Notes: generated from the sequence alone by a model not told the origin. Positions 1 through 64,000 are shown, counted from the stretch's first letter. The stretch is DNA of 64,000 nucleotides from Lytechinus pictus (GCF_037042905.1 NC_087246.1:61814001-61878000), one strand, 5' to 3'. Translations and numbers: made by a program.

Positions 1-420
1 GGTCACACTAAATCAAGACTTCTGAGTTTGAAAGACCAAGCCCATGCCATATATTATTTGGTATGACAAAAGGTATGCTTGAATCATATGATTTGATAAG
101 ACCAGCATCACGTAACATAAAGATTTGCCACATATGAAAGAACCGATCTGATTGTTTCGTGGTCAGTGTTTCGAACAGCCAACCAACAATCGGGCCCTAT
201 GAACCAGCAATACCCATACCTCATGAACTATAGAGATATGGTATCAAAAATGCTGAATTGCAACAAGTTACTTGTGAGGTCATCACAAAGTATGATTACG
301 AAGGAGAAATACTACTTTTTCTTTCTTCAAATAATCAGAATATTACAGCATTATGCTGCATTTACAGTAAATGTACAACAAAGTTGTTTATTCAGTCTTT
401 TTCCAATCTTTTGGTCTGAT

Positions 421-556
421 AGCATATCATGAAAGGACATTATATCTGACATGTCTCGTAAAATCTGACAGTTATCACAGGAACTGTGCTTCTCAGCCAA
501 TCAGAATCAAGGAAAGTTGTCAGATCTGACATGTCAGACAATTTTGCCAAATGCTT
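421..556. mobile_element. Short degenerate MITE with central CCAAT motif
   Basis: Ends agcatatcatgaaa and ttttgccaaatgct are loosely inverted; internal cagccaatcagaatcaagg is also seen at 52672. Confidence 0.4.
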
Positions 557-576
557 GCTAGTTCTTTTACTATCTA

Positions 577-888
<312 letters not shown>

Positions 889-1157
889 TCAAGCATCATA
901 TTTGCTGTGAGTTAAAGTCTTTTAGATACAATATTGATGTGTATCAAATTTCATCCTCAGTTTGAGGGTGGTTCTGACCTGGGGGGGATATTGCAGTTAT
1001 TTATTTGTGGTCATCCAATCCGTAATATCAATTTTACGACAGTGCAAACCCATTTCAGAGAAAATTGACTTCAAAGTTTACTATAATTTCCACACTTTGT
1101 TCCCCATCCTAACAACATTTTCATTGCTAGAAAAATACATGGTTAGAAAGACCGAGT

Positions 1158-1626
1158 CAATTCTCGCTACCCCAAATAGCGATTTCGCCGAGATCCGGGA
1201 AAATCCCTGTAACGCGCATTGCATTATGGGATAGCTTTTCGGTATTACAACTTCCTGATCGGAAGTCCAATGCACTGTTTTGCCATTCAGATCAACAGTG
1301 CCGTCATGCACAACAACACAACGTCGCTTTCGCTCGGAAAGTTCGTGATCACAACCCTCTCTTTCACATTTTCACGTGAAATATATTTTTTATTTCTATT
1401 TATAATTCAAATGGAATCAAAACTGACCAAATTAGATAAAACGTATTATAATCTGTACATATTACGCTGATTGGCATCGATTTCAGCGTGGTGGAAAACT
1501 CAGTATCGCGAACCTCGCGCGAGCATAACTCTGAACCGGAAGTGGTGATGACGACCCGACGAAGTGAAAATTATCTCGTCTCGCGCATTATGAGATTTTT
1601 GTTCCTATTTGGGGTAGCGAGAATTG
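1158..1626. mobile_element. MITE with 22-bp perfect TIRs
   Basis: caattctcgctaccccaaatag (1158) and ctatttggggtagcgagaattg (ends 1626) are exact reverse complements. No TSD recognised. Confidence 0.75.
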
Positions 1627-3076
1627 CTTGACGCTGGTATCTTTATTTTTTACACAATACCAAGAATCAGAGAAATATCGCTAAACAGCTACCTGCTTGT
1701 AATTTCAGTTTGAGTGGTTTAGATTTTCCCTGTACAAAAACACCATGGGGGATACAACAACCCTGACCGCAATTTCATTGCGCATCTGCGCGCGATCAAG
1801 CAAAACATAGCATTGCTCTTTCACGTCTACAAAAAATCTGGAGTGACAAAGGGCGTGTGTTTATGCTTCCACTTTTCAGGCCAGAATCAGCGTTTCCATG
1901 TGATTAGTCCACAGTTGCGTCCATGCTTACTTTCATTTAAACGACGTTTCAGAATGCCGATTGTAAACTCACAAAAAGATATGTTTCGAAACATCGTTTG
2001 ACCAGAATCAGGGTTTCTGGGGAAGTATAAACAGAAGTTACAGAACCACGATCATAATCGTGTTTAAATGACATCATTTGGTACATGCTTCCGGTGAGAT
2101 TAAAATCCGCGGGCAAAGACTTACCTCCACAGAATTACTTCTCATCTGACCAATGTACATTTGCATATACAATGTATGTGTGATTATTGATTTAAGTACT
2201 ATCACTACTTCTCCTTCTACTTACTACTTCTTCTTATTTGTCATTACGATGAATGTTGAGGGATTTACAACAAAAAAAAAACGGGAACATGAGTTCTGAT
2301 GAGGAGACATCACTGAGCCAGATCAGTAGCATGAAAAATAGATGTCTTATTATTTTCTTATGTATACTTTAAAATTCTTTATTTTGTCTCACTATTATTC
2401 AAACCATGGTGGAAATTCTATGGCTATGTCAAATAGCTCAATGCAATTACTAAAATATCGGAACTTGTTCGCTGTTTAAATAATAGTCGACCATAACAAC
2501 ACTCGGAAAAAGAAACTGTTGGATTAGGGCGAGCCCAATTTGACCTCACTTTCCTGCTCAACGAAAATTGCCATGAGATGCCAGCTGGAGATCGTGATTT
2601 CGCCTCTGAAACTGTACATTGTATAAACAGCACTCCCATTTTACGAATCAGTGGAATATTTTTCAATTTTTTCCCAAAATTCTTGGAATATTTTTGTTTT
2701 TTTCTGAGCGATCCAATATAATATAAATATTCATGCTGTTTGACCAGTGACCCTCGCATGCGATGTTTTGAAATCGGCCATGAATAATTATATGTGAGAA
2801 ATTAGATACTGGCCCAAAATCACACATTTTGAGGATAACAGGAGGATGGACACGGAGTGAAATAAGGGTGAAGAGTAAGAAATAAAACTATTTTTCTTTC
2901 TCGTTATATTTTTTTTCTATAATTTTTACAATAAACCACCATTTGATCCCACCTTTGTCACACGGTATATCCGAACTGGTTCACCGTCCCGATGTTCGGG
3001 CAGGTGGAGCGTAGTGTAGCGGTAGTGAAGTGGAGTGGAGCCTGCACGAACATCGCTCGAGGTAGAACGCGGGCTA

Positions 3077-3234
3077 AGTTGAAACATTGTAATTTTCTCT
3101 AACGCCTGTAAAATAAATTTATGCAATACTGCCCTCAATTTATTGCTATTAATAATACAACATTAATAGCAATAAATTGAGGGTATTGATAAATTTATTT
3201 TACAGGCGTTAAAGAAAATTACAATGTTTCAACT
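3077..3234. repeat. ~160-bp near-perfect palindrome (hairpin)
   Basis: agttgaaacattgtaattttc...cgcctgtaaaataaattt...ccctcaatttattgctattaat pairs with attaatagcaataaattgaggg...aaatttattttacaggcg...gaaaattacaatgtttcaact; loop of about 8 nt. Confidence 0.9.
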
Positions 3235-3632
3235 AACCCCCCCAATCGATCTCCCCTACCGGTTATCATAAGAATTGCGCATTCAAAGAATTTAGACAGT
3301 TATAAATATAACATTACTGAGGAGCTGAATCAAAGCTGTGAAATTTATTAGCACCACCATCGGGCTTCCTTTTATTTCCTTAAGAGACATGCGAAGTCAC
3401 TTTCCATGGCTGAGGTAAGCAAATTCGATCATTTTTTGTAGGATTTTTGGCATTATCGTGAAATTGGGAACCAGTTCCCAATTTCCAAAGGACACTTTTT
3501 CACGACAAGACATGACCTACCTACCTTTTCGAGCTTGTTCACTGCTTCACCGCAGCTGGCGCGCTGATTCTAGATAAAGTAATCCTTCAAAGAGCTTAGA
3601 TCAGAAAGATTGATTTCGTCGCCGTCTTTTCT

Positions 3633-4593
3633 CTACTCGCTAAAATGGGAACCAGCGTGGAAAACTTCCCATAGAGTTGTACACACTGGTTCCCATTTTA
3701 GCGAGTAGAGTAAACTAGTTTACTCTATTCGCTGAAATGGGAACCAGCGCGTAATAATAAGTTGTACACGCTGGTTCCCATTTCAGCGAGTAGATAAAGA
3801 CAGATTACTAGTGATATTTATTTCGTTAGTGATTATTCTCTGACGAAATAAAGCTGATTAATAAACTGTCTTTATCTACTCGTGAAAATGGGAACCATTA
3901 TAATTCAGGAGAATTTTCTTAGATGGTTCCCATTTTGAAGAGTAGATATAGAGAGAGAGAATGCCAATGAGATTTATTTCGTCAGTGATGATTCTGACGA
4001 AATAAATCTAAATCTAACAAATTGTCTTTATCTACTCGTTAAAATGGGAACCAACATGTATAATTCATGAGAATTTTCTTAGATGGTTCCCATTTTGGCG
4101 ATTAGATTTAATAAACTACTTTACTCTACTCGCCAAAATGGGAACCAGTGCGTACAACTCTATGGAAAACTCCCCATAGAGTTGTACACATGGTTCCCAT
4201 TTTAGCAAGTAGAGTAAACTAGTTTAATCTACTCGCCAAAATGGGAACCAGCGTGGAAAATTCTCAATAGAGTTGTACACGCTGGTTCCCATTTCAGCGA
4301 GTAGATAAAGACAGATTACTAGTAATATTTATTTCGTTAGTGATGATTCTCTGACGAAATAAATCTGATTAATAAACTGTCTTTATCTACTCGTGAAAAT
4401 GGGAACCAGCATTTATAATTCAGGAGAATTTTCTTAGATGGTTCCCATTTTGAAGAGTAGATATAGAGAGAGATTGCCAATGAGATTTATTTCATCAGTG
4501 ATGACTCTGACGAAATAAATTTCACTAGTAAACTGTCTTTATCTACTCGTGAAAATGGGAACCAGCTATGCTGGTTCCCATTTTCACGAGTAG
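3633..4593. repeat. Alternating inverted-repeat array (16 copies of ctactcgNNaaaatgggaacca or its reverse complement)
   Basis: Forward copies near 3633, 3725, 3876, 4032, 4126, 4229, 4387 and 4543; reverse copies near 3686, 3771, 3924, 4084, 4191, 4282, 4439 and 4571. There is a higher-order duplication with a ~511-bp offset. Confidence 0.92.
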
Positions 4594-5120
4594 ATAATAC
4601 AGTTTACTAAAGTGATTCATCCCCAGATATATCTTGTTTGTGATTTATTTAGTGAATCGATTTTGTAATATAAGTTTTTGTCAACATTGTGAAAGTGGCA
4701 GAGTGGTCTTGAAGAGCAGGGAAATGCGGGGTAGCCTAGATGGATAATTACAAAAATTATAATTCCGCGGAATCGTCGATGTCATCTGAAAACTTGTCCA
4801 CCCGTGGCAAACTGAGCCCGTTAAACATCGCATGAGGAAAGAGGTAACCAGTTGTGCGAGGAGCTTCGCATCGTAAACAAAGCCTCTCGCATCAATTCTT
4901 TTCAAAATCGCCGAAGCGAAGATTCTTTACATATCGTGGTGAAAGGAGGTACAAGTTCAATTTGGCTACCAGTTCCCAAAAGCACGGAATGGCCGGATTT
5001 TTATTTTCTAATAAAAAAAAAAAACGATTGTATTGCTACTCACCTGAAAAAGCACGGGTGAGTAGCGAGGTCGAGGAGTTTCGGCAAATATTACTTCTGA
5101 CTTTTCTGTAATAATGAAGC

Positions 5121-5360
5121 GACACAGAATCCCGACATCGAGGCACCAACTGCAACTGGACCCTCAAATAAAGGAAAAGTTAGACCTCCATGTCGCGTTC
5201 GTTCTCCATATCGATCGGCCATTTTTTGTTTTCAATTTTTTTGAAAGAACAAACAAGACACTAAAGTTAGACCATGAATGCATGATCATGATGTAGACAG
5301 AACTTTTCCTTCTTTTGATTTGAGGGTCCAGTTTGTGCCTCGATGACAGGATTCTGTGTC
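5121..5360. mobile_element. MITE-like inverted-repeat element
   Basis: gacacagaatcccgacatcgaggcac...actggaccctcaaat pairs with atttgagggtccagtttgtgcctcgatgacaggattctgtgtc. Confidence 0.75.
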
Positions 5361-5701
5361 ACAAATAGACCTTCATCCATATAATCGAGGGTAAGTGCAT
5401 AATTTATTTTTCCCCCTTTTATTTGGAGTGCTATTGCGACCCCATTCTACCCCATTTTGGAGAGCAAAAGTAATACACGAACGAGTCCTGGGCTCCGGCC
5501 TGCGAAGCGGGCCTGAGCTCCCTGGGTTAGCATACCACCAGTACCGTACCTTACCGGTACCTACCGGTAAGAAGCGACACACGTGAGCTGAGCCTGAGTC
5601 TGAGAGTGAGAAAGCGCTTTTGTAAGTAAAATTTCAACATTACAACACATGGTATATTTCTTTGTAATTAAATACGTCAAATAATTCAATGCTATACTTA
5701 C

Positions 5702-5733
5702 TGGAAAACGTGTTCAGAACTCCAAATCTTCAT
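5702..5733 (-). CDS. PRELID3: PRELID3-like coding exon 1 (MKIWSSEHVF-H)
   Basis: Minus strand reads ATG AAG ATT TGG AGT TCT GAA CAC GTT TTC CA|GTAAGT, matching the MKIW.SEHVF N-terminus of SLMO/PRELID3. It is 32 bp, phase 2, and joins exon 2 in frame (CA|C = His). Too short to appear in the ORF track. Confidence 0.93.
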
Positions 5734-5867
5734 AGCTTTAAGAAATAATCACTCTAAAGCACTAAGAAAAGAGAAATCCGCAACGAAAATGCACGAGAAC
5801 TTATGCAATACCGGTACGTACAGTAATCTGTATAGCATGCATGCGGTGATCGTGACGCAGTATCCAA

Positions 5868-6178
5868 GGGTCGATTGCACGAAAGGGTCTTTGCAAGGAC
5901 CGTCTTTCGTGTCACCAATTTTTTATGATGCGCCATGTGAAACGCATCTCAAATAAATTATCTGCAAACATATTTTATTCGTCCGTTAAAACAAACAAAA
6001 TATTTGTTTATAAAATGATTTGATATCTCATGAAATTGTATAAAATTTGATTTAAAAGCAAGCTTACGAATTTTATTTGTTTATCTCAAATTTCAGAAAC
6101 ACCCCGCTTATAGCGCATCATAAAAGATGGGCGACACGAAAGGCGGTCCTTGGAAAGACCCTTTCGTGCAATCGACCC
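5868..6178. mobile_element. MITE (Harbinger-like) immediately upstream of the PRELID3 start codon
   Basis: Imperfect TIRs of about 70 bp, gggtcgattgcacgaaagggtctttgcaaggaccg... and ...cggtccttggaaagaccctttcgtgcaatcgaccc; 3-bp flanks caa/cag. Confidence 0.8.
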
Positions 6179-7486
6179 CAGGTCACGTTGCATGCACGCA
6201 ATTTCCATTGTGACCTCAAAGTCTGAATGACAAGTGAAAGGCATAGTAGTCTAATCTTACGTACCTTTTTGAACAATTTCATCTAAAATATTTATTATCT
6301 TTAACTATTTCTGATCGGTAAGCTACAAAAATATAAATATTAGTTGTTGTTTTTTCAGCAGTTTTTTAAAAGAATTTTTGTATGAATTGCATCAATATGT
6401 TACATTTGTAAAACTCAAATTACCATTAGACTAGTCTATGAATTAAGCGAGTTAGACTATGAACATTATAAAATACGCGCGGGCAATGTAATGCATAATT
6501 CATAAGCCGGTATGTGGGTGTGTACAGTTTCGCCAAATATGTACTTCCGGTATTGGAATGAGACATAAATGATGAAAAACATAATTTGGATGCAGGCATC
6601 CAAAACCTTAGTAATGATTTCGATAAATGATGTCAATATCTTGATAGTAAAACAATACGACAACTTGATTAGTATTTGTTATGCTATGTTATACAGTCCT
6701 TACGGAAGGAAACTAAAAAAACCCTGTAAAATCGTTGATCAATCCAAATTCACTCTGTCTATTCAAAAGATTTTGAATAGATACATAATCAGAGGGGCAC
6801 TTGATACTCAGTAAATGATATTCAGTAAAAAAAGAATAACAAATTTTCGTTAAAATGAACAAATTCTATATCATGCCAGAATAGGCCATACTTGTCTTTA
6901 TGACAGGAAATCCTTTGAAACAACGCCACCCCCCCTTTTTTTTGGGGGGGGGGGGGGGTGGACCATTCAGTTCAAGATTATTTCAATTCTACAAAACATT
7001 ATACATGTCATCATGTAATCAATGAAGTAAAAGTAACAATGAATTAACAACAGTGGCTCAGTTCTGGGGAATTTTTGGGAAACAAATTATTGAAATAGGG
7101 TTTCTCTCTCTCTCTCCTTCTTATTCTTTGTTTATCAGGGGAGGGGGGGGGGGGCTGGATAGGTGGACCGTGGAGTGTGTTTTCTTTTGTGTGTGTGTTT
7201 TATTAAAGCTTCGTCAAACTACTATATTTTGATTAAATGGTATTGTAAAGGAAAAAATTATGTTCAACTTGAGATTTATCTATAGATACTATGTTTGCGT
7301 CTTATAATTACATTCAGAGAAATTTCTAGAACTTGTAGGGGATTTTATTCTGCATATTACTATTCCCTTTGTGATATAAATTGCTAAAGAAACGTGTACG
7401 GATTGATTCTTAGTTTACTTTTGGAATGATCATTTCAAATTGTTTCATATATGAATTCTAATTCAACTATGTTAATGATTTTGTGT

Positions 7487-8352
7487 TACTGTAGAAGCTG
7501 TTATTTTCGCGGGGGTTTTATTTTCGCGGATTTCGCGAATTGCCGATCGGCCGCGAATTTAACAACACGCGAAAATATTGACACATTTCTTAGTCAGTGC
7601 CAATGTCCCCAACAGCAAAGCTACACTGTAGAAAACTTCCTGTGCAATGAGAAAATGGAGATATGCACCTGTATATGTACAAAAAATAAGGCTTAGAAAG
7701 TACAGTTAGTGATTCAAAAAGTTAGCTAGAATTTCACTTTTTTGAATTTCTCAAACAAAATCAGAGCCTAAACTATTTTCTAATATTATTTAATCAATAT
7801 TTATACACTCTCTGTAATATCAAAATGTATTTTTCATGAAATAATTTGATTTTATTTTCATCTGATTGACTCTATACACACGTATTGGCAGCTATTTGCA
7901 TACTCATTAATATTCATAAGTCACATGACCAGAGCTTTTAGAGGTGAAGATTCTGTTCACAAAATTCCAAATTTTTACACTTTTATCAACTTTTTGAAAA
8001 ATGAATCGAACAAATCACAAATTTAAAAGATTGTTTAATCCTGTAGATTACAGATCAAATTGTGGCATGATGAATTTTCAGATCTAAAGGTAAAAAAAAG
8101 TGAAATTCAAGCCACCTTTTTCCACAGTTTGTAACTGTTTTTACAGGGACATATTTATGTACAAAAGACACATCAGCAAGGGTACTTAGAGGAGCATAAA
8201 TTTGCACGTAATTTGCACTAGTTATGCTTCTTAGAAATGCTGTAGAGATGTTTTGTACATCTTCCAATCGCGAATTTAACAACCCGCGAAAATGTCGGGA
8301 CCCCCGCAATTCGCGAAAAATTCTGTACGCGAAAATAACAGCTTGTACAGTA
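7487..8352. mobile_element. Tc1/mariner-type non-autonomous element (TA-flanked)
   Basis: TActgtagaagctgttattttcgcg ... cgcgaaaataacagcttgtacagTA, with repeated tttcgcg/cgcgaaa subterminal motifs. Confidence 0.8.
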
Positions 8353-8439
8353 TTCGTTATTTTCAGATGTTATAATGAAGAAGAAATAAAATATGATTTC
8401 AAAACAAAATATATGATCTTTCGACCTCTCCATGACATT

Positions 8440-9422
8440 AATTTTGACCTTATCATCCTCATGAACACATTGTGGTATTACACAAGGATATTGACCATTT
8501 GGCCCTTAGATGACCTTTGATCCCGTCATCATCGAGAAACTACTGTTGCCCAAGATTTTGAAACAAGTGTGATCAAAATTGATATAGAAATAAAGAAATG
8601 AGAGCAAATTGAACAATTTTTTTTTTTTAAAGGATGAATATCATTTGACCTGACCCCTGATAACCTTTGACTCGATCATTTTGACAGGGGCTCACATGAC
8701 TGTGCCAGCTCATGATGCCGGCTGGAAATATTTATATTTAAATAAATTGAGTAAAATTCACAAAGCAAAATGCTAAAACTTTCGGATTACAAATAACGAA
8801 GTTATTGAATTTAAACTTTATCAATATTTTGTGAAAACAGTTATATGCACATCGTCATGAATAATCATTAGATGTGCTGATGATGTCACATCCCCACTTT
8901 CCTTTTTCTTATGTTATTACATGAAATCATAAATGCTTCATTATTTCGACATACATGTGTAAATGATGTGTCTCCATTATGATGAAATAAGTTGCGGCAA
9001 TAAATAACTATGCACTTAATCAGTTGTCAATCCATTTTTTTTTAGTTCTTGGTAGAAACATTTTGAATAAACCTAATTTCATATAATAAAATATAAGAGA
9101 ACAAGTGGGGATATGACATCATCAGCCCACCTATTGAATACTCATAAAGACATGCCTAGAACTGTTTCACTGGAATAATGCAAATCTTTAAAATTCAATA
9201 ACTTTGTTATTTGTTAACCGATTTTGATTAAATTTTTAGCATTTTGCATTGTGAATTTTACTCTATTTATTGAGATATAAATATTTCCAGCCTGGAACAT
9301 CCATTTAATTGATGCAGAAATAAAGAAATGAGAGCAAGTTGAACAAAAATTGTAACAGCCCAACAGGAAAAGTGATCACTATAGATCTCTGCCAAACTAC
9401 GTTCATGCGAGGCGATAACTAA
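8440..9422. mobile_element. Degenerate Helentron/Tsp-like element interrupted by a MITE
   Basis: tgacctttga repeat motifs; the segment gaaataaagaaatgagagcaa.ttgaacaa occurs on both sides of the insert (about 8587 and 9318); terminal aaaagtgatcactatag...gcgaggcgataactaa. Confidence 0.45.
8718..9308. mobile_element. Kolobok-type (TTAA) MITE, left end truncated
   Basis: Long TIRs ggctggaaatatttatat...gagtaaaattcacaaagcaaaatgctaaaa and ttttagcattttgcattgtgaattttactc...aatatttccagcc; the right end finishes in TTAA. Same family style as 55750-56166. Confidence 0.7.
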
Positions 9423-11203
9423 TAAAAGTATAACTGATGAGATAAAGTGAGTAGTTAGACTGTATATATCATATTTTTCACATTCATTACCGAAAGACCA
9501 AAAATAACTCTATCCAAATCTTGCCTATATAAAAGCATGGTGGCGGGTCTCCCTTGATTTTGCTATTAGGTAAATTACAAAATTTTACATTGTCTGTTAA
9601 TTAAAGGTTAACTATGAAGTTCAATATATACCCTTGGTGATTTGACCGATGTAAAGTGTCTTGACATCGTGAAGCTGTGCTAAGTGTGCTTTCGGATATA
9701 ATTCCACTTGTAACGCATTATATATTTTCCAAGGCTTAAATAGGACGTACGTATCTTATACTTGTGTCTTAGTTTTTAGAATGAGAAGATTTTTTGTTGT
9801 TGAGTTTATGATGTATTATTCCATTTATCCCCCCTCTCTCTATCCCAAATATACGGAGCTTTTCGCTAAGACGGGGTTTGATAATTGTTTTTAGTCCCCA
9901 ATATTTGTTAAGGAAAAAAAAGTAAGGTAAGGGCGCTTTTACTCCCAAATAAAGACATTTTGGGTTCCTCCTTTTTTTTTTTTTTTTGCATCGACATACT
10001 GCATGCGTCGTAACTCGACTCCCGCATACCACCACCTTCCCCCTTTCTGAATTAAAAATAAAATAGATGGACGCAAGGGGGCGTGGGGGATAGACCCCCT
10101 AACCTGTCCTTCATCCGCTACTGTTTCTACTCATCAATTTATTTTCTAAACTCTGAAAATTCTACCAAGTTCTTTGATTTTATCCTATCCATATTTAACT
10201 TTTTTGAAAGATCTTATTTTCTTATTATTTTTGTTTTGCCTTCTTCTCTTTTCGAGGCATTTCCCTTGTATACAATACACGTGCCCGTCATTTTAAATTA
10301 TTTTCCTTCTCCTTAATTGTTAATATAAGGTATTGGAAACCCCCACACGTAGGCAGCCCCCCGAAAAATTGAAAAAGGAAGAAAGGGAAAAGAAGGCTAA
10401 AAAGAGACTAATTTCAGATCTGAAAAAAAGTTTCAGCTTGCGATTTGCGCTCGCATTACCTGATGAGTGACATTTTTATTCTCTTCCTTTTGAGTTACCT
10501 TTTCAGTTAATTCAGCATCAAAATTTGCTTCATACTCGCGACAATTTGTGTTCTGTTTTTAGGGCTAAATACATTCAATATAAAAAAATCAGCTCACACT
10601 TCGTGTCTGTATAATTTATTTAGTCATTAATCGGTAGGATCCCCCCGCCTCATCCCCCCAAAAAACTTTTAGCTGTTCAGGCAGTGAATCAGGGAAAATG
10701 TCTTTGAAAAAATGTTTCTGCCCATGTTGGATCTGCTCCTGTATTATAAAATCCTTTTTTGTTCTTTTGATGTCATTTAATAATGGTGTCATTTCCGGTG
10801 GCCTACAGTGTACAAGCTGTGCTTCTTATGCCCGGGGGGGGGGGGGGGCAAGACACATAATTTTTTTTTGGAAGAAACTCAAAAGGGACCAATTAGCTTG
10901 TCATGGGGGTGCTTCGGCATTTTCCAAAGTGAAATTTTAAGGACTTTGAGAATTTTCATTAAAGCTATGTAAGTTTTCGAAAATTCTAGGGGAGGGGAAG
11001 GGTAGCTTCCCTTTGCCCCCCCCCCCCCCCCCCGCTGCGTACGGCCATTGTTCCAGTAATATATGTTTCAATAGGGATGATATAACAGGACACGATAGAC
11101 AAACGTGGGGTCTTTGTAGACAGGTGGTCCTTCCCCCTGCCCCCACTCCCCTGCGTACGGCTGTTGTTCCTGTAATATACCTTTCAATAGGAAATGCTAT
11201 AAG

Positions 11204-11482
11204 ACACTGGCGGATCCAGTGGGGGGGGGGGGGGGGGGGGGGGGGGGGAGGCACAGCCGGCCCATGCCAACCCCCCCCCCCTTTGAGAGGCACAATGAAA
11301 ATTTGTAATGCGAAAGTGCCGTTAAAACAAAAGTGTGCCCACCTTTTCAAAGTGAAGACCTTTTTTTTTTGCTTGTCAACTTTTTTCGTGGGTAAATTGA
11401 TATACCCTTAATTTTTGCTTGTCAAATTTTTCCTCGGGAAAATGTGCCCCCCTCCTTTAGGAAAATCCTGGATCTGCCCCTG
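11204..11482. mobile_element. hAT-like GC-rich MITE with 8-bp TSD
   Basis: Termini cactggcggatccag ... ctggatctgcccctg, flanked by ctataaga / ctataaca (8 bp, one mismatch); internal poly-G/poly-C tracts. Confidence 0.75.
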
Positions 11483-11608
11483 CTATAACAGGACAGGATA
11501 GCCAAACTTAGGGGTCTTTGTAGACAGGTGGTCGTTCTCTATCAGTGCCCCCTAGAAACACACCATGAATTTAACATTTGCAAAAAAGTAAAATGTTTCC
11601 ATATTGCA

Positions 11609-11614
11609 TTTATT
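11609..11614 (-). terminator. Candidate polyadenylation signal (AATAAA) of the SRCR gene
   Basis: tttatt on the + strand at the end of a ~4.4 kb AT-rich stretch downstream of the stop codon, just before a GC-rich repeat block. Other AATAAA hexamers lie upstream, so this is tentative. Confidence 0.4.
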
Positions 11615-12992
11615 CATAGACAACACGGTGGTACAGCAAAAAAAATGAGATGATTGAATGTGTCACATGATTATATACAATTACAATCAAGGTCACATGA
11701 CAAGTACTGGTCACATGACAAGTACCAAGTATTTCAGAATTATAAGTACAAGTGGACAGGACACAAGAGTTATGCTAGTCACACCAACAAAACCAACTCC
11801 AAACAAATCAAAGGTATTATATCATTTGAAATGGCATATCATTGTTTGGTTTAGAGTCCATTTTGTTGGTATGGGCGTAGCATTATTCAAGCTATATTTA
11901 ATGCTTACATGGTTGACAAACACCTTTCATCTACAACAGCACATACTAGTAGTTTTATTTTGTTTGACTACCAGTAACATCAGGGATATTGAAAACTTTT
12001 AGCTCATTCAACTCAATATTGGTGGACAAATGCAAAATTATCGCTTATATTCACTTGGTCTACTTCCCAGATACCATACGAAATAAACCCATTTGGTCTG
12101 CTATCAATTTGGCCTATTTGCCATCTGGTATTCCCTGCTGTTAGCCTAATGTCCACTTAGTCTATAATACTCAATAAGTCTAAAACTCATATTGTTTAAT
12201 TTACACCTTTTTTTTCTAATTATTTTTTACTTTGTCAAACAAATTTTTTATTAATTGCAGTTCATCTAATCGTAGTGTTAGACCAAGTGGATGGTTATGA
12301 CCTTACTCAACATTTACAAAAGTGGTAAATTGGTTAAATGGTGATTAGACCAAATTATTAAATATTCTAGTATGGTTTTGTCTGTAATTTTATTGTTTGA
12401 TAATCTATATTTTTCATTTTCATTTATTACTGATGGACAATAACTATCCTGTTAATTACACATACATGTTCATCACTTTATATGAACCTTATATTAATTG
12501 GTTGCAAACAATATATAAGTAAAGAGAGTATATAGAACATGGACTGAACAATATCTCTGCTATTCGGTCCTTGATTCTGACAAGGGCAAGTGTTTTTAAG
12601 TCAATCATCTCTTCAAACAGGAATGAACATTACAAAAATATCTTTAAAAGTACCAATTCTACTTTACTCTTTTTAGTTTTCCAGGTCTGTTTGAACAACC
12701 TACATTGTAAGAATACAATATATATTTTTCTAACTTACTTTAAAATAGCAAATTAAATGTCACAGAAAGGTATGAAATATACTGAACAATCTCACAATCA
12801 GTATTACTTTTATCCTTTGTTCACAAATTCAAGTTGTGATAAACTCGGGATCAATGATGAAACAGATATATATAGAAAAAGTATTCACATAGCACCAAAA
12901 TGTTTATTTATCAGAAAAAGAAGGGTCTTATGCAATCATTTTACACAAAGATGAAGACCATCTTCACCTCCCAGAGACAATTAACCATGCAT

Positions 12993-13118
12993 GGGAGCAT
13001 TTCATGAAACAAAATAATCAGTTATTTTCAATGTTATTGTAAAATAATACAAATCTTGCAGTCTGATTGGCTGGGGGGGGGGGGGGGTTCACAGAAAGAC
13101 TTTTCAGTAAATGCTCCC
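12993..13118. mobile_element. Short MITE in the putative SRCR 3' UTR
   Basis: gggagcattt ... aaatgctccc inverted ends; internal ctgattggctg. Confidence 0.55.
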
Positions 13119-15099
13119 TGAACATTTTCTATTACTTTGTTCAAGTTTCACATCTTGATTGGTCGGTCCATTTAGCAAATGATCTCTAATCTTTGTGTTA
13201 CAGAGCCCTGCTCAGTGTTTGTAGCATACTTTGAAAAAAAAGAGAAAATTTTTCTTCTACACCAAAATTCAGGTTGTGCCTTTCATGTAGGAATCCCAAA
13301 AGGATCTCTGTTAAAATGGCAGTTAACTGACAAGTCAATGGGAGGGGGTGGGGGGGGGGGGTAGGCATTTTTCAGAACCTTCTCAGCTTGGGTTCCATAT
13401 AGAATAATCAGGCTTAGTGCCATATGATTTACGATTGATCCAATCAACCACAACTATAGAAAGCAACGTCAACATCTAAAATGCATGTTTATTCAAAATG
13501 TTTTGTAGATAATGATGTATAATCATACATTCATTGTTGTCTTGACAATTCAGTGTGCTCCTCTTTGTTTACAAAGGACATTGTGCAAATTTCCTGTATG
13601 AAAAATTATGAAATTGATGGATTTTCATATAGTTGAGGTTGATGGATCAATTGTAACTCTTTGTTTGACATGAAAGTCTATTGCGAGGCTTTGTGTTACA
13701 AGGCCTCGTTGTCAACTTGAAACACAAATTTCAAGTGTGGTAACGGTCTAAAGTTTAGGTACATTGCCAAAATGTGCAAATAAATAGTTAAAACATGAAT
13801 AAAAGAAGTAGCAGATTAAATGCTACTTTAATTGAAAACAGACTCAGTACGACAAATTGTAATATTCATAACTCTGATGAAATAAGTAAATTTCAATACA
13901 TCTATAGTGAATGCATCCACAAATATAATAAGCAGCTAAATAAATTCAATCTTCACAAGAACAGATTAGAATTGCTGGTAAAATGAACCCATTGAGGTAT
14001 ACGGCTTTCCTAAAGTCTTGATTACTTATTCAATCCTCAAATAATTTTTGTAACCTCTCATATTTGTTATAAAAAGAGCATATAAGATGAATAAAAATGA
14101 ATGATAAATTACAAAACCTAATTTAAGAATTGCCAATTTGCATTTCAAAAATTAATCCATCGTTTCAAAGTGTTGCATATTTAGATAGTGTAAGCATCAG
14201 TTTAAGTTTGTATTAATGAGCAGTGAGCACAAGATAGTACACTTCAGTATCATTTTATTCATATACATTTTCTCCTTTTAATCATATGAATAAGAAATCA
14301 GGAAAAATAGGAAATACACAATGGCATCTTTAAATAAGACATTATACCTCTATGGGTTACCAATAGAGACTGAATTGGATATACTGCAAAGTATCTTTGG
14401 GAGGATTTGGTAGCTTTTCTTCTTAAAATTATTAATCAAAATCAAATATCAATTAAAACAAGAACAATTTTCAAATTCAGTAGTCATGTAGATAATTATT
14501 TTGCCTTTAAATAGTAGTTATCGACCAACATGACTTTAACACAAAACAATAAATTATAGTGACAAACATTAAGTCTTGCATAAAGAGTATATACATAGTC
14601 CTACTCAGTCTGTCTGTAAATTGTAAAAACTTTATTCACATGATCATTGAAAATGTATGAGAAAACACCAAATATCACATTTATATAAAACAGTTTTCAA
14701 AATTGTAATAATCTTTGTTTAGTAGTAGTTTCACTTTTCCACTCATCTGGCCAATCAAAATAAAATATAAGGAAGATATTCTGAATGATGAATTATCAAG
14801 GAGAGGAAATATGAAATGAATAATATATTCATTGACAGAAAGTGATTCTATGGTAGATATAAATTGGAAATATCATAAAAAAGATGAAATACTCATTCAA
14901 TTGCTTTGATGCTTCCATACCAGAACAATGCCAATTTAACTTCTACAGCAATGTGGTCCTTTTGCTATAAATTGGAAAGTATTGGGTTGCAGGAAAATGA
15001 GTACAGATCAAAATGATTTTATACATAGATATCAAATGATCTGTCTTTCATCCGAAGTTGTGTCTTACGCTATAAAATCACTTAGAACTATTTGCAAAT

Positions 15100-15299
15100 G
15101 GGCAATTCCATAAAATATGTACGTCCTACCCCCTATATGTGGGACCTTCATGAAGTTTTTTGTCTCTGATTTCTGATTCTTTTTGTAAGTCTGTAATGTC
15201 TTCAAAGGGTCATGACTTGGTCAGTTTATGAAGTGAAGTAAGACTCGAAAAAATGGGGGTCGGATGTACAAAAAGGTTGATAATTTTATGGAATTGCCC
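15100..15299. mobile_element. MITE with 4-bp TSD (possibly Sola-like) in the putative 3' UTR
   Basis: 17-bp TIRs gggcaattccataaaat and attttatggaattgccc; aaat is duplicated on both flanks. Confidence 0.7.
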
Positions 15300-15966
15300 A
15301 AATGCATTTTTTTTTACAAATCATTAAAAAATGCAAAATCAATCTTTGACTTCTTCATAGAAATCATTTCTGTAATTCTACACTTCCTCATGAGAAGAAG
15401 TTTCAACTGTTGTTACTAGAACCTTCTAAAATCACTGAGAAAAATGTACATTTTTAACCAGTTGAACAAGGACTGGTCGGTTCATGTTTGCAACAGGAAA
15501 CAGCCCCTAAATTAGGTAAGGGTAAGTCTTCTTGGTCCTATGTCTGAACTAGTTGAGAAGTTGTGCATCTAACACAGAGCAGAAGTCCATGGGTGAAAGC
15601 AAATGTGCAACATCCAAGAAGAACTTCACTATAGGAGGATCACTTAATCCCCCATCTTTATTTTTGTTGTGAATAGTAGTGGTCATTTTACAGCAAAGAA
15701 AGCATGAGTGCTGTTGGTGTCACAGAGGTCAAAAGGTGACAGACGAAGCTTTTCAGGAATTTTTTACCACACACTAAACTCTCAATAAAATACAACTCCT
15801 TGCAGCATAAATTTATAACTAAATCAAAACAAGTCAATCAATAAAACAGGTACACAAGAAAGGAATGGAAAAAATTAGAGTGTCATTATCCGCCAAGAAG
15901 TGGAATCCAAGGCAAGGTGACTAATGCGAGAACGATGATAATGATTGACCAGATGAGTACCTTACG

Positions 15967-16430
15967 TCATTGTTGCGAGATGCATCTATTATACGACGGG
16001 GGCGGGGGCACTATATTTTCCGCGCTTTGGAGCATCTGGGCAAAGGCATCTGGGTGACGCAAGACAATTTCATAAGAAGGCGGTCCCCCGCTCAGAGCCT
16101 CAAGCTCTTCGCAAATAGTTCCATTCGGTGAGACCGGGCTGGATACGGGACTCGTGGTGCTGCTCCCTATGGAGGTCCTGGAGCAGATGGTGAAGGGGAG
16201 GGCGTCGTAACGCCGGGAGTTGTGCGGGAATCCATTGCTGGATCGGCCAGAGCGTGACGCAGAGTGTACCATCATGACGACCATGGGGGTGGAACGCGTC
16301 CGAGGGGAAGAGGTTTCCTCGATACGACGGTCGCAGGATTTACAGGCATAGTGAAGTAGGGCACCACCAATGATGATGAAAGAAAATGCAGAGATCATGG
16401 ATATTGCGATGATTGCACCCGGTGGCAGCT
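15967..16430 (-). CDS. Terminal exon: transmembrane helix and cytoplasmic tail with two PPxY motifs
   Basis: QLPPGAIIAISMISAFSFIIIGGALLHYACKSCDRR (TM followed by Cys and basic residues), then a Ser/Thr-rich tail, GPPSYEIV, PPPPSYNRC and TGA. Acceptor ttaacag is phase 1 and continues from the preceding exon. Confidence 0.88.
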
Positions 16431-17523
16431 CTGTTAAGTGCAATAAAAATAAAAGTTAAATCAAACTTCATGCAATAAATGTTTGAACATAATACAAATA
16501 CTTATACAAACATTTTACTTTGATGCTTTCCCCAAAGTCAAACTAAATTTCTGGAAAACAATATTGATAGAATGAAATTTTCAAATTAACTCTAGTGTGT
16601 ATGAAATTATGCTACAAAAGTTTTTAAGCACCTTCTTTCTGCGATAATAATAGAAAACAAAGAAAGCATGTCATCTTTCTCTCTTGTTGAGATCATAAAC
16701 AGCATAAAATAAATCCATTTAGACCAGCAAAACTAATAATAATCATACATTTATGATTTTTGGTAGAAAACACAATTTTCATTGACTTTGTACATGAAAC
16801 CACGTTTTTGAGCAATTTTTTTGTCCGACATGCACTTACAAAATGTTGCATAATTTCGGAACCGCATACCCCGGTGTTGCAAAATTGGTCTCAAAAGATG
16901 TGCAAGACTTGAAATTAGAAAGTCAGGGAGCGGCGTGGTAAAAAAAATTCATGCGACAAAAAATATTGTGCGAATCGTCGAGGGGGGAACCTCTCCGAGC
17001 CCCTTCCTGCTAGATAGGGTTAAGGCAATTAATTACTTGAGAAATTAGCTAGTATTTATTTTTTTATACACTATCTATCAAAGAATGAAAGCATTTGGAT
17101 TTGGAGCATTGGTTATTCATGCTAAAAAAATCGTCTCATTTTAGGACTGTATCTTATCCTTGAAAGTCAATATTACAAATGGCAAATCCCATTTCTAAAA
17201 AAAATCTTTGTATGACTTGGCCAAGCATCAAACCCATGACATTCTGTTGATGACACTGGCACTCTTCCACTGAGCAGTCATGTCCTGTAATAATCTCCAG
17301 AGAATTGGTAGCCTTAGACCAGGAATATCATCATCATCACCTAGTGCTGTCCCTTTGAAAGGGGTTGGAGGCTATGCACCTTCGATTGCCTTCTGTTACT
17401 AACCCTCGTTCTAAATTCTTAATATCCCAAGACCAGTCCATTTCTTGATATCATCAAACCAAGTGCTTCGCTTTCTACCCCTTTCTCCTTTACCCTCTAT
17501 ATATCTGCCAATAACAAACTTAC

Positions 17524-17767
17524 GGCTTGAGGAATCGGATGCAGCAGTGATGAGGCTGGTGCCTTCCGCCTTGCAGATGACCGCTGCATCCTCATTGTGA
17601 ATGCAGTCATGGATGTGAAGTTCATTGTGATCACACTCCAGGAGGTTTGGCTCATCTCCCTTGCAGTCCACATTGTCCAGGAGGATGTTGACAAGGCCAG
17701 GGCCAAAGGTCGTTGCTTGGGTCAGGGCTCGCAGGGCATCGGGAAATCCCAGCTGACGACACACCAC
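17524..17767 (-). CDS. SRCR domain 4, C-terminal half exon plus stalk
   Basis: VVCRQLGFPDA...FGPGLVNILLDNVDCKGDEPNLLECDH...HDCIHNEDAAVIC. Acceptor tatttcag, donor C|GTAAGT; 244 bp, phase 0-1. Confidence 0.95.
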
Positions 17768-18352
17768 CTGAAATAATGTGAGCAAGATGAAGAAGGTGGA
17801 AAGGAGAGAGCAAGAATGAAAAAAAGAAAATTGAGGAGAGGAGAAGAAAGTTTATATGATAGATAAGGAAATAAACTACCATGGTACAATGTTCACCAGC
17901 ATCAAGTTATTTTATGATGGGGGTGTACATACCTCACAATAATCCTGAAATGGAGTCTAAGGAACTGACTACAAAATATAAAATATGGGGACTAGGGGAC
18001 TGTACAGGCAGAGTGAAAACATTGGGTCTTTCGAACTAAATTGATCTACATGCTATCATGTGCTATATACCACAATACATATGAGTGCTTCATTTTTGTG
18101 GTAACCCTTAACTCATTCATATTGTTTGGCAGCACCGCATTGCTGGAAAGTACCTCTGTCGTTGAATTGTATTTGTTAATTTATGAAGGGTCTTTTGTAT
18201 GGTTGTACAGGTAATGCAGAGGAGGCTTGTGGTTCACTGTGTGGTTTAAAAAAAGGGGATCATCAAACCTACACGCCCTGATACATTATACATGAATGCC
18301 CCCCCCCCCACCGGTCAAGGTCAAGGTACCTTACAAGGGTGTACTAACTTAC

Positions 18353-18468
18353 CCTTGCATCTTTGATATCCCACTGGTCATCACAGATTGTATACCAGTC
18401 GCTGTCATGGTAGATCTCAACGCGACCTTGATGGTCATCATCTGACCCTGCTAACCTTACATCAGCCT
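18353..18468 (-). CDS. SRCR domain 4, N-terminal half exon
   Basis: EADVRLAGSDDDHQGRVEIYHDSDWYTICDDQWDIKDAR. Acceptor ttctttcag, donor AGG|GTAAGT; 116 bp, phase 1-0. Not in the ORF track. Confidence 0.95.
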
Positions 18469-18539
18469 CTGAAAGAAATCAAGATCAATAATAAATGATC
18501 AATAATAGCAACACATTCCGAATAATAGCAAAGTATCCC

Positions 18540-18882
18540 GGTGGGTGTTTCGTAAAGGTGTTCATAAGTTACGAGCAACTTTACGAACGGCTAGTGATCA
18601 TTTCTTGTGGTAAATGATTTACACCAAATTTTCGTTGATGTTGATTTAGTGCATGAGAAAGGATCACCAGTCATTTGTTAAGTTCCTTGTAGCTTACAAA
18701 CAGCTTTAAGAAACACCTTCCAGGAGGATTTAGGAGGGTGGGAGGGGGGGGGGTACAGGGGACAGGTGCATTTCTTGGTTGAAAGGGTGATGACCTATTC
18801 CTTTCTTTCTTTAATTTTTACTTATCAATTTTTCTTCTTCAGAGAAAAAGCCCCAACTTTGTAAATCCTGGAACTGCCTCTG
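18540..18882. mobile_element. Two adjacent MITEs (Harbinger-like, then hAT-like GC-rich)
   Basis: ggtgtttcgtaaag ... ctttaagaaacacc (18540-18720), followed by caggaggatttagg ... aatcctggaactgcctctg, which resembles the 11204 element. Confidence 0.55.
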
Positions 18883-19213
18883 TTCTGAGTTCAAAAGTCA
18901 GGGAAGTCAATCGATATTATGTAACAATAATAGCTATTGTCACTGAGCTGTTAAAACCTTGAATCTCAAAATGTGAATATTTTGAGGGAAGATCAGAAAA
19001 AGAAGTATTTAGAGATATGGCAATGGTGGCAACCTCACATTGAAAACGGTCTCTTAATTCATAAAGAGAGCACTTTTTAGGCAAAACAAAGATTGTTATT
19101 TATGCCATAACTCTAAAATCAAGCTTTTTGTGAGCTCTCTTAAATTTTGGGATACAAAGTTAAGCAGCCTAGCAGCATTATTCTTTTATTGGTGCCCAAC
19201 AGATTATACGAAC

Positions 19214-19636
19214 CTGCAAATTTTTTCTTCTTAATAACTGGTATGAGCGTGGAATTTGCTAAATGAATGTCTGTTAAATTGCTCTGATCTGCCAGCCACC
19301 AATCTTCGTCGGGTTCAATGTTTGAGCACTCTGCAGCCGCAAAGCCATACTGGCAAGTCCACGGACTATTGAAATCTTCCATTGAGAAATCACACTGCTC
19401 CAGGGAGCTTTCCGTCCCTATGCACTTGAATTCACCAAATTTGGAATGACAGTTGATCTTGTTCCACGGGCAGAATGGTTGTCGACGTGGCAACCCAGAC
19501 AGGTAGCCACGTTGCCTACAAGCCACAAGGGCATCTCGTTTGTCCCACTGGGAATCTGCACAGATGTTCCACCAGATGCCTTCATAGAAGATTTCCACCA
19601 GGCCCACTTTGGTAGGTACTAATCTTACACCATGAC
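19214..19636 (-). CDS. SRCR domain 3 exon (divergent) plus linker
   Basis: GHGVRLVPTKVGLVEIFYEGIWWNICADSQWDKRDALVACRQRGY...CIGTESSLEQC...AAAEC. Acceptor ttctcccag; the best phase-1 donor is GCAG|GTTCGT at 19213, so the 3' boundary is less certain. Confidence 0.88.
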
Positions 19637-20178
19637 CTGGGAGAAAGGAGTTGGAAAATGTTACAAAAAACAATATTAAGAGAGACGTCTTTTCAATTAA
19701 TTGCAATGTCACAATATAGCAAAGATCTTCAAGAATTCAACAAGAAAAAGGAAAATCATAATAGTTTTCATAGGTGTTTGCTTTACTTTACGCATCTTCA
19801 AAGTGTATACTGAGACAATGACACATGAACATAGATTTCAAGAAAAAGTGTACGAGGAATTAGTGGAAAAAAACAAAAGAGCAGCTTTTCAATCTCTTAA
19901 GGTATTGGCTAGATGTTTGTCCAGATGAGGCAGCAATTTCAAGAACTTGGTAAAAAATATTTCTTAAATTGTTTTTAAGTAATATCAGACAATATTCAAA
20001 AGGACAAGCCTTCACAATTATTTGTGTTATTTAATGCACATATATATTTAGAATGTAATTTCATGCTTTCATATTCCTGTCCGATTTTCATAACAAATAC
20101 TAATTTTTGAAATGCTTGGTAGCTTTATAGTGGTCCTTTGCAAATAGCAGTTTCTATGACTAAACAAACATTACTCAC

Positions 20179-20523
20179 CAGCTCGCATAGAAGTCTCCAT
20201 GCTACAGCGTACCCCAATGACCTCTGTTCTCTTATTGCAGTTATGTGTCCAGGCACTCTGATGGTGGCAATCCCATAGTCTCCTCTCGTCACCATTGCAC
20301 CGGACATCGTCAAGGATTATCGGACCGAATCCGGATCCAAACGAAGAGGATGGTAGGTAGGTCAAGGCGAAAGGGTAGCCGAGTTGTCGGCAGGCTACGT
20401 AGGCAGCCGTTTTGGAGAAACGATCCTTGCAGACGGTGCCCCATATGCCGTGGACAAAGACCTCAAGCCTGCCCTCGCTCGGTTTCTCACCGTCACGTAG
20501 TCGTAAGGAATACAGTGGAGGAT
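20179..20523 (-). CDS. SRCR domain 2 exon
   Basis: DPPLYSLRLRDGEKPSEGRLEVFVHGIWGTVCKDRFSKTAAYVACRQLGY...GSGFGPIILDDVRCNGDERRLWDC...HNC...IGVRC, a canonical SRCR. Acceptor ctcattacag, donor G|GTGAGT; 345 bp, phase 1-1. Confidence 0.95.
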
Positions 20524-23228
20524 CTGTAATGAGAAAATATATAACAAAGATACTACTAGAAAAGTGAAAGTGGTGGTTATGTAGTAAAGCATAAGGTAGT
20601 TAATTAGTTAGAAGGTTAATAATATTGTATATCAATCCATATCAGGATATCAGTCAACTCCTAATAATCGATTGTGTTTTTAGGTGAAACTATCTAAAGG
20701 AATACTGTTGGCTAAAACAATATGGTATGATTAAAAAGAGTTAAAAAAATATGAATAAACAGATGAAAATATGAAAGTTCCATTCATTTTTGACATCAGA
20801 CACTGATGAAATTTCAATTATTTCTTGTTTATATTACATCAAGTAATTTTCAGTAATCTTACTATATGTTAGATTATCATATTCTTCTTGTCTGGAGCAT
20901 TCCTTCAAATTTCACTTGAAATTCAATATCACTATTTCATCAACAGGATGTCCATGTAAAATTTGACAAAAATAAGGAGAAAAATATCCAAACATAATAA
21001 AAATCACACCATCTCTTTTTTCTCTCTGGCTTTTCGTTCTTCATGATAAAAAAGTCTAGGGATTTTACATATTTACATTTGCTATATCATTTTTTAATTT
21101 ATCATTATAAAGACTGTGCTTTTAAAAAAAGTGAAGTATTTTTCAGGCGAAGTCCCATGATCTTCCTTCAATTTACAACAAGATCATTTCAACAGCTTGT
21201 CATTAGATGATTGAAAAAGGGCATTTTGAGGGTAGTTTTCATGAATAAATCTTGTTAACGTTTGCTTTAAAAGTGGGTCATGAACTGTATCCAATTCCTT
21301 TCAAGACATCAAACATACAGTAGAAATTCAATTTAGACTCGCCTCAAACAATGTTTTGCTATTCAATCTACCAGTTGATATCAAATACAAACATGAAATT
21401 CAATTTAGAGTTCAGTTGTAGTGTATATATATTTTCAACTCAATGTGGCAGTTGTTATGACCCTTACTCGAGGCTGATACCTTCAATCATCAATACCTCT
21501 GATATCAATCCACATCCAACTGTCACATCTTTTCTCCGTTATGAATGCCTTGTCAAATAGGTCTTGTCCATTTCCTCCCATATTTAATGAGAAATGATAA
21601 AAGATGTCAAAACTGGGAGGGTTCATCTTCATCATGATTTTGCGGATGGATGTCGGCAAGAAGAGGTAGCAGTAGTGTGGCCATGCAACTACCAACCAAG
21701 CCAAAGACCAAACAGCATCTGTCTGGTACATTACAGACGGTGGCCATTATCCCCGAAGAAAATTAGACAAGCAAAAAGAAAAAAAAGGGCCCTTACTTTT
21801 GTACAAATGACCTATTCCCATACAAATATATGCTGCGACTTTCAAAGGGGGGGGGGCACACTTATGTAAGAACAGCATATTCACATTAAAAATTTGGATT
21901 ATGGTTCTCAAAGGAGGGGGGGACATGGGCCGGATGTGCCCATCCACCCTGGATCCGCAACTGACTTGAGGTCACGAGAGCGATCCACTCACTTCAAGAA
22001 CCAGCTCACAAATTCCTTTTGACATTTACAACCATGACCAAACCACAAAAAATCATTTATAATGCCAGTAAAGAAATAAGCTATGCTAATGCATGTACAT
22101 GTACAGTAGTTTGAGCCAAGAAACAGAGAACATAATAAAGTGAGTAATTCTACAACTACAGATTGTATACTTGAATGTTATTTTTACCTTTTGACGGTTT
22201 CAAATAGAGGAGGTGCCATTGTTCAAGTAGTGAATAGGCAAAAAAAAAGAAAAATGGAAGAGGGAAGAAAGAGGAAAGAATATATAAAAAAGAAACAATT
22301 GGGTCATACCCCTATTTTTCAACTGATAAAGAAAATGACATCACACTTAGGTTCCACCATCAAAATATCCTGGAGCTACCCCCTGTAGTAAAATCATGAA
22401 TTCATTTTAAGTCATTGACTTATTATCATCTTTCACACAAACCTGAAAATAATTGTTGACTCATTTCAAGCTTGGTATAAAGTCAGATGATAATGCAGCA
22501 GTTTTCTCTAACTACTACTAAAAAAAATCTTTAAGAATTCCTTGCATGGTAATACTGAACCATATGGCAGCTATTTTATTAATCCACACTGAAAAGGGTA
22601 TTTCCATACAAAGAAGATGGAGGAGAGCTCTTAAAAGTCAACAACCCCTTTTCCGTTGAGATACAACATTAATCTACATTTGATCTTGATATGAAGCTTT
22701 AGACAAACATGAATCAATTCTCGTTATAAAGATAAAGAATAACCTGTTGTATACAACATAATTCATGTAGAGTTCAGTGACATTATGTTATTTTGTAACA
22801 ATATTTTTTTCCTAATAATTTGTGGTCAAAGTCACAGTGATACGACGGTTTGGGAAAATAAAAAAATTATATAAATCCATTCCTTTTGGAAGATATGATT
22901 TTTCTTTTTTTAATCTAGGAACACTTTCAAAACGTGTAGAATTTCCTAATGCAATTTGTCAGTCCCTTGGTAAGGAGTATACCTAGACAATTGGCCTACT
23001 TCTCTGACAAAAGTCAATACATGTTTAAATGCATCCAATCAAAGAGTGTTCACACTTACCAATCTTCGTGTTTAAATCTTGAATATTAGAGGTTAGAGGT
23101 AGTTTTTTTTGCATGACTTCTAAGAAAGCATGAATGATTATTATAAAGTCAAATCATATTCCAAATCTATTAAACCAAAATTCATTTATTAATTAATTTC
23201 AAAAGACAATATGTAAAAAGACATGCAT

Positions 23229-23505
23229 CAAGTGAGAACATTAAAATTGTATCATACAAACATTTCATCACTGAGAACTGTAATATTGTATCGTATATAC
23301 AAAACATCATTTCTCAAGTGAGAATGGCAAAAATTGTATCCTATAAAAAAAAACTTTTTAGGTGAGAATGGTAAATATAGTATCATAATTTAAATAAATG
23401 AGATAGAATAGTAAAGCATCGCTTTCCGAGTATTGAATGGTAAAAATCCTACCAATGTACACAAAATATCATTTCTAAAGTGTGAACGGTAAAAGTCGTA
23501 TCTCA
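23229..23505. repeat. Degenerate minisatellite (unit about 40-45 bp)
   Basis: About 7 recurrences of a gtgagaatggtaaaa.tgtatc-like motif. Confidence 0.6.
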
Positions 23506-24499
23506 TCTCACAGCTTGAAGTCATTGCGAGAGTATGATCGGGTGGTGCCCTAAAACTGTCATGTTATCCATCATCCATTAGATTAAGCGTGTCCGTGACA
23601 ACTATGTCCGCAGGACAGCCATGTGGACAATGTTCAGAGCTAGTATATGACCAATTCAAATGAATGAGGGAAGTAGCATATGATTTGAATTCCTATAACG
23701 AAAACCTATCAATTCTCAATCTTGGGGAAAAAATGATTCTCATGATTAAAAGCAAAATTTTCCATCATTATTATCATTATTATGATCATCTTTGTCAGCA
23801 GTATCACCATGGTTATGATCATCATTATTGTTATCTTATGAAGGTGAAGACGTAGCACTCTTAATTGTTCTGGATTTAATATTTATATCAAGGTACTGTG
23901 CAGTTCGAGTAACTTATAAATTATGTTATCCACATTAATAGAGATTTAATTTGGAAAGATAATCTGGTGTATGAGTCCCTAAACTTTACAATAAAAACTG
24001 GCAGGTACTGTGGTTCCAACAGTTTTCAAAGACTTGGCGTCAATGTAGCACAGATATGAACACCAGAAATTTAACAAAAGCCTGATGTTGGTTGGGTATT
24101 CTACATCCAAGTTTATGTAGTGTTGCATATCAGGGGGTGTTTCACAAAGATTTTAAAGTGAGACTAAAAGTTGCACTTAAATTCCTGATTGCTTGCAGAA
24201 TAAAATGCATTACCACATAGGTCAGATCATCATAGGGCTCAGAGGAAGCACAATATGGTTTATGAGATTGCACATTAATGTATGCATTAGCATTTAACGC
24301 ATAAAGTCACACTCTTTGTAAAACACACTTTGGGGATAATCTTTAGACTATTAACCCCTTTGGTCTGATATCAGATGCAGAGAATAATGATCATAGAATA
24401 AAAATGACTCATTTCATGTGTTTTCACAAAACTTTCAAGCCAAATTCAAATGAATGATTTCCAGGCTATTGTCAGCAATCATACCCAACTCAAAACCAC

Positions 24500-24732
24500 G
24501 GGGGGGGGGGGGGGGGGGGGGCTGTTTCACAAAGACTGAAGTATGACTTACAGTCGCACTTAAATGTCTAGTTGTGTGCGGTATAAAAGGCATGACCACA
24601 TTTGTCAGATCGTGCGAAGAGGACGGACACAACTGTGTATTGATCAATAAGATTGCGCGTAGCATATCTTGTATGCGTCGGCATTTAAGTGCGACTCTAA
24701 GTCATACTTAAATCTTTGTGAAACACCCCCCC
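24500..24732. mobile_element. Harbinger-like MITE (a decayed relative lies at about 24131-24330)
   Basis: tgtttcacaaagactgaagtatgacttacagtcgcacttaaatg pairs with catttaagtgcgactctaagtcatacttaaatctttgtgaaaca. Confidence 0.8.
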
Positions 24733-27700
24733 ACCGGATTAGGTATGACACCTTTATATATTTAGGTCATTATGATGTCAGACACCATAAACAAAATCCA
24801 TTAGAATCAATGGGATGATTCAAATGACTATAGACTATTTCCTTTGCGCATGTTTTTTTGTTCATTGTAGGTCACAAAACCTTTTAGAATATTAAAGCAC
24901 AACCCTCAATCTATACGGAGTGTCCTAAAAAAATACACACATCTAAGATCTATATTCATTTTGTTTTCCTTCACTAGATATAAAGTTTTTAATATATCGC
25001 AATAAAATGGACATATGGAACTCACATAACACATGTAATTATAGTGCTTATAACACAACTGGAAAAAAAAACCTAAACAAAAGCAGTTTCAATGCTTAGT
25101 GTCTTTAAATGAAAGAGGGACAATTGAATTGAGAAAAAATCTAACCAGCGGCATCATTTACTTAAATTATCTTTCTCTTCAACATCTTTTCTTAAAGATT
25201 ATGATGTAAGATAGAGAATATATTTCAGAAAATTTTCAGAAAATTTTCTTTTCTTTTTGATCTCCTTTTCCTTTTCAATTTCAAACACCTTCTTTCATTA
25301 CCATCACAAGGCAAGTTTCAGAAATACATAATGTCAAGAGATTTCTGGAAGACTGCCTATTCCACTTTTCAAGATTTAAGTCTTTCTTATAAGAGTCTGT
25401 ATGAATGCAATCAATTTCACGATACACATCTCTAAAGACACTAGAATGTTATATATCTGATACAACTGCCACAGAACCAAATGTGCCTCCTGCATGCATG
25501 GATTCCCTATGGTGTAATTTACGTGATATTCATGGAGTGGAATTTGAGCATTTTGATGATTTCCATGCATTTTATCTAGCTCCAAATATCTGTCTCCCGA
25601 GTAATCGCACATTTTGTGGGCAGAGATTAACGTACATCGTCGTTGCATGTGACTGTGTTCAATCGAGACTTTTCTAACCAAAAACATGTTTTCAAAGAAG
25701 TTTAGTTCAAAGCATAGTTTTATTCACTAAATGCTTGAGTAAAAATTTGTTTTCTCCTTATTTTGTTTAAGGTCTCACTGTTCTTTTTCTAAATTCAGTC
25801 AATTTCTTTGTGTGGGTTACTGCTGATAACATTTGATGAGTTCAATTCAATGCATTTGAATCCTCCTTTATTTAAATGTAGGATTTTTTTTTTTCAAGCT
25901 CAATAAAAAAATCTAAAAATTCATATAATTGATTTTGGGGTGGCCAGTCACGTTTATTCCCCCCCCTACTAAGGTCAACCTCTTGAAATTAAATTTGCAT
26001 TGCACTCTGCGTCTCTGCGTGTATATCATGGTATCGAGCAAACACTTATGGTTTCTAAAAAAAAGGGAATAGCAAAATGCTACCATCTCTCAAGCTTTCT
26101 TTCACTCCCATCCACTCTTCGCAATTCACTCCATCTTTCTCTCTCTCCTACACACACACAACAACACACCCCCTACCTTAACTTCCATTTTCTTTTCTTG
26201 CACTCTTTCTTCAATATATTCTCTAATCTCAATATATAATCTATTAACTAAGTTTTTGATTCCTTAAAAATCCCTGCTCTCATCTATTCTATCCACTTCA
26301 ATTATCAATGTTTCCCATATAACCCCCATTATTACACAATCTCTATTTAATAACCAATTACCGTATATGTCTTGACGTTGATGGTCATGACGGAACTCTA
26401 TTTCTGAAATAATATTCAGTTTTCTGTGCCAGATTCCTTTCTCTTTCCATCTCCCATTCCTTCAACATCCTCTGATATTGTGTGGAAATGTGACCAAATT
26501 CCTTTAAATGCCAGCATGATATATCATTACCATGGCGATGATGCCATGATGAAGATTCACACCTTCAGATCAAGGCTTTAATATTAGATTATATCAATCA
26601 CTCTATCAAGAAGCTAATGTACAGAGTGTCTCAACAAATAATGCATTATAAAGCATCATGCATTTCCAAATACACCATGATAAAGATTCATATCTGAAGG
26701 CTTTTAGCACATACTGTAGCCTACTGATTACTCTCCCAACATAATAGCGTAGAGGATGTCACAACTAAACAACTATCACAAAGCACCTTTCATTTTTGTT
26801 TCTGACCAATGCACAGACATACAATGAAGTTTACCAGTCAGTTCACACTACAACTATGAACCTCCCTCTGATCTGTTCACAGTTGTATACAGGGTGTCTA
26901 ATAAAAATAACGATCCAATCTCAATGCAGGAGTAAAACAATTTCTCTCTTACTCCATGGGACACAGGCTATCTATTGGTGAACTATCTATTCTTGACCAG
27001 TTTCTCTTTATTTGTCAAATTTTCAGGAGCTCCCTATCTCAGGGTAAGGCTATTAGTAAAAGCAACCTGAAACACCCCTCCCCCCTCCTTCAATAGGGAA
27101 CGATGCATAGAAATTTGATCATTGATTACACTGCAGACTGTATTGTTCTGAAATATTAGTAGAGTTAAATATTGCCCTTGCACAGGTAATTGAAGTTGCC
27201 TATCTAGTCAGACTTAATCGATGCCCAAAATCTCTTCAAGAGGTTAAAATGGTAATTAGGCAGTTTCTAACTCAATCATGATGATGTCTAAGACTTTAAT
27301 AAAACAAGCTTGCTTCTTCTCATTTGCTTAAACTCTGCAACTCCTCTCAACTTTTGATTAAGAAGGGAACATAATCTCCATTACTTGAGGAAATCTATGG
27401 GTCGGTTTGCAGAGCTGTTACTGATAAGATCTGCAACACTTTCCTCTCCTGCCCTCTTAACCCTTATTTGTAGGTAATGCAGGAGGACCCATGAAAGTGC
27501 AGACACCTTCTTTCCTATCCATCAGACTCCAATGGAAATGAATTCTTGTAGGATTTGTCCTGATTACTAGGTTCTGCAAATAACCACCAGGTTATTACCC
27601 ACCTCCTCGTCTGCGAATCTAATGACGGCTGACCCTACGGACCGCTGCCGGACATTGCCCGCGGCTTCCCATCACGTGATCCCAATGCTTGCTACAGCAT

Positions 27701-28423
27701 GGGTAACAAGTCTAAAGTCAACAATCCATGCCCAGATGTCCCCACAGGCCAAAGGAATTATTACGCTTTCTTCAAGCTTTTCTGATCCGTTTTATGATAG
27801 CTGTTCATTTTGAGATATCTGCATGGATGAAGGACCATGGATTATTACATGGTCACATTGCTCCCTTGCTCCCCCTTTAGGCGTATACCGCCCTCATGAC
27901 AAAATCTTCAAGAAACATAGAAACAAGAGTGTGAAATTTCTTCCTTGGGTGAAAACCACAAACACATACATGAAACTTATGCAAGTCAATTGAAGAGACA
28001 ATGTGACCACCAAATGACCATACAGTTTTCTCAAATGCTGAACTTCTTCTCAATTCCAATGAAACTTTGACAAGGTCTAGCTAGCTGAACCCAGTCATTC
28101 CCAAGAATATATTTACCTTGGGTTAGAGCACTATTTCATTGAATCTTTAAAGCTTATTCAACTGCTTGTATTACCCCCCCCCCCCAAGTTGCATTTTACA
28201 ATCTATATCAAAATCATATGAATGCACGATGCCCTAAACCACTTGTGATGGGGAGTATATGAATAAAATGTGTAAATTGCATAGATTTGATGACTTTACA
28301 TTAAAATTCATTTTGATCACATACCTGATCAAAATATATATATATTTTTTTTTTATATGAAACCACTTCTCAATCATGGAATGAGCTGAAAATCTCAGGA
28401 TATGATGTCTAATGACTAAATAA

Positions 28424-28953
28424 GGGCATGTTCAATGTTGACTTTCAAATTTAAACAGCAATTATGAGCATTATGAATTGTGATTGAAAATTCAATTACA
28501 AAACACAGAACACAAACACGATCAGCAGTGCACTGTTCAGTGTCGAAAATATACATTATACTGTATACACATATCATTATTGGTTGATCGTCTTTGAATT
28601 TCCCGCTTTAGTTAGTGCAGTAGTCCTGTGCAGTTTGACTCATCACAAGAAAGGTCAATTCTGGCACCTACTTGTGTAGGATTCCACTGTGAGAGCAAAT
28701 GCGTTTCAAAACTCAAATCGTTTTCAATGTCGCATTCGCGATCCAGAAGGTCCTAAAATCTGAGCTGATCATGTTTAAAAACATATCTTTTTCAGTATTT
28801 AAATCTTCCTTCCAATCGCGATCTGAAAGACATTTACTTTTATGACTGGAAATAGGGAACACAGAACACACCCTTTTTCAGCGCTTTGTAAGAAAGTTTT
28901 CAATCATGATTCATATTGCTATTTAAATTTGAAAATCAACATTAAACACACCC
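28424..28953. mobile_element. PIF/Harbinger MITE with TAA TSD (copy 1)
   Basis: TAA|gggcatgttcaatgttgactttcaaatttaaacagcaat ... attgctatttaaatttgaaaatcaacattaaacacaccc|TAA; colinear with 45534-46043. Confidence 0.8.
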
Positions 28954-29401
28954 TAAGTAAGCACTCAGAGGGCATTGCCACATGTGTATAGAAAGTTCAA
29001 GTATTATGATCAAGATACAGTATTCCGAAATAAAGTTCAAATGTTCACAAATAATTAACAAGACTTTGAAAAAAGATTAAACTGCTAAACTACACGTTGA
29101 ATATCTGCATACAAGATAAAACTTGAGTATAATTTACAGAATTTATCCTTCATCATATCTTCAGGCAGACAGATTTTAAATCTTATGATGCAAAATAATA
29201 TTAAGAGCAGCAAAAAAAAAAGAAGAATCATTTAAAAATAAGTGTAATCGAATAGAATAATGTTTCTTCCAATTTGAAAAGAAATAGAATATCAGCAGAG
29301 ATCATATAAAACAACTAAAAGTGCTTCAGCTGAAATGACTGTGACATAACTTATATTCCAGTTTCCTCTATCCCAGAATGCTGATAAAGATAGGAGGTAT
29401 T

Positions 29402-29564
29402 CTGGGCCCTGTTATATAAAGACTCATTACTACTTTTACTTTGTCATTATTTTAACCGCTATATGGAAACATCGATTGTGATTGGCTGTTGAGTCTGTTG
29501 CCATGGTAGCTGTCATAAAGGCAAAGTTTACAATAATTGTAATTCAATATGAAATGGGCCACTG
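29402..29564. mobile_element. Short Harbinger-like MITE with X-box and CCAAT
   Basis: ctgggccctgttatataaag ... atgaaatgggcc; same family as 52597-52753 in the opposite orientation. Confidence 0.55.
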
Positions 29565-29954
29565 TCTAGATGTAAAGAAAAGATGTCTGTTGAATTTTCA
29601 TGCCTTCTCCCAGCGCGATGTCCCTTGGTCATTCAACCCACCCAAAACCCAAAATCTATTTTTGTTACTATATTATCTGGGTTGCATCAAAATTATGCTC
29701 CTGGGGAGTATTGTGTTGTTAACAGGCGTTCTCACTTGCAAAAGTAATCAAAATGAAGCCTGTGTAAAACTCTATACGAGTGTCAATTTTCAAAATTACT
29801 ATTTAATTGCTTTCTAACAGATTAAACGAAATGGGAAACAAGTCAAACGGCCAATGCCTTTAAGAGATTTATCATTTCTATTCCTGTACCTTTTGCAGCG
29901 CTTTTCAATTGAAATTGAAAAAGTTTGTTGGTTACATACATTATACAGTGCGTA

Positions 29955-30938
29955 TACAGTGCGTATCAAAAAAAAGTTTACACTTAGAAAAAATCCTGTA
30001 AAATTATACATTTGTAATATCCTGAAGATTTTTCCACATTTTAACATTGGTACACATCCATTTAATCAAATGACGATATAACTGTCGAAAAATATTTCCG
30101 CTTGAATGAGCACCATTTACTCTTTACAAGTTAGTGAAAAATGATTTGCGCAGAACTTTGAAATAGTTATGAGAATAAAAGTAGACCTTAATCATGAAGA
30201 ACAAATGGAATTTAGCTAGTAAAATTGATTTGAAGATATCTTTTACCTTTTTAAACTTGTTTCCTTGCCCAAAACCATTGCGCCCCACCCCACTCCCCCC
30301 ACACACCGAGGCCATCGTGACGATATTTGCTTTACACTGACCTGTGATTTACAAGAAATGGCTTAGGCTTGATTTTCATTTTGTTAATCATTGTCAAGCT
30401 TGGGAAAAGTGTGGAGAAACAAGTATCAAATGAAAAATGAAATGTAAACCCACTTTAAATGATAAAAAAATAGTGAAAAATGCTGTAGATGTCTGATATA
30501 AACTTTTGTTTAGATTCACTTATGTCCTTAGATCCAGCTAGCACAAAAAGGGTAAAGGTTGTGCTTACTAAGAGTTAAAATTTCAATTTGGGTGGCAAAA
30601 TTGTAACAAAATGCTTCAATATATCCGTTTTATTTCAATTGACTAAAAGTGCAAAGGAAATGTAGGAGAAATGTTTCACAGGGTAAGTTTGATTTTCGCC
30701 TTTTCCCCTTAACACAGCGTGAAAACGAGCATTTCTGCGCAAACAGATTTCTGCGAGATTTTCAAAAAAGGACAGTGCTCACTCAAGTGTAATATTCTGT
30801 CAAAATTTTTATTTTCATTGGATAGATGAGACCAAAACCCAATAATATATGTGAAAAAATTACCCACATGTTGTATATTTTTTAATTCCCAGGGCTTTTT
30901 CAAAGTGTAAACTTTTTTTTGATACGCAACACACTGTA
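29955..30938. mobile_element. Tc1/mariner-type non-autonomous element
   Basis: TAcagtgcgtatcaaaaaaaagtttacactt ... aagtgtaaactttttttt gatacgca(acac)actgTA. Confidence 0.85.
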
Positions 30939-31096
30939 TACCAGCCACTTGGCACTGGGATCTTTCAGATGTTTAACTTCATGGCAAAAACAGCACTTGT
31001 TAGAACTACATGATTCGGTGTTGAAAGAAGAACACACCAAGAGATTTACACCAGTGTTAAATTAATGGTGTTAGTTAACACCCAATAATAACAGAA

Positions 31097-31365
31097 TTAC
31101 TATTACCCCAGTCATTGCCTCTTGGCATGCCAGCACACAATGTATACACTTTCTACACTCCCTGGGGAGCATTCCAACAAAAGTTCCAAGACTCACTGCT
31201 AAGCATACTACATAGGCTTTTGCATCCTACCAAGTGTCCATCTAACACCTGGGTGGAGAGTGGCAAAGTATGGATTGATGTCTTGCGAAAGGACGCTAGG
31301 CCGTGATGGGATCTGAACACAACTTTCTGATTACAAAGCGAAATACCACGTTTCCACGACGCTTC
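31097..31365 (-). mobile_element. Degenerate tRNA-derived SINE
   Basis: The minus strand has a decayed B-box (gttcagatccc), then gtcctttcgcaagacatcaatcc...ctctccacccaggtg, a typical SINE core, and a taatagtaat tail. Confidence 0.6.
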
Positions 31366-33029
31366 CAGACAAAGATATAGAGACATGCATCCAGCAGTCC
31401 ATGATCTGCCCTTCCTTTCTTTTAGCTTCGCAGAAAAATAAAGAGTTACTTTGACCTGCCCTTATTCACTTGCAAGGTTTTGAAAGAATTCATTAATAAA
31501 TCCATAGTATATTGTCAAAGTTTGCCCGCAATTCTATCAATCTCAAGCCTTTTGAAGCATTATGCAAAGCTCCAATTATGAAAAAGGTTTCATCAATTTA
31601 CAACATACCTTTATTTCATTAATTGCCTGAAGCATTGAACCAAATAGAACAAAAAATGGCACTAAATACAAACCTCATGTATTATCATCAGTTCCCTATG
31701 CATCAATCCCCCTGAAATGTGAAGTCAACGAGGCAACTGCGGATATTACCAGCTATAAATTTCCCCGCACATGAATTTGTGACAAAGGGGAATGCATGAT
31801 GAGTTTATATCATTCATTGTTGCGATCATGATTAGAAAATCACTCATGTGAACTAGGCATATTCTTAAGCTCCTTATTCATGATGAAAAAGAATAATTAG
31901 TGATATCAAATTACTGTCTCTTTGTAAGGTCTTTTCATGTTAATTCCATTATTCAGTTCGATGCATTTCGGTGATTGGATTGTCTATCTTATAAAGTTAG
32001 AGGTTTGCTTAGAGTTTTTATCAGGCAAAAATTATTTTGTTACGGTGGAAGGGGCTACCAGGGGTCTACTCACAACCCCCTGCCTGAATCTTTTTTTTTC
32101 CTGCAACATTAGATAAGCTTTAACATTGCAGTGAATGGGGATTTTCCAGGGCTCTTTTGAACATTTTGGGGGAAAATTGCCTTGAAACCTGTGTATCTTT
32201 CCTCTCCTACATAATATTCATACAAAAATGGTAATGTGATAAAACATATTTACCCCCATCATTATATCTTACCAATAAAACTTCTATCCTACAAGATAAA
32301 AACGATTTTGCATTATGCTCTTAGTCATTGACATACTCATATTACATTTTACGAATTATGTAAAATTTGGAAATTCTTGAATTTATTTCTCTTTCAAATG
32401 GGGAAACTTCATGTACAAAACATAACCTTTCAGTAACATTCATTAACATGTTCACAAAGACATTCATAACTCTATCCATTATGCAAAATGTTCATATCTA
32501 TCTAACCCAAGAATCCTACCATTTTCACCTTCCCCATGCCTGCCCTCTTCTTGTGCATAAAACAACTTCCTTCTAAAATCCAAAATATTGCATTTGTATT
32601 TTTTCATTTTTTTCTTCAAATTGCTCTTTGAACATTTATCTTTCAAATTTAGTGACTGCATAACAGAAGGCTTCAAGCATCTTAAAATCATCAGCCCAAT
32701 TAACACAGTAATCTTATTTTGGTCAAGATCCTGGTTAAAATAATAATATAAACAATATGTAGAATCATAAAACAAATCCATTACAATATGGTTTTAATTC
32801 CTTCTTTCAACGTTAAAAACAGTTGTATGACATAAACCCATGCAATAAGTAATGAACTAGAAAAGTGGCAGACACTTTTTAGGTACTAAAGAAAATGTAA
32901 GAGGGGCTTTAAAATAAATGGGATTTAGACCACGAACTCACATAATTTTTTCAATGATTGCATAAGTTGGTTAGAAATATTTCTGAGAGTGTGTGACAGA
33001 ATCCGAGAATAAAAAGCTGTCTTTCTTAC

Positions 33030-33359
33030 CCGTTGGCTGCGGAAGTTGACACAATAACTGCACACTTTGGCAGCCATGTTCCATCGAGAAATCCTCAAAT
33101 TGGCAATTGTAGAGGTTGGTGCTATTGGTCCTACAATGAAAATTCTCAAAAAGGGTTGGGTAACCATCTTTGCCGAGTGGAATGGTAAGTTCTGAATGCG
33201 AAGCCACTGCAGCACCTGGATAGCCCATTTGCCTGCAGACAACGTCAGCTTCTGTGATCGTCCAGGAGTTATTGCACACAGTACCCCATGAGCCTTGATA
33301 GAAGATAAGCAGGAGACCCGCATTGGTCACATAGCCGTTGACTAGCTTGACTGAGAAAT
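33030..33359 (-). CDS. SRCR domain 1 exon
   Basis: DFSVKLVNGYVTNAGLLLIFYQGSWGTVCNNSWTITEADVVCRQMGY...C..., 6 Cys. Acceptor ctatctttcag, donor G|GTAAG; 330 bp, phase 1-1. Confidence 0.92.
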
Positions 33360-36300
33360 CTGAAAGATAGAAGATGACAGACTAATGCAATCTAAAATCT
33401 TCAAGATCTTCATGTGATCATCTTCCTTTTATTGTCTCTTTCTTACATTGAGTTTTCAACAGAATAGATTTGCTGCATTACAAATATCTACCATTACTGT
33501 CATACCATTGCAATAAACACTAAACAATCAAAGTTCATTATCTTTTTTCTAATGAAAATCTTTTTCATTATATTAATCATGGATCACTGTTTTATCTATG
33601 TGTATGTCATGTTCATAATCATGATACTCAACAGGGCTCCCTTGCCAATTGACTTGAACTGGACAATCTGTCTTTTTCAAGAAAATATAAATAAATAAAA
33701 TAAATAAATAAATGAACAAATAAATAAATATCATAATCATAACCATTATTATAACATCAACTTCTGAATAAATGCAAGTAATAACCACATCATTAATCCC
33801 TTCTCTTCTCAGTCTGCACATCCCATGGACTCTTTTCTCAGATCACACAGTTCCCAGCATGCACTGGGCTTAGGAACCCCAAGGTCACGCCAAAAACCAC
33901 TCTGACATTGCACTTCAGAATGACAGTCATTACAAGGGGAAACTTGAGATGTCGATTTCCCTTCGACCTGATAGGCAACATACTCAAAAGCCACGAACAT
34001 GTTCTTCTTCCCCTGACGGGAAAACACATTCCAAAGCCACGTCTGGAACAACTTCACTCAATTTGGAGGTAGCTGTGATCGTGTCTCTCATATCACTTGG
34101 TGTCTTTCAAGGTCATGATGGTATTGGCAATGAGGAACAGTGATATGGAAATATTATTGTCATTGTTTCTGACTTTGTACTAACTTTCCTGAAAGAGAGT
34201 TATTCAATGAATATGCATTTATAATAAGTAGTCTGTTGATATGACCTGAGATGAATTAAACAGAACCAATTACAAATACTTGTATGGTTTAGAAGGAATG
34301 TATACAGGAATCTAAAAAAAATATCTGACTTGAAAATGCGAGAATAGCTTCACATAGTCCTTGGAAATGTAATTGTTCACATAGTCACAGTTCATGTAAA
34401 TGCATGATCTAAAATATTAATCTGCTAATGAAATGATAAGTCACCAGTACAATCTATAGATTTGCCTGCCTCTCAAGTAATGAATCTTTAATCTATTATA
34501 CAAACAATATGACAAAGCCAGCTCTAATGTGGAGTTATCCATTGAACTATATGTAGTTGACAAAGCAAAAGCATAATTGCACAGTTCATAGGCACAGTTT
34601 GCCTATTTGATGTGTAATGAAATATAAATGGAAAACCACCTGCCCTACTTTTTTAAAGAATAATAGTGTATAGTGATGCAAGGTCTAAGAAACCCAATGC
34701 AGATAAGACGTACTTCCAAATGATAGAAGTTTAGTAACTGTCAATTTGATAATTTTATCACAAACGAGAATAAAAATTTTAGTTTTTTTTTTAACCCCTT
34801 GTTATATTATTATACGTGTATATATAAAAATGTTAAAGAATACAAAATTTACTATTAAAAAATCAAAGTTATTCAAATAATAATATTTTGATTATGGCAA
34901 TAAAATTTCTGTTTCATGTGCAGCAGTTTAATACCAAACAAGGCATAAATTCCTTTAAAGGCACCTCAAAAGTCATATTACAAGACAACAACGATCTTAC
35001 AGCATAATCCTTGTTTTGCCTTGTTGATTGTGTGTTTTCTTAAAAAAATTGCCACAACATTTTGTGATATGTGAATATTAAACATTATTGAATTAGGGTG
35101 GAAATACTATGTATCTGTTAATGATTTGTGTTGAACTTTCTAAAGCCATTTAAAGCTTTGGTAAAGGTTCCATGATGTGAATTACTTGATTATTATCTGA
35201 CATTCCGATAGTACAAATGTGTAGTGGATGCTTTTTCAGTAGTTAAAATTAAAATTTGTCATTTTTCATGCCGTAAAGATTAAAAGTTGCCTTGTGCTTA
35301 CTCTTGGCAATTTTTCTATTTTTTGTATAAAAAATAGCCTTTTGAGCACTTTCTTTTAGTAGTTTGATATTAAAAAGCTTCAGACAAATACTCATAAATT
35401 TTGAGCCCATTTCATATTAGAAAAAGAGAACACAGATATTCTAATTTGATTGGCCAACCAGTCAAAAATAATTTGTGGTGTAAAATCCCTAAATCTATCC
35501 AATACATATCATTCTTATTCTATATCCTTTGAATCATTACCAATTTAGGACACACAAATTCATATAATCTAGTAATGAATTAGAAAAGTTACATGTACAT
35601 GTACTTTAAGAAGATTTACCAAATATAAAGATATCCTTTGATAAATGCAAAATTTAAACAGTATTCCCAAACCGATAATACATTCATATCTTGATTAGAT
35701 AGCTACTCTCCACAATATACTTGCACATATTTATTATCATGATAAAATATTAATCTTATTATGGAGGTAGTTACAACATTAATGTAAACCAGCAATTATT
35801 ATTGAACCTGTGAGATGGTTAAATAACGATTGAAAAGAATGATAATTAGAAGTTTTTTTTTTTTTTTTTTTTTTTTTTAGGGGGGGGGGGGGGGCTAATC
35901 ACTATTACTTCATGAGGTAATCTTTATATTTATAAGTGCATTAGGAAAGAAAATCAAGAATTTGTAACATGCTGATTTTGCACCATTACTTTGTGTTTGT
36001 ATTTAATTACATCCAACCACTCTTCTCTATAGATCCCATTTCTGGGCACTGTATCATTAACATTAGCAATTGATTGTGTGATTGATATTTACGATTGATT
36101 ACACACAACGATGAATGCAGTTGAACATAGAAATCAGTATCACAATCAATCGCTTAGCTGTATGTGACAGGGATCAGGATTTATCCTTATTTCCACTTAC
36201 CATGAATATTATCATGGGGTATCCCCTTCACAGCTTACCATTATCTCGCTCTCTCTCTCCCTCTTTCTATTTATTCTGCTCTCTCTCTCTTTTCTATCTC

Positions 36301-37364
36301 CTCCCACACTCACTCTATTTTCCCCTCTCTATATATTTCTTCCCCTCTCTATATATTTCTTCCCCTCTCTCTCTCTTTTCTATCCCCCTATCTTCCCATT
36401 CCTTGTTTACCCATCCCCTTTCAATCTCTTCCTTTTCCTCTTCCCTTCCCTCTAATCGACATAAAAATTGTCTACTTCAAGCTATCAGTACACTCTGATA
36501 TTTTTTTAAATGGTAACAAACACTCTCAAAATAATCTACTCACAATATTGATACCATGTCCAAAGGGCACTTTGTAGAATTTCTAATAAAAAATTTGAAA
36601 GATTACTGTTATTTTTTTAAAGAAAATTTTCATTTTTTTAAATTTAAATTGATTTCAAGTCCATACTACAACTTGGGTAAAGTGCCATTAATGCAAAATA
36701 TTTGTGTATCATTTAACAAGCCAATCTTACAAAATATAGTAGCTGTTGAATCTGTTTTCATGTACAATCACAGAATTTATTCTGTAAAATGGACGTACAT
36801 TTTCATTTCATATATCATAACTGTATTACGGCATACACATTCATTTGATCTAGTAAAACATTTGAGATATTTCTTTAAATGTTATAAATTTGAACAAAAA
36901 AGAAAATATAACCAATATGAGTGAATGTAGGAAATTTAAGAAGTTTGACACTTGAGCAAAAGGCCTTTCGTTTTAACCTAATCAGCCAGAGAGAAAAGTC
37001 AATGAATCAACAATTTCAATTTGATGGCATTTGACTCTCAACGAGCAAGATGAGGTAAACTCTCTTTTTACAGGACACATTCTATCAAATGATGGACATT
37101 TACTCACTCTCATCAAATCATTGCTCCTTTCTCTTTCCTCCTCTTCTCACAACATTTCTTTGAATATAAATGTCAGTTGTGGTGACAATCTAAAGTTGCA
37201 TTCAAAAGAATCCAATAAAATGTCCACCCACATGTTTTCATGTATAACAAAAACAAATGGAATGCCTTTGGCAGTCTCCTCAGCCTTACATGGATTCTAT
37301 ATAGCTGCAGTGCTGAATAAGATGAAAAAAAATCATTTGATAATAAAATACAATTTTCACTGAT

Positions 37365-38202
37365 CTCAATTGACCTTTGATCTTCATCATGTTACCTGAA
37401 ATTTGTGCAAAATTATCAATGATACTTGATTATGACACTTGACTACCCATATGTCCAAGTTTCATGAAATATTAATATCCATTTACTTTCAAAATTATGG
37501 TAACATTTCAAAGCTTAATCTTGTTTAAAATTTAAGCTTGATACCACAACATGGACAAAGCTCATTGATTTAATGACCTTTGACCTTGATCAAGTGACTT
37601 GAAACTTGTCAAGCTATTGTCAGTACAGAGTTCTGTACTAGGCCTATATGTTCCAACATCATTATTAGGTTTATTGATTCAATTTGATTGCAACACCGGC
37701 AACAAGGTTGGCTGGGCCAGGACTGCCATATCGTAACCAACCATGAGCACCGCGTATACAATGTGACGTCAGTTACATCATCTCGCATCATAAATGCAAA
37801 TGAGACATATTACTACAAAAAATGGGTAGGATGTTCAGTATACTTCATTACCCTTATGTCCAAGTCTCATGAGCTAGGTCCACATACTTTCTATGTTATG
37901 ATGACATTTCAAAAACTTAACCTTAGGTTAAGATTTCAGTGTTGATTCCCCCAACATGATCTAAGTTCATTGACCCTAAATGACCTTTGACTTTAGTCAT
38001 GTGACCTGAAACACAGGCAGGATATTCAGTAATACTTGATTAACCTTATTTGCAAGTTTCATGAACTAGGTCAATATCCTTTTTTAGTTATTATGATGTC
38101 ATCTCAAAAACTTAACCTTAGGTTAAGATTTCACTGTTGACGCTGCCGCCGTAGGAAAAGCGGCGCCTATAGTCTCGCTCTGCTATGCAGGCGAGACAAA
38201 AA
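37365..38202. mobile_element. Helentron/Tsp-like non-autonomous element with internal tandem repeats
   Basis: Repeated units of about 180 bp (tgacctttgacc...caagtttcatgaactagg...aaaacttaaccttaggttaagatt), a gccgccg run, and a terminal hairpin gtctcgc...gcgagac followed by an A-run. Confidence 0.65.
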
Positions 38203-40589
38203 ATTGAAATATCAGCAAATAGAAAAAGTCAAGATGAAAAGGAACAAGCATCCAAGCAGAAGGAGAAAGAGAAAGGAAAATAATATTAAAAAATGCAATA
38301 AATAATAAACCCAAGATATATTGAAGGAAAGAGTAATTAAAATCTTCAGATCAAACCAAACTTTGACACAAGATCAATTCACGCAGGTTTTGACGAGACA
38401 CCTCGAACGGAATGATTGAAGTACAAAATGATAAAGGAATTAGACATCAAACCCCAAATCTGACATACGATCCCAAAATGGCACATCCGCCAAACATGCC
38501 GATGAGGTAAAACTAGGGTAAATGGGATACCCCTCATCTCATCAAAATGCACACCACGTGCTGTTGAGGGTAACATACTTGACCGGGTAATGGCCTTGTC
38601 CGAATCCGACACTAGCTTGTCGAACCCTGTTGGCTTCCATAATGGGACATTTGGTACAAAATCAATAGAAGCGGGATCGACGGGCGCAGTTCTGATTTAC
38701 CCTGGCTCACACCTCGGCAGACGATGCACACCGTCTTCACGATCGATCATATCGAAAAGAGAGAAAGTTTACCGCTGCCGATCGGGAAATACAAGTCCTC
38801 TGTGGCTGCGGTGGCCACACTTGCAAACCTGAGAGCGCGGGTGCTCAAAACTGTTTGCAAGGTTCAAAATCAATATAGCACGAGACATTTTTGTTCCATC
38901 TGATGTTGACAGTTCGGGGGCACATGGACAAAACACCCACATCAGAAACATTCTTTGGAAGCTAAGGGTTGGTGAGAGTTTCTGGAAAGAAACAAGTGAT
39001 TTGTCAAGTTAAGGAGTGTCTTGATCAAACTTATTAGAAGAAGGTTTTTTTTAATAGAAAGATCACAAGTACGGATCACCATGACATTCTGGCTGAAACC
39101 AACACTGATACCAGAGTGTCATGATCGTTGCAAGAATACTTGGCAGTTATATATCTTTTTATTTTTAATTCCAGAGGGGAAAAAGTGCCTTTATTACTTT
39201 CGTATTGAATCAATATCAACTCAAAAAATATAGTCAAGTTCCCCCAAAAAAGGAACACAGGTTATGCCTACTGTTGAAACTCATTTTTAGAAATTGTTAT
39301 CACAACTGGATTTTATGTTAAAGATTAAAACTTAATTTCATTCAAATTTCACAAAAAGTTTCAATAAAAAGAAGAGTACGACAAAACGTCATCCAATTTG
39401 GGCAAAATATGAGTTTCTTACAAGAAAACATACAGCCTCTCATTTCTTGCTTGAAAAACCCACATAGTGCCCAATATATGCGTGCCAATTCATTTTTTCA
39501 CTTGATCCAGGGAATTTGATGATAAAGGCTGCATTTTGAGGTCTTTAGAATATGAAATCATTAAAATTCAATATTATTTCACCTCATAATATGGTCAAGC
39601 TCAGAGTAGCAACCAAAAGTTGTAGAGTTAGTGACCAACACTCCTAAATTTCATCAAATTGACAACCGATGTTTGCACTTTGCAGAAACTAGTATGACCT
39701 ATGATCCACCATCATACTTACTTCACAGCCACCACATTTTATATGTATGACTAACACAGAGAAATATGAAAAAGGAAATATTCTGTATAACCATCAAAAG
39801 AATTCAGAACACATCTTAACTTCCAAGAATGAAAACCTAGATACAGAAAGTAGATGAAAATTGTAAAAATATAAAAAATCAGATCAATACAGTTTCAAAA
39901 TTATATCACATTTTTCAACATACTTGGGAGATAAAGGCAATTTCTGACGATGCCTCCCTGTTCCAGTTCCCAATTTCCTGTGGAAATTGTTTTCTGAAAA
40001 GATCCGAGAAGATAAAGGGAAGGGGAGGAAACCGGAGATTGTGCATTCTCAAGAAACTCTTCCCGGTGCTTTGCCACAAAGAAGCTATCTAATGGAGAAG
40101 GCTACATCATCAGGAACATTATACCAGACATCTTACGGAAGAGTGAAAAAATTCTAAATAGGTTAATCTATGGATGTAAAATTAGGGAAAAAAAAGGGGA
40201 TGAAGAAAACAGCTATAAGATGAAGGAAAAGAAAAAGAAAAAAAGAAAGAGAGAGAGAGGGGTGGGTGAGGGGGATCTAGAGAGAGAGGTAATGTAAATA
40301 GAGAGTGAGAGATATATAAAGGAGTCAAAGGGAATTAAAGAAGGAAAAGAGGGGGGGGGGTGATATCTTTATTCATATGCTTTACAAACTTGATCCATTA
40401 TATTTTTCTTTCATACCAATTTACACTTTACATGAAGTGAGAACTGTTATATTAAAACATTTTTACTTTATAAAGAACTAAGCATTTATCCAACATATGA
40501 ATGGCCAAGGAGTGGCCACTTTTGATTTATCACCACATGTAATAAGCAAATAATCAGCGAAATACCCATTCGAGGTGAGCTGGATGTAG

Positions 40590-40900
40590 CTTTAATAATA
40601 AGACTTGTATTTCATCTTTCCATCTTGACTAGATGCTCAAGGTGCTGCAGAGCAGATATAATACATGTTTGAACAATAAGTCGATGTCTGTCAAAAAGTA
40701 CTCTTATACAGGTATGTTTTCAGGTTGCCCCTGAAAGTAGTCACTGAGGTCTGGGTTTCCAAACTCTGTGGAAGAGAATTCCACAGGTTTGGCCCTGCAT
40801 GAGCAACGCCCCCGTTCCCCCATGATTTCTTCAAAACTGAAATCTGTAAGAGATTAGATGATGAGGGTCATAAGGTTCTTGAGGGTTGGTAGGGTTGGCT
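40590..40900 (-). mobile_element. L2/CR1 LINE 3' end remnant
   Basis: Minus frame YQPSRTL*PSSSNLLQ...AGPNLWNSLPQSL...TFRGNLKTYLY matches the L2/CR1 ORF2 C-terminal motif (AP.LWN.LP...FK..LKT.L); tattattaa tail. Confidence 0.75.
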
Positions 40901-42949
40901 TTCTTTCTCAAGTGAAGCTGAGGAAAGTTAGTGTGTACATCCAGATTACTGAGGATGTTATAGTTTGTCTCGTCACTTAACAATAACATAAGCACTGGTG
41001 TACAGATGGGGGTCTCTTGCCTCTTGCCCCAACACCAACTTTTTCTTGACCAAGATAAAAAAAGAAAAGGAAAGAAAAGGAAAGAAAAAAAGAAAGGTGA
41101 AATGTGATATCATTTTCAGAATATTTTGTCAAAATATAACACAAAATTTGATTTTAAAGATGAAAATGTTGAAATTTTTGCTTGCTCTCAACTTTTATCA
41201 ATTTTAAGCAATACAGCATATCTAGCCCCCCTTTTTTTGGCTCATTATGCCACTGACATCAAGAGATGATTTTAATGCCATGTATTCCACATCCAAGATC
41301 ATTGAAGTATATAGGAAATAAACAATAAAATTCTCCAACAGATATTAGTTTGGTATTCATATCAATTCTTAACGATTTGATTAAAAAGTCATCACAAAAA
41401 ATTATATATTTTTATTCAATTATTGGAGTGAAAATAGAAATATTGAAATTTAATGAAACATTTAAAACTAAAGTAAATTTGAAAGCATGCTTTTATCATT
41501 CTCTCACTTGTACACAATGCCCTGTGTTTTGTAAAATTGTACAATAACTTAAAATCACCAAACTTCCTTTTTTTTACATCAAATATTATTCCAGTGTAAA
41601 GCTGGTTAGATGTTTATATATAAAAGATCTATTTGATATTGACGTACACATGAATTTGGAATATTATATTTTTGAGGGTGTGCAAGTTTTCATAAATGAC
41701 CTTTTACCAAACATTTCAAGCACTTGTAACAGAATATAGAAAATCACAATTTCTTGTACGTGATATGTTTCGCAGTATCAGACAAAAATATGAAAACAAC
41801 GTCAAGGATGACTTCTAGATTTTAACTAAAATCACATCCATTCGAAATGAATCTCTTTTGTCTGCAATGTACATCTATAGAAATTAAGAATGCATCGCAA
41901 TCGACCACGCTTCCTTGTCTTTTACCAGAACTACTCCCTGCCTGGCAAAAAAAACTTCTATTCATCAAAAGAAGTGATATGATATATAATGTTTTGGGGG
42001 AGCAGGATATCACGATATAGCATGAGTTCGATTTTCTCTTTGCTGGAAATGGAAGGAAAAATGTTTCTGTTTTTTTTGTTGTTGGAAATTGCATTAAAAA
42101 TTACCTTCAGTTATAATTGGTTTTTTGTTTGAAAAATAGAGGGATTCGATAGACAAATATCTCAGTCGTGAATTGTTAGTTGTACCTTTGGTTCAAGAGA
42201 GGGATGTCTCTCAAATTGCAAGAAATTCTACAATTAAATTTGATCTAAATTGTGACATACAGGCTATGTAAGGAGAAGTGCATATCTGAATGTATGTCAC
42301 ATTGAATCAATGAAGAGGGGAGATGAGACATTAAGATATATTGCAAAAGATATGATTTCAAGGATCTATTTTGCCTTAAATCTCGAACATTAGCTATCAA
42401 ATGAGAAATGCAACATTACAGATAAAAAGAGAAGCTACTTCTGTTTCATAATTTCATGCATGCAACTTTATAAAGAACAAACATTTAGTGTATCATTTGA
42501 AACAGTAATACATAAATCTTAACAACTTTCAGAACAATATATATTTTCATAAACGATTTAAAAAACAAAGGGCATTTGAAATGAAAACATAGTCAAGGAT
42601 TAGCCAGCATCTTCAGAATACCCCCAGAGGCTTTGTCAGAGTTTTTTCTGCATCACAATGTTTTCACATGATGTTAACATCAGAAAATGACACCCATCAT
42701 AATCCCATTAAAGAGAATATGTGCCTGAGGACATTCATATAATTGTCTAAAGTAATGTCATATATGTTTACCTAACACTGCAGCTGAAATAAATTCTTCA
42801 CTTGACAAGAACCATGCCAATCATAAGAAAGGTTATTTCTCTACACACGCCACTAATGATGATAAAAATAGATGTGAAACTGAACTGTGCATTAGAATTC
42901 ACTGAGCTTGAATAGAAAACATGTTATCTTTCCAAATTAAATTTGTTGT

Positions 42950-44300
42950 TATAAAATTAAACTATAATATTAAATTTAGTGCTTTCCATTTACCATTTGA
43001 AGATATCATATGTATAGTATACTGCTTATTTCAACCATCAAATATTCATAATTTTTCTCATTGTTCACTCAATTTCATTCAAACTTTCACCTGTAGATCT
43101 GCTTCATTGAATTTTCTTTTGAGTTCTGTGAAGTCTTGGTTTTATCTGTTAAATAATGTGCAATATCCTGAAAGTTTCAAATAATTTCTTGTTTAGATAA
43201 TTGAATTTCATTGAACTGCATTCAATTTTTTAATGAACATTTATCTTAAGTAGACTCTCTCTTTTACAGATTCCCTGTATCATATCATCATTCCAATCGA
43301 GATTTTACATAATTTCATAATTTTTCTTTAAAAACTTGTAAATTCACATATATTCTTACATCAATCAAAGTATTTTTATTCATTTTCACTAACAACAGCT
43401 TTTTATAAATCAAGCATTTGAAATTATACTTTGCTCTCTTTTCCAATATTTTCTCACTTTTTAAAAACAAAATGATAGAGGATCAATTATTTTCATAAGT
43501 TGTTTCTCGGTTGATTTTTATTTTTTTTACCAATATCAAATATCTAAATACAATTGCTATTTAGTTGGTTCATATTTCTATGATTATATCATATATTCTT
43601 GTTTGTAATTTGAACATTTCAGCCTGCAACTACTGACAAGATTATATCCTGATAATTTCATGTAATTCCACGCCTGAGGTTTTATATAAACAAGACATGA
43701 ACACGCACACAATCAAATTAAATTTTGATGTATAATCGGTAAAGTTACCAAAAAACCTCCCACATTTTATTTTTTTTTGAACTTACACACTATAACCATT
43801 TTGAGGCACATGCATTAATATAATGAAGTAATGAATTGGAATAGTGATATGGGGGGATTTACCAAAACTTAAGAAGGCTTTAAGCATATTATAACCGGCA
43901 ACAAATGAAAAGGCGGATACCATCTTCATAAGAGTGTGTCACCAGATACAATTGAGATTTCTTCTATATTTCATCTTTTCTGGAATGAAGTTTGAAAATT
44001 TACTTGTCATTCTTTCGAATTATATCTTTTTTCCTTATCATTGTAGTTACATCCTTTACACCCTCCAATTGTTTCTAATGAAATTTGAAAAATATTATTA
44101 TTGAAATTAATAGAGAAATTCCTACAACTAAATAAAGTGTTAGAACATATTTCGAACTGCTCCAAAATTTCCTCCACATCATAGTTTGGCATTGTTAATG
44201 GAAATACAACCTTCTACCTCTCATCGTAACATACATGCACTTAAAACATATGGAGTGCCACAATATGATGTATGTCACATCTTCATTCCTGGGGATATAA
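42950..44300 (-). mobile_element. Highly degraded LINE (RTE-like) reverse-transcriptase remnant
   Basis: Decayed motifs in the expected order on the minus strand: NYQDIILS (approx. NYRxIxLLS), KILEKRAKYN (approx. ILEKxxEYN), D-x-x-KA. Many stops and frameshifts. Confidence 0.45.
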
Positions 44301-45340
44301 GTATTGGAGGAACACCCTTGTTTTGTTTGAAATCAATTCTTCTCTGTCATCTCCGTCTTACATTTTATTTCTACACACAGTGTCAAGTCATGATCTATGA
44401 GATCATTGTTTGATATCTCTCAGTTATGACTGAATGGGTTTGCCATCAATACTAGACATAAAAGCCAAACCAATATAATGGCAGTGAGTCAAGCAAGGAA
44501 TAGTCTTTAAAACCATGGTCAATTGTGACCTCATTTGCGTACAGTTAGCAATCTATATATCTTTTGATAACAATAATAATACATCAATAAGTTAATAGAG
44601 AAAGTCTAAAACTGTCTTATTTTTTTTTATTTTGCCTGTTTTTTTAAATATTTTTCTTATTTTTTTGCCATGTTTTGCCTATACTTTCTTTTATCAATTA
44701 AACTCTACTCAGTTAGGGTGAACCTGGCCTTAAAAAAGTTAAGGTGCTCATAAAGGATTTTATCAATAATAACACTGTTTAACACGTTTAATATTTTCTA
44801 ACATGTATTTAAGATATATAATAAGAAATTACATTTACAACTACCCCCCCCCCACTTTTCCTTGTTCTCACGTTTATTGTTATTACGTTTATACTGATAT
44901 GGAATAACATAATAGGGGTAAATATCTGAAAATTATATATTTAGAACATGCTCTTCCAAGCAAATTGAAACCTCATCAACAGATATGCAAAATCAGTTAC
45001 GAATCATAACCATGGAATGATCAAATAACGTGAAATTCCAATTCTTTCCTGTGCTCACTGTTTTCCATTAAGTTTGTATCTGGCCATATTTGAAATGCAT
45101 ATAATGCCATCATCAGGGCCACTTCAGGATGAACAAAACAAAAACTCAGAAGAATCAAACGCATTTAAAATCTGATCTGTTTTCCAAATTAACCAACAAA
45201 GTTTAAAGTTGTTTTTCTCCACCCACTCAGAAATTACCTCAATTCCTTTTGCTGTCTTTTTCTATCGAAATGCAATAAACATACTGACAGAATGTAAACA
45301 TGCAAAAAATTGGAAATTAGCCAAAGCCCACTCTCAGTAA

Positions 45341-45475
45341 TACATTTTCTCTATGGCGGCCGTACGGCGAGTCAAAAACAGCCGTTTTATTCATTTTTAT
45401 TCAAACCATCTATATTTAACTGGTACAAAAAATGTTAAAACGGCTATTTTCAACTTGCCGTAGAGCAAATGTGAC
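45341..45475. mobile_element. Short MITE
   Basis: acattttctctatggc...aaaacagccgtttt pairs with aaaacggctatttt...gccgtagagcaaatgt. Confidence 0.55.
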
Positions 45476-45533
45476 AGAGGTATTAATTGGGAAGATAAAA
45501 CAATAAAATGATAAATGAGGAGAAGCAATGCAA

Positions 45534-46043
45534 GGCTGTATTCAATGTCAATTTTCATGTTTAAACAGTGCACATGAATCATGATTGAAAACTCAATTAC
45601 AAAGCACAGAACACAAATATGATCAGCAGTGCACTGTTCAGTGTAGCTGATTATTTGTTGATCGCCTTTAAATTTCCCACTTTCGTTAGCGTAGCTTTAG
45701 TGCGCAGTTTGACCCATCACAAGAAAGGTCAATTCTGGCACTGTTTGTACAAGCTTCCACTGTGAGAGCAAATTTAAAGACGTTTAAAAACTCAATCGTG
45801 TTCAATGTCACACTTGCGATACTGAAGGTCGTAAAATCTGAGCTGATCACGTTTACAAATGCATCTTTTTTCGACGTTAAATAAATTTTCCTCCGAATCA
45901 TGATTTGAAAGACGTTTACTTTTACGACCAAGAGCAAATGACATTGAACACACCCTTTGTTTCTCATTTATGCATCTTGTAATCGCTTTTACAGTCATGA
46001 TTCATGTTGCATTGTAAATTGAAAACTGACAATGAGCACAACC
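45534..46043. mobile_element. PIF/Harbinger MITE (copy 2 of the 28424 family)
   Basis: Shares blocks such as cacagaacacaaa..gatcagcagtgcactgttcagtgt and catcacaagaaaggtcaattctggcac with 28424-28953; inverted ends. Confidence 0.8.
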
Positions 46044-46199
46044 TAAGTCTAATGTTATCTAAAAAAATTGTTGAAAATACATGGGAGTGGGAGGGGGAGG
46101 CTGTGCATCTTCCAATATACATGTTATCTATTTACATTAAAGAAGATGAACAAAAAATAAAGATTACGGAGGAAAGGTAATAATTGCAAAAATCCTCAC

Positions 46200-46374
46200 C
46201 TTCTATGGGCTCAGGTGTATTGACTAGGTTTGCTATGACATCACCGATAAGCAACATCAAACAGATAGAGAAGACTCGCAGGACAAACCAAGATCTCTTC
46301 CATCTTTTCCATCGCTTTCTTCCCGTCCCAACCACCACCATCTCTAACACTTCTGTCACCTTCATGCTTGCCAT
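46200..46374 (-). CDS. SRCR receptor first coding exon (signal peptide)
   Basis: MASMKVTEVLEMVVVGTGRKRWKRWKRSWFVLRVFSICLMLLIGDVIANLVNTPEPIE: basic n-region, hydrophobic core, plausible VIA-N cleavage site. Donor GAAG|GTGAG is phase 1 and matches the next SRCR exon. Confidence 0.7.
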
Positions 46375-47862
46375 CGGTCAATCGTGTTTATCAGCAAACT
46401 CTGATCTCTAACCAAACAGCCGACTAGAGATCTACGGGCCACTGAGGTAATTCCATCTTGAATTCCAACACGGTTGGTCCAGTGAGCACGACTCAGCGGT
46501 CAGTGTTGACCGAGTGTCCTGTCCCTTGCATCAGAATGAGATAGGAGGAGAGGACGCTTTGCTGAACCCCTCACGGAGATTCACTGACCAGCGAGGATGG
46601 GGGAGAAAACAGGCTTTGTTTGCAGAGACTTGTTTTATTCTTTCACCCCGTTCTCTCACTTTCACGTTGAGGTGTGGAATGATGTGATGCTGTTTGGTCT
46701 CTGTCTCAATCCCTCATCGATTCTTTCACATCCAAAGACATTCAAGGAATTCCATGAATTACCACCTCAAGCCTCCTATAGACATGTGATGAAAGCTGAA
46801 GACTCAGCTGATCACTGACTGAAACCACACTCCTGTCACATCACAATTTTGTTTTAAAACCTTCATCTGCTTCGTATCTTTACAAGCAATTAATTAACCC
46901 ACACTTACGAGTTTCTACATTTTTTTTTAAATCACGGCAGCTACGCGATATGCTTCCCCCAACACCACCTCCTGCCAAGCACAAAAGATGGAGTCACAAT
47001 TAATCTGGGTAGAGATGAGACGAAGACACGAGACACCTGCTACTGATGAGGATTTTATCTTGTTTCTGCGGTGCAAGGAGTCAGATTACAGCGCACCACC
47101 TCTCAGTGCTGATCAGAGGTGTCATGCGCTACACCTCTCTCATCGTTGTATACAATCACAGAGAGGCCTGGAATGCTGACAGTTCATGAGATTGAGATGT
47201 AGGTTGCAATCTCTGCCTTGGGTTGGAAACGCAAGCTCTTTGTACTTTTCACCCTCCGGATGGTCTTAGGATGGTGCAGAGATGAGTTTTATATCTGAGG
47301 GGGAAAATAAACAGAAAAAAGGCTCATCATTAGTTAATGCGTGGAAGGAATGCTGTCAAGGACCCTGTTAACATTTAGCTTAGCGATTGAATGCGGGCCT
47401 GATTTTTACAATTGATCATACACAAACATTAATGCATTCAATTGTAGAAATTAGCCCTCTGATTGATCACTAAGCTTTAAGTTACAGGGCGCAGGAATCA
47501 AGGTGGCACTCTGTTGATGTTTCGCATGGAAAATCAAGAGGGAAAAGTTTACTGACTCTATCCTGCAAGGATTAATGTATCAATGAAAATCTCCCAGGCA
47601 GAGTCTGAAGAACCCAGCAAATGTGTGGTTGGGAACAGGGGAAAATGAGAGACAGCAAATCTGGAATGACCACACAAAGGGATGATTCTGTGGGGATAAG
47701 AGGGTATTGACAAGGATTGATTATTCAACAACTTGGTAAATACCTGGGGAAACTTGGAGTGCAGGTGTAAAGAAAGAAACAAGGGGGGAGGGACTAATAG
47801 ATGAGAGAAAAAAAACACAGAGAAAGTATTAGAAGAATTGTAGTCAATGCAATCAATCATAG

Positions 47863-49028
47863 AACTAGCACATCAATGATGTGGAGCTCATCTGGCATCT
47901 CGCTATGAAATTTAACACAATTTTAATTTCAGCCCAGTTGACACTGTAGTGAATTACATTGGTGACATAAATTGAGGATATATAATTGAAATTGATGAAG
48001 AAATGACATAGAAGCATTTTTTGTGATCTATGAATAAATTTCATATAAATTAAGCATAAATAATTTTCTAGTCGAAATTTCTAAACTCTGTGTAGAACCT
48101 TGGTGAACCTCATGTAGCTCTCAGATGGAACAAAAATAAAGTGGAATTTTCTGTGATTTATGAATACATTTTGCATAAATTGGTATAAATAATTTTCTAC
48201 TGAAAATGTCAAAATTCTATGCAGAAGTTTGGTGAACCTCATGAAGTTCTACCAGATGGAAGAAAAAAAAAATCAAAATCGGTCGACAATTAAAGAAGAA
48301 GAAGCATTTTATCAGAATTTTTAAAAATATGCATAAATTAGCATATTTTATGAGTTTCAAAATTCTGTGTAGACGGTTTGAATCCCCCACCTAATGCTAT
48401 CATATAAAGCAAACAGAATTGAAATCAGACTTGAAATGATGAAGCATTTTGAAATTCAGTCAACAATTAAAGAAGAGGCATTTTCTGTGATTTATGAAGT
48501 TTGCATAAATTAGCATAAATAATTTTCTACTCCAAATTTAAAAATTCTGTGTAGAAGTTTGGTAAACCTCACGAAGCTCTACCTGATGGAAGAAAAAAAA
48601 ATCAAAATCGGTCAACAAATAAAGAAGCATTTTAAGTTAATTTTTAAAAATATGCATAAATTAATTTTGCATAAATTAGCATAAAAATTGTTCTTGTCAA
48701 AATTTCAAAATTCTGTGTAGAACTTTGGTGAACCTCATAAAGCTGTACCAGATGGAAGCAAAAAATTCAAAATCGGTCAATAAATAAAGAAATAGAAGCA
48801 TTTTGAAAAATGTGCATAAATTAGCATATTTAATGACTTTCAAAATTCTGTGTAGAAGTTTTGAATCCCCCACCTAGTGCTATCATATAAAGCAAACAGA
48901 ATTGAAATCAGACTTGAAATGGCGAAGAAGAAGCATTTTGAAATTGTGGACGGACGACAGACGCCAGACGACGGACGCCACGCCACGGCATAAGCTCATC
49001 TGGCCCTTCGGGCCGGATGAGCAAAAAA
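47863..49028. mobile_element. Helentron-associated / Tsp-pearl-like element with internal tandem repeats
   Basis: Internal repeats (gaagcatttt...gcataaattagcata...ttctgtgtagaa..ttggtgaacctc), a (gacg)n microsatellite, and a terminal hairpin gctcatctggcccttcgggccggatgagc; inserted in an A-run. Confidence 0.75.
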
Positions 49029-49121
49029 TGTTCTATGATCATTGCTTAGCTTTGTGTTACGGGCCCCTGGTAAGGACATAAACAACACAAATGAAGAATA
49101 GAAAAAAAAAGACAAAGAGAG

Positions 49122-49712
49122 CCCGGGGGGCCACTTACATTGACGAGTGGATACCATGCGCCACCAAAAAACACGTAAGAAGGATGTCTTTTTCAAGATA
49201 GGGCACGTTACGTACGTAACGTAATAAGGGTGTCAAAAACACTAAAATAATGAAAAAAGGGTATCTATTTCGCTAGGAAAGCTACGTGTTTAGTGTCAGA
49301 TCTGCGAGGGTATAAAAAATTAAGACTAAAATGTTTTAAAAAGGATGTACTTTTTGCCCCAACAGTCAACACTACGTGTTTAGAGTACGATTTGTGTGAG
49401 GTGTGGGAGGTGGGGCGGTACTATTGGTACAACTAAACCCAATGATGTAGGTAAAGGTAAAACCGACGACCGCAGACGACCAACGTCCGTGACATAACAA
49501 TTACTTGTTTAGGGGTTCAATTCAGGGAATTCTTGCCAATAGTATCGTTTTGTTTCTAATACTTGTTAAGGGTAGGGTTTCACACGCCAATACTTGTTAA
49601 GGGGTGCATTTTCAAAATATAGAAAATATGTGTTTAGGGTGCTTTTCAAGACCCAATGGTCGCGCATGGTATCCACTCGTCGATGGAAGTGCCCCCCCCC
49701 CCCCCCCCCCGG
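49122..49712. mobile_element. MITE with CCCGGGG termini
   Basis: cccggggggccacttacattgacgagtggataccatgcgc pairs with gcgcatggtatccactcgtcgatggaagtgcccc...ccgg. Confidence 0.85.
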
Positions 49713-51714
49713 AAAGAGAGTGAGAGAAGGGGGGGGGTGGGGAGGTAAGAGTTCAGAGTGGGAAAAGATTGGAGAATATGGATAAGAGATAACCTAAATG
49801 GAAAACAAGACAGCTAAAATTACGAAAAACAAATTTTACAAATCTAATATGTCTCTTTAGGACAGGAAATTGGCTTAAGAAGATTTTTCCACAACATTCA
49901 GAATCTACCATCCTTTCTGCCCTACATTTCAAATACTGCCACAAACTTATGCAGCCTTATATTTGATAATTTTCAAGTGGTTCTTTATTGAGGCATCCAA
50001 AAGGAATAAAATAATGATGAAAAAGAAATTTGATATATTAATGAAATATTAGAAAAGTAGAAAATACTGGAATGAAAATGTTCAAGAAAATAACAATGAG
50101 AACAGCAGCAAAAGAAATTGTAACCAACAAAGTAAAAGAGAAAAATATACTGAACATACTTGGGATTGGTAAACAATTCTGAGTTGATGATACTTCATGT
50201 ATTGAGTGAGAGAGGAAAACAGGGTATGATGTCATGGATCCCTACATGTACTGCATACTTAACACGACAAAATAACAAAGGAAAAATACTCTTCAATACC
50301 ACATGTTCCTTCTGTTTGAATATTCGGGTTAACGATTCTTTGGCTCTCTAAATGATATTTTCAAACCAAATGAAGTGGTTTTAAACGATGCTCACATTTA
50401 CTCGAAGTTATTTTCCATGAATAAAAATGAGAAAAACAGTGCACATGTTTACTTCTTATACTCTGTTTTTCTCTTGTAGGTAATGTAGATTCATTCAGTA
50501 ATTGTTGAAAGTTAGGTCTTCACATACTCCCACAATCCTTGGTGAAAAGAGGCATTAATCCTTAACAAAAACTTACAGAAAGGAGACAAGAAGACAGTAG
50601 ATATTGAGAGACGCCTTTATACATCAGTCATCCCAAGTCTCATGAAAAGACGACACCTTTAATCAGTGTTAATAGAGACACAAAGAATACAATTCATCCA
50701 AGTGAAGGCTCCCAGGCAATATCAACATCCAACAGACGAGGAGGAGAAGCAACACGGCAGGGGAGATAACATTGATGAGTGTTGTAATTTGGAGGGATAT
50801 AATAGACAAATAGAAGTACATCATGTCTCTTGCCCTCCTGCCGACGAGATGCCACAATGATATGGTTTTAATGCACTTTAACAAGTATGAGGAGTCGGGG
50901 TGCTGTTTTACTCCATGTGAAATTGATGGAGAATTATGAGTGCTTGTGAGGGGTGATTATGGTATTGCCTTTTGTTTTTATTATAAAAAGCATTGGTGGT
51001 AATGAACTAAAGTTCATTATCATGAAAGGCTAGTGGTTCAACAACTTTTTCCTGGGACATAAAATTTACCAAAGGCAACAAGTAAGCATTGACAAAATAA
51101 AGAAATATCGAACTGAACATAAGCTCTGAAGTGCAGGCAAAGAATAAGGATTAATCAGTAAAAATTTAAGTTAGATCCCAGAAAACTGTTTTGTAATAAA
51201 TGAGGTTTGTAATTATTCTGAAAAAATGCTGTGATTAATGAATGATTCTGAGTATACTGCAGTCGACCAATCTTGCAGGATTATCACAAATTACCATTTT
51301 GATCATCTAGTCTCACACAAGTCTTCAATCATCAGTTTCCTGGTTTCATACCATTTGGATCATTTATCTTATCATCCAATTCTCATCATTCTCCATCAAT
51401 CACATAAATATATAGTTTTCCTATTTGTTCAATCAATAACTCGAGTGTCTTACACTCACAGCCTTCTGTTACTACAACAAAATATACATAGTTCTTCTTA
51501 CAAAACTTCTCTTAAAAATTAGATGACCTTTCATTATTCCACACTCCTCTTTATCTGTCAGGAGGCAAACACAGCTGGCCTGAGTAGACATAAGAACACA
51601 TGATGATGCAGTAAATGTCGTTGTAGCTCTACAGATGATTAAAGTGAACAAGGATGAGAGATACTTGAGAACTAAAAGACAAAGAAAATTAGTCCTGAAG
51701 ATGATGAGGCACTA

Positions 51715-52561
51715 AGTGGTTTCAGACCGCTTCGAAGTTCGTCAGTTCAAGGTATTTTGGTAATGTGAAAGCAAACTACGTGTTATTTCCCCGAAAGAAA
51801 ATATCCGCTAAATAGTAGGTACTTGGCGAAATTACAAGAACTTTCGCGGGGATTTTTCCAAGGTCGTGGGTATTTTGGCAATCTGAAAGCAAAGTACGAG
51901 AACTTGTATCCCATCGATCACCTCGATAAGTGAATTTCCGGTGCATAGTGCACGCTGTTCGATATGCATGGATATGCGAGGCCTACCGAATGAGCAAGCC
52001 GGCGTGGCCGGCCAGCCAGCGTCAGTGCATGCAGCGATAAACATACGTACACTTTTCATGCGACGTGACTCGGGGTTCGACTTTGACTCGGCGGTTGATT
52101 CTTCTTCTTCAAAAACTTAGTTTTACGAATTAAGGGTGATATTTACTGGTATTCTACATTTTCATACCAGATGACATCGCACTGAAGTGAGGAGGCCACC
52201 AAGGCCTTAATTTCAATGTGGAGAGAAATCTAGTGCAATTGCAGATGATGATCAAGGGAACAAATAATTTGCCCATATGATCGATTATAGTTAGTACGTG
52301 CTAGAGCTAAACTGACCGCAGGCGGATCTCCCGCCCCGGCCGGCCGTCCCCCGATCGCGATACGTACCACTGTTTAAAAGCGCGCGCTTCTTCGTCTGCT
52401 ACCATACAGTACTGCGCATGCTCATAACTTCGAGAAATTTCCCTGAAAAGTGTGTTTCGGGGCAGTCTGAATGCGAGAATAATTATCTGGTATTTTTAGC
52501 ATGATAAAGTTCTCGTAATTTAACAGGGAATTCTTGTGATCGAGGCAATTTGAAACCACCT
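51715..52561. mobile_element. Harbinger-like non-autonomous element, CpG-rich
   Basis: gtggtttcagaccgcttcga ... tcgaggcaatttgaaaccac inverted ends; the interior is much more CpG-rich than the flanks. Confidence 0.65.
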
Positions 52562-52596
52562 ACTGAGTTACGACAAATCTTCGTAATGGTGACCTG

Positions 52597-52753
52597 GGGC
52601 CCTGTTTCATAAAGGACTTACAACTATTATAACTTTGCCATAAAGGCAACTACCATGGTAACAGGGCTCAGCAGCCAATCAGAATCAAGGTTACCATGGT
52701 GGTTGCCATAATGGCAAAGTTACTATAGTTTCAACTCTTTAGGAAACGGGTCC
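52597..52753. mobile_element. Short Harbinger-like MITE (CWG flanks) with X-box-CCAAT-X-box core
   Basis: ctg|gggccctgtttcataaag ... ctttaggaaacgggtcc|cag; palindromic interior. Confidence 0.75.
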
Positions 52754-54290
52754 CAGAAGACAAGATATTAAATTCATGTTGATTTGGTTGAGGCAAGAAG
52801 AAAAAAAGACGAGATCCTGGATCTTGTTAAATCTGGCTACATCAGAATAAGAAGATAAGATCTTGAATCTTCTTAAATTGACTGTAAGGATGAGAAGACA
52901 TCCAGGATCATTGTCTTGTTCTCTCATCACTTTGAAGTGAACATGATGAATCTTAAACTTTGGCATTGTATCCCAACTGATTTGACTTCATAAGGTGTAT
53001 TATTTTGTCTTTTCTCCTTAATCCTCAATGTCTTTCTCTTATTTATGATCTCATCACTGTGCATTATTGAGTGCCCCAGATCCCCCTCCTCTCTCTCTCT
53101 GCTTATATTTCGATGTTTTATTTCTTAGATTTATGCAAACACAACAAGAGGCTGCAAATAATGGAGCAACTTTGCTTAATGTTACTATGATATTATACAG
53201 GCATTCCTTTGAAGTTTTACAGAATGAGCATTGCAATTGAATACTCAAACTCTTTAAACCCTTGGTCTACTTTTCAGTCACAATCCAACTCTGCAAAGCT
53301 GGAAAAGGTTCATATGTAATAGACACTACTGACAATATCTAGGCTAGTAATTAAGAGATGCTCATACAAAATTGCCAGAGATGCATGTGTACCCTATTTG
53401 TCTAGAACAATCATTCTAATCATTTAATAACCAATAACACCATCGTGTGTGTATTCTGATCTAGTTTCATCTATTCATGACAGATCTACGAGCTCAATCC
53501 CGCTAAAGAAAACACACCGGGCACCGCAAGCGTTTAATAGCCGAGGGCTTGACACAGTTTCCGATTCAGTTAGCAACCTATATCTCCCCTGTGGTATTGA
53601 TCCTTGCACGCCATCTATCTTTCCTTTTCTCACCGTCTCACGAGGGCGCCGTATCATCGTACGACTCAGCCTGTATTATGAATACTTAACGTATCCACCA
53701 ATATCCTCAAGGTGGGTGATAATATTTGCAGTTGATTAGAGATATGGGTCACATGTATGTACACTGGCTGATTGGGAGAACGGATGAGCAATGAAAGAGA
53801 GCAAGTCATTTTGAGGTTGGATAAAAAACCCAGAAGGCAGATGAATATTTTTCACAAGGCTACAGTCTTGTTTTATCATCTGTGTCTATAATGCATCTAG
53901 GCGGATTTTAGGGGGGGGGGGGGTGGAAGTGGCAATGGCCCTCCAATTGCGGCGGCGTATAAGAAAAAAAGGAGAAAAGCATAGGATAGGAAGCAAAGAA
54001 AAAAATAATGGAGATGAGAAAATAAAAAAAGAGCAGGAAGAAAAGTGAATAAAGGAGGGGGATGATAAGATACAGTAGATCTTGAAGGTTATCATGTAAA
54101 AATAAAAATTTTGCTCACGCTTCGTGCCCACATTGCCAGTTTCCTAAGAAATATATCCTCTTCTTCCCACTCTTTTCCTATTCCTCCTTCCCTCCTCCTC
54201 TTCATTCCTTCCCTCCCACCTCCTCCCCTCCCTCCTCTTCCTTCCTTCCTTCCTTCCTTCCTTCTCTCCCTCCCTCCTCTTCTCCTCCCT

Positions 54291-54445
54291 NNNNNNNNNN
54301 NNNNNNNNNNNNNNNNNNNNNNNNNNNNNNNNNNNNNNNNNNNNNNNNNNNNNNNNNNNNNNNNNNNNNNNNNNNNNNNNNNNNNNNNNNNNNNNNNNNN
54401 NNNNNNNNNNNNNNNNNNNNNNNNNNNNNNNNNNNNNNNNNNNNN
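54291..54445. other. Assembly gap (155 N) inside a CT-rich tract
   Basis: Run of n following (cctt/cct)n simple repeat. Confidence 0.99.
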
Positions 54446-54904
54446 TTTAATGTACCCATCTTACTCCTTACATCCTCTCCACATTTCTCCTGTTCTGGCA
54501 AACACTACCTCTGAGGTAATTGATATCTTCATGGACCCTACATGATATCTAACAACAAAATAGATAAACATTCAGCTCACTTTATCTCACGACTACATAG
54601 CTAAACATTCTCATCTCACTCTATCTCTAAAACCTCCTTCAAACAGCTACAGGGGAAGAACTTGTTCTATTTCACCACACACTCAAACATCAAGTAATCA
54701 CTCATTGTCGCTTATCACCAGCTATTCAATCAGACAAGAATAGTTTCTGGGGCAGGAATTCTTCTGTTTGAATGTGAGCGATGAAACAACCGTTTTTTTT
54801 TTTATGGGAGGGTACATTAGCTAAAATGAAGCACAGGGGTGCATGAAAATTGACTGGAAAGCAAAATGGGTATCTCTCAAAGGCCTCGTGATATATGTAC
54901 AACG

Positions 54905-55115
54905 TACAGTTGTGCTCAAAAGTTAGTGAACCCCACCACAAAATGCACTCCTTCATGCCGAGTGTTGAATGTAGACAACAACACTTCAATGTTTAATGAG
55001 CCCAGAAAAACAAACTTATTGAATGAAATATTTTACCAGCTGACTTCACAAGTAAATATCTAAAACATGACAGAACTTTTCTGCCGGGGCTCACTTAGTT
55101 TTGAGCACCTCTGTA
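54905..55115. mobile_element. Tc1-type MITE
   Basis: TAcagttgtgctcaaaagttagtgaacccc ... ggggctcacttagttttgagcacctctgTA. Confidence 0.75.
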
Positions 55116-55189
55116 TATCTGTAGAAAAACAACAAGATGATGAAAAAGAAGATGACTAAAAATAAATAATTTATTGTTCGCAATAGACA

Positions 55190-55416
55190 TGAAATGAAAT
55201 ACTCCGAAAATTTGCTTTGCCCAATTGATCGTGGGCCCGGCAGCCGCTGTGCAGCGCCAGATCGACGAGGCTCTATCCCTTTAATCGTTGAATGCCAAAC
55301 AGGGTAGCAGCAACCCCCACCTTTTAACGTCCTTTGGTCTGACGTGGCCGGGGTTTGAACCCTCGACCTCCCAGTTGTGAGACGGACGCTCTACCAACTG
55401 AGCCAACACACCGGTC
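55190..55416 (-). mobile_element. tRNA-derived SINE
   Basis: Minus strand: A-box TGGCTCAGTTGG, B-box GGTTCAAACCC, a non-tRNA body (gtcagaccaaaggac...gctgctaccctgtttggcattcaac..ttaaaggg, reminiscent of a Meta-type core) and an (atttc)n tail. Confidence 0.85.
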
Positions 55417-55749
55417 ATGGAAACAACAAGACTGTTTCCATGAAAGAATGATGAAAATAGGCTGGTTCTTATGGTAAATTGTCCCTTGGTCTACACCTTC
55501 TTGGTCCACTTTCCATTTGGTCTCATAAAAAATTTACATACATCACTCAGGACAATGTGGGTAGACCAAGGAGGGATCACTACTCCTTGGAAAGACTGAC
55601 TGGTTATGAAACAAACATATACATGATGCACAATCTAAAAGCCTGATATCAATTTTAAATAAATACTATAAACTATCATGAAAATTGTTAGTAACATAAC
55701 ATAATTCCAAACTCGCAAAAAAAATTGATTTAATGTTGAGCCAATTTAA

Positions 55750-56166
55750 AGGACAAGTCCCCCAATAAATTGTAGATTTGAATAAAAAGATAAAAATCAA
55801 AGCAGCAAAACACTGAAAATTTCATCAAAATCAGATGTAAAATAAGAAAGTTATGACATTTTAAAGTTTCGCTGAATTTCACAAAACAGTTCTATGCACA
55901 TCCTGGTCAGTATGCAAATAGAGAGTATTAGGAGCAGTGAACGAGAACGGCGTTGCAGTCGTCTGATTGTTCGAAAAGAAATAGTGAGTGAGGAACACAT
56001 CGACTGTCTCATTTGCATGTCACTGAGTTGTAGATATCACTGTTTTGTGAAAAATAAGTGAAACTTTCTTATTTTACATCCGATCTCGATGAAATTTTCA
56101 GCGTTATGCTAGTTTGATTTTTCTCCATTTATTCAAATCAATGTTTTCCTGGGATGGACTTGACCT
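55750..56166. mobile_element. Kolobok-type MITE with TTAA TSD
   Basis: TTAA|aggacaagtcc ... ggacttgacct|TTAA, with long imperfect TIRs (ctgaaaatttcatc..aatc.gatgtaaaataagaaagtt). Confidence 0.85.
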
Positions 56167-57743
56167 TTAAAGAATTTCTGGCACATTTTCCTACACCATA
56201 AAACAATATGCTTGTCATCATTTAATGTTACGTTACTCATTCCTTTAAATCCGGTAGACCCAATAGACTTCCACTGCTTGAATAGATAAGCCAATTAACT
56301 ATGATGTTTTTTGCCATGTCTAATTAGTAGCTAGCATCATCTCCCCTCTCATTACCCTCATCAAGTCATCAGTTGACTTGTACACTATGGTTTCAAAGGA
56401 TGTGATATTCACATTCATCACAAATATCAGTAGACTGAAACAACTTACTATGAAAGAACATTGACAGGCAATTAGGGGATGCATCATTCAAATTCATGGC
56501 ATTAAACAAAAATAAAACAAAGCTGGAAATAATGGATCCTAATAAACTATCATTAATTGTGATAGATAAAGAAAGAAAAAGATTAAAATGATAACGATAA
56601 TTACAAATCTGAAGAAAAAAATAATTAGATAGAGAGTCAGAAAAAGTAATAACAAAGTTGTGCAAAGGAAAACAAAAGGGTTGAGATAAAGAAAAGGAGA
56701 AAATCAGTCAAAGAAATAAAAGAAGAGAGAGAGAGCAGAGGAAAATGCAAGTTGGATGAACAAACAAAAAAAATCAGACAGAGAGAGAGCTATAGGAGAG
56801 GGGAATATAAAATTCTGCATGGGACAATGAAAAAATGTCAGAGAAAGAGACAGTGAAAGAGAGAGGGGTCTGAGAATGAAATTACTGTTGACATAAGACA
56901 ATGTAAAATGCAGAATTTGTTAAAATGATAAAGAGTATGTCATACCATTTGGCATTACATATCGGAAGGATATCAGACATAATATAAAATGTCACCCCCA
57001 CACATATAAAAAATAACCAACGCAATTATTAGATAACACACTTCAGCACTTTTCTCATCACTAAAAATACTTAAACTTATCATTTCCCATTCCGTCACCT
57101 GCAATCGCATCTCATATCTCCTCCCGTTTTCAAATATCAGATATGGACTCATACTCTGGGAACTGAAAACTGACGAGGCATCTATCATTCATACAAGCAT
57201 GACTGATCCATATCTAAATGAACTCTACAATTTTTTTCATTGATCATGGTCAAGAAGCATTTAGAAAATAACCCCACAATTCTAAGTTATAATGCTCAAA
57301 GATAGAGATATGTATTGGGGTAAACTATTTCTCTTGAAGTGGAAATAAATGGCAGTCAGCAGTATTCATCCTCGTCTTCAAATATAGTGATTACTGCCAC
57401 GGGATGGCTGTCTCTTTCCAGATGTGGGTCAGAAGCTCTTTTGTCAGAGTATCTACGATAAAATGGTTTCAGAGTGAAAACGATTGTAAAGTGAAGCGGA
57501 ATGTTTTCTAGGTCCCATGAATGTCACCCAGTAGCATCTTGGGGGATGTTTGTCCCTGTTGTTGTGGCATGGATGTTTAGTGTACCCATTGAGAAAACTG
57601 TTATAAGCTACGTACTTCTGCAATCATCACATCGCTACCTCCCTTCTTCATATACAAATTTGGATACAGTCCTTTCCAAGATTTCACACTGTTTTGTATT
57701 CCACTACTGTTTATCTTTCTCTCACTCCCTTCAATGTGACACT

Positions 57744-58566
57744 GGCCCGTATTCTGAAGTCAGGTTGAACCACTTGTTCACTGCAACCATCCTGCCTGTG
57801 GGGAATCTACAGGTAGGACTATGGCATGCCAATGCTGTACAGAGCACACACTTTAAAAAATCATTAAAATATCACTTTTGTGACCAAAATGACTAATTTC
57901 CATACAGTTGCAATTTATTTTTCATTAGTAATTTGGGAATAATCTTTGTATTCACTAGAGCGCTCAAAAACTTGAATTTGGGGCATATTTTTGTGTACGC
58001 CCTCTATTGGTGGAAAGTAATATGGCAAGAAAATTTTCATTTTTTATCTCTATTTTTAATTAAGAAAAAAATAATTTAAAGAATCAAATTTACTTAAGGG
58101 CCAAGTGGTATGACGAATAGGTGTGATGGAAACTGTCAGTGTAAAAAAATCAAGCATTTGTCCCAAAGAAAAAGAGAAAATAAGCCAAACATTGCCACCC
58201 TTATTTTGCCACACATGGAGATATAACTGAGAACAAGGTTATATCATAACCTTGTTCATTGAATGAGTGGGTTGAACTAGACCATGGTCTAACTCTATGC
58301 TAACATTATGGGGAGCCAAAAACTCTAAAATTCTGCTAATAGTTATATTGTATATTTCTCACATTTACTATTTTGTTTCCCTTTGCTTTCATAATGAAGA
58401 AATTATTTCAGTTATCATTCTGAGACATTTATAAATGATTTGAGTGTCATAAGAATTAATGAATTGACCATGTACTAATAGGGATTTGTGCAGAAATTGG
58501 CTATCCATAGTTAAACTACAACTTTAAACCAAGGTTTAATTTAAACCCAAGTTCAGAATACGGGCC
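57744..58566. mobile_element. Harbinger-like MITE
   Basis: ggcccgtattctgaa (57744) and ttcagaatacgggcc (ends 58566). Confidence 0.7.
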
Positions 58567-58569
58567 TCT

Positions 58570-58960
58570 ATGTCTATGTTTTCTCATTCTTTCTGTCTTT
58601 CTTACTACGATATATCACTTGTCTTTCTTCATAATTCTTTCACTGCTATCTTTATCTTTCTCTATTCTCACTTTTTTTCATGTTTCTGTCATTATCTCTC
58701 TCTCCTCTCTTTCTTTCTTCATCTCTTTCATTAATCCCCTAGATTTGTCTTCATCTTTCTCTAAGTTATATCTTGTTTTGTCCCTCTGTTTCTACCTTTC
58801 TGTCTCTCTCTCCTCTTTTTCTTGATTTTCTCCATCTTTCTTTTTACTTCTCTCCTTGTCTTTCTTGCTATTCATATCATGTGACTTTATCTCTCTTCTC
58901 CTTATCTCTCCTCTTTGTTTCCTATCCATCTTCAATACAATCTTCAATCTACTTTAACTC
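58570..58960. repeat. Polypyrimidine (CT-rich) low-complexity tract
   Basis: Mostly C/T. Similar tracts lie at about 36240-36455, 54150-54290, 61160-61440, 62160-62400 and 63170-63440. Confidence 0.8.
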
Positions 58961-61460
58961 TTCTAAACTTAGCAGTCTTCATTTAAAGAAATTGAAGTAA
59001 TCCCATGATCTTTATGATTTGCTTTGTTAATATTGAAGGGTATCAAAGCAAATTATCAAAGATCACCTAAAATAAAGGCATATGAAAGTATATTGTGCTA
59101 TAAATATGAGATACCAATAAAAGCTTACAATTAAAGTATGAAAATCCCTCCCCCCTTTTTACAGAATATTCATTGCTTTGTTTAAAGCTTCCAATCATTG
59201 TCATCCTTAAATGAAAACAAAACAATATTTCAACCTGTCATTTAAGACAATAAAGAGCATTGATGACTCTACTCTACAATGATTTATTGACTTTCACATA
59301 ATCATTGTTTGTGAGTGTAAAATGTCACAGTCAAATTCAATACCTCATTAATGTACAAGCTTCAAACAACATCAGAAGGCCATGGTTTATTAGACTGTTC
59401 ACAAGGCATTCTATTTTTCTGATTCATTTTCAATTATGTCATTATATAACCATGAAAATAACGACATACTTAAGTTATGAAGTAGCAGATATAAAATTAT
59501 TTTAAAAAATAAAATAATGAATGGCATGAAGTCTAGGGTTCATACAGATGAAACTCTCCTCTGGTGTTCACAGGCATGTGAATGCCCTACCTGGAAGATT
59601 ATTACAAATGCTCATATTGCATTAGCTTAAGATTTAATGTGCAAAAGTTTGATACTTAATATCATGTTTAACACACATTTTTTGGCAAGATTCATATAAA
59701 TTCATTTGGAATTTTAAAGACAAAATTCAGGATGACTTTTTGGCTGAGAATTTGGTACAAGTATAGGCCTACATGTGCTTGATTACCCTTTTTACATGCA
59801 GCTTTATTCTTCTACTTGCCATACATTTTCTTCAGTAAAAACCCTATACATATTTCTTTTAAAAAGTTATGTCTGCAATATATGACAAACATCAAGAAAT
59901 AAGCATAACAATCAAATACTAAAACTCAAGATACTCAATATGCCCCATTGTTGAATGCATTTCAACTATATCATTCAGGCAGGAAAAAACAGATAATGCA
60001 CTCCCCAATTCCTCTATCTATCTTCTCATGCAAACAAAAATTATGGGAATTTCATCACATTTCAATAGCATTCGTGCCAATGACTGGATGACTTACCAGT
60101 GTATTAATTGTCACTTTAGCCGAGGGAGTTATCAATATTTGATTTGCCTAAAATGTCAGACATTACAAATGGTAGAAGAGTGTGTTGCATGGTCACATGT
60201 TCTCTGTATTCTAAAAAATATTATTGACTATAATCGTGTAAATATCCTTGAACTTTCATAAAAAAAACTTTTTTGCTTTATCAATTTTGGTTTAAGTATA
60301 ATGAAAGCAATTAAAAAAGACCCTTTTCTTTTCTTTAGTTTTACTTAGTCAGGAATAATGGTGAAAATGATTCTATAAATAATTTAGAAACCAGTTACAA
60401 AAGTAGAATATACAATTTTAATTGACTGAATATGCACCAAGGATTAAAAAATGAAAGAAATTTGAAGATTTGCCTATCTGAAATCAATAAAAATCTCACT
60501 TTCCAACAGTCAGGACCATACCATACAAAGGCAACAGTGGGAGACTTTTCTTTTAATATAAATGTTGCCCCAAAATTAATTTGCATTCAATATGAAATCA
60601 ATGACCTCAATGTTACAGAAACAGTTGTTCTATCATTTTTGGTAAAAAAAGTTACATTATAAAAAGGCATTCTACAACACTATCTCTGTGTGCTCCCGAA
60701 TGTAAAGAGAAAAGATGAAAGTTGAAGAAAATATATATATTTTTTTGTTCAGGGTCAATCTTTGTCCATGATCTGGATGCAATAAAAATGAGAATTCTTC
60801 CACTAAATGACTAGTCTTCCATTAAGGATTGGACAGAGTTTTTTTTATTCCTCATTATGATAAGCTGTTATCAATACTGCGAGCAGCAGATGAAATGATT
60901 TGTAAAAGGTATTGTATATCAAGAGGGTAATAATGTGTAATTCATTTGTCATCACCCGCATGCGAACAAATAAAAATGGCATCCCTTCAGTTAAATCAAT
61001 CATAGTCTGAAACAAGACTATCTGACATGAGGATGAGATGAGATGTGATGAGAGTGGTAGAGTGAAATGAAATCCTCATTGCAATCATAAAGGTTCCTGA
61101 CACTACCTCTGTAAAAATAAACATAAGCCTACATCTCACTCCCATTACAAATCATCCTTCTCTTATTTGACCCAGCTCTCATTCCCCTTTTGCTTCAATT
61201 TTCATCTTTTGCTATTTCATTTTGATCTCTTTTGTTTCATTTTTTCTTGTTCTTTTAACCTTTTTCATTATCATCTGTCATTTTCCTTGATTCCCCTTCC
61301 TTTGCCAAGTCTTGTCATGTTTTCCTTGAAGTATGTTCCACTATCTCCCTTCCCTTATCTCTTTCTCTCTCTTTATCTAGCTCTCTCTCTTTCCCTTTCT
61401 CACTCTATCCTTTTTTATGTCTTTCATTTATCTATTTCTTTAGAAAGTATTTACTGCTAA

Positions 61461-62068
61461 TGCTTCTATGACACTTGCCCGATTCTTGGTTCCCGCACTA
61501 GCAGAATTCGGTCGTGCAAATTCCGGACCATGAAGTGCCTCAGTGGTTCGCGGCATGGTCCTGACTAGTTCACGATAAGTTTACGCATAGGAACGACATG
61601 TTCATGTAGTATTTACATAAAGTTCATGCACTGCCCGTTATTCACTCTATCACCATTCATTGGGGCATGAAATCAGACTCCACAATAATTTTTGAATAAC
61701 CATTCGTTTTAGCCAAACTGCGTATACGTATGCCTTCTAGGTGAAAAAATCTGGGACTTGTGTAACCTATGCATGAGCTAGTTGTGAACTAAGCGTGTAG
61801 TCATGAACTAGTTGTGAAATGCATGCCACTTGTGCCATGGCACAACTTATTCTGATGAATTTGCACAGTTCACCAATAGTTCACAACACTAATCTCCGAA
61901 ATTTGTCGTGCCCGAATTTCAAAAATTCTAAAATTTTGGAACAACACTTCAAGCATCGTTCCACACTGGCCCGCACTCTTCACGAGATGGAACGACAGGG
62001 CATGATTCAATGCGCAAACTAGTCGTAAACTATTCGGGTCCAAAAATCATGCAAGTGTCAGAGCAGCA
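61461..62068. mobile_element. PIF/Harbinger MITE with TAA TSD
   Basis: TAA|tgcttctatgacacttgcccgattcttgg ... ccaaaaatcatgcaagtgtcagagcagca|TAA. Confidence 0.75.
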
Positions 62069-64000
62069 TAATTCCTATCCCACTCTCTTATTCATCATTC
62101 ACTGTCCTTATCTTTTCATTTAATTAATCATCTCATTTAAAAAAATAATCACTTTCGAACTATGTCTTTTTCACACTCTTTCTCTCATCCTCTGTCTCCT
62201 CATGATCTGTCATTCTTCATTTTATTTTCATCTTTCTTTCTTCTTTCAATATTTCCATGTCCTCTTTCATTCCTTCCTTCCTCTTCTTTCACACTTCTCA
62301 CATTCTATTTAATTTTCTTTTATAGTCTGTTCACCCTTCATTAATTTTCACTCTTCTAATTTCTTCTCTGCAAATCTCTTCCAAGATCTCCATCTGTCCC
62401 CATTTTAATCACCGCTTACATTCCAAGGCATCTGCTTTCATAGCAATATCACTAGCACTTAAACCAGAAGATTCTAATCTTAATCTACCTTTTTTATCAT
62501 TTACGTTTGACTATACCTAATATTGTTAGTGTCATCATACTCTATTCAATTCAATTCAATTTAAAGATGAATCTTAAACACTTGCTAACATCTACACTAA
62601 GCCAATATGTTCATATCTTCTTAAGATAACGTGTTGTTCTTCCTTCGCAAACCCCTTTGGATCTTTCATTTCACCCCCACACCTCTTTTAAGCACTATCC
62701 CATCCCTTTTTTAATCATCTACGTTCTATAGCATCTGCCTATTACTCATTTTCACTGGCACAAAGCCAGAATATTCTCATCTTTATGCATCTTCCTTTTT
62801 TCATCTTTGAATATTTTACTGACCAAAAGCACGTTTTCTTAAGCTGTAACAGAGATCTAATCTAATTGTCACTACACTCCATCTCTATTTCAAATACAAA
62901 ATTTAACCAAATTACCATATTTTTTTATTATTCCTATTGTTTATTACCAAAGTATAATTTTTGCAAAGAATAGGAGATGCTTTGGGTGTGAAAATAATAC
63001 CGACAACAATTTGGGTCTTATAAACATCAAGAATTCAATTTGTTATCTTTCTGTATTTTCAAGTGCTATGATTTTAGTTTGATTTCCCCTCTGACCCTGT
63101 TTGCCGATACTCCCATCTTATAATTAGGCCACAGAGACTAATTATTCATTGTTTATGTCATGCAATATTTATTTTCTCCCTCCCTCACTTTTTATCTCTC
63201 TCTTTTCTCTCACCCCACTCCTCTCTCTTCCAATCCACTCAACTCATCCCTCCCCCTATCCCCAAGTCCTACTATATCCCTTCCTGTTTTCCCATTCCTT
63301 TTCCCCTCTCCTCCCACCCCTCTTCATTTTTCTTCCAACCTTCTCTCCTCAGCCCCCTAATATTTCTCCTCCCAACCCCCCTCTTCCCTACCTTACCCCA
63401 TCCTCTATCCACCACCTTTCACCCTCATGCTACCCACTAGGCACCACACCCTTGCAGACGCACCACTCTACATGAACTAGACAAAATACTCCATGTTTTT
63501 GTAACCACATTCACCCAAACATACCAGGCCCAATTAGCACCCCTCTAGTTCAAGAAAACCCGCAGAGCAAAATTCTAATTAAGTAGTTTACCCTAGGGAA
63601 GTTTACATAATTAATATGTGACCTTATAATGCATATAAAGCTTTCCTGCCAGGAGTCACGTATGCTGATATATGATTCAGCTTCTTGGTAAACATACTTC
63701 TCTGAAAAGGCATTGCTATTTTTGTATATGATGGCTTGCTTGTAGTCAAACTCCTCTTCAAAGTTTATATGAGAATCAAAACCAGCAAAGAGTTTTAATA
63801 ATGGCTTTTAAAAACAATCTTCCAGTTTCCATTACATATATTTATCCAATTGAGATAAATAGTAGAGAAAAAAATGAAGATGGGTCCTGTTAAACTACCA
63901 CTAACATGTTAATGCCATATCAATTTAACAGTTGTGCAAATCAAACAAGGAAATCAAAACAGAAATCGTAAGAACTGAAGTTAAAACTGATATTTTAAAT

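What the first reader, a model, noticed from the sequence alone, without database searches (positions are those of the whole stretch)
3633..4609. ~1 kb array of strictly alternating inverted repeats with palindromic spacers
Seen: a ~23-bp motif (ctactcg-NN-aaaatgggaacca) occurs 16 times in strict forward/reverse alternation. Several spacers are palindromic themselves (agtaaactagtttact; aaagacag...atttcg..ag...ctgacgaaat...ctgtcttt). The last unit is a near-perfect palindrome with arms of about 40 bp (4527-4609), and a block starting at 3761 recurs at 4272 (511-bp offset). Each motif can pair with either neighbour, giving two alternative ladders of hairpins of about 50-150 nt. Knowledge: this is unlike head-to-tail satellites or simple MITEs. 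It is architecturally closer to bacterial REP/BIME arrays, or to products of template-switch or rolling-hairpin replication. Inference: either the core of an uncharacterised fold-back element spanning roughly 2.9-5.1 kb, or an intronic hairpin-RNA/siRNA precursor transcribed with the PRELID3 pre-mRNA.
Basis: partly seen in the sequence, partly recalled or inferred. Interest (0 to 1): 0.75.

Follow-up and report, generated by a model that had tools for sequence, protein, structure and literature searches.

The report
Hairpin-array core of a Merlin transposon
The alternating repeat array is real. It is the middle of an ordinary 1.5-kb non-coding jumping gene of the Merlin type, present in about 40 copies in this animal genome and sitting in the first intron of a PRELID3-like gene.

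Summary
A 22-nt motif occurs 16 times at 3633-4593 in strict +/- alternation (0.01 expected by chance), with palindromic spacers, a 511-bp internal duplication and a terminal palindrome.

The array is not a free-standing structure. It is the core of a 1546-bp element (3449-4994) with imperfect 26-nt terminal inverted repeats and a perfect 8-bp target-site duplication (GGATTTTT). The 812-Mb genome holds about 40 dispersed copies. Eleven other insertions show their own 8-bp duplications, nine exact and two with one mismatch. Copies carry 4 to 9 hairpin pairs. None of the copies inspected encodes a transposase.

The element's ends match those of a 7.15-kb element on another chromosome. That element has an intact 489-aa Merlin (DDE_Tnp_IS1595) transposase and a perfect 8-bp duplication. 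The left 12 nt are identical, the right 12 nt match at 10 of 12, and the left/right asymmetry is the same. The two also share a 41-45-nt internal segment.

The array motif is a near-copy (18 of 19 nt) of the inner part of the element's own terminal repeat. I read the array as a tandemly amplified hairpin unit made from the end's binding-site palindrome. That it serves as extra transposase docking sites is inferred, not shown.

Two RNA-seq runs gave no reads over the array. Small RNAs and long reads were not testable.

Verdict: a new member of a known kind, of low to moderate interest. Unchecked notes from this scan describe other Merlin-type and foldback elements elsewhere in this genome.

The parts
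3441..3448 (.). Left copy of the 8-bp target-site duplication (GGATTTTT)
   Evidence: Identical 8-mer directly outside both ends. Eleven other insertions have their own 8-bp duplications.
3449..3474 (+). Left terminal inverted repeat, starting GGCATTATCGTG. The inner part (TCGTGAAATTGGGAACCAG) is the prototype of the array motif.
   Evidence: Homology with other copies starts sharply here. 60 genome matches at up to 3 mismatches against 0 for the reversed control. The first 12 nt are identical to the left end of the Merlin element L043:1098-8250.
3461..3487 (.). Tight palindrome at the left end (TTGGGAAC-CA-GTTCCCAA core): two inverted copies of the GGGAAC site
   Evidence: Read from the sequence. 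Listed as D10.
3475..3632 (+). Left non-array arm of the element
   Evidence: 41 genome matches to 3449-3632, at 73-100% identity.
3633..4593 (.). Array of 16 motif copies forming 8 hairpin modules (+ arm, loop, - arm) separated by palindromic spacers. There are two unit classes, with periods 92-107 bp and 151-160 bp.
   Evidence: Other copies hold 4-9 modules; motif order alternates strictly in the intact copies.
3760..3897 (+). Block duplicated at 4271-4408 (98% identity, offset 511 bp): a higher-order duplication inside the array
   Evidence: family D2.
4527..4609 (.). Last module: near-perfect palindrome with a 7-nt loop
4610..4968 (+). Right non-array arm of the element
   Evidence: 43 genome matches to 4610-4994, at 68-100% identity.
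4690..4734 (+). 41-45-nt segment shared with the subterminal 157-bp tandem repeats of Merlin transposase-encoding elements and with other non-coding elements
   Evidence: 90% identity to 11 places in L043, 90-93% to 3 places in L039, 96% to both arms of L044. 276 first-look candidates genome-wide.
4969..4994 (-). Right terminal inverted repeat (reads GGCCATTCCGTG... inward on the minus strand)
   Evidence: Sharp shared boundary. 27 genome matches against 0 for the control. 10 of 12 terminal nt match the right end of the Merlin element in L043.
4995..5002 (.). Right copy of the 8-bp target-site duplication (GGATTTTT)
5702..5733 (-). Context: first coding exon of the PRELID3-like host gene (MKIWSSEHVF...), followed by a GTAAGT splice donor
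586..754 (-). Context: second coding exon of the host gene (start of the PRELI domain). Intron 1 is therefore 755-5701 and contains the element.
   Evidence: Pfam PF04707 PRELI, 69.6 bits. Splice sites read.

Best explanation
Window 3449-4994 is one copy of a non-autonomous DNA transposon of the Merlin superfamily, inserted in intron 1 of a PRELID3-like gene. A Merlin DDE transposase supplied by another element moves it by cut-and-paste. The transposase recognises the asymmetric ends (GGCATTATCGTG... on the left, GGCCAT.CGTG... on the right) and duplicates 8 bp of target on insertion. The roughly 1-kb array is the element's own end-proximal palindrome (two inverted GGGAACC sites). That palindrome was turned into a hairpin unit and amplified in tandem, which is why the motif alternates strictly in orientation. 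Unit number then drifts between copies (4 to 9 pairs), probably by slippage or unequal exchange between the palindromic units. The most likely role of the repeated motif is to provide extra docking sites for the transposase's DNA-binding domain, helping a non-coding element compete for enzyme. Shown: the element's boundaries, target duplications, copy family, lack of coding capacity, the end match to a transposase-encoding Merlin, and the identity of the array motif with the inner terminal repeat. Inferred: that the transposase binds the array motif, and that the array helps transposition.
For: Boundaries and duplications: homology with other loci begins at 3447-3449 and ends at 4994-4995. GGATTTTT flanks both ends, and eleven other insertions have their own 8-bp duplications, nine exact and two with one mismatch. 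Family: 165 array matches at several dozen loci, 60 left-end and 27 right-end matches against 0 controls, 41-43 matches to the arms at 68-100% identity. No transposase-like open frame was found in 15 inspected loci. Merlin link: L043:1098-8250 is a 7153-bp element with a perfect 8-bp duplication (TGGTTCTT) and a 489-aa ORF matching PF12762 DDE_Tnp_IS1595 at 80 bits. Its left 12 nt are identical to the window element's, its right 12 nt match at 10 of 12, and the left/right asymmetry is the same. The two also share a 41-45-nt segment and a roughly 30-nt stretch of the array (score 39 against 22 +/- 2.3 for shuffles). The Merlin definition of 5'-GG ends, 24-462-bp terminal repeats and 8-9-bp duplications is taken from PMC8101967. 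Motif equals end: array variants TCGTGAAAATGGGAACCAG match the terminal repeat TCGTGAAATTGGGAACCAG at 18 of 19 (D6). Across 167 instances in 11 copies the motif is highly conserved while the NN positions, loops and spacers vary. Diverged copies keep it too. A 150-bp relative has the same ends and the same GGGAACC...GGTTCCC pair.
Against: No transposase-encoding element with the GGGAACC inner site was found. The intact Merlin in L043 has no GGGAACC at all; its inner terminal site is a different palindrome (CTCCGGAG). The true partner enzyme may therefore be another Merlin lineage, possibly extinct or not sampled, and binding of any transposase to the array motif is untested. The terminal repeats are quite imperfect (17 of 26 ungapped). 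Genome searches score only the best candidates, so copy counts are lower bounds and absence of an autonomous copy is not proven. No long reads were available to confirm this particular copy's array length.
Confidence: 0.82

Rival explanations
1. Same transposon, but the array has no role in transposition. It is a neutral by-product of palindrome-driven replication slippage or template switching, which expands and contracts hairpin units. Only the terminal 12-26 nt matter to the enzyme.
For: Unit number varies from 4 to 9 pairs among otherwise similar copies, and copies with only 4-5 pairs still carry target duplications. The only intact Merlin with matching ends lacks the GGGAACC motif. There is a recent 98% internal duplication. 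Tandem repeats with palindromes inside small inverted-repeat transposons are reported as length-variation hotspots in PMC3879986.
Against: The 22-nt motif is much better conserved than the loops and spacers across 167 instances and in diverged copies. It equals the inner terminal repeat (D6). The related 150-bp family keeps the same inverted site pair. Concerted evolution could mimic this conservation.
Confidence: 0.3
2. The intronic array is transcribed with the PRELID3-like pre-mRNA and folds into long hairpins that are diced into small RNAs. Those would act as a silencer of this transposon family or as a regulator of the host gene.
For: The element lies in intron 1 of an apparently intact gene. 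Predicted stems are long and very stable. Sub-threshold resemblance to generic miRNA-precursor hairpins.
Against: Zero RNA-seq depth over 3338-5250 in two runs. All Rfam matches are far below gathering scores and come from unrelated taxa. The same array sits at about 40 unrelated loci, so its structure is explained by the transposon and not by this gene. Small RNAs were not tested.
Confidence: 0.08
3. The element belongs to another 8-bp-duplication superfamily (hAT, P, or the sea-urchin TU/Foldback group), not to Merlin.
For: An 8-bp duplication alone does not discriminate between these. The hairpin-rich interior recalls foldback elements. Sea-urchin TU elements are, from my memory of the 1980s literature, modular with 8-bp duplications.
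Against: The ends start with GG, not the YARNG of hAT or the CATG of P (general knowledge of those families). The 12 terminal nt are shared with a DDE_Tnp_IS1595-encoding element that has its own 8-bp duplication. There are no long inverted arms; the terminal repeats are about 26 nt.
Confidence: 0.05
4. The array is an assembly artefact (collapsed or folded-back reads).
For: No long read or contig spans the stretch in the runs available; short contigs are fragmented across it.
Against: Eleven distinct full-length copies at different loci show the same motif order, and the intact ones alternate strictly. They have their own flanks, and most of those checked have 8-bp duplications. Short contigs from two independent studies tile most of the array at 95-100% identity, though these could derive from other copies of the family.
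Confidence: 0.02

Closest known systems
Merlin superfamily DNA transposons (eukaryotic relatives of the IS1595/IS1016 insertion sequences), non-autonomous derivatives
   Same: 5'-GG termini, 8-bp target duplication, imperfect terminal repeats of about 26 nt, and end sequence shared with a DDE_Tnp_IS1595-encoding element in the same genome. Tandem repeats inside Merlin copies and strongly imperfect terminal repeats are both reported in PMC8101967.
   Different: No transposase is encoded. The interior is almost entirely an array of hairpin units built from the inner terminal-repeat site. The inner site (GGGAACC palindrome) differs from that of the only intact Merlin found with matching ends.
Foldback-like transposons whose terminal repeats contain tandem repeats (Drosophila FB, Galileo, Tetris; sea-urchin TU elements)
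   Same: Non-coding copies, variable numbers of internal tandem repeats derived from or resembling the end sequence, and proposed extra transposase-binding sites (PMC4079207).
   Different: Those have two long inverted arms. Here the repeats form a single central run of local hairpins between short terminal repeats. The superfamily also differs (FB is Mutator-like, Galileo is P).
Subterminal repeat regions of En/Spm (CACTA) and Ac/Ds elements
   Same: A short binding motif repeated many times in both orientations near the ends, including tail-to-tail pairs (general knowledge of these systems). This is the best functional analogy.
   Different: Different superfamilies, motifs and duplication sizes. 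Those motifs are scattered in subterminal regions rather than arranged as a regular tandem hairpin array.
Tandem-repeat-containing small inverted-repeat transposons (MITEs) of marine invertebrates (DTC84 in Donax, the pearl family)
   Same: A cassette of flanking modules around a variable-number core repeat array, with palindromes as likely hotspots of length change (PMC3879986).
   Different: Those core repeats are head-to-tail without inverted pairs, and the elements lack this kind of terminal repeat and 8-bp duplication.
Bacterial REP/BIME arrays
   Same: Alternating orientation of a short palindromic unit with defined spacers.
   Different: Bacterial, extragenic, bound by gyrase/IHF and mobilised by RAYT enzymes. 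There is no homology, and the context here is a eukaryotic transposon.

Membership tests
Merlin superfamily (as a non-autonomous member) | 8- or 9-bp target-site duplication | tested here: met
   GGATTTTT on both sides of 3449-4994. Eleven other copies have 8-bp duplications, nine exact and two with one mismatch.
Merlin superfamily (as a non-autonomous member) | Terminal inverted repeats with conserved terminal 5'-GG (24-462 bp, per PMC8101967) | tested here: met
   Both ends start with GGC. The repeats are about 26 nt and imperfect, 17 of 26 ungapped.
Merlin superfamily (as a non-autonomous member) | Encodes, or shares its ends with an element that encodes, a DDE_Tnp_IS1595 transposase | tested here: met
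   Nothing is encoded in the copies inspected. L043:1098-8250 has a 489-aa PF12762 ORF, its own 8-bp duplication, an identical 12-nt left end and a 10-of-12 right end.
Merlin superfamily (as a non-autonomous member) | Actual mobilisation by a Merlin transposase | not testable with these tools
   Needs a transposition or binding assay. The inner terminal site differs from that of the intact Merlin found.
Foldback elements | Two long terminal inverted arms, built of tandem repeats, that make up most of the element | tested here: not met
   The terminal repeats are about 26 nt. The left arm (3475-3632) and right arm (4610-4968) are unrelated. The array is a central run of local hairpins.
hAT superfamily | 8-bp duplication plus short terminal repeats beginning YARNG; hAT transposase | tested here: not met
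   The duplication size fits, but the ends begin GGCAT/GGCCA and no hAT ORF lies in any copy inspected. The terminal consensus is from general knowledge.
Hairpin-RNA / endogenous siRNA locus | Transcription of the inverted repeats and production of small RNAs from the stems | tested here: inconclusive
   Zero depth in two RNA-seq runs, each about 25% read. No small-RNA data were available.
Known RNA families (Rfam 15) | Match at or above the family's gathering score | tested here: not met
   The best array match scores 45 bits against a gathering score of 80. All are generic hairpin look-alikes.

The most novel reading that the evidence does not exclude
The intronic array is a double agent. 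As DNA, it is a multi-site trap for a Merlin transposase. As part of the PRELID3-like pre-mRNA, it folds into perfect 25-40-bp stems that are diced into small RNAs matching the end-proximal site of every family member. One intronic copy would then act as a natural silencer of the family, in the way the maize Mu killer locus does.
Probability: 0.07. Interest if true: 0.6.

Novelty: new member of a known kind. Interest (0 to 1): 0.27.

Why it matters
It removes a puzzling structure from the list of unknowns: the alternating repeat ladder is the normal anatomy of one transposon family, not a new class of element or an RNA gene. It has modest value as a clean example of two things. A non-coding Merlin derivative multiplies its own end-proximal site into a hairpin array. 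And a set of families in one genome (the 1.5-kb element, a 150-bp miniature relative and a 7.15-kb transposase-bearing element) keeps the same 12-nt asymmetric ends while swapping the inner site. That points to separate cleavage-site and docking-site recognition in Merlin transposases, whose DNA binding has, to my knowledge, hardly been studied. The long perfect palindromes in an intron may also matter locally as sites of replication fragility.

Tried and rejected
1. Looking for a transposase inside the longer family copies and related pairs (L031, L032, L037, L038, L041, L042, L044 and others) found only low-complexity frames. L031 has a nested 1.2-kb insert whose 216-aa frame has no Pfam hit.

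2. Cross-referencing 60 left-end matches with 53 Merlin-domain hits gave a single near-coincidence, on C2 at 29.23 Mb. It turned out to be a solo end of a miniature relative, about 400 bp from a broken Merlin, and not that Merlin's own end.

3. I first took the inverted arrays (L043:1355 and 7950) as the termini of the intact Merlin and found no duplication there. Comparison with a second copy (L045) moved the true left end out to 1098, which led to the right end at 8250, where the match to the window element appears.

4. A contig joint 3373 to 5079 in run X2 was considered as a possible empty-site allele. It was rejected because it is not at the duplication and has only 21 nt on one side.

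5. Rfam gave only sub-threshold hairpin look-alikes.

6. A sequence look-up in the scan's notes returned nothing.

As a result only a few Merlin loci could be read.

8. The old sea-urchin transposon paper PMC367019 is not held.

Full report
OBSERVATION. CTACTCG-NN-AAAATGGGAACCA (up to 3 mismatches) matches 16 times in the window. All matches lie between 3633 and 4593 and alternate strictly in strand. Shuffles of the window give 0.01 matches on average.

Parsing the array gives eight convergent pairs, each made of a + arm, a loop of 7-43 nt and a - arm. Seven divergent spacers separate them. The spacer at 3709-3724 is a perfect 16-nt palindrome. The 82-nt spacers at 3794-3875 and 4305-4386 are each 32/41 self-complementary.

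The block 3760-3897 recurs at 4271-4408 at 98% identity (D2). The last module, at about 4527-4609, is a near-perfect palindrome. As single-stranded DNA, 3619-4612 folds at -311 kcal/mol against -90 +/- 4 for shuffles.

Tandem Repeats Finder and the repeat finder give start-to-start spacings of 92-107 bp and 151-160 bp. The simplest description is therefore a tandem array of a unit that contains one inverted motif pair. Strict alternation follows from that automatically.

BOUNDARIES. The array is present at several dozen other places in the window's own 812-Mb assembly (165 matches). When window 3000-5200 is compared with 30 of those loci, homology starts at 3447-3449 and stops at 4994-4995 in locus after locus.

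The element is thus 3449-4994, 1546 bp. Its left end reads GGCATTATCGTGAAATTGGGAACCAG. The reverse complement of its right end reads GGCCATTCCGTGCTTTTGGGAACTGG. It is flanked by GGATTTTT on both sides (3441-3448 and 4995-5002).

Eleven other insertions have their own, different, 8-bp direct duplications. Nine are exact and two have one mismatch. That settles that this is a cut-and-paste DNA transposon and that the array is its interior.

FAMILY. The left end has 60 genome matches at up to 3 mismatches and the right end has 27. The reversed control patterns have none. The non-array arms give 41-43 matches at 68-100% identity, so there are young and old subfamilies.

Paired ends give copy lengths of 1046-1737 bp, plus longer copies of 2.5-4.7 kb. 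In the one longer copy I resolved (L031), the extra length is a nested 1.2-kb insert.

Eleven distinct full copies were parsed. The motif string is always the terminal repeat followed by (+-) repeated 4 to 9 times. Alternation is strict in all copies except L032, which carries a large foreign insert. More diverged copies keep the motif and mostly keep the alternation. This recurrence at independent loci makes an assembly artefact very unlikely.

No transposase-like open frame was found in the 15 loci inspected. A 137-164-bp miniature relative has ends GGCATTATCGTGATATTGGGAAC and GGCCAAATCGTGGTTTCGGGAAC and the same GGGAACC...GGTTCCC pair.

SUPERFAMILY. An 8-bp duplication with GG termini is the published signature of Merlin (PMC8101967). 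The genome has at least 53 DDE_Tnp_IS1595 hits.

One of them, L043 (C7:36253800-36263300), carries an uninterrupted 489-aa ORF that matches PF12762 at 80 bits. Comparison with a second copy (L045) showed that this element begins at L043:1098. The sequence there reads GGCATTATCGTGCTTTCTGACTCCGGAG. The other end, at 8250, reads GGCCATATCGTGAATGCTGACTCCGGAG when reverse-complemented. Both ends are flanked by a perfect TGGTTCTT.

The transposase-bearing 7153-bp element and the window's element therefore share three end features. The first 12 nt of the left end are identical, the right end matches at 10 of 12, and the peculiar left/right asymmetry (GGCATTA against GGCCAT) is the same.

They also share sequence internally. 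A 41-45-nt segment (window 4690-4734) sits once in each 157-bp subterminal tandem repeat of the Merlin, at 11 places and about 90% identity. About 30 nt of the array's long spacer also match, at alignment score 39 against 22 +/- 2.3 for shuffles.

A broken Merlin on C2 (L039/L040) carries a hairpin module of the same design: arms ending in ACCAGC, and a loop containing TGTACA and CCCATAG. A non-coding long-armed element, L044, shares the loop palindrome of window 4149-4190.

I therefore file the element as a non-autonomous Merlin. The alternatives are hAT, P and foldback/TU. They fit the duplication size but not the ends, and none is linked to the element by sequence.

WHAT THE ARRAY IS AND HOW IT LIKELY WORKS. 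The array motif is the inner half of the element's own terminal repeat. TCGTGAAATTGGGAACCAG at the end compares with TCGTGAAAATGGGAACCAG in units 3, 7 and 8, an 18-of-19 match (D6).

The left end itself already carries a tight palindrome, TTGGGAAC-CA-GTTCCCAA. The last array module is the same palindrome with a 7-nt loop. Across 167 motif instances from 11 copies, TCTACTCG and AAAATGGGAACCAG are almost invariant, while the two N positions, the loops and the spacers vary.

The intact Merlin shows the same logic with a different word. Its inner terminal site contains the palindrome CTCCGGAG, and a related T-rich ...ACTCC word recurs in each subterminal repeat and in a terminal hairpin. The match there is only about 11 of 16, so this is weak.

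My reading is that the terminal 12 nt are the shared cleavage and recognition end. The inner palindrome would be a docking site for a dimeric DNA-binding domain. The non-coding element has multiplied that docking site into a hairpin array, which also makes it prone to gain and loss of units.

The first two sentences of that reading rest on sequence comparison. The binding and any benefit for transposition are inference by analogy with En/Spm, Ac/Ds and Galileo (PMC4079207).

The main caveat is that the intact Merlin has no GGGAACC at all. No transposase gene bounded by GGGAACC-type ends was found. The enzyme that fits this family's inner site may belong to a lineage that is lost or that I did not sample.

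GENE CONTEXT AND RNA. On the minus strand, ATG AAG ATT TGG... (MKIWSSEHVF) at 5733-5702 is followed by GTAAGT. An acceptor at 755/754 opens an exon (754-586) that matches the start of Pfam PRELI at 69.6 bits.

Two paired-end RNA-seq runs of the same species label, each about 25% read, gave no read over 3338-5250. This does not support a hairpin-RNA precursor. It is a weak test, because no exon was in the stretch laid and small RNAs were not covered.

Rfam matches in the array are all well below gathering scores. The DNA runs available are short-read contigs that tile the array in pieces at 95-100% identity but cannot span it.

SURROUNDINGS. The first is a 170-bp near-perfect palindromic element at 3071-3240, with extremely high word depth in DNA runs and RNA reads that continue into other copies. 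The second is the Merlin derivative at 3449-4994. The third is a 240-bp palindromic element at 5121-5360.

STATUS. Earlier notes from this scan are unchecked AI notes. They call this genome the sea urchin Lytechinus pictus and describe other Merlin-type non-coding and foldback-like elements elsewhere in it. I did not verify the species. The notes agree with my conclusion but did not produce it.

The finding is a real and neatly structured member of a known kind of element. It is not a new kind of element or an RNA gene.

Noticed in passing
window 3071-3240: A 170-bp near-perfect palindromic element (52-nt outer arms at 94%, and an inner 39-nt pair). Word depth in two DNA runs is about 70,000, and many RNA-seq reads continue into unlike sequence, so it is a very abundant, transcribed hairpin repeat. 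Rfam gives only sub-threshold plant miRNA look-alikes (81 bits against a gathering score of 144).
   Followed up: partly
window 5121-5360: A second small palindromic element, about 240 bp with arms at 91-95%, in the same intron. Word depth is about 2,300-2,800, so it is also a dispersed repeat.
   Followed up: no
L043:1098-8250 (G000 C7:36254897-36262049): An apparently intact 7153-bp Merlin element with a perfect 8-bp duplication and a 489-aa transposase ORF. It has inverted subterminal arrays of 157-bp tandem repeats (about 790 bp on the left, about 1300 bp on the right) and an approximately 170-205-bp terminal hairpin just inside each end. Its left end has 11 genome matches.
   Followed up: partly
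window 4690-4734; L043, L039, L044, L045: A 41-45-nt word beginning AAAGTGGCAGAGTGG is shared at 90-96% identity by several otherwise different element families, with 276 first-look candidates genome-wide. It occurs once per 157-bp unit in Merlin subterminal arrays. Its role (second binding site, promoter or other) is unknown.
   Followed up: partly
L036:101-253 and about 10 other loci (e.g. G000 C8:10744243-10744394): A 137-164-bp miniature element family with the same 12-nt asymmetric ends and a single GGGAACC...GGTTCCC pair. A few pairs of these ends lie 1.5-3.3 kb apart and enclose non-coding DNA.
   Followed up: partly
L031:3271-4506 (G000 C5): One family copy is split by a 1.2-kb insert carrying a 216-271-aa open frame. 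By eye it resembles a GIY-YIG-type retroelement endonuclease, but it has no Pfam hit at E 0.01.
   Followed up: partly
window 4681-4905 (minus strand); L031:5045-5293; L032:3705-3956: A 74-83-aa open frame in the right arm is kept in several copies. This is most likely chance, given 96-98% DNA identity; it was not tested for coding constraint.
   Followed up: no
L039:2695-2719 (G000 C2, about 29.2317 Mb): A solo miniature-type element end lies about 400 bp from the left repeats of a broken Merlin (transposase frame interrupted by a TGA). No partner end was found within 2.7 kb.
   Followed up: partly
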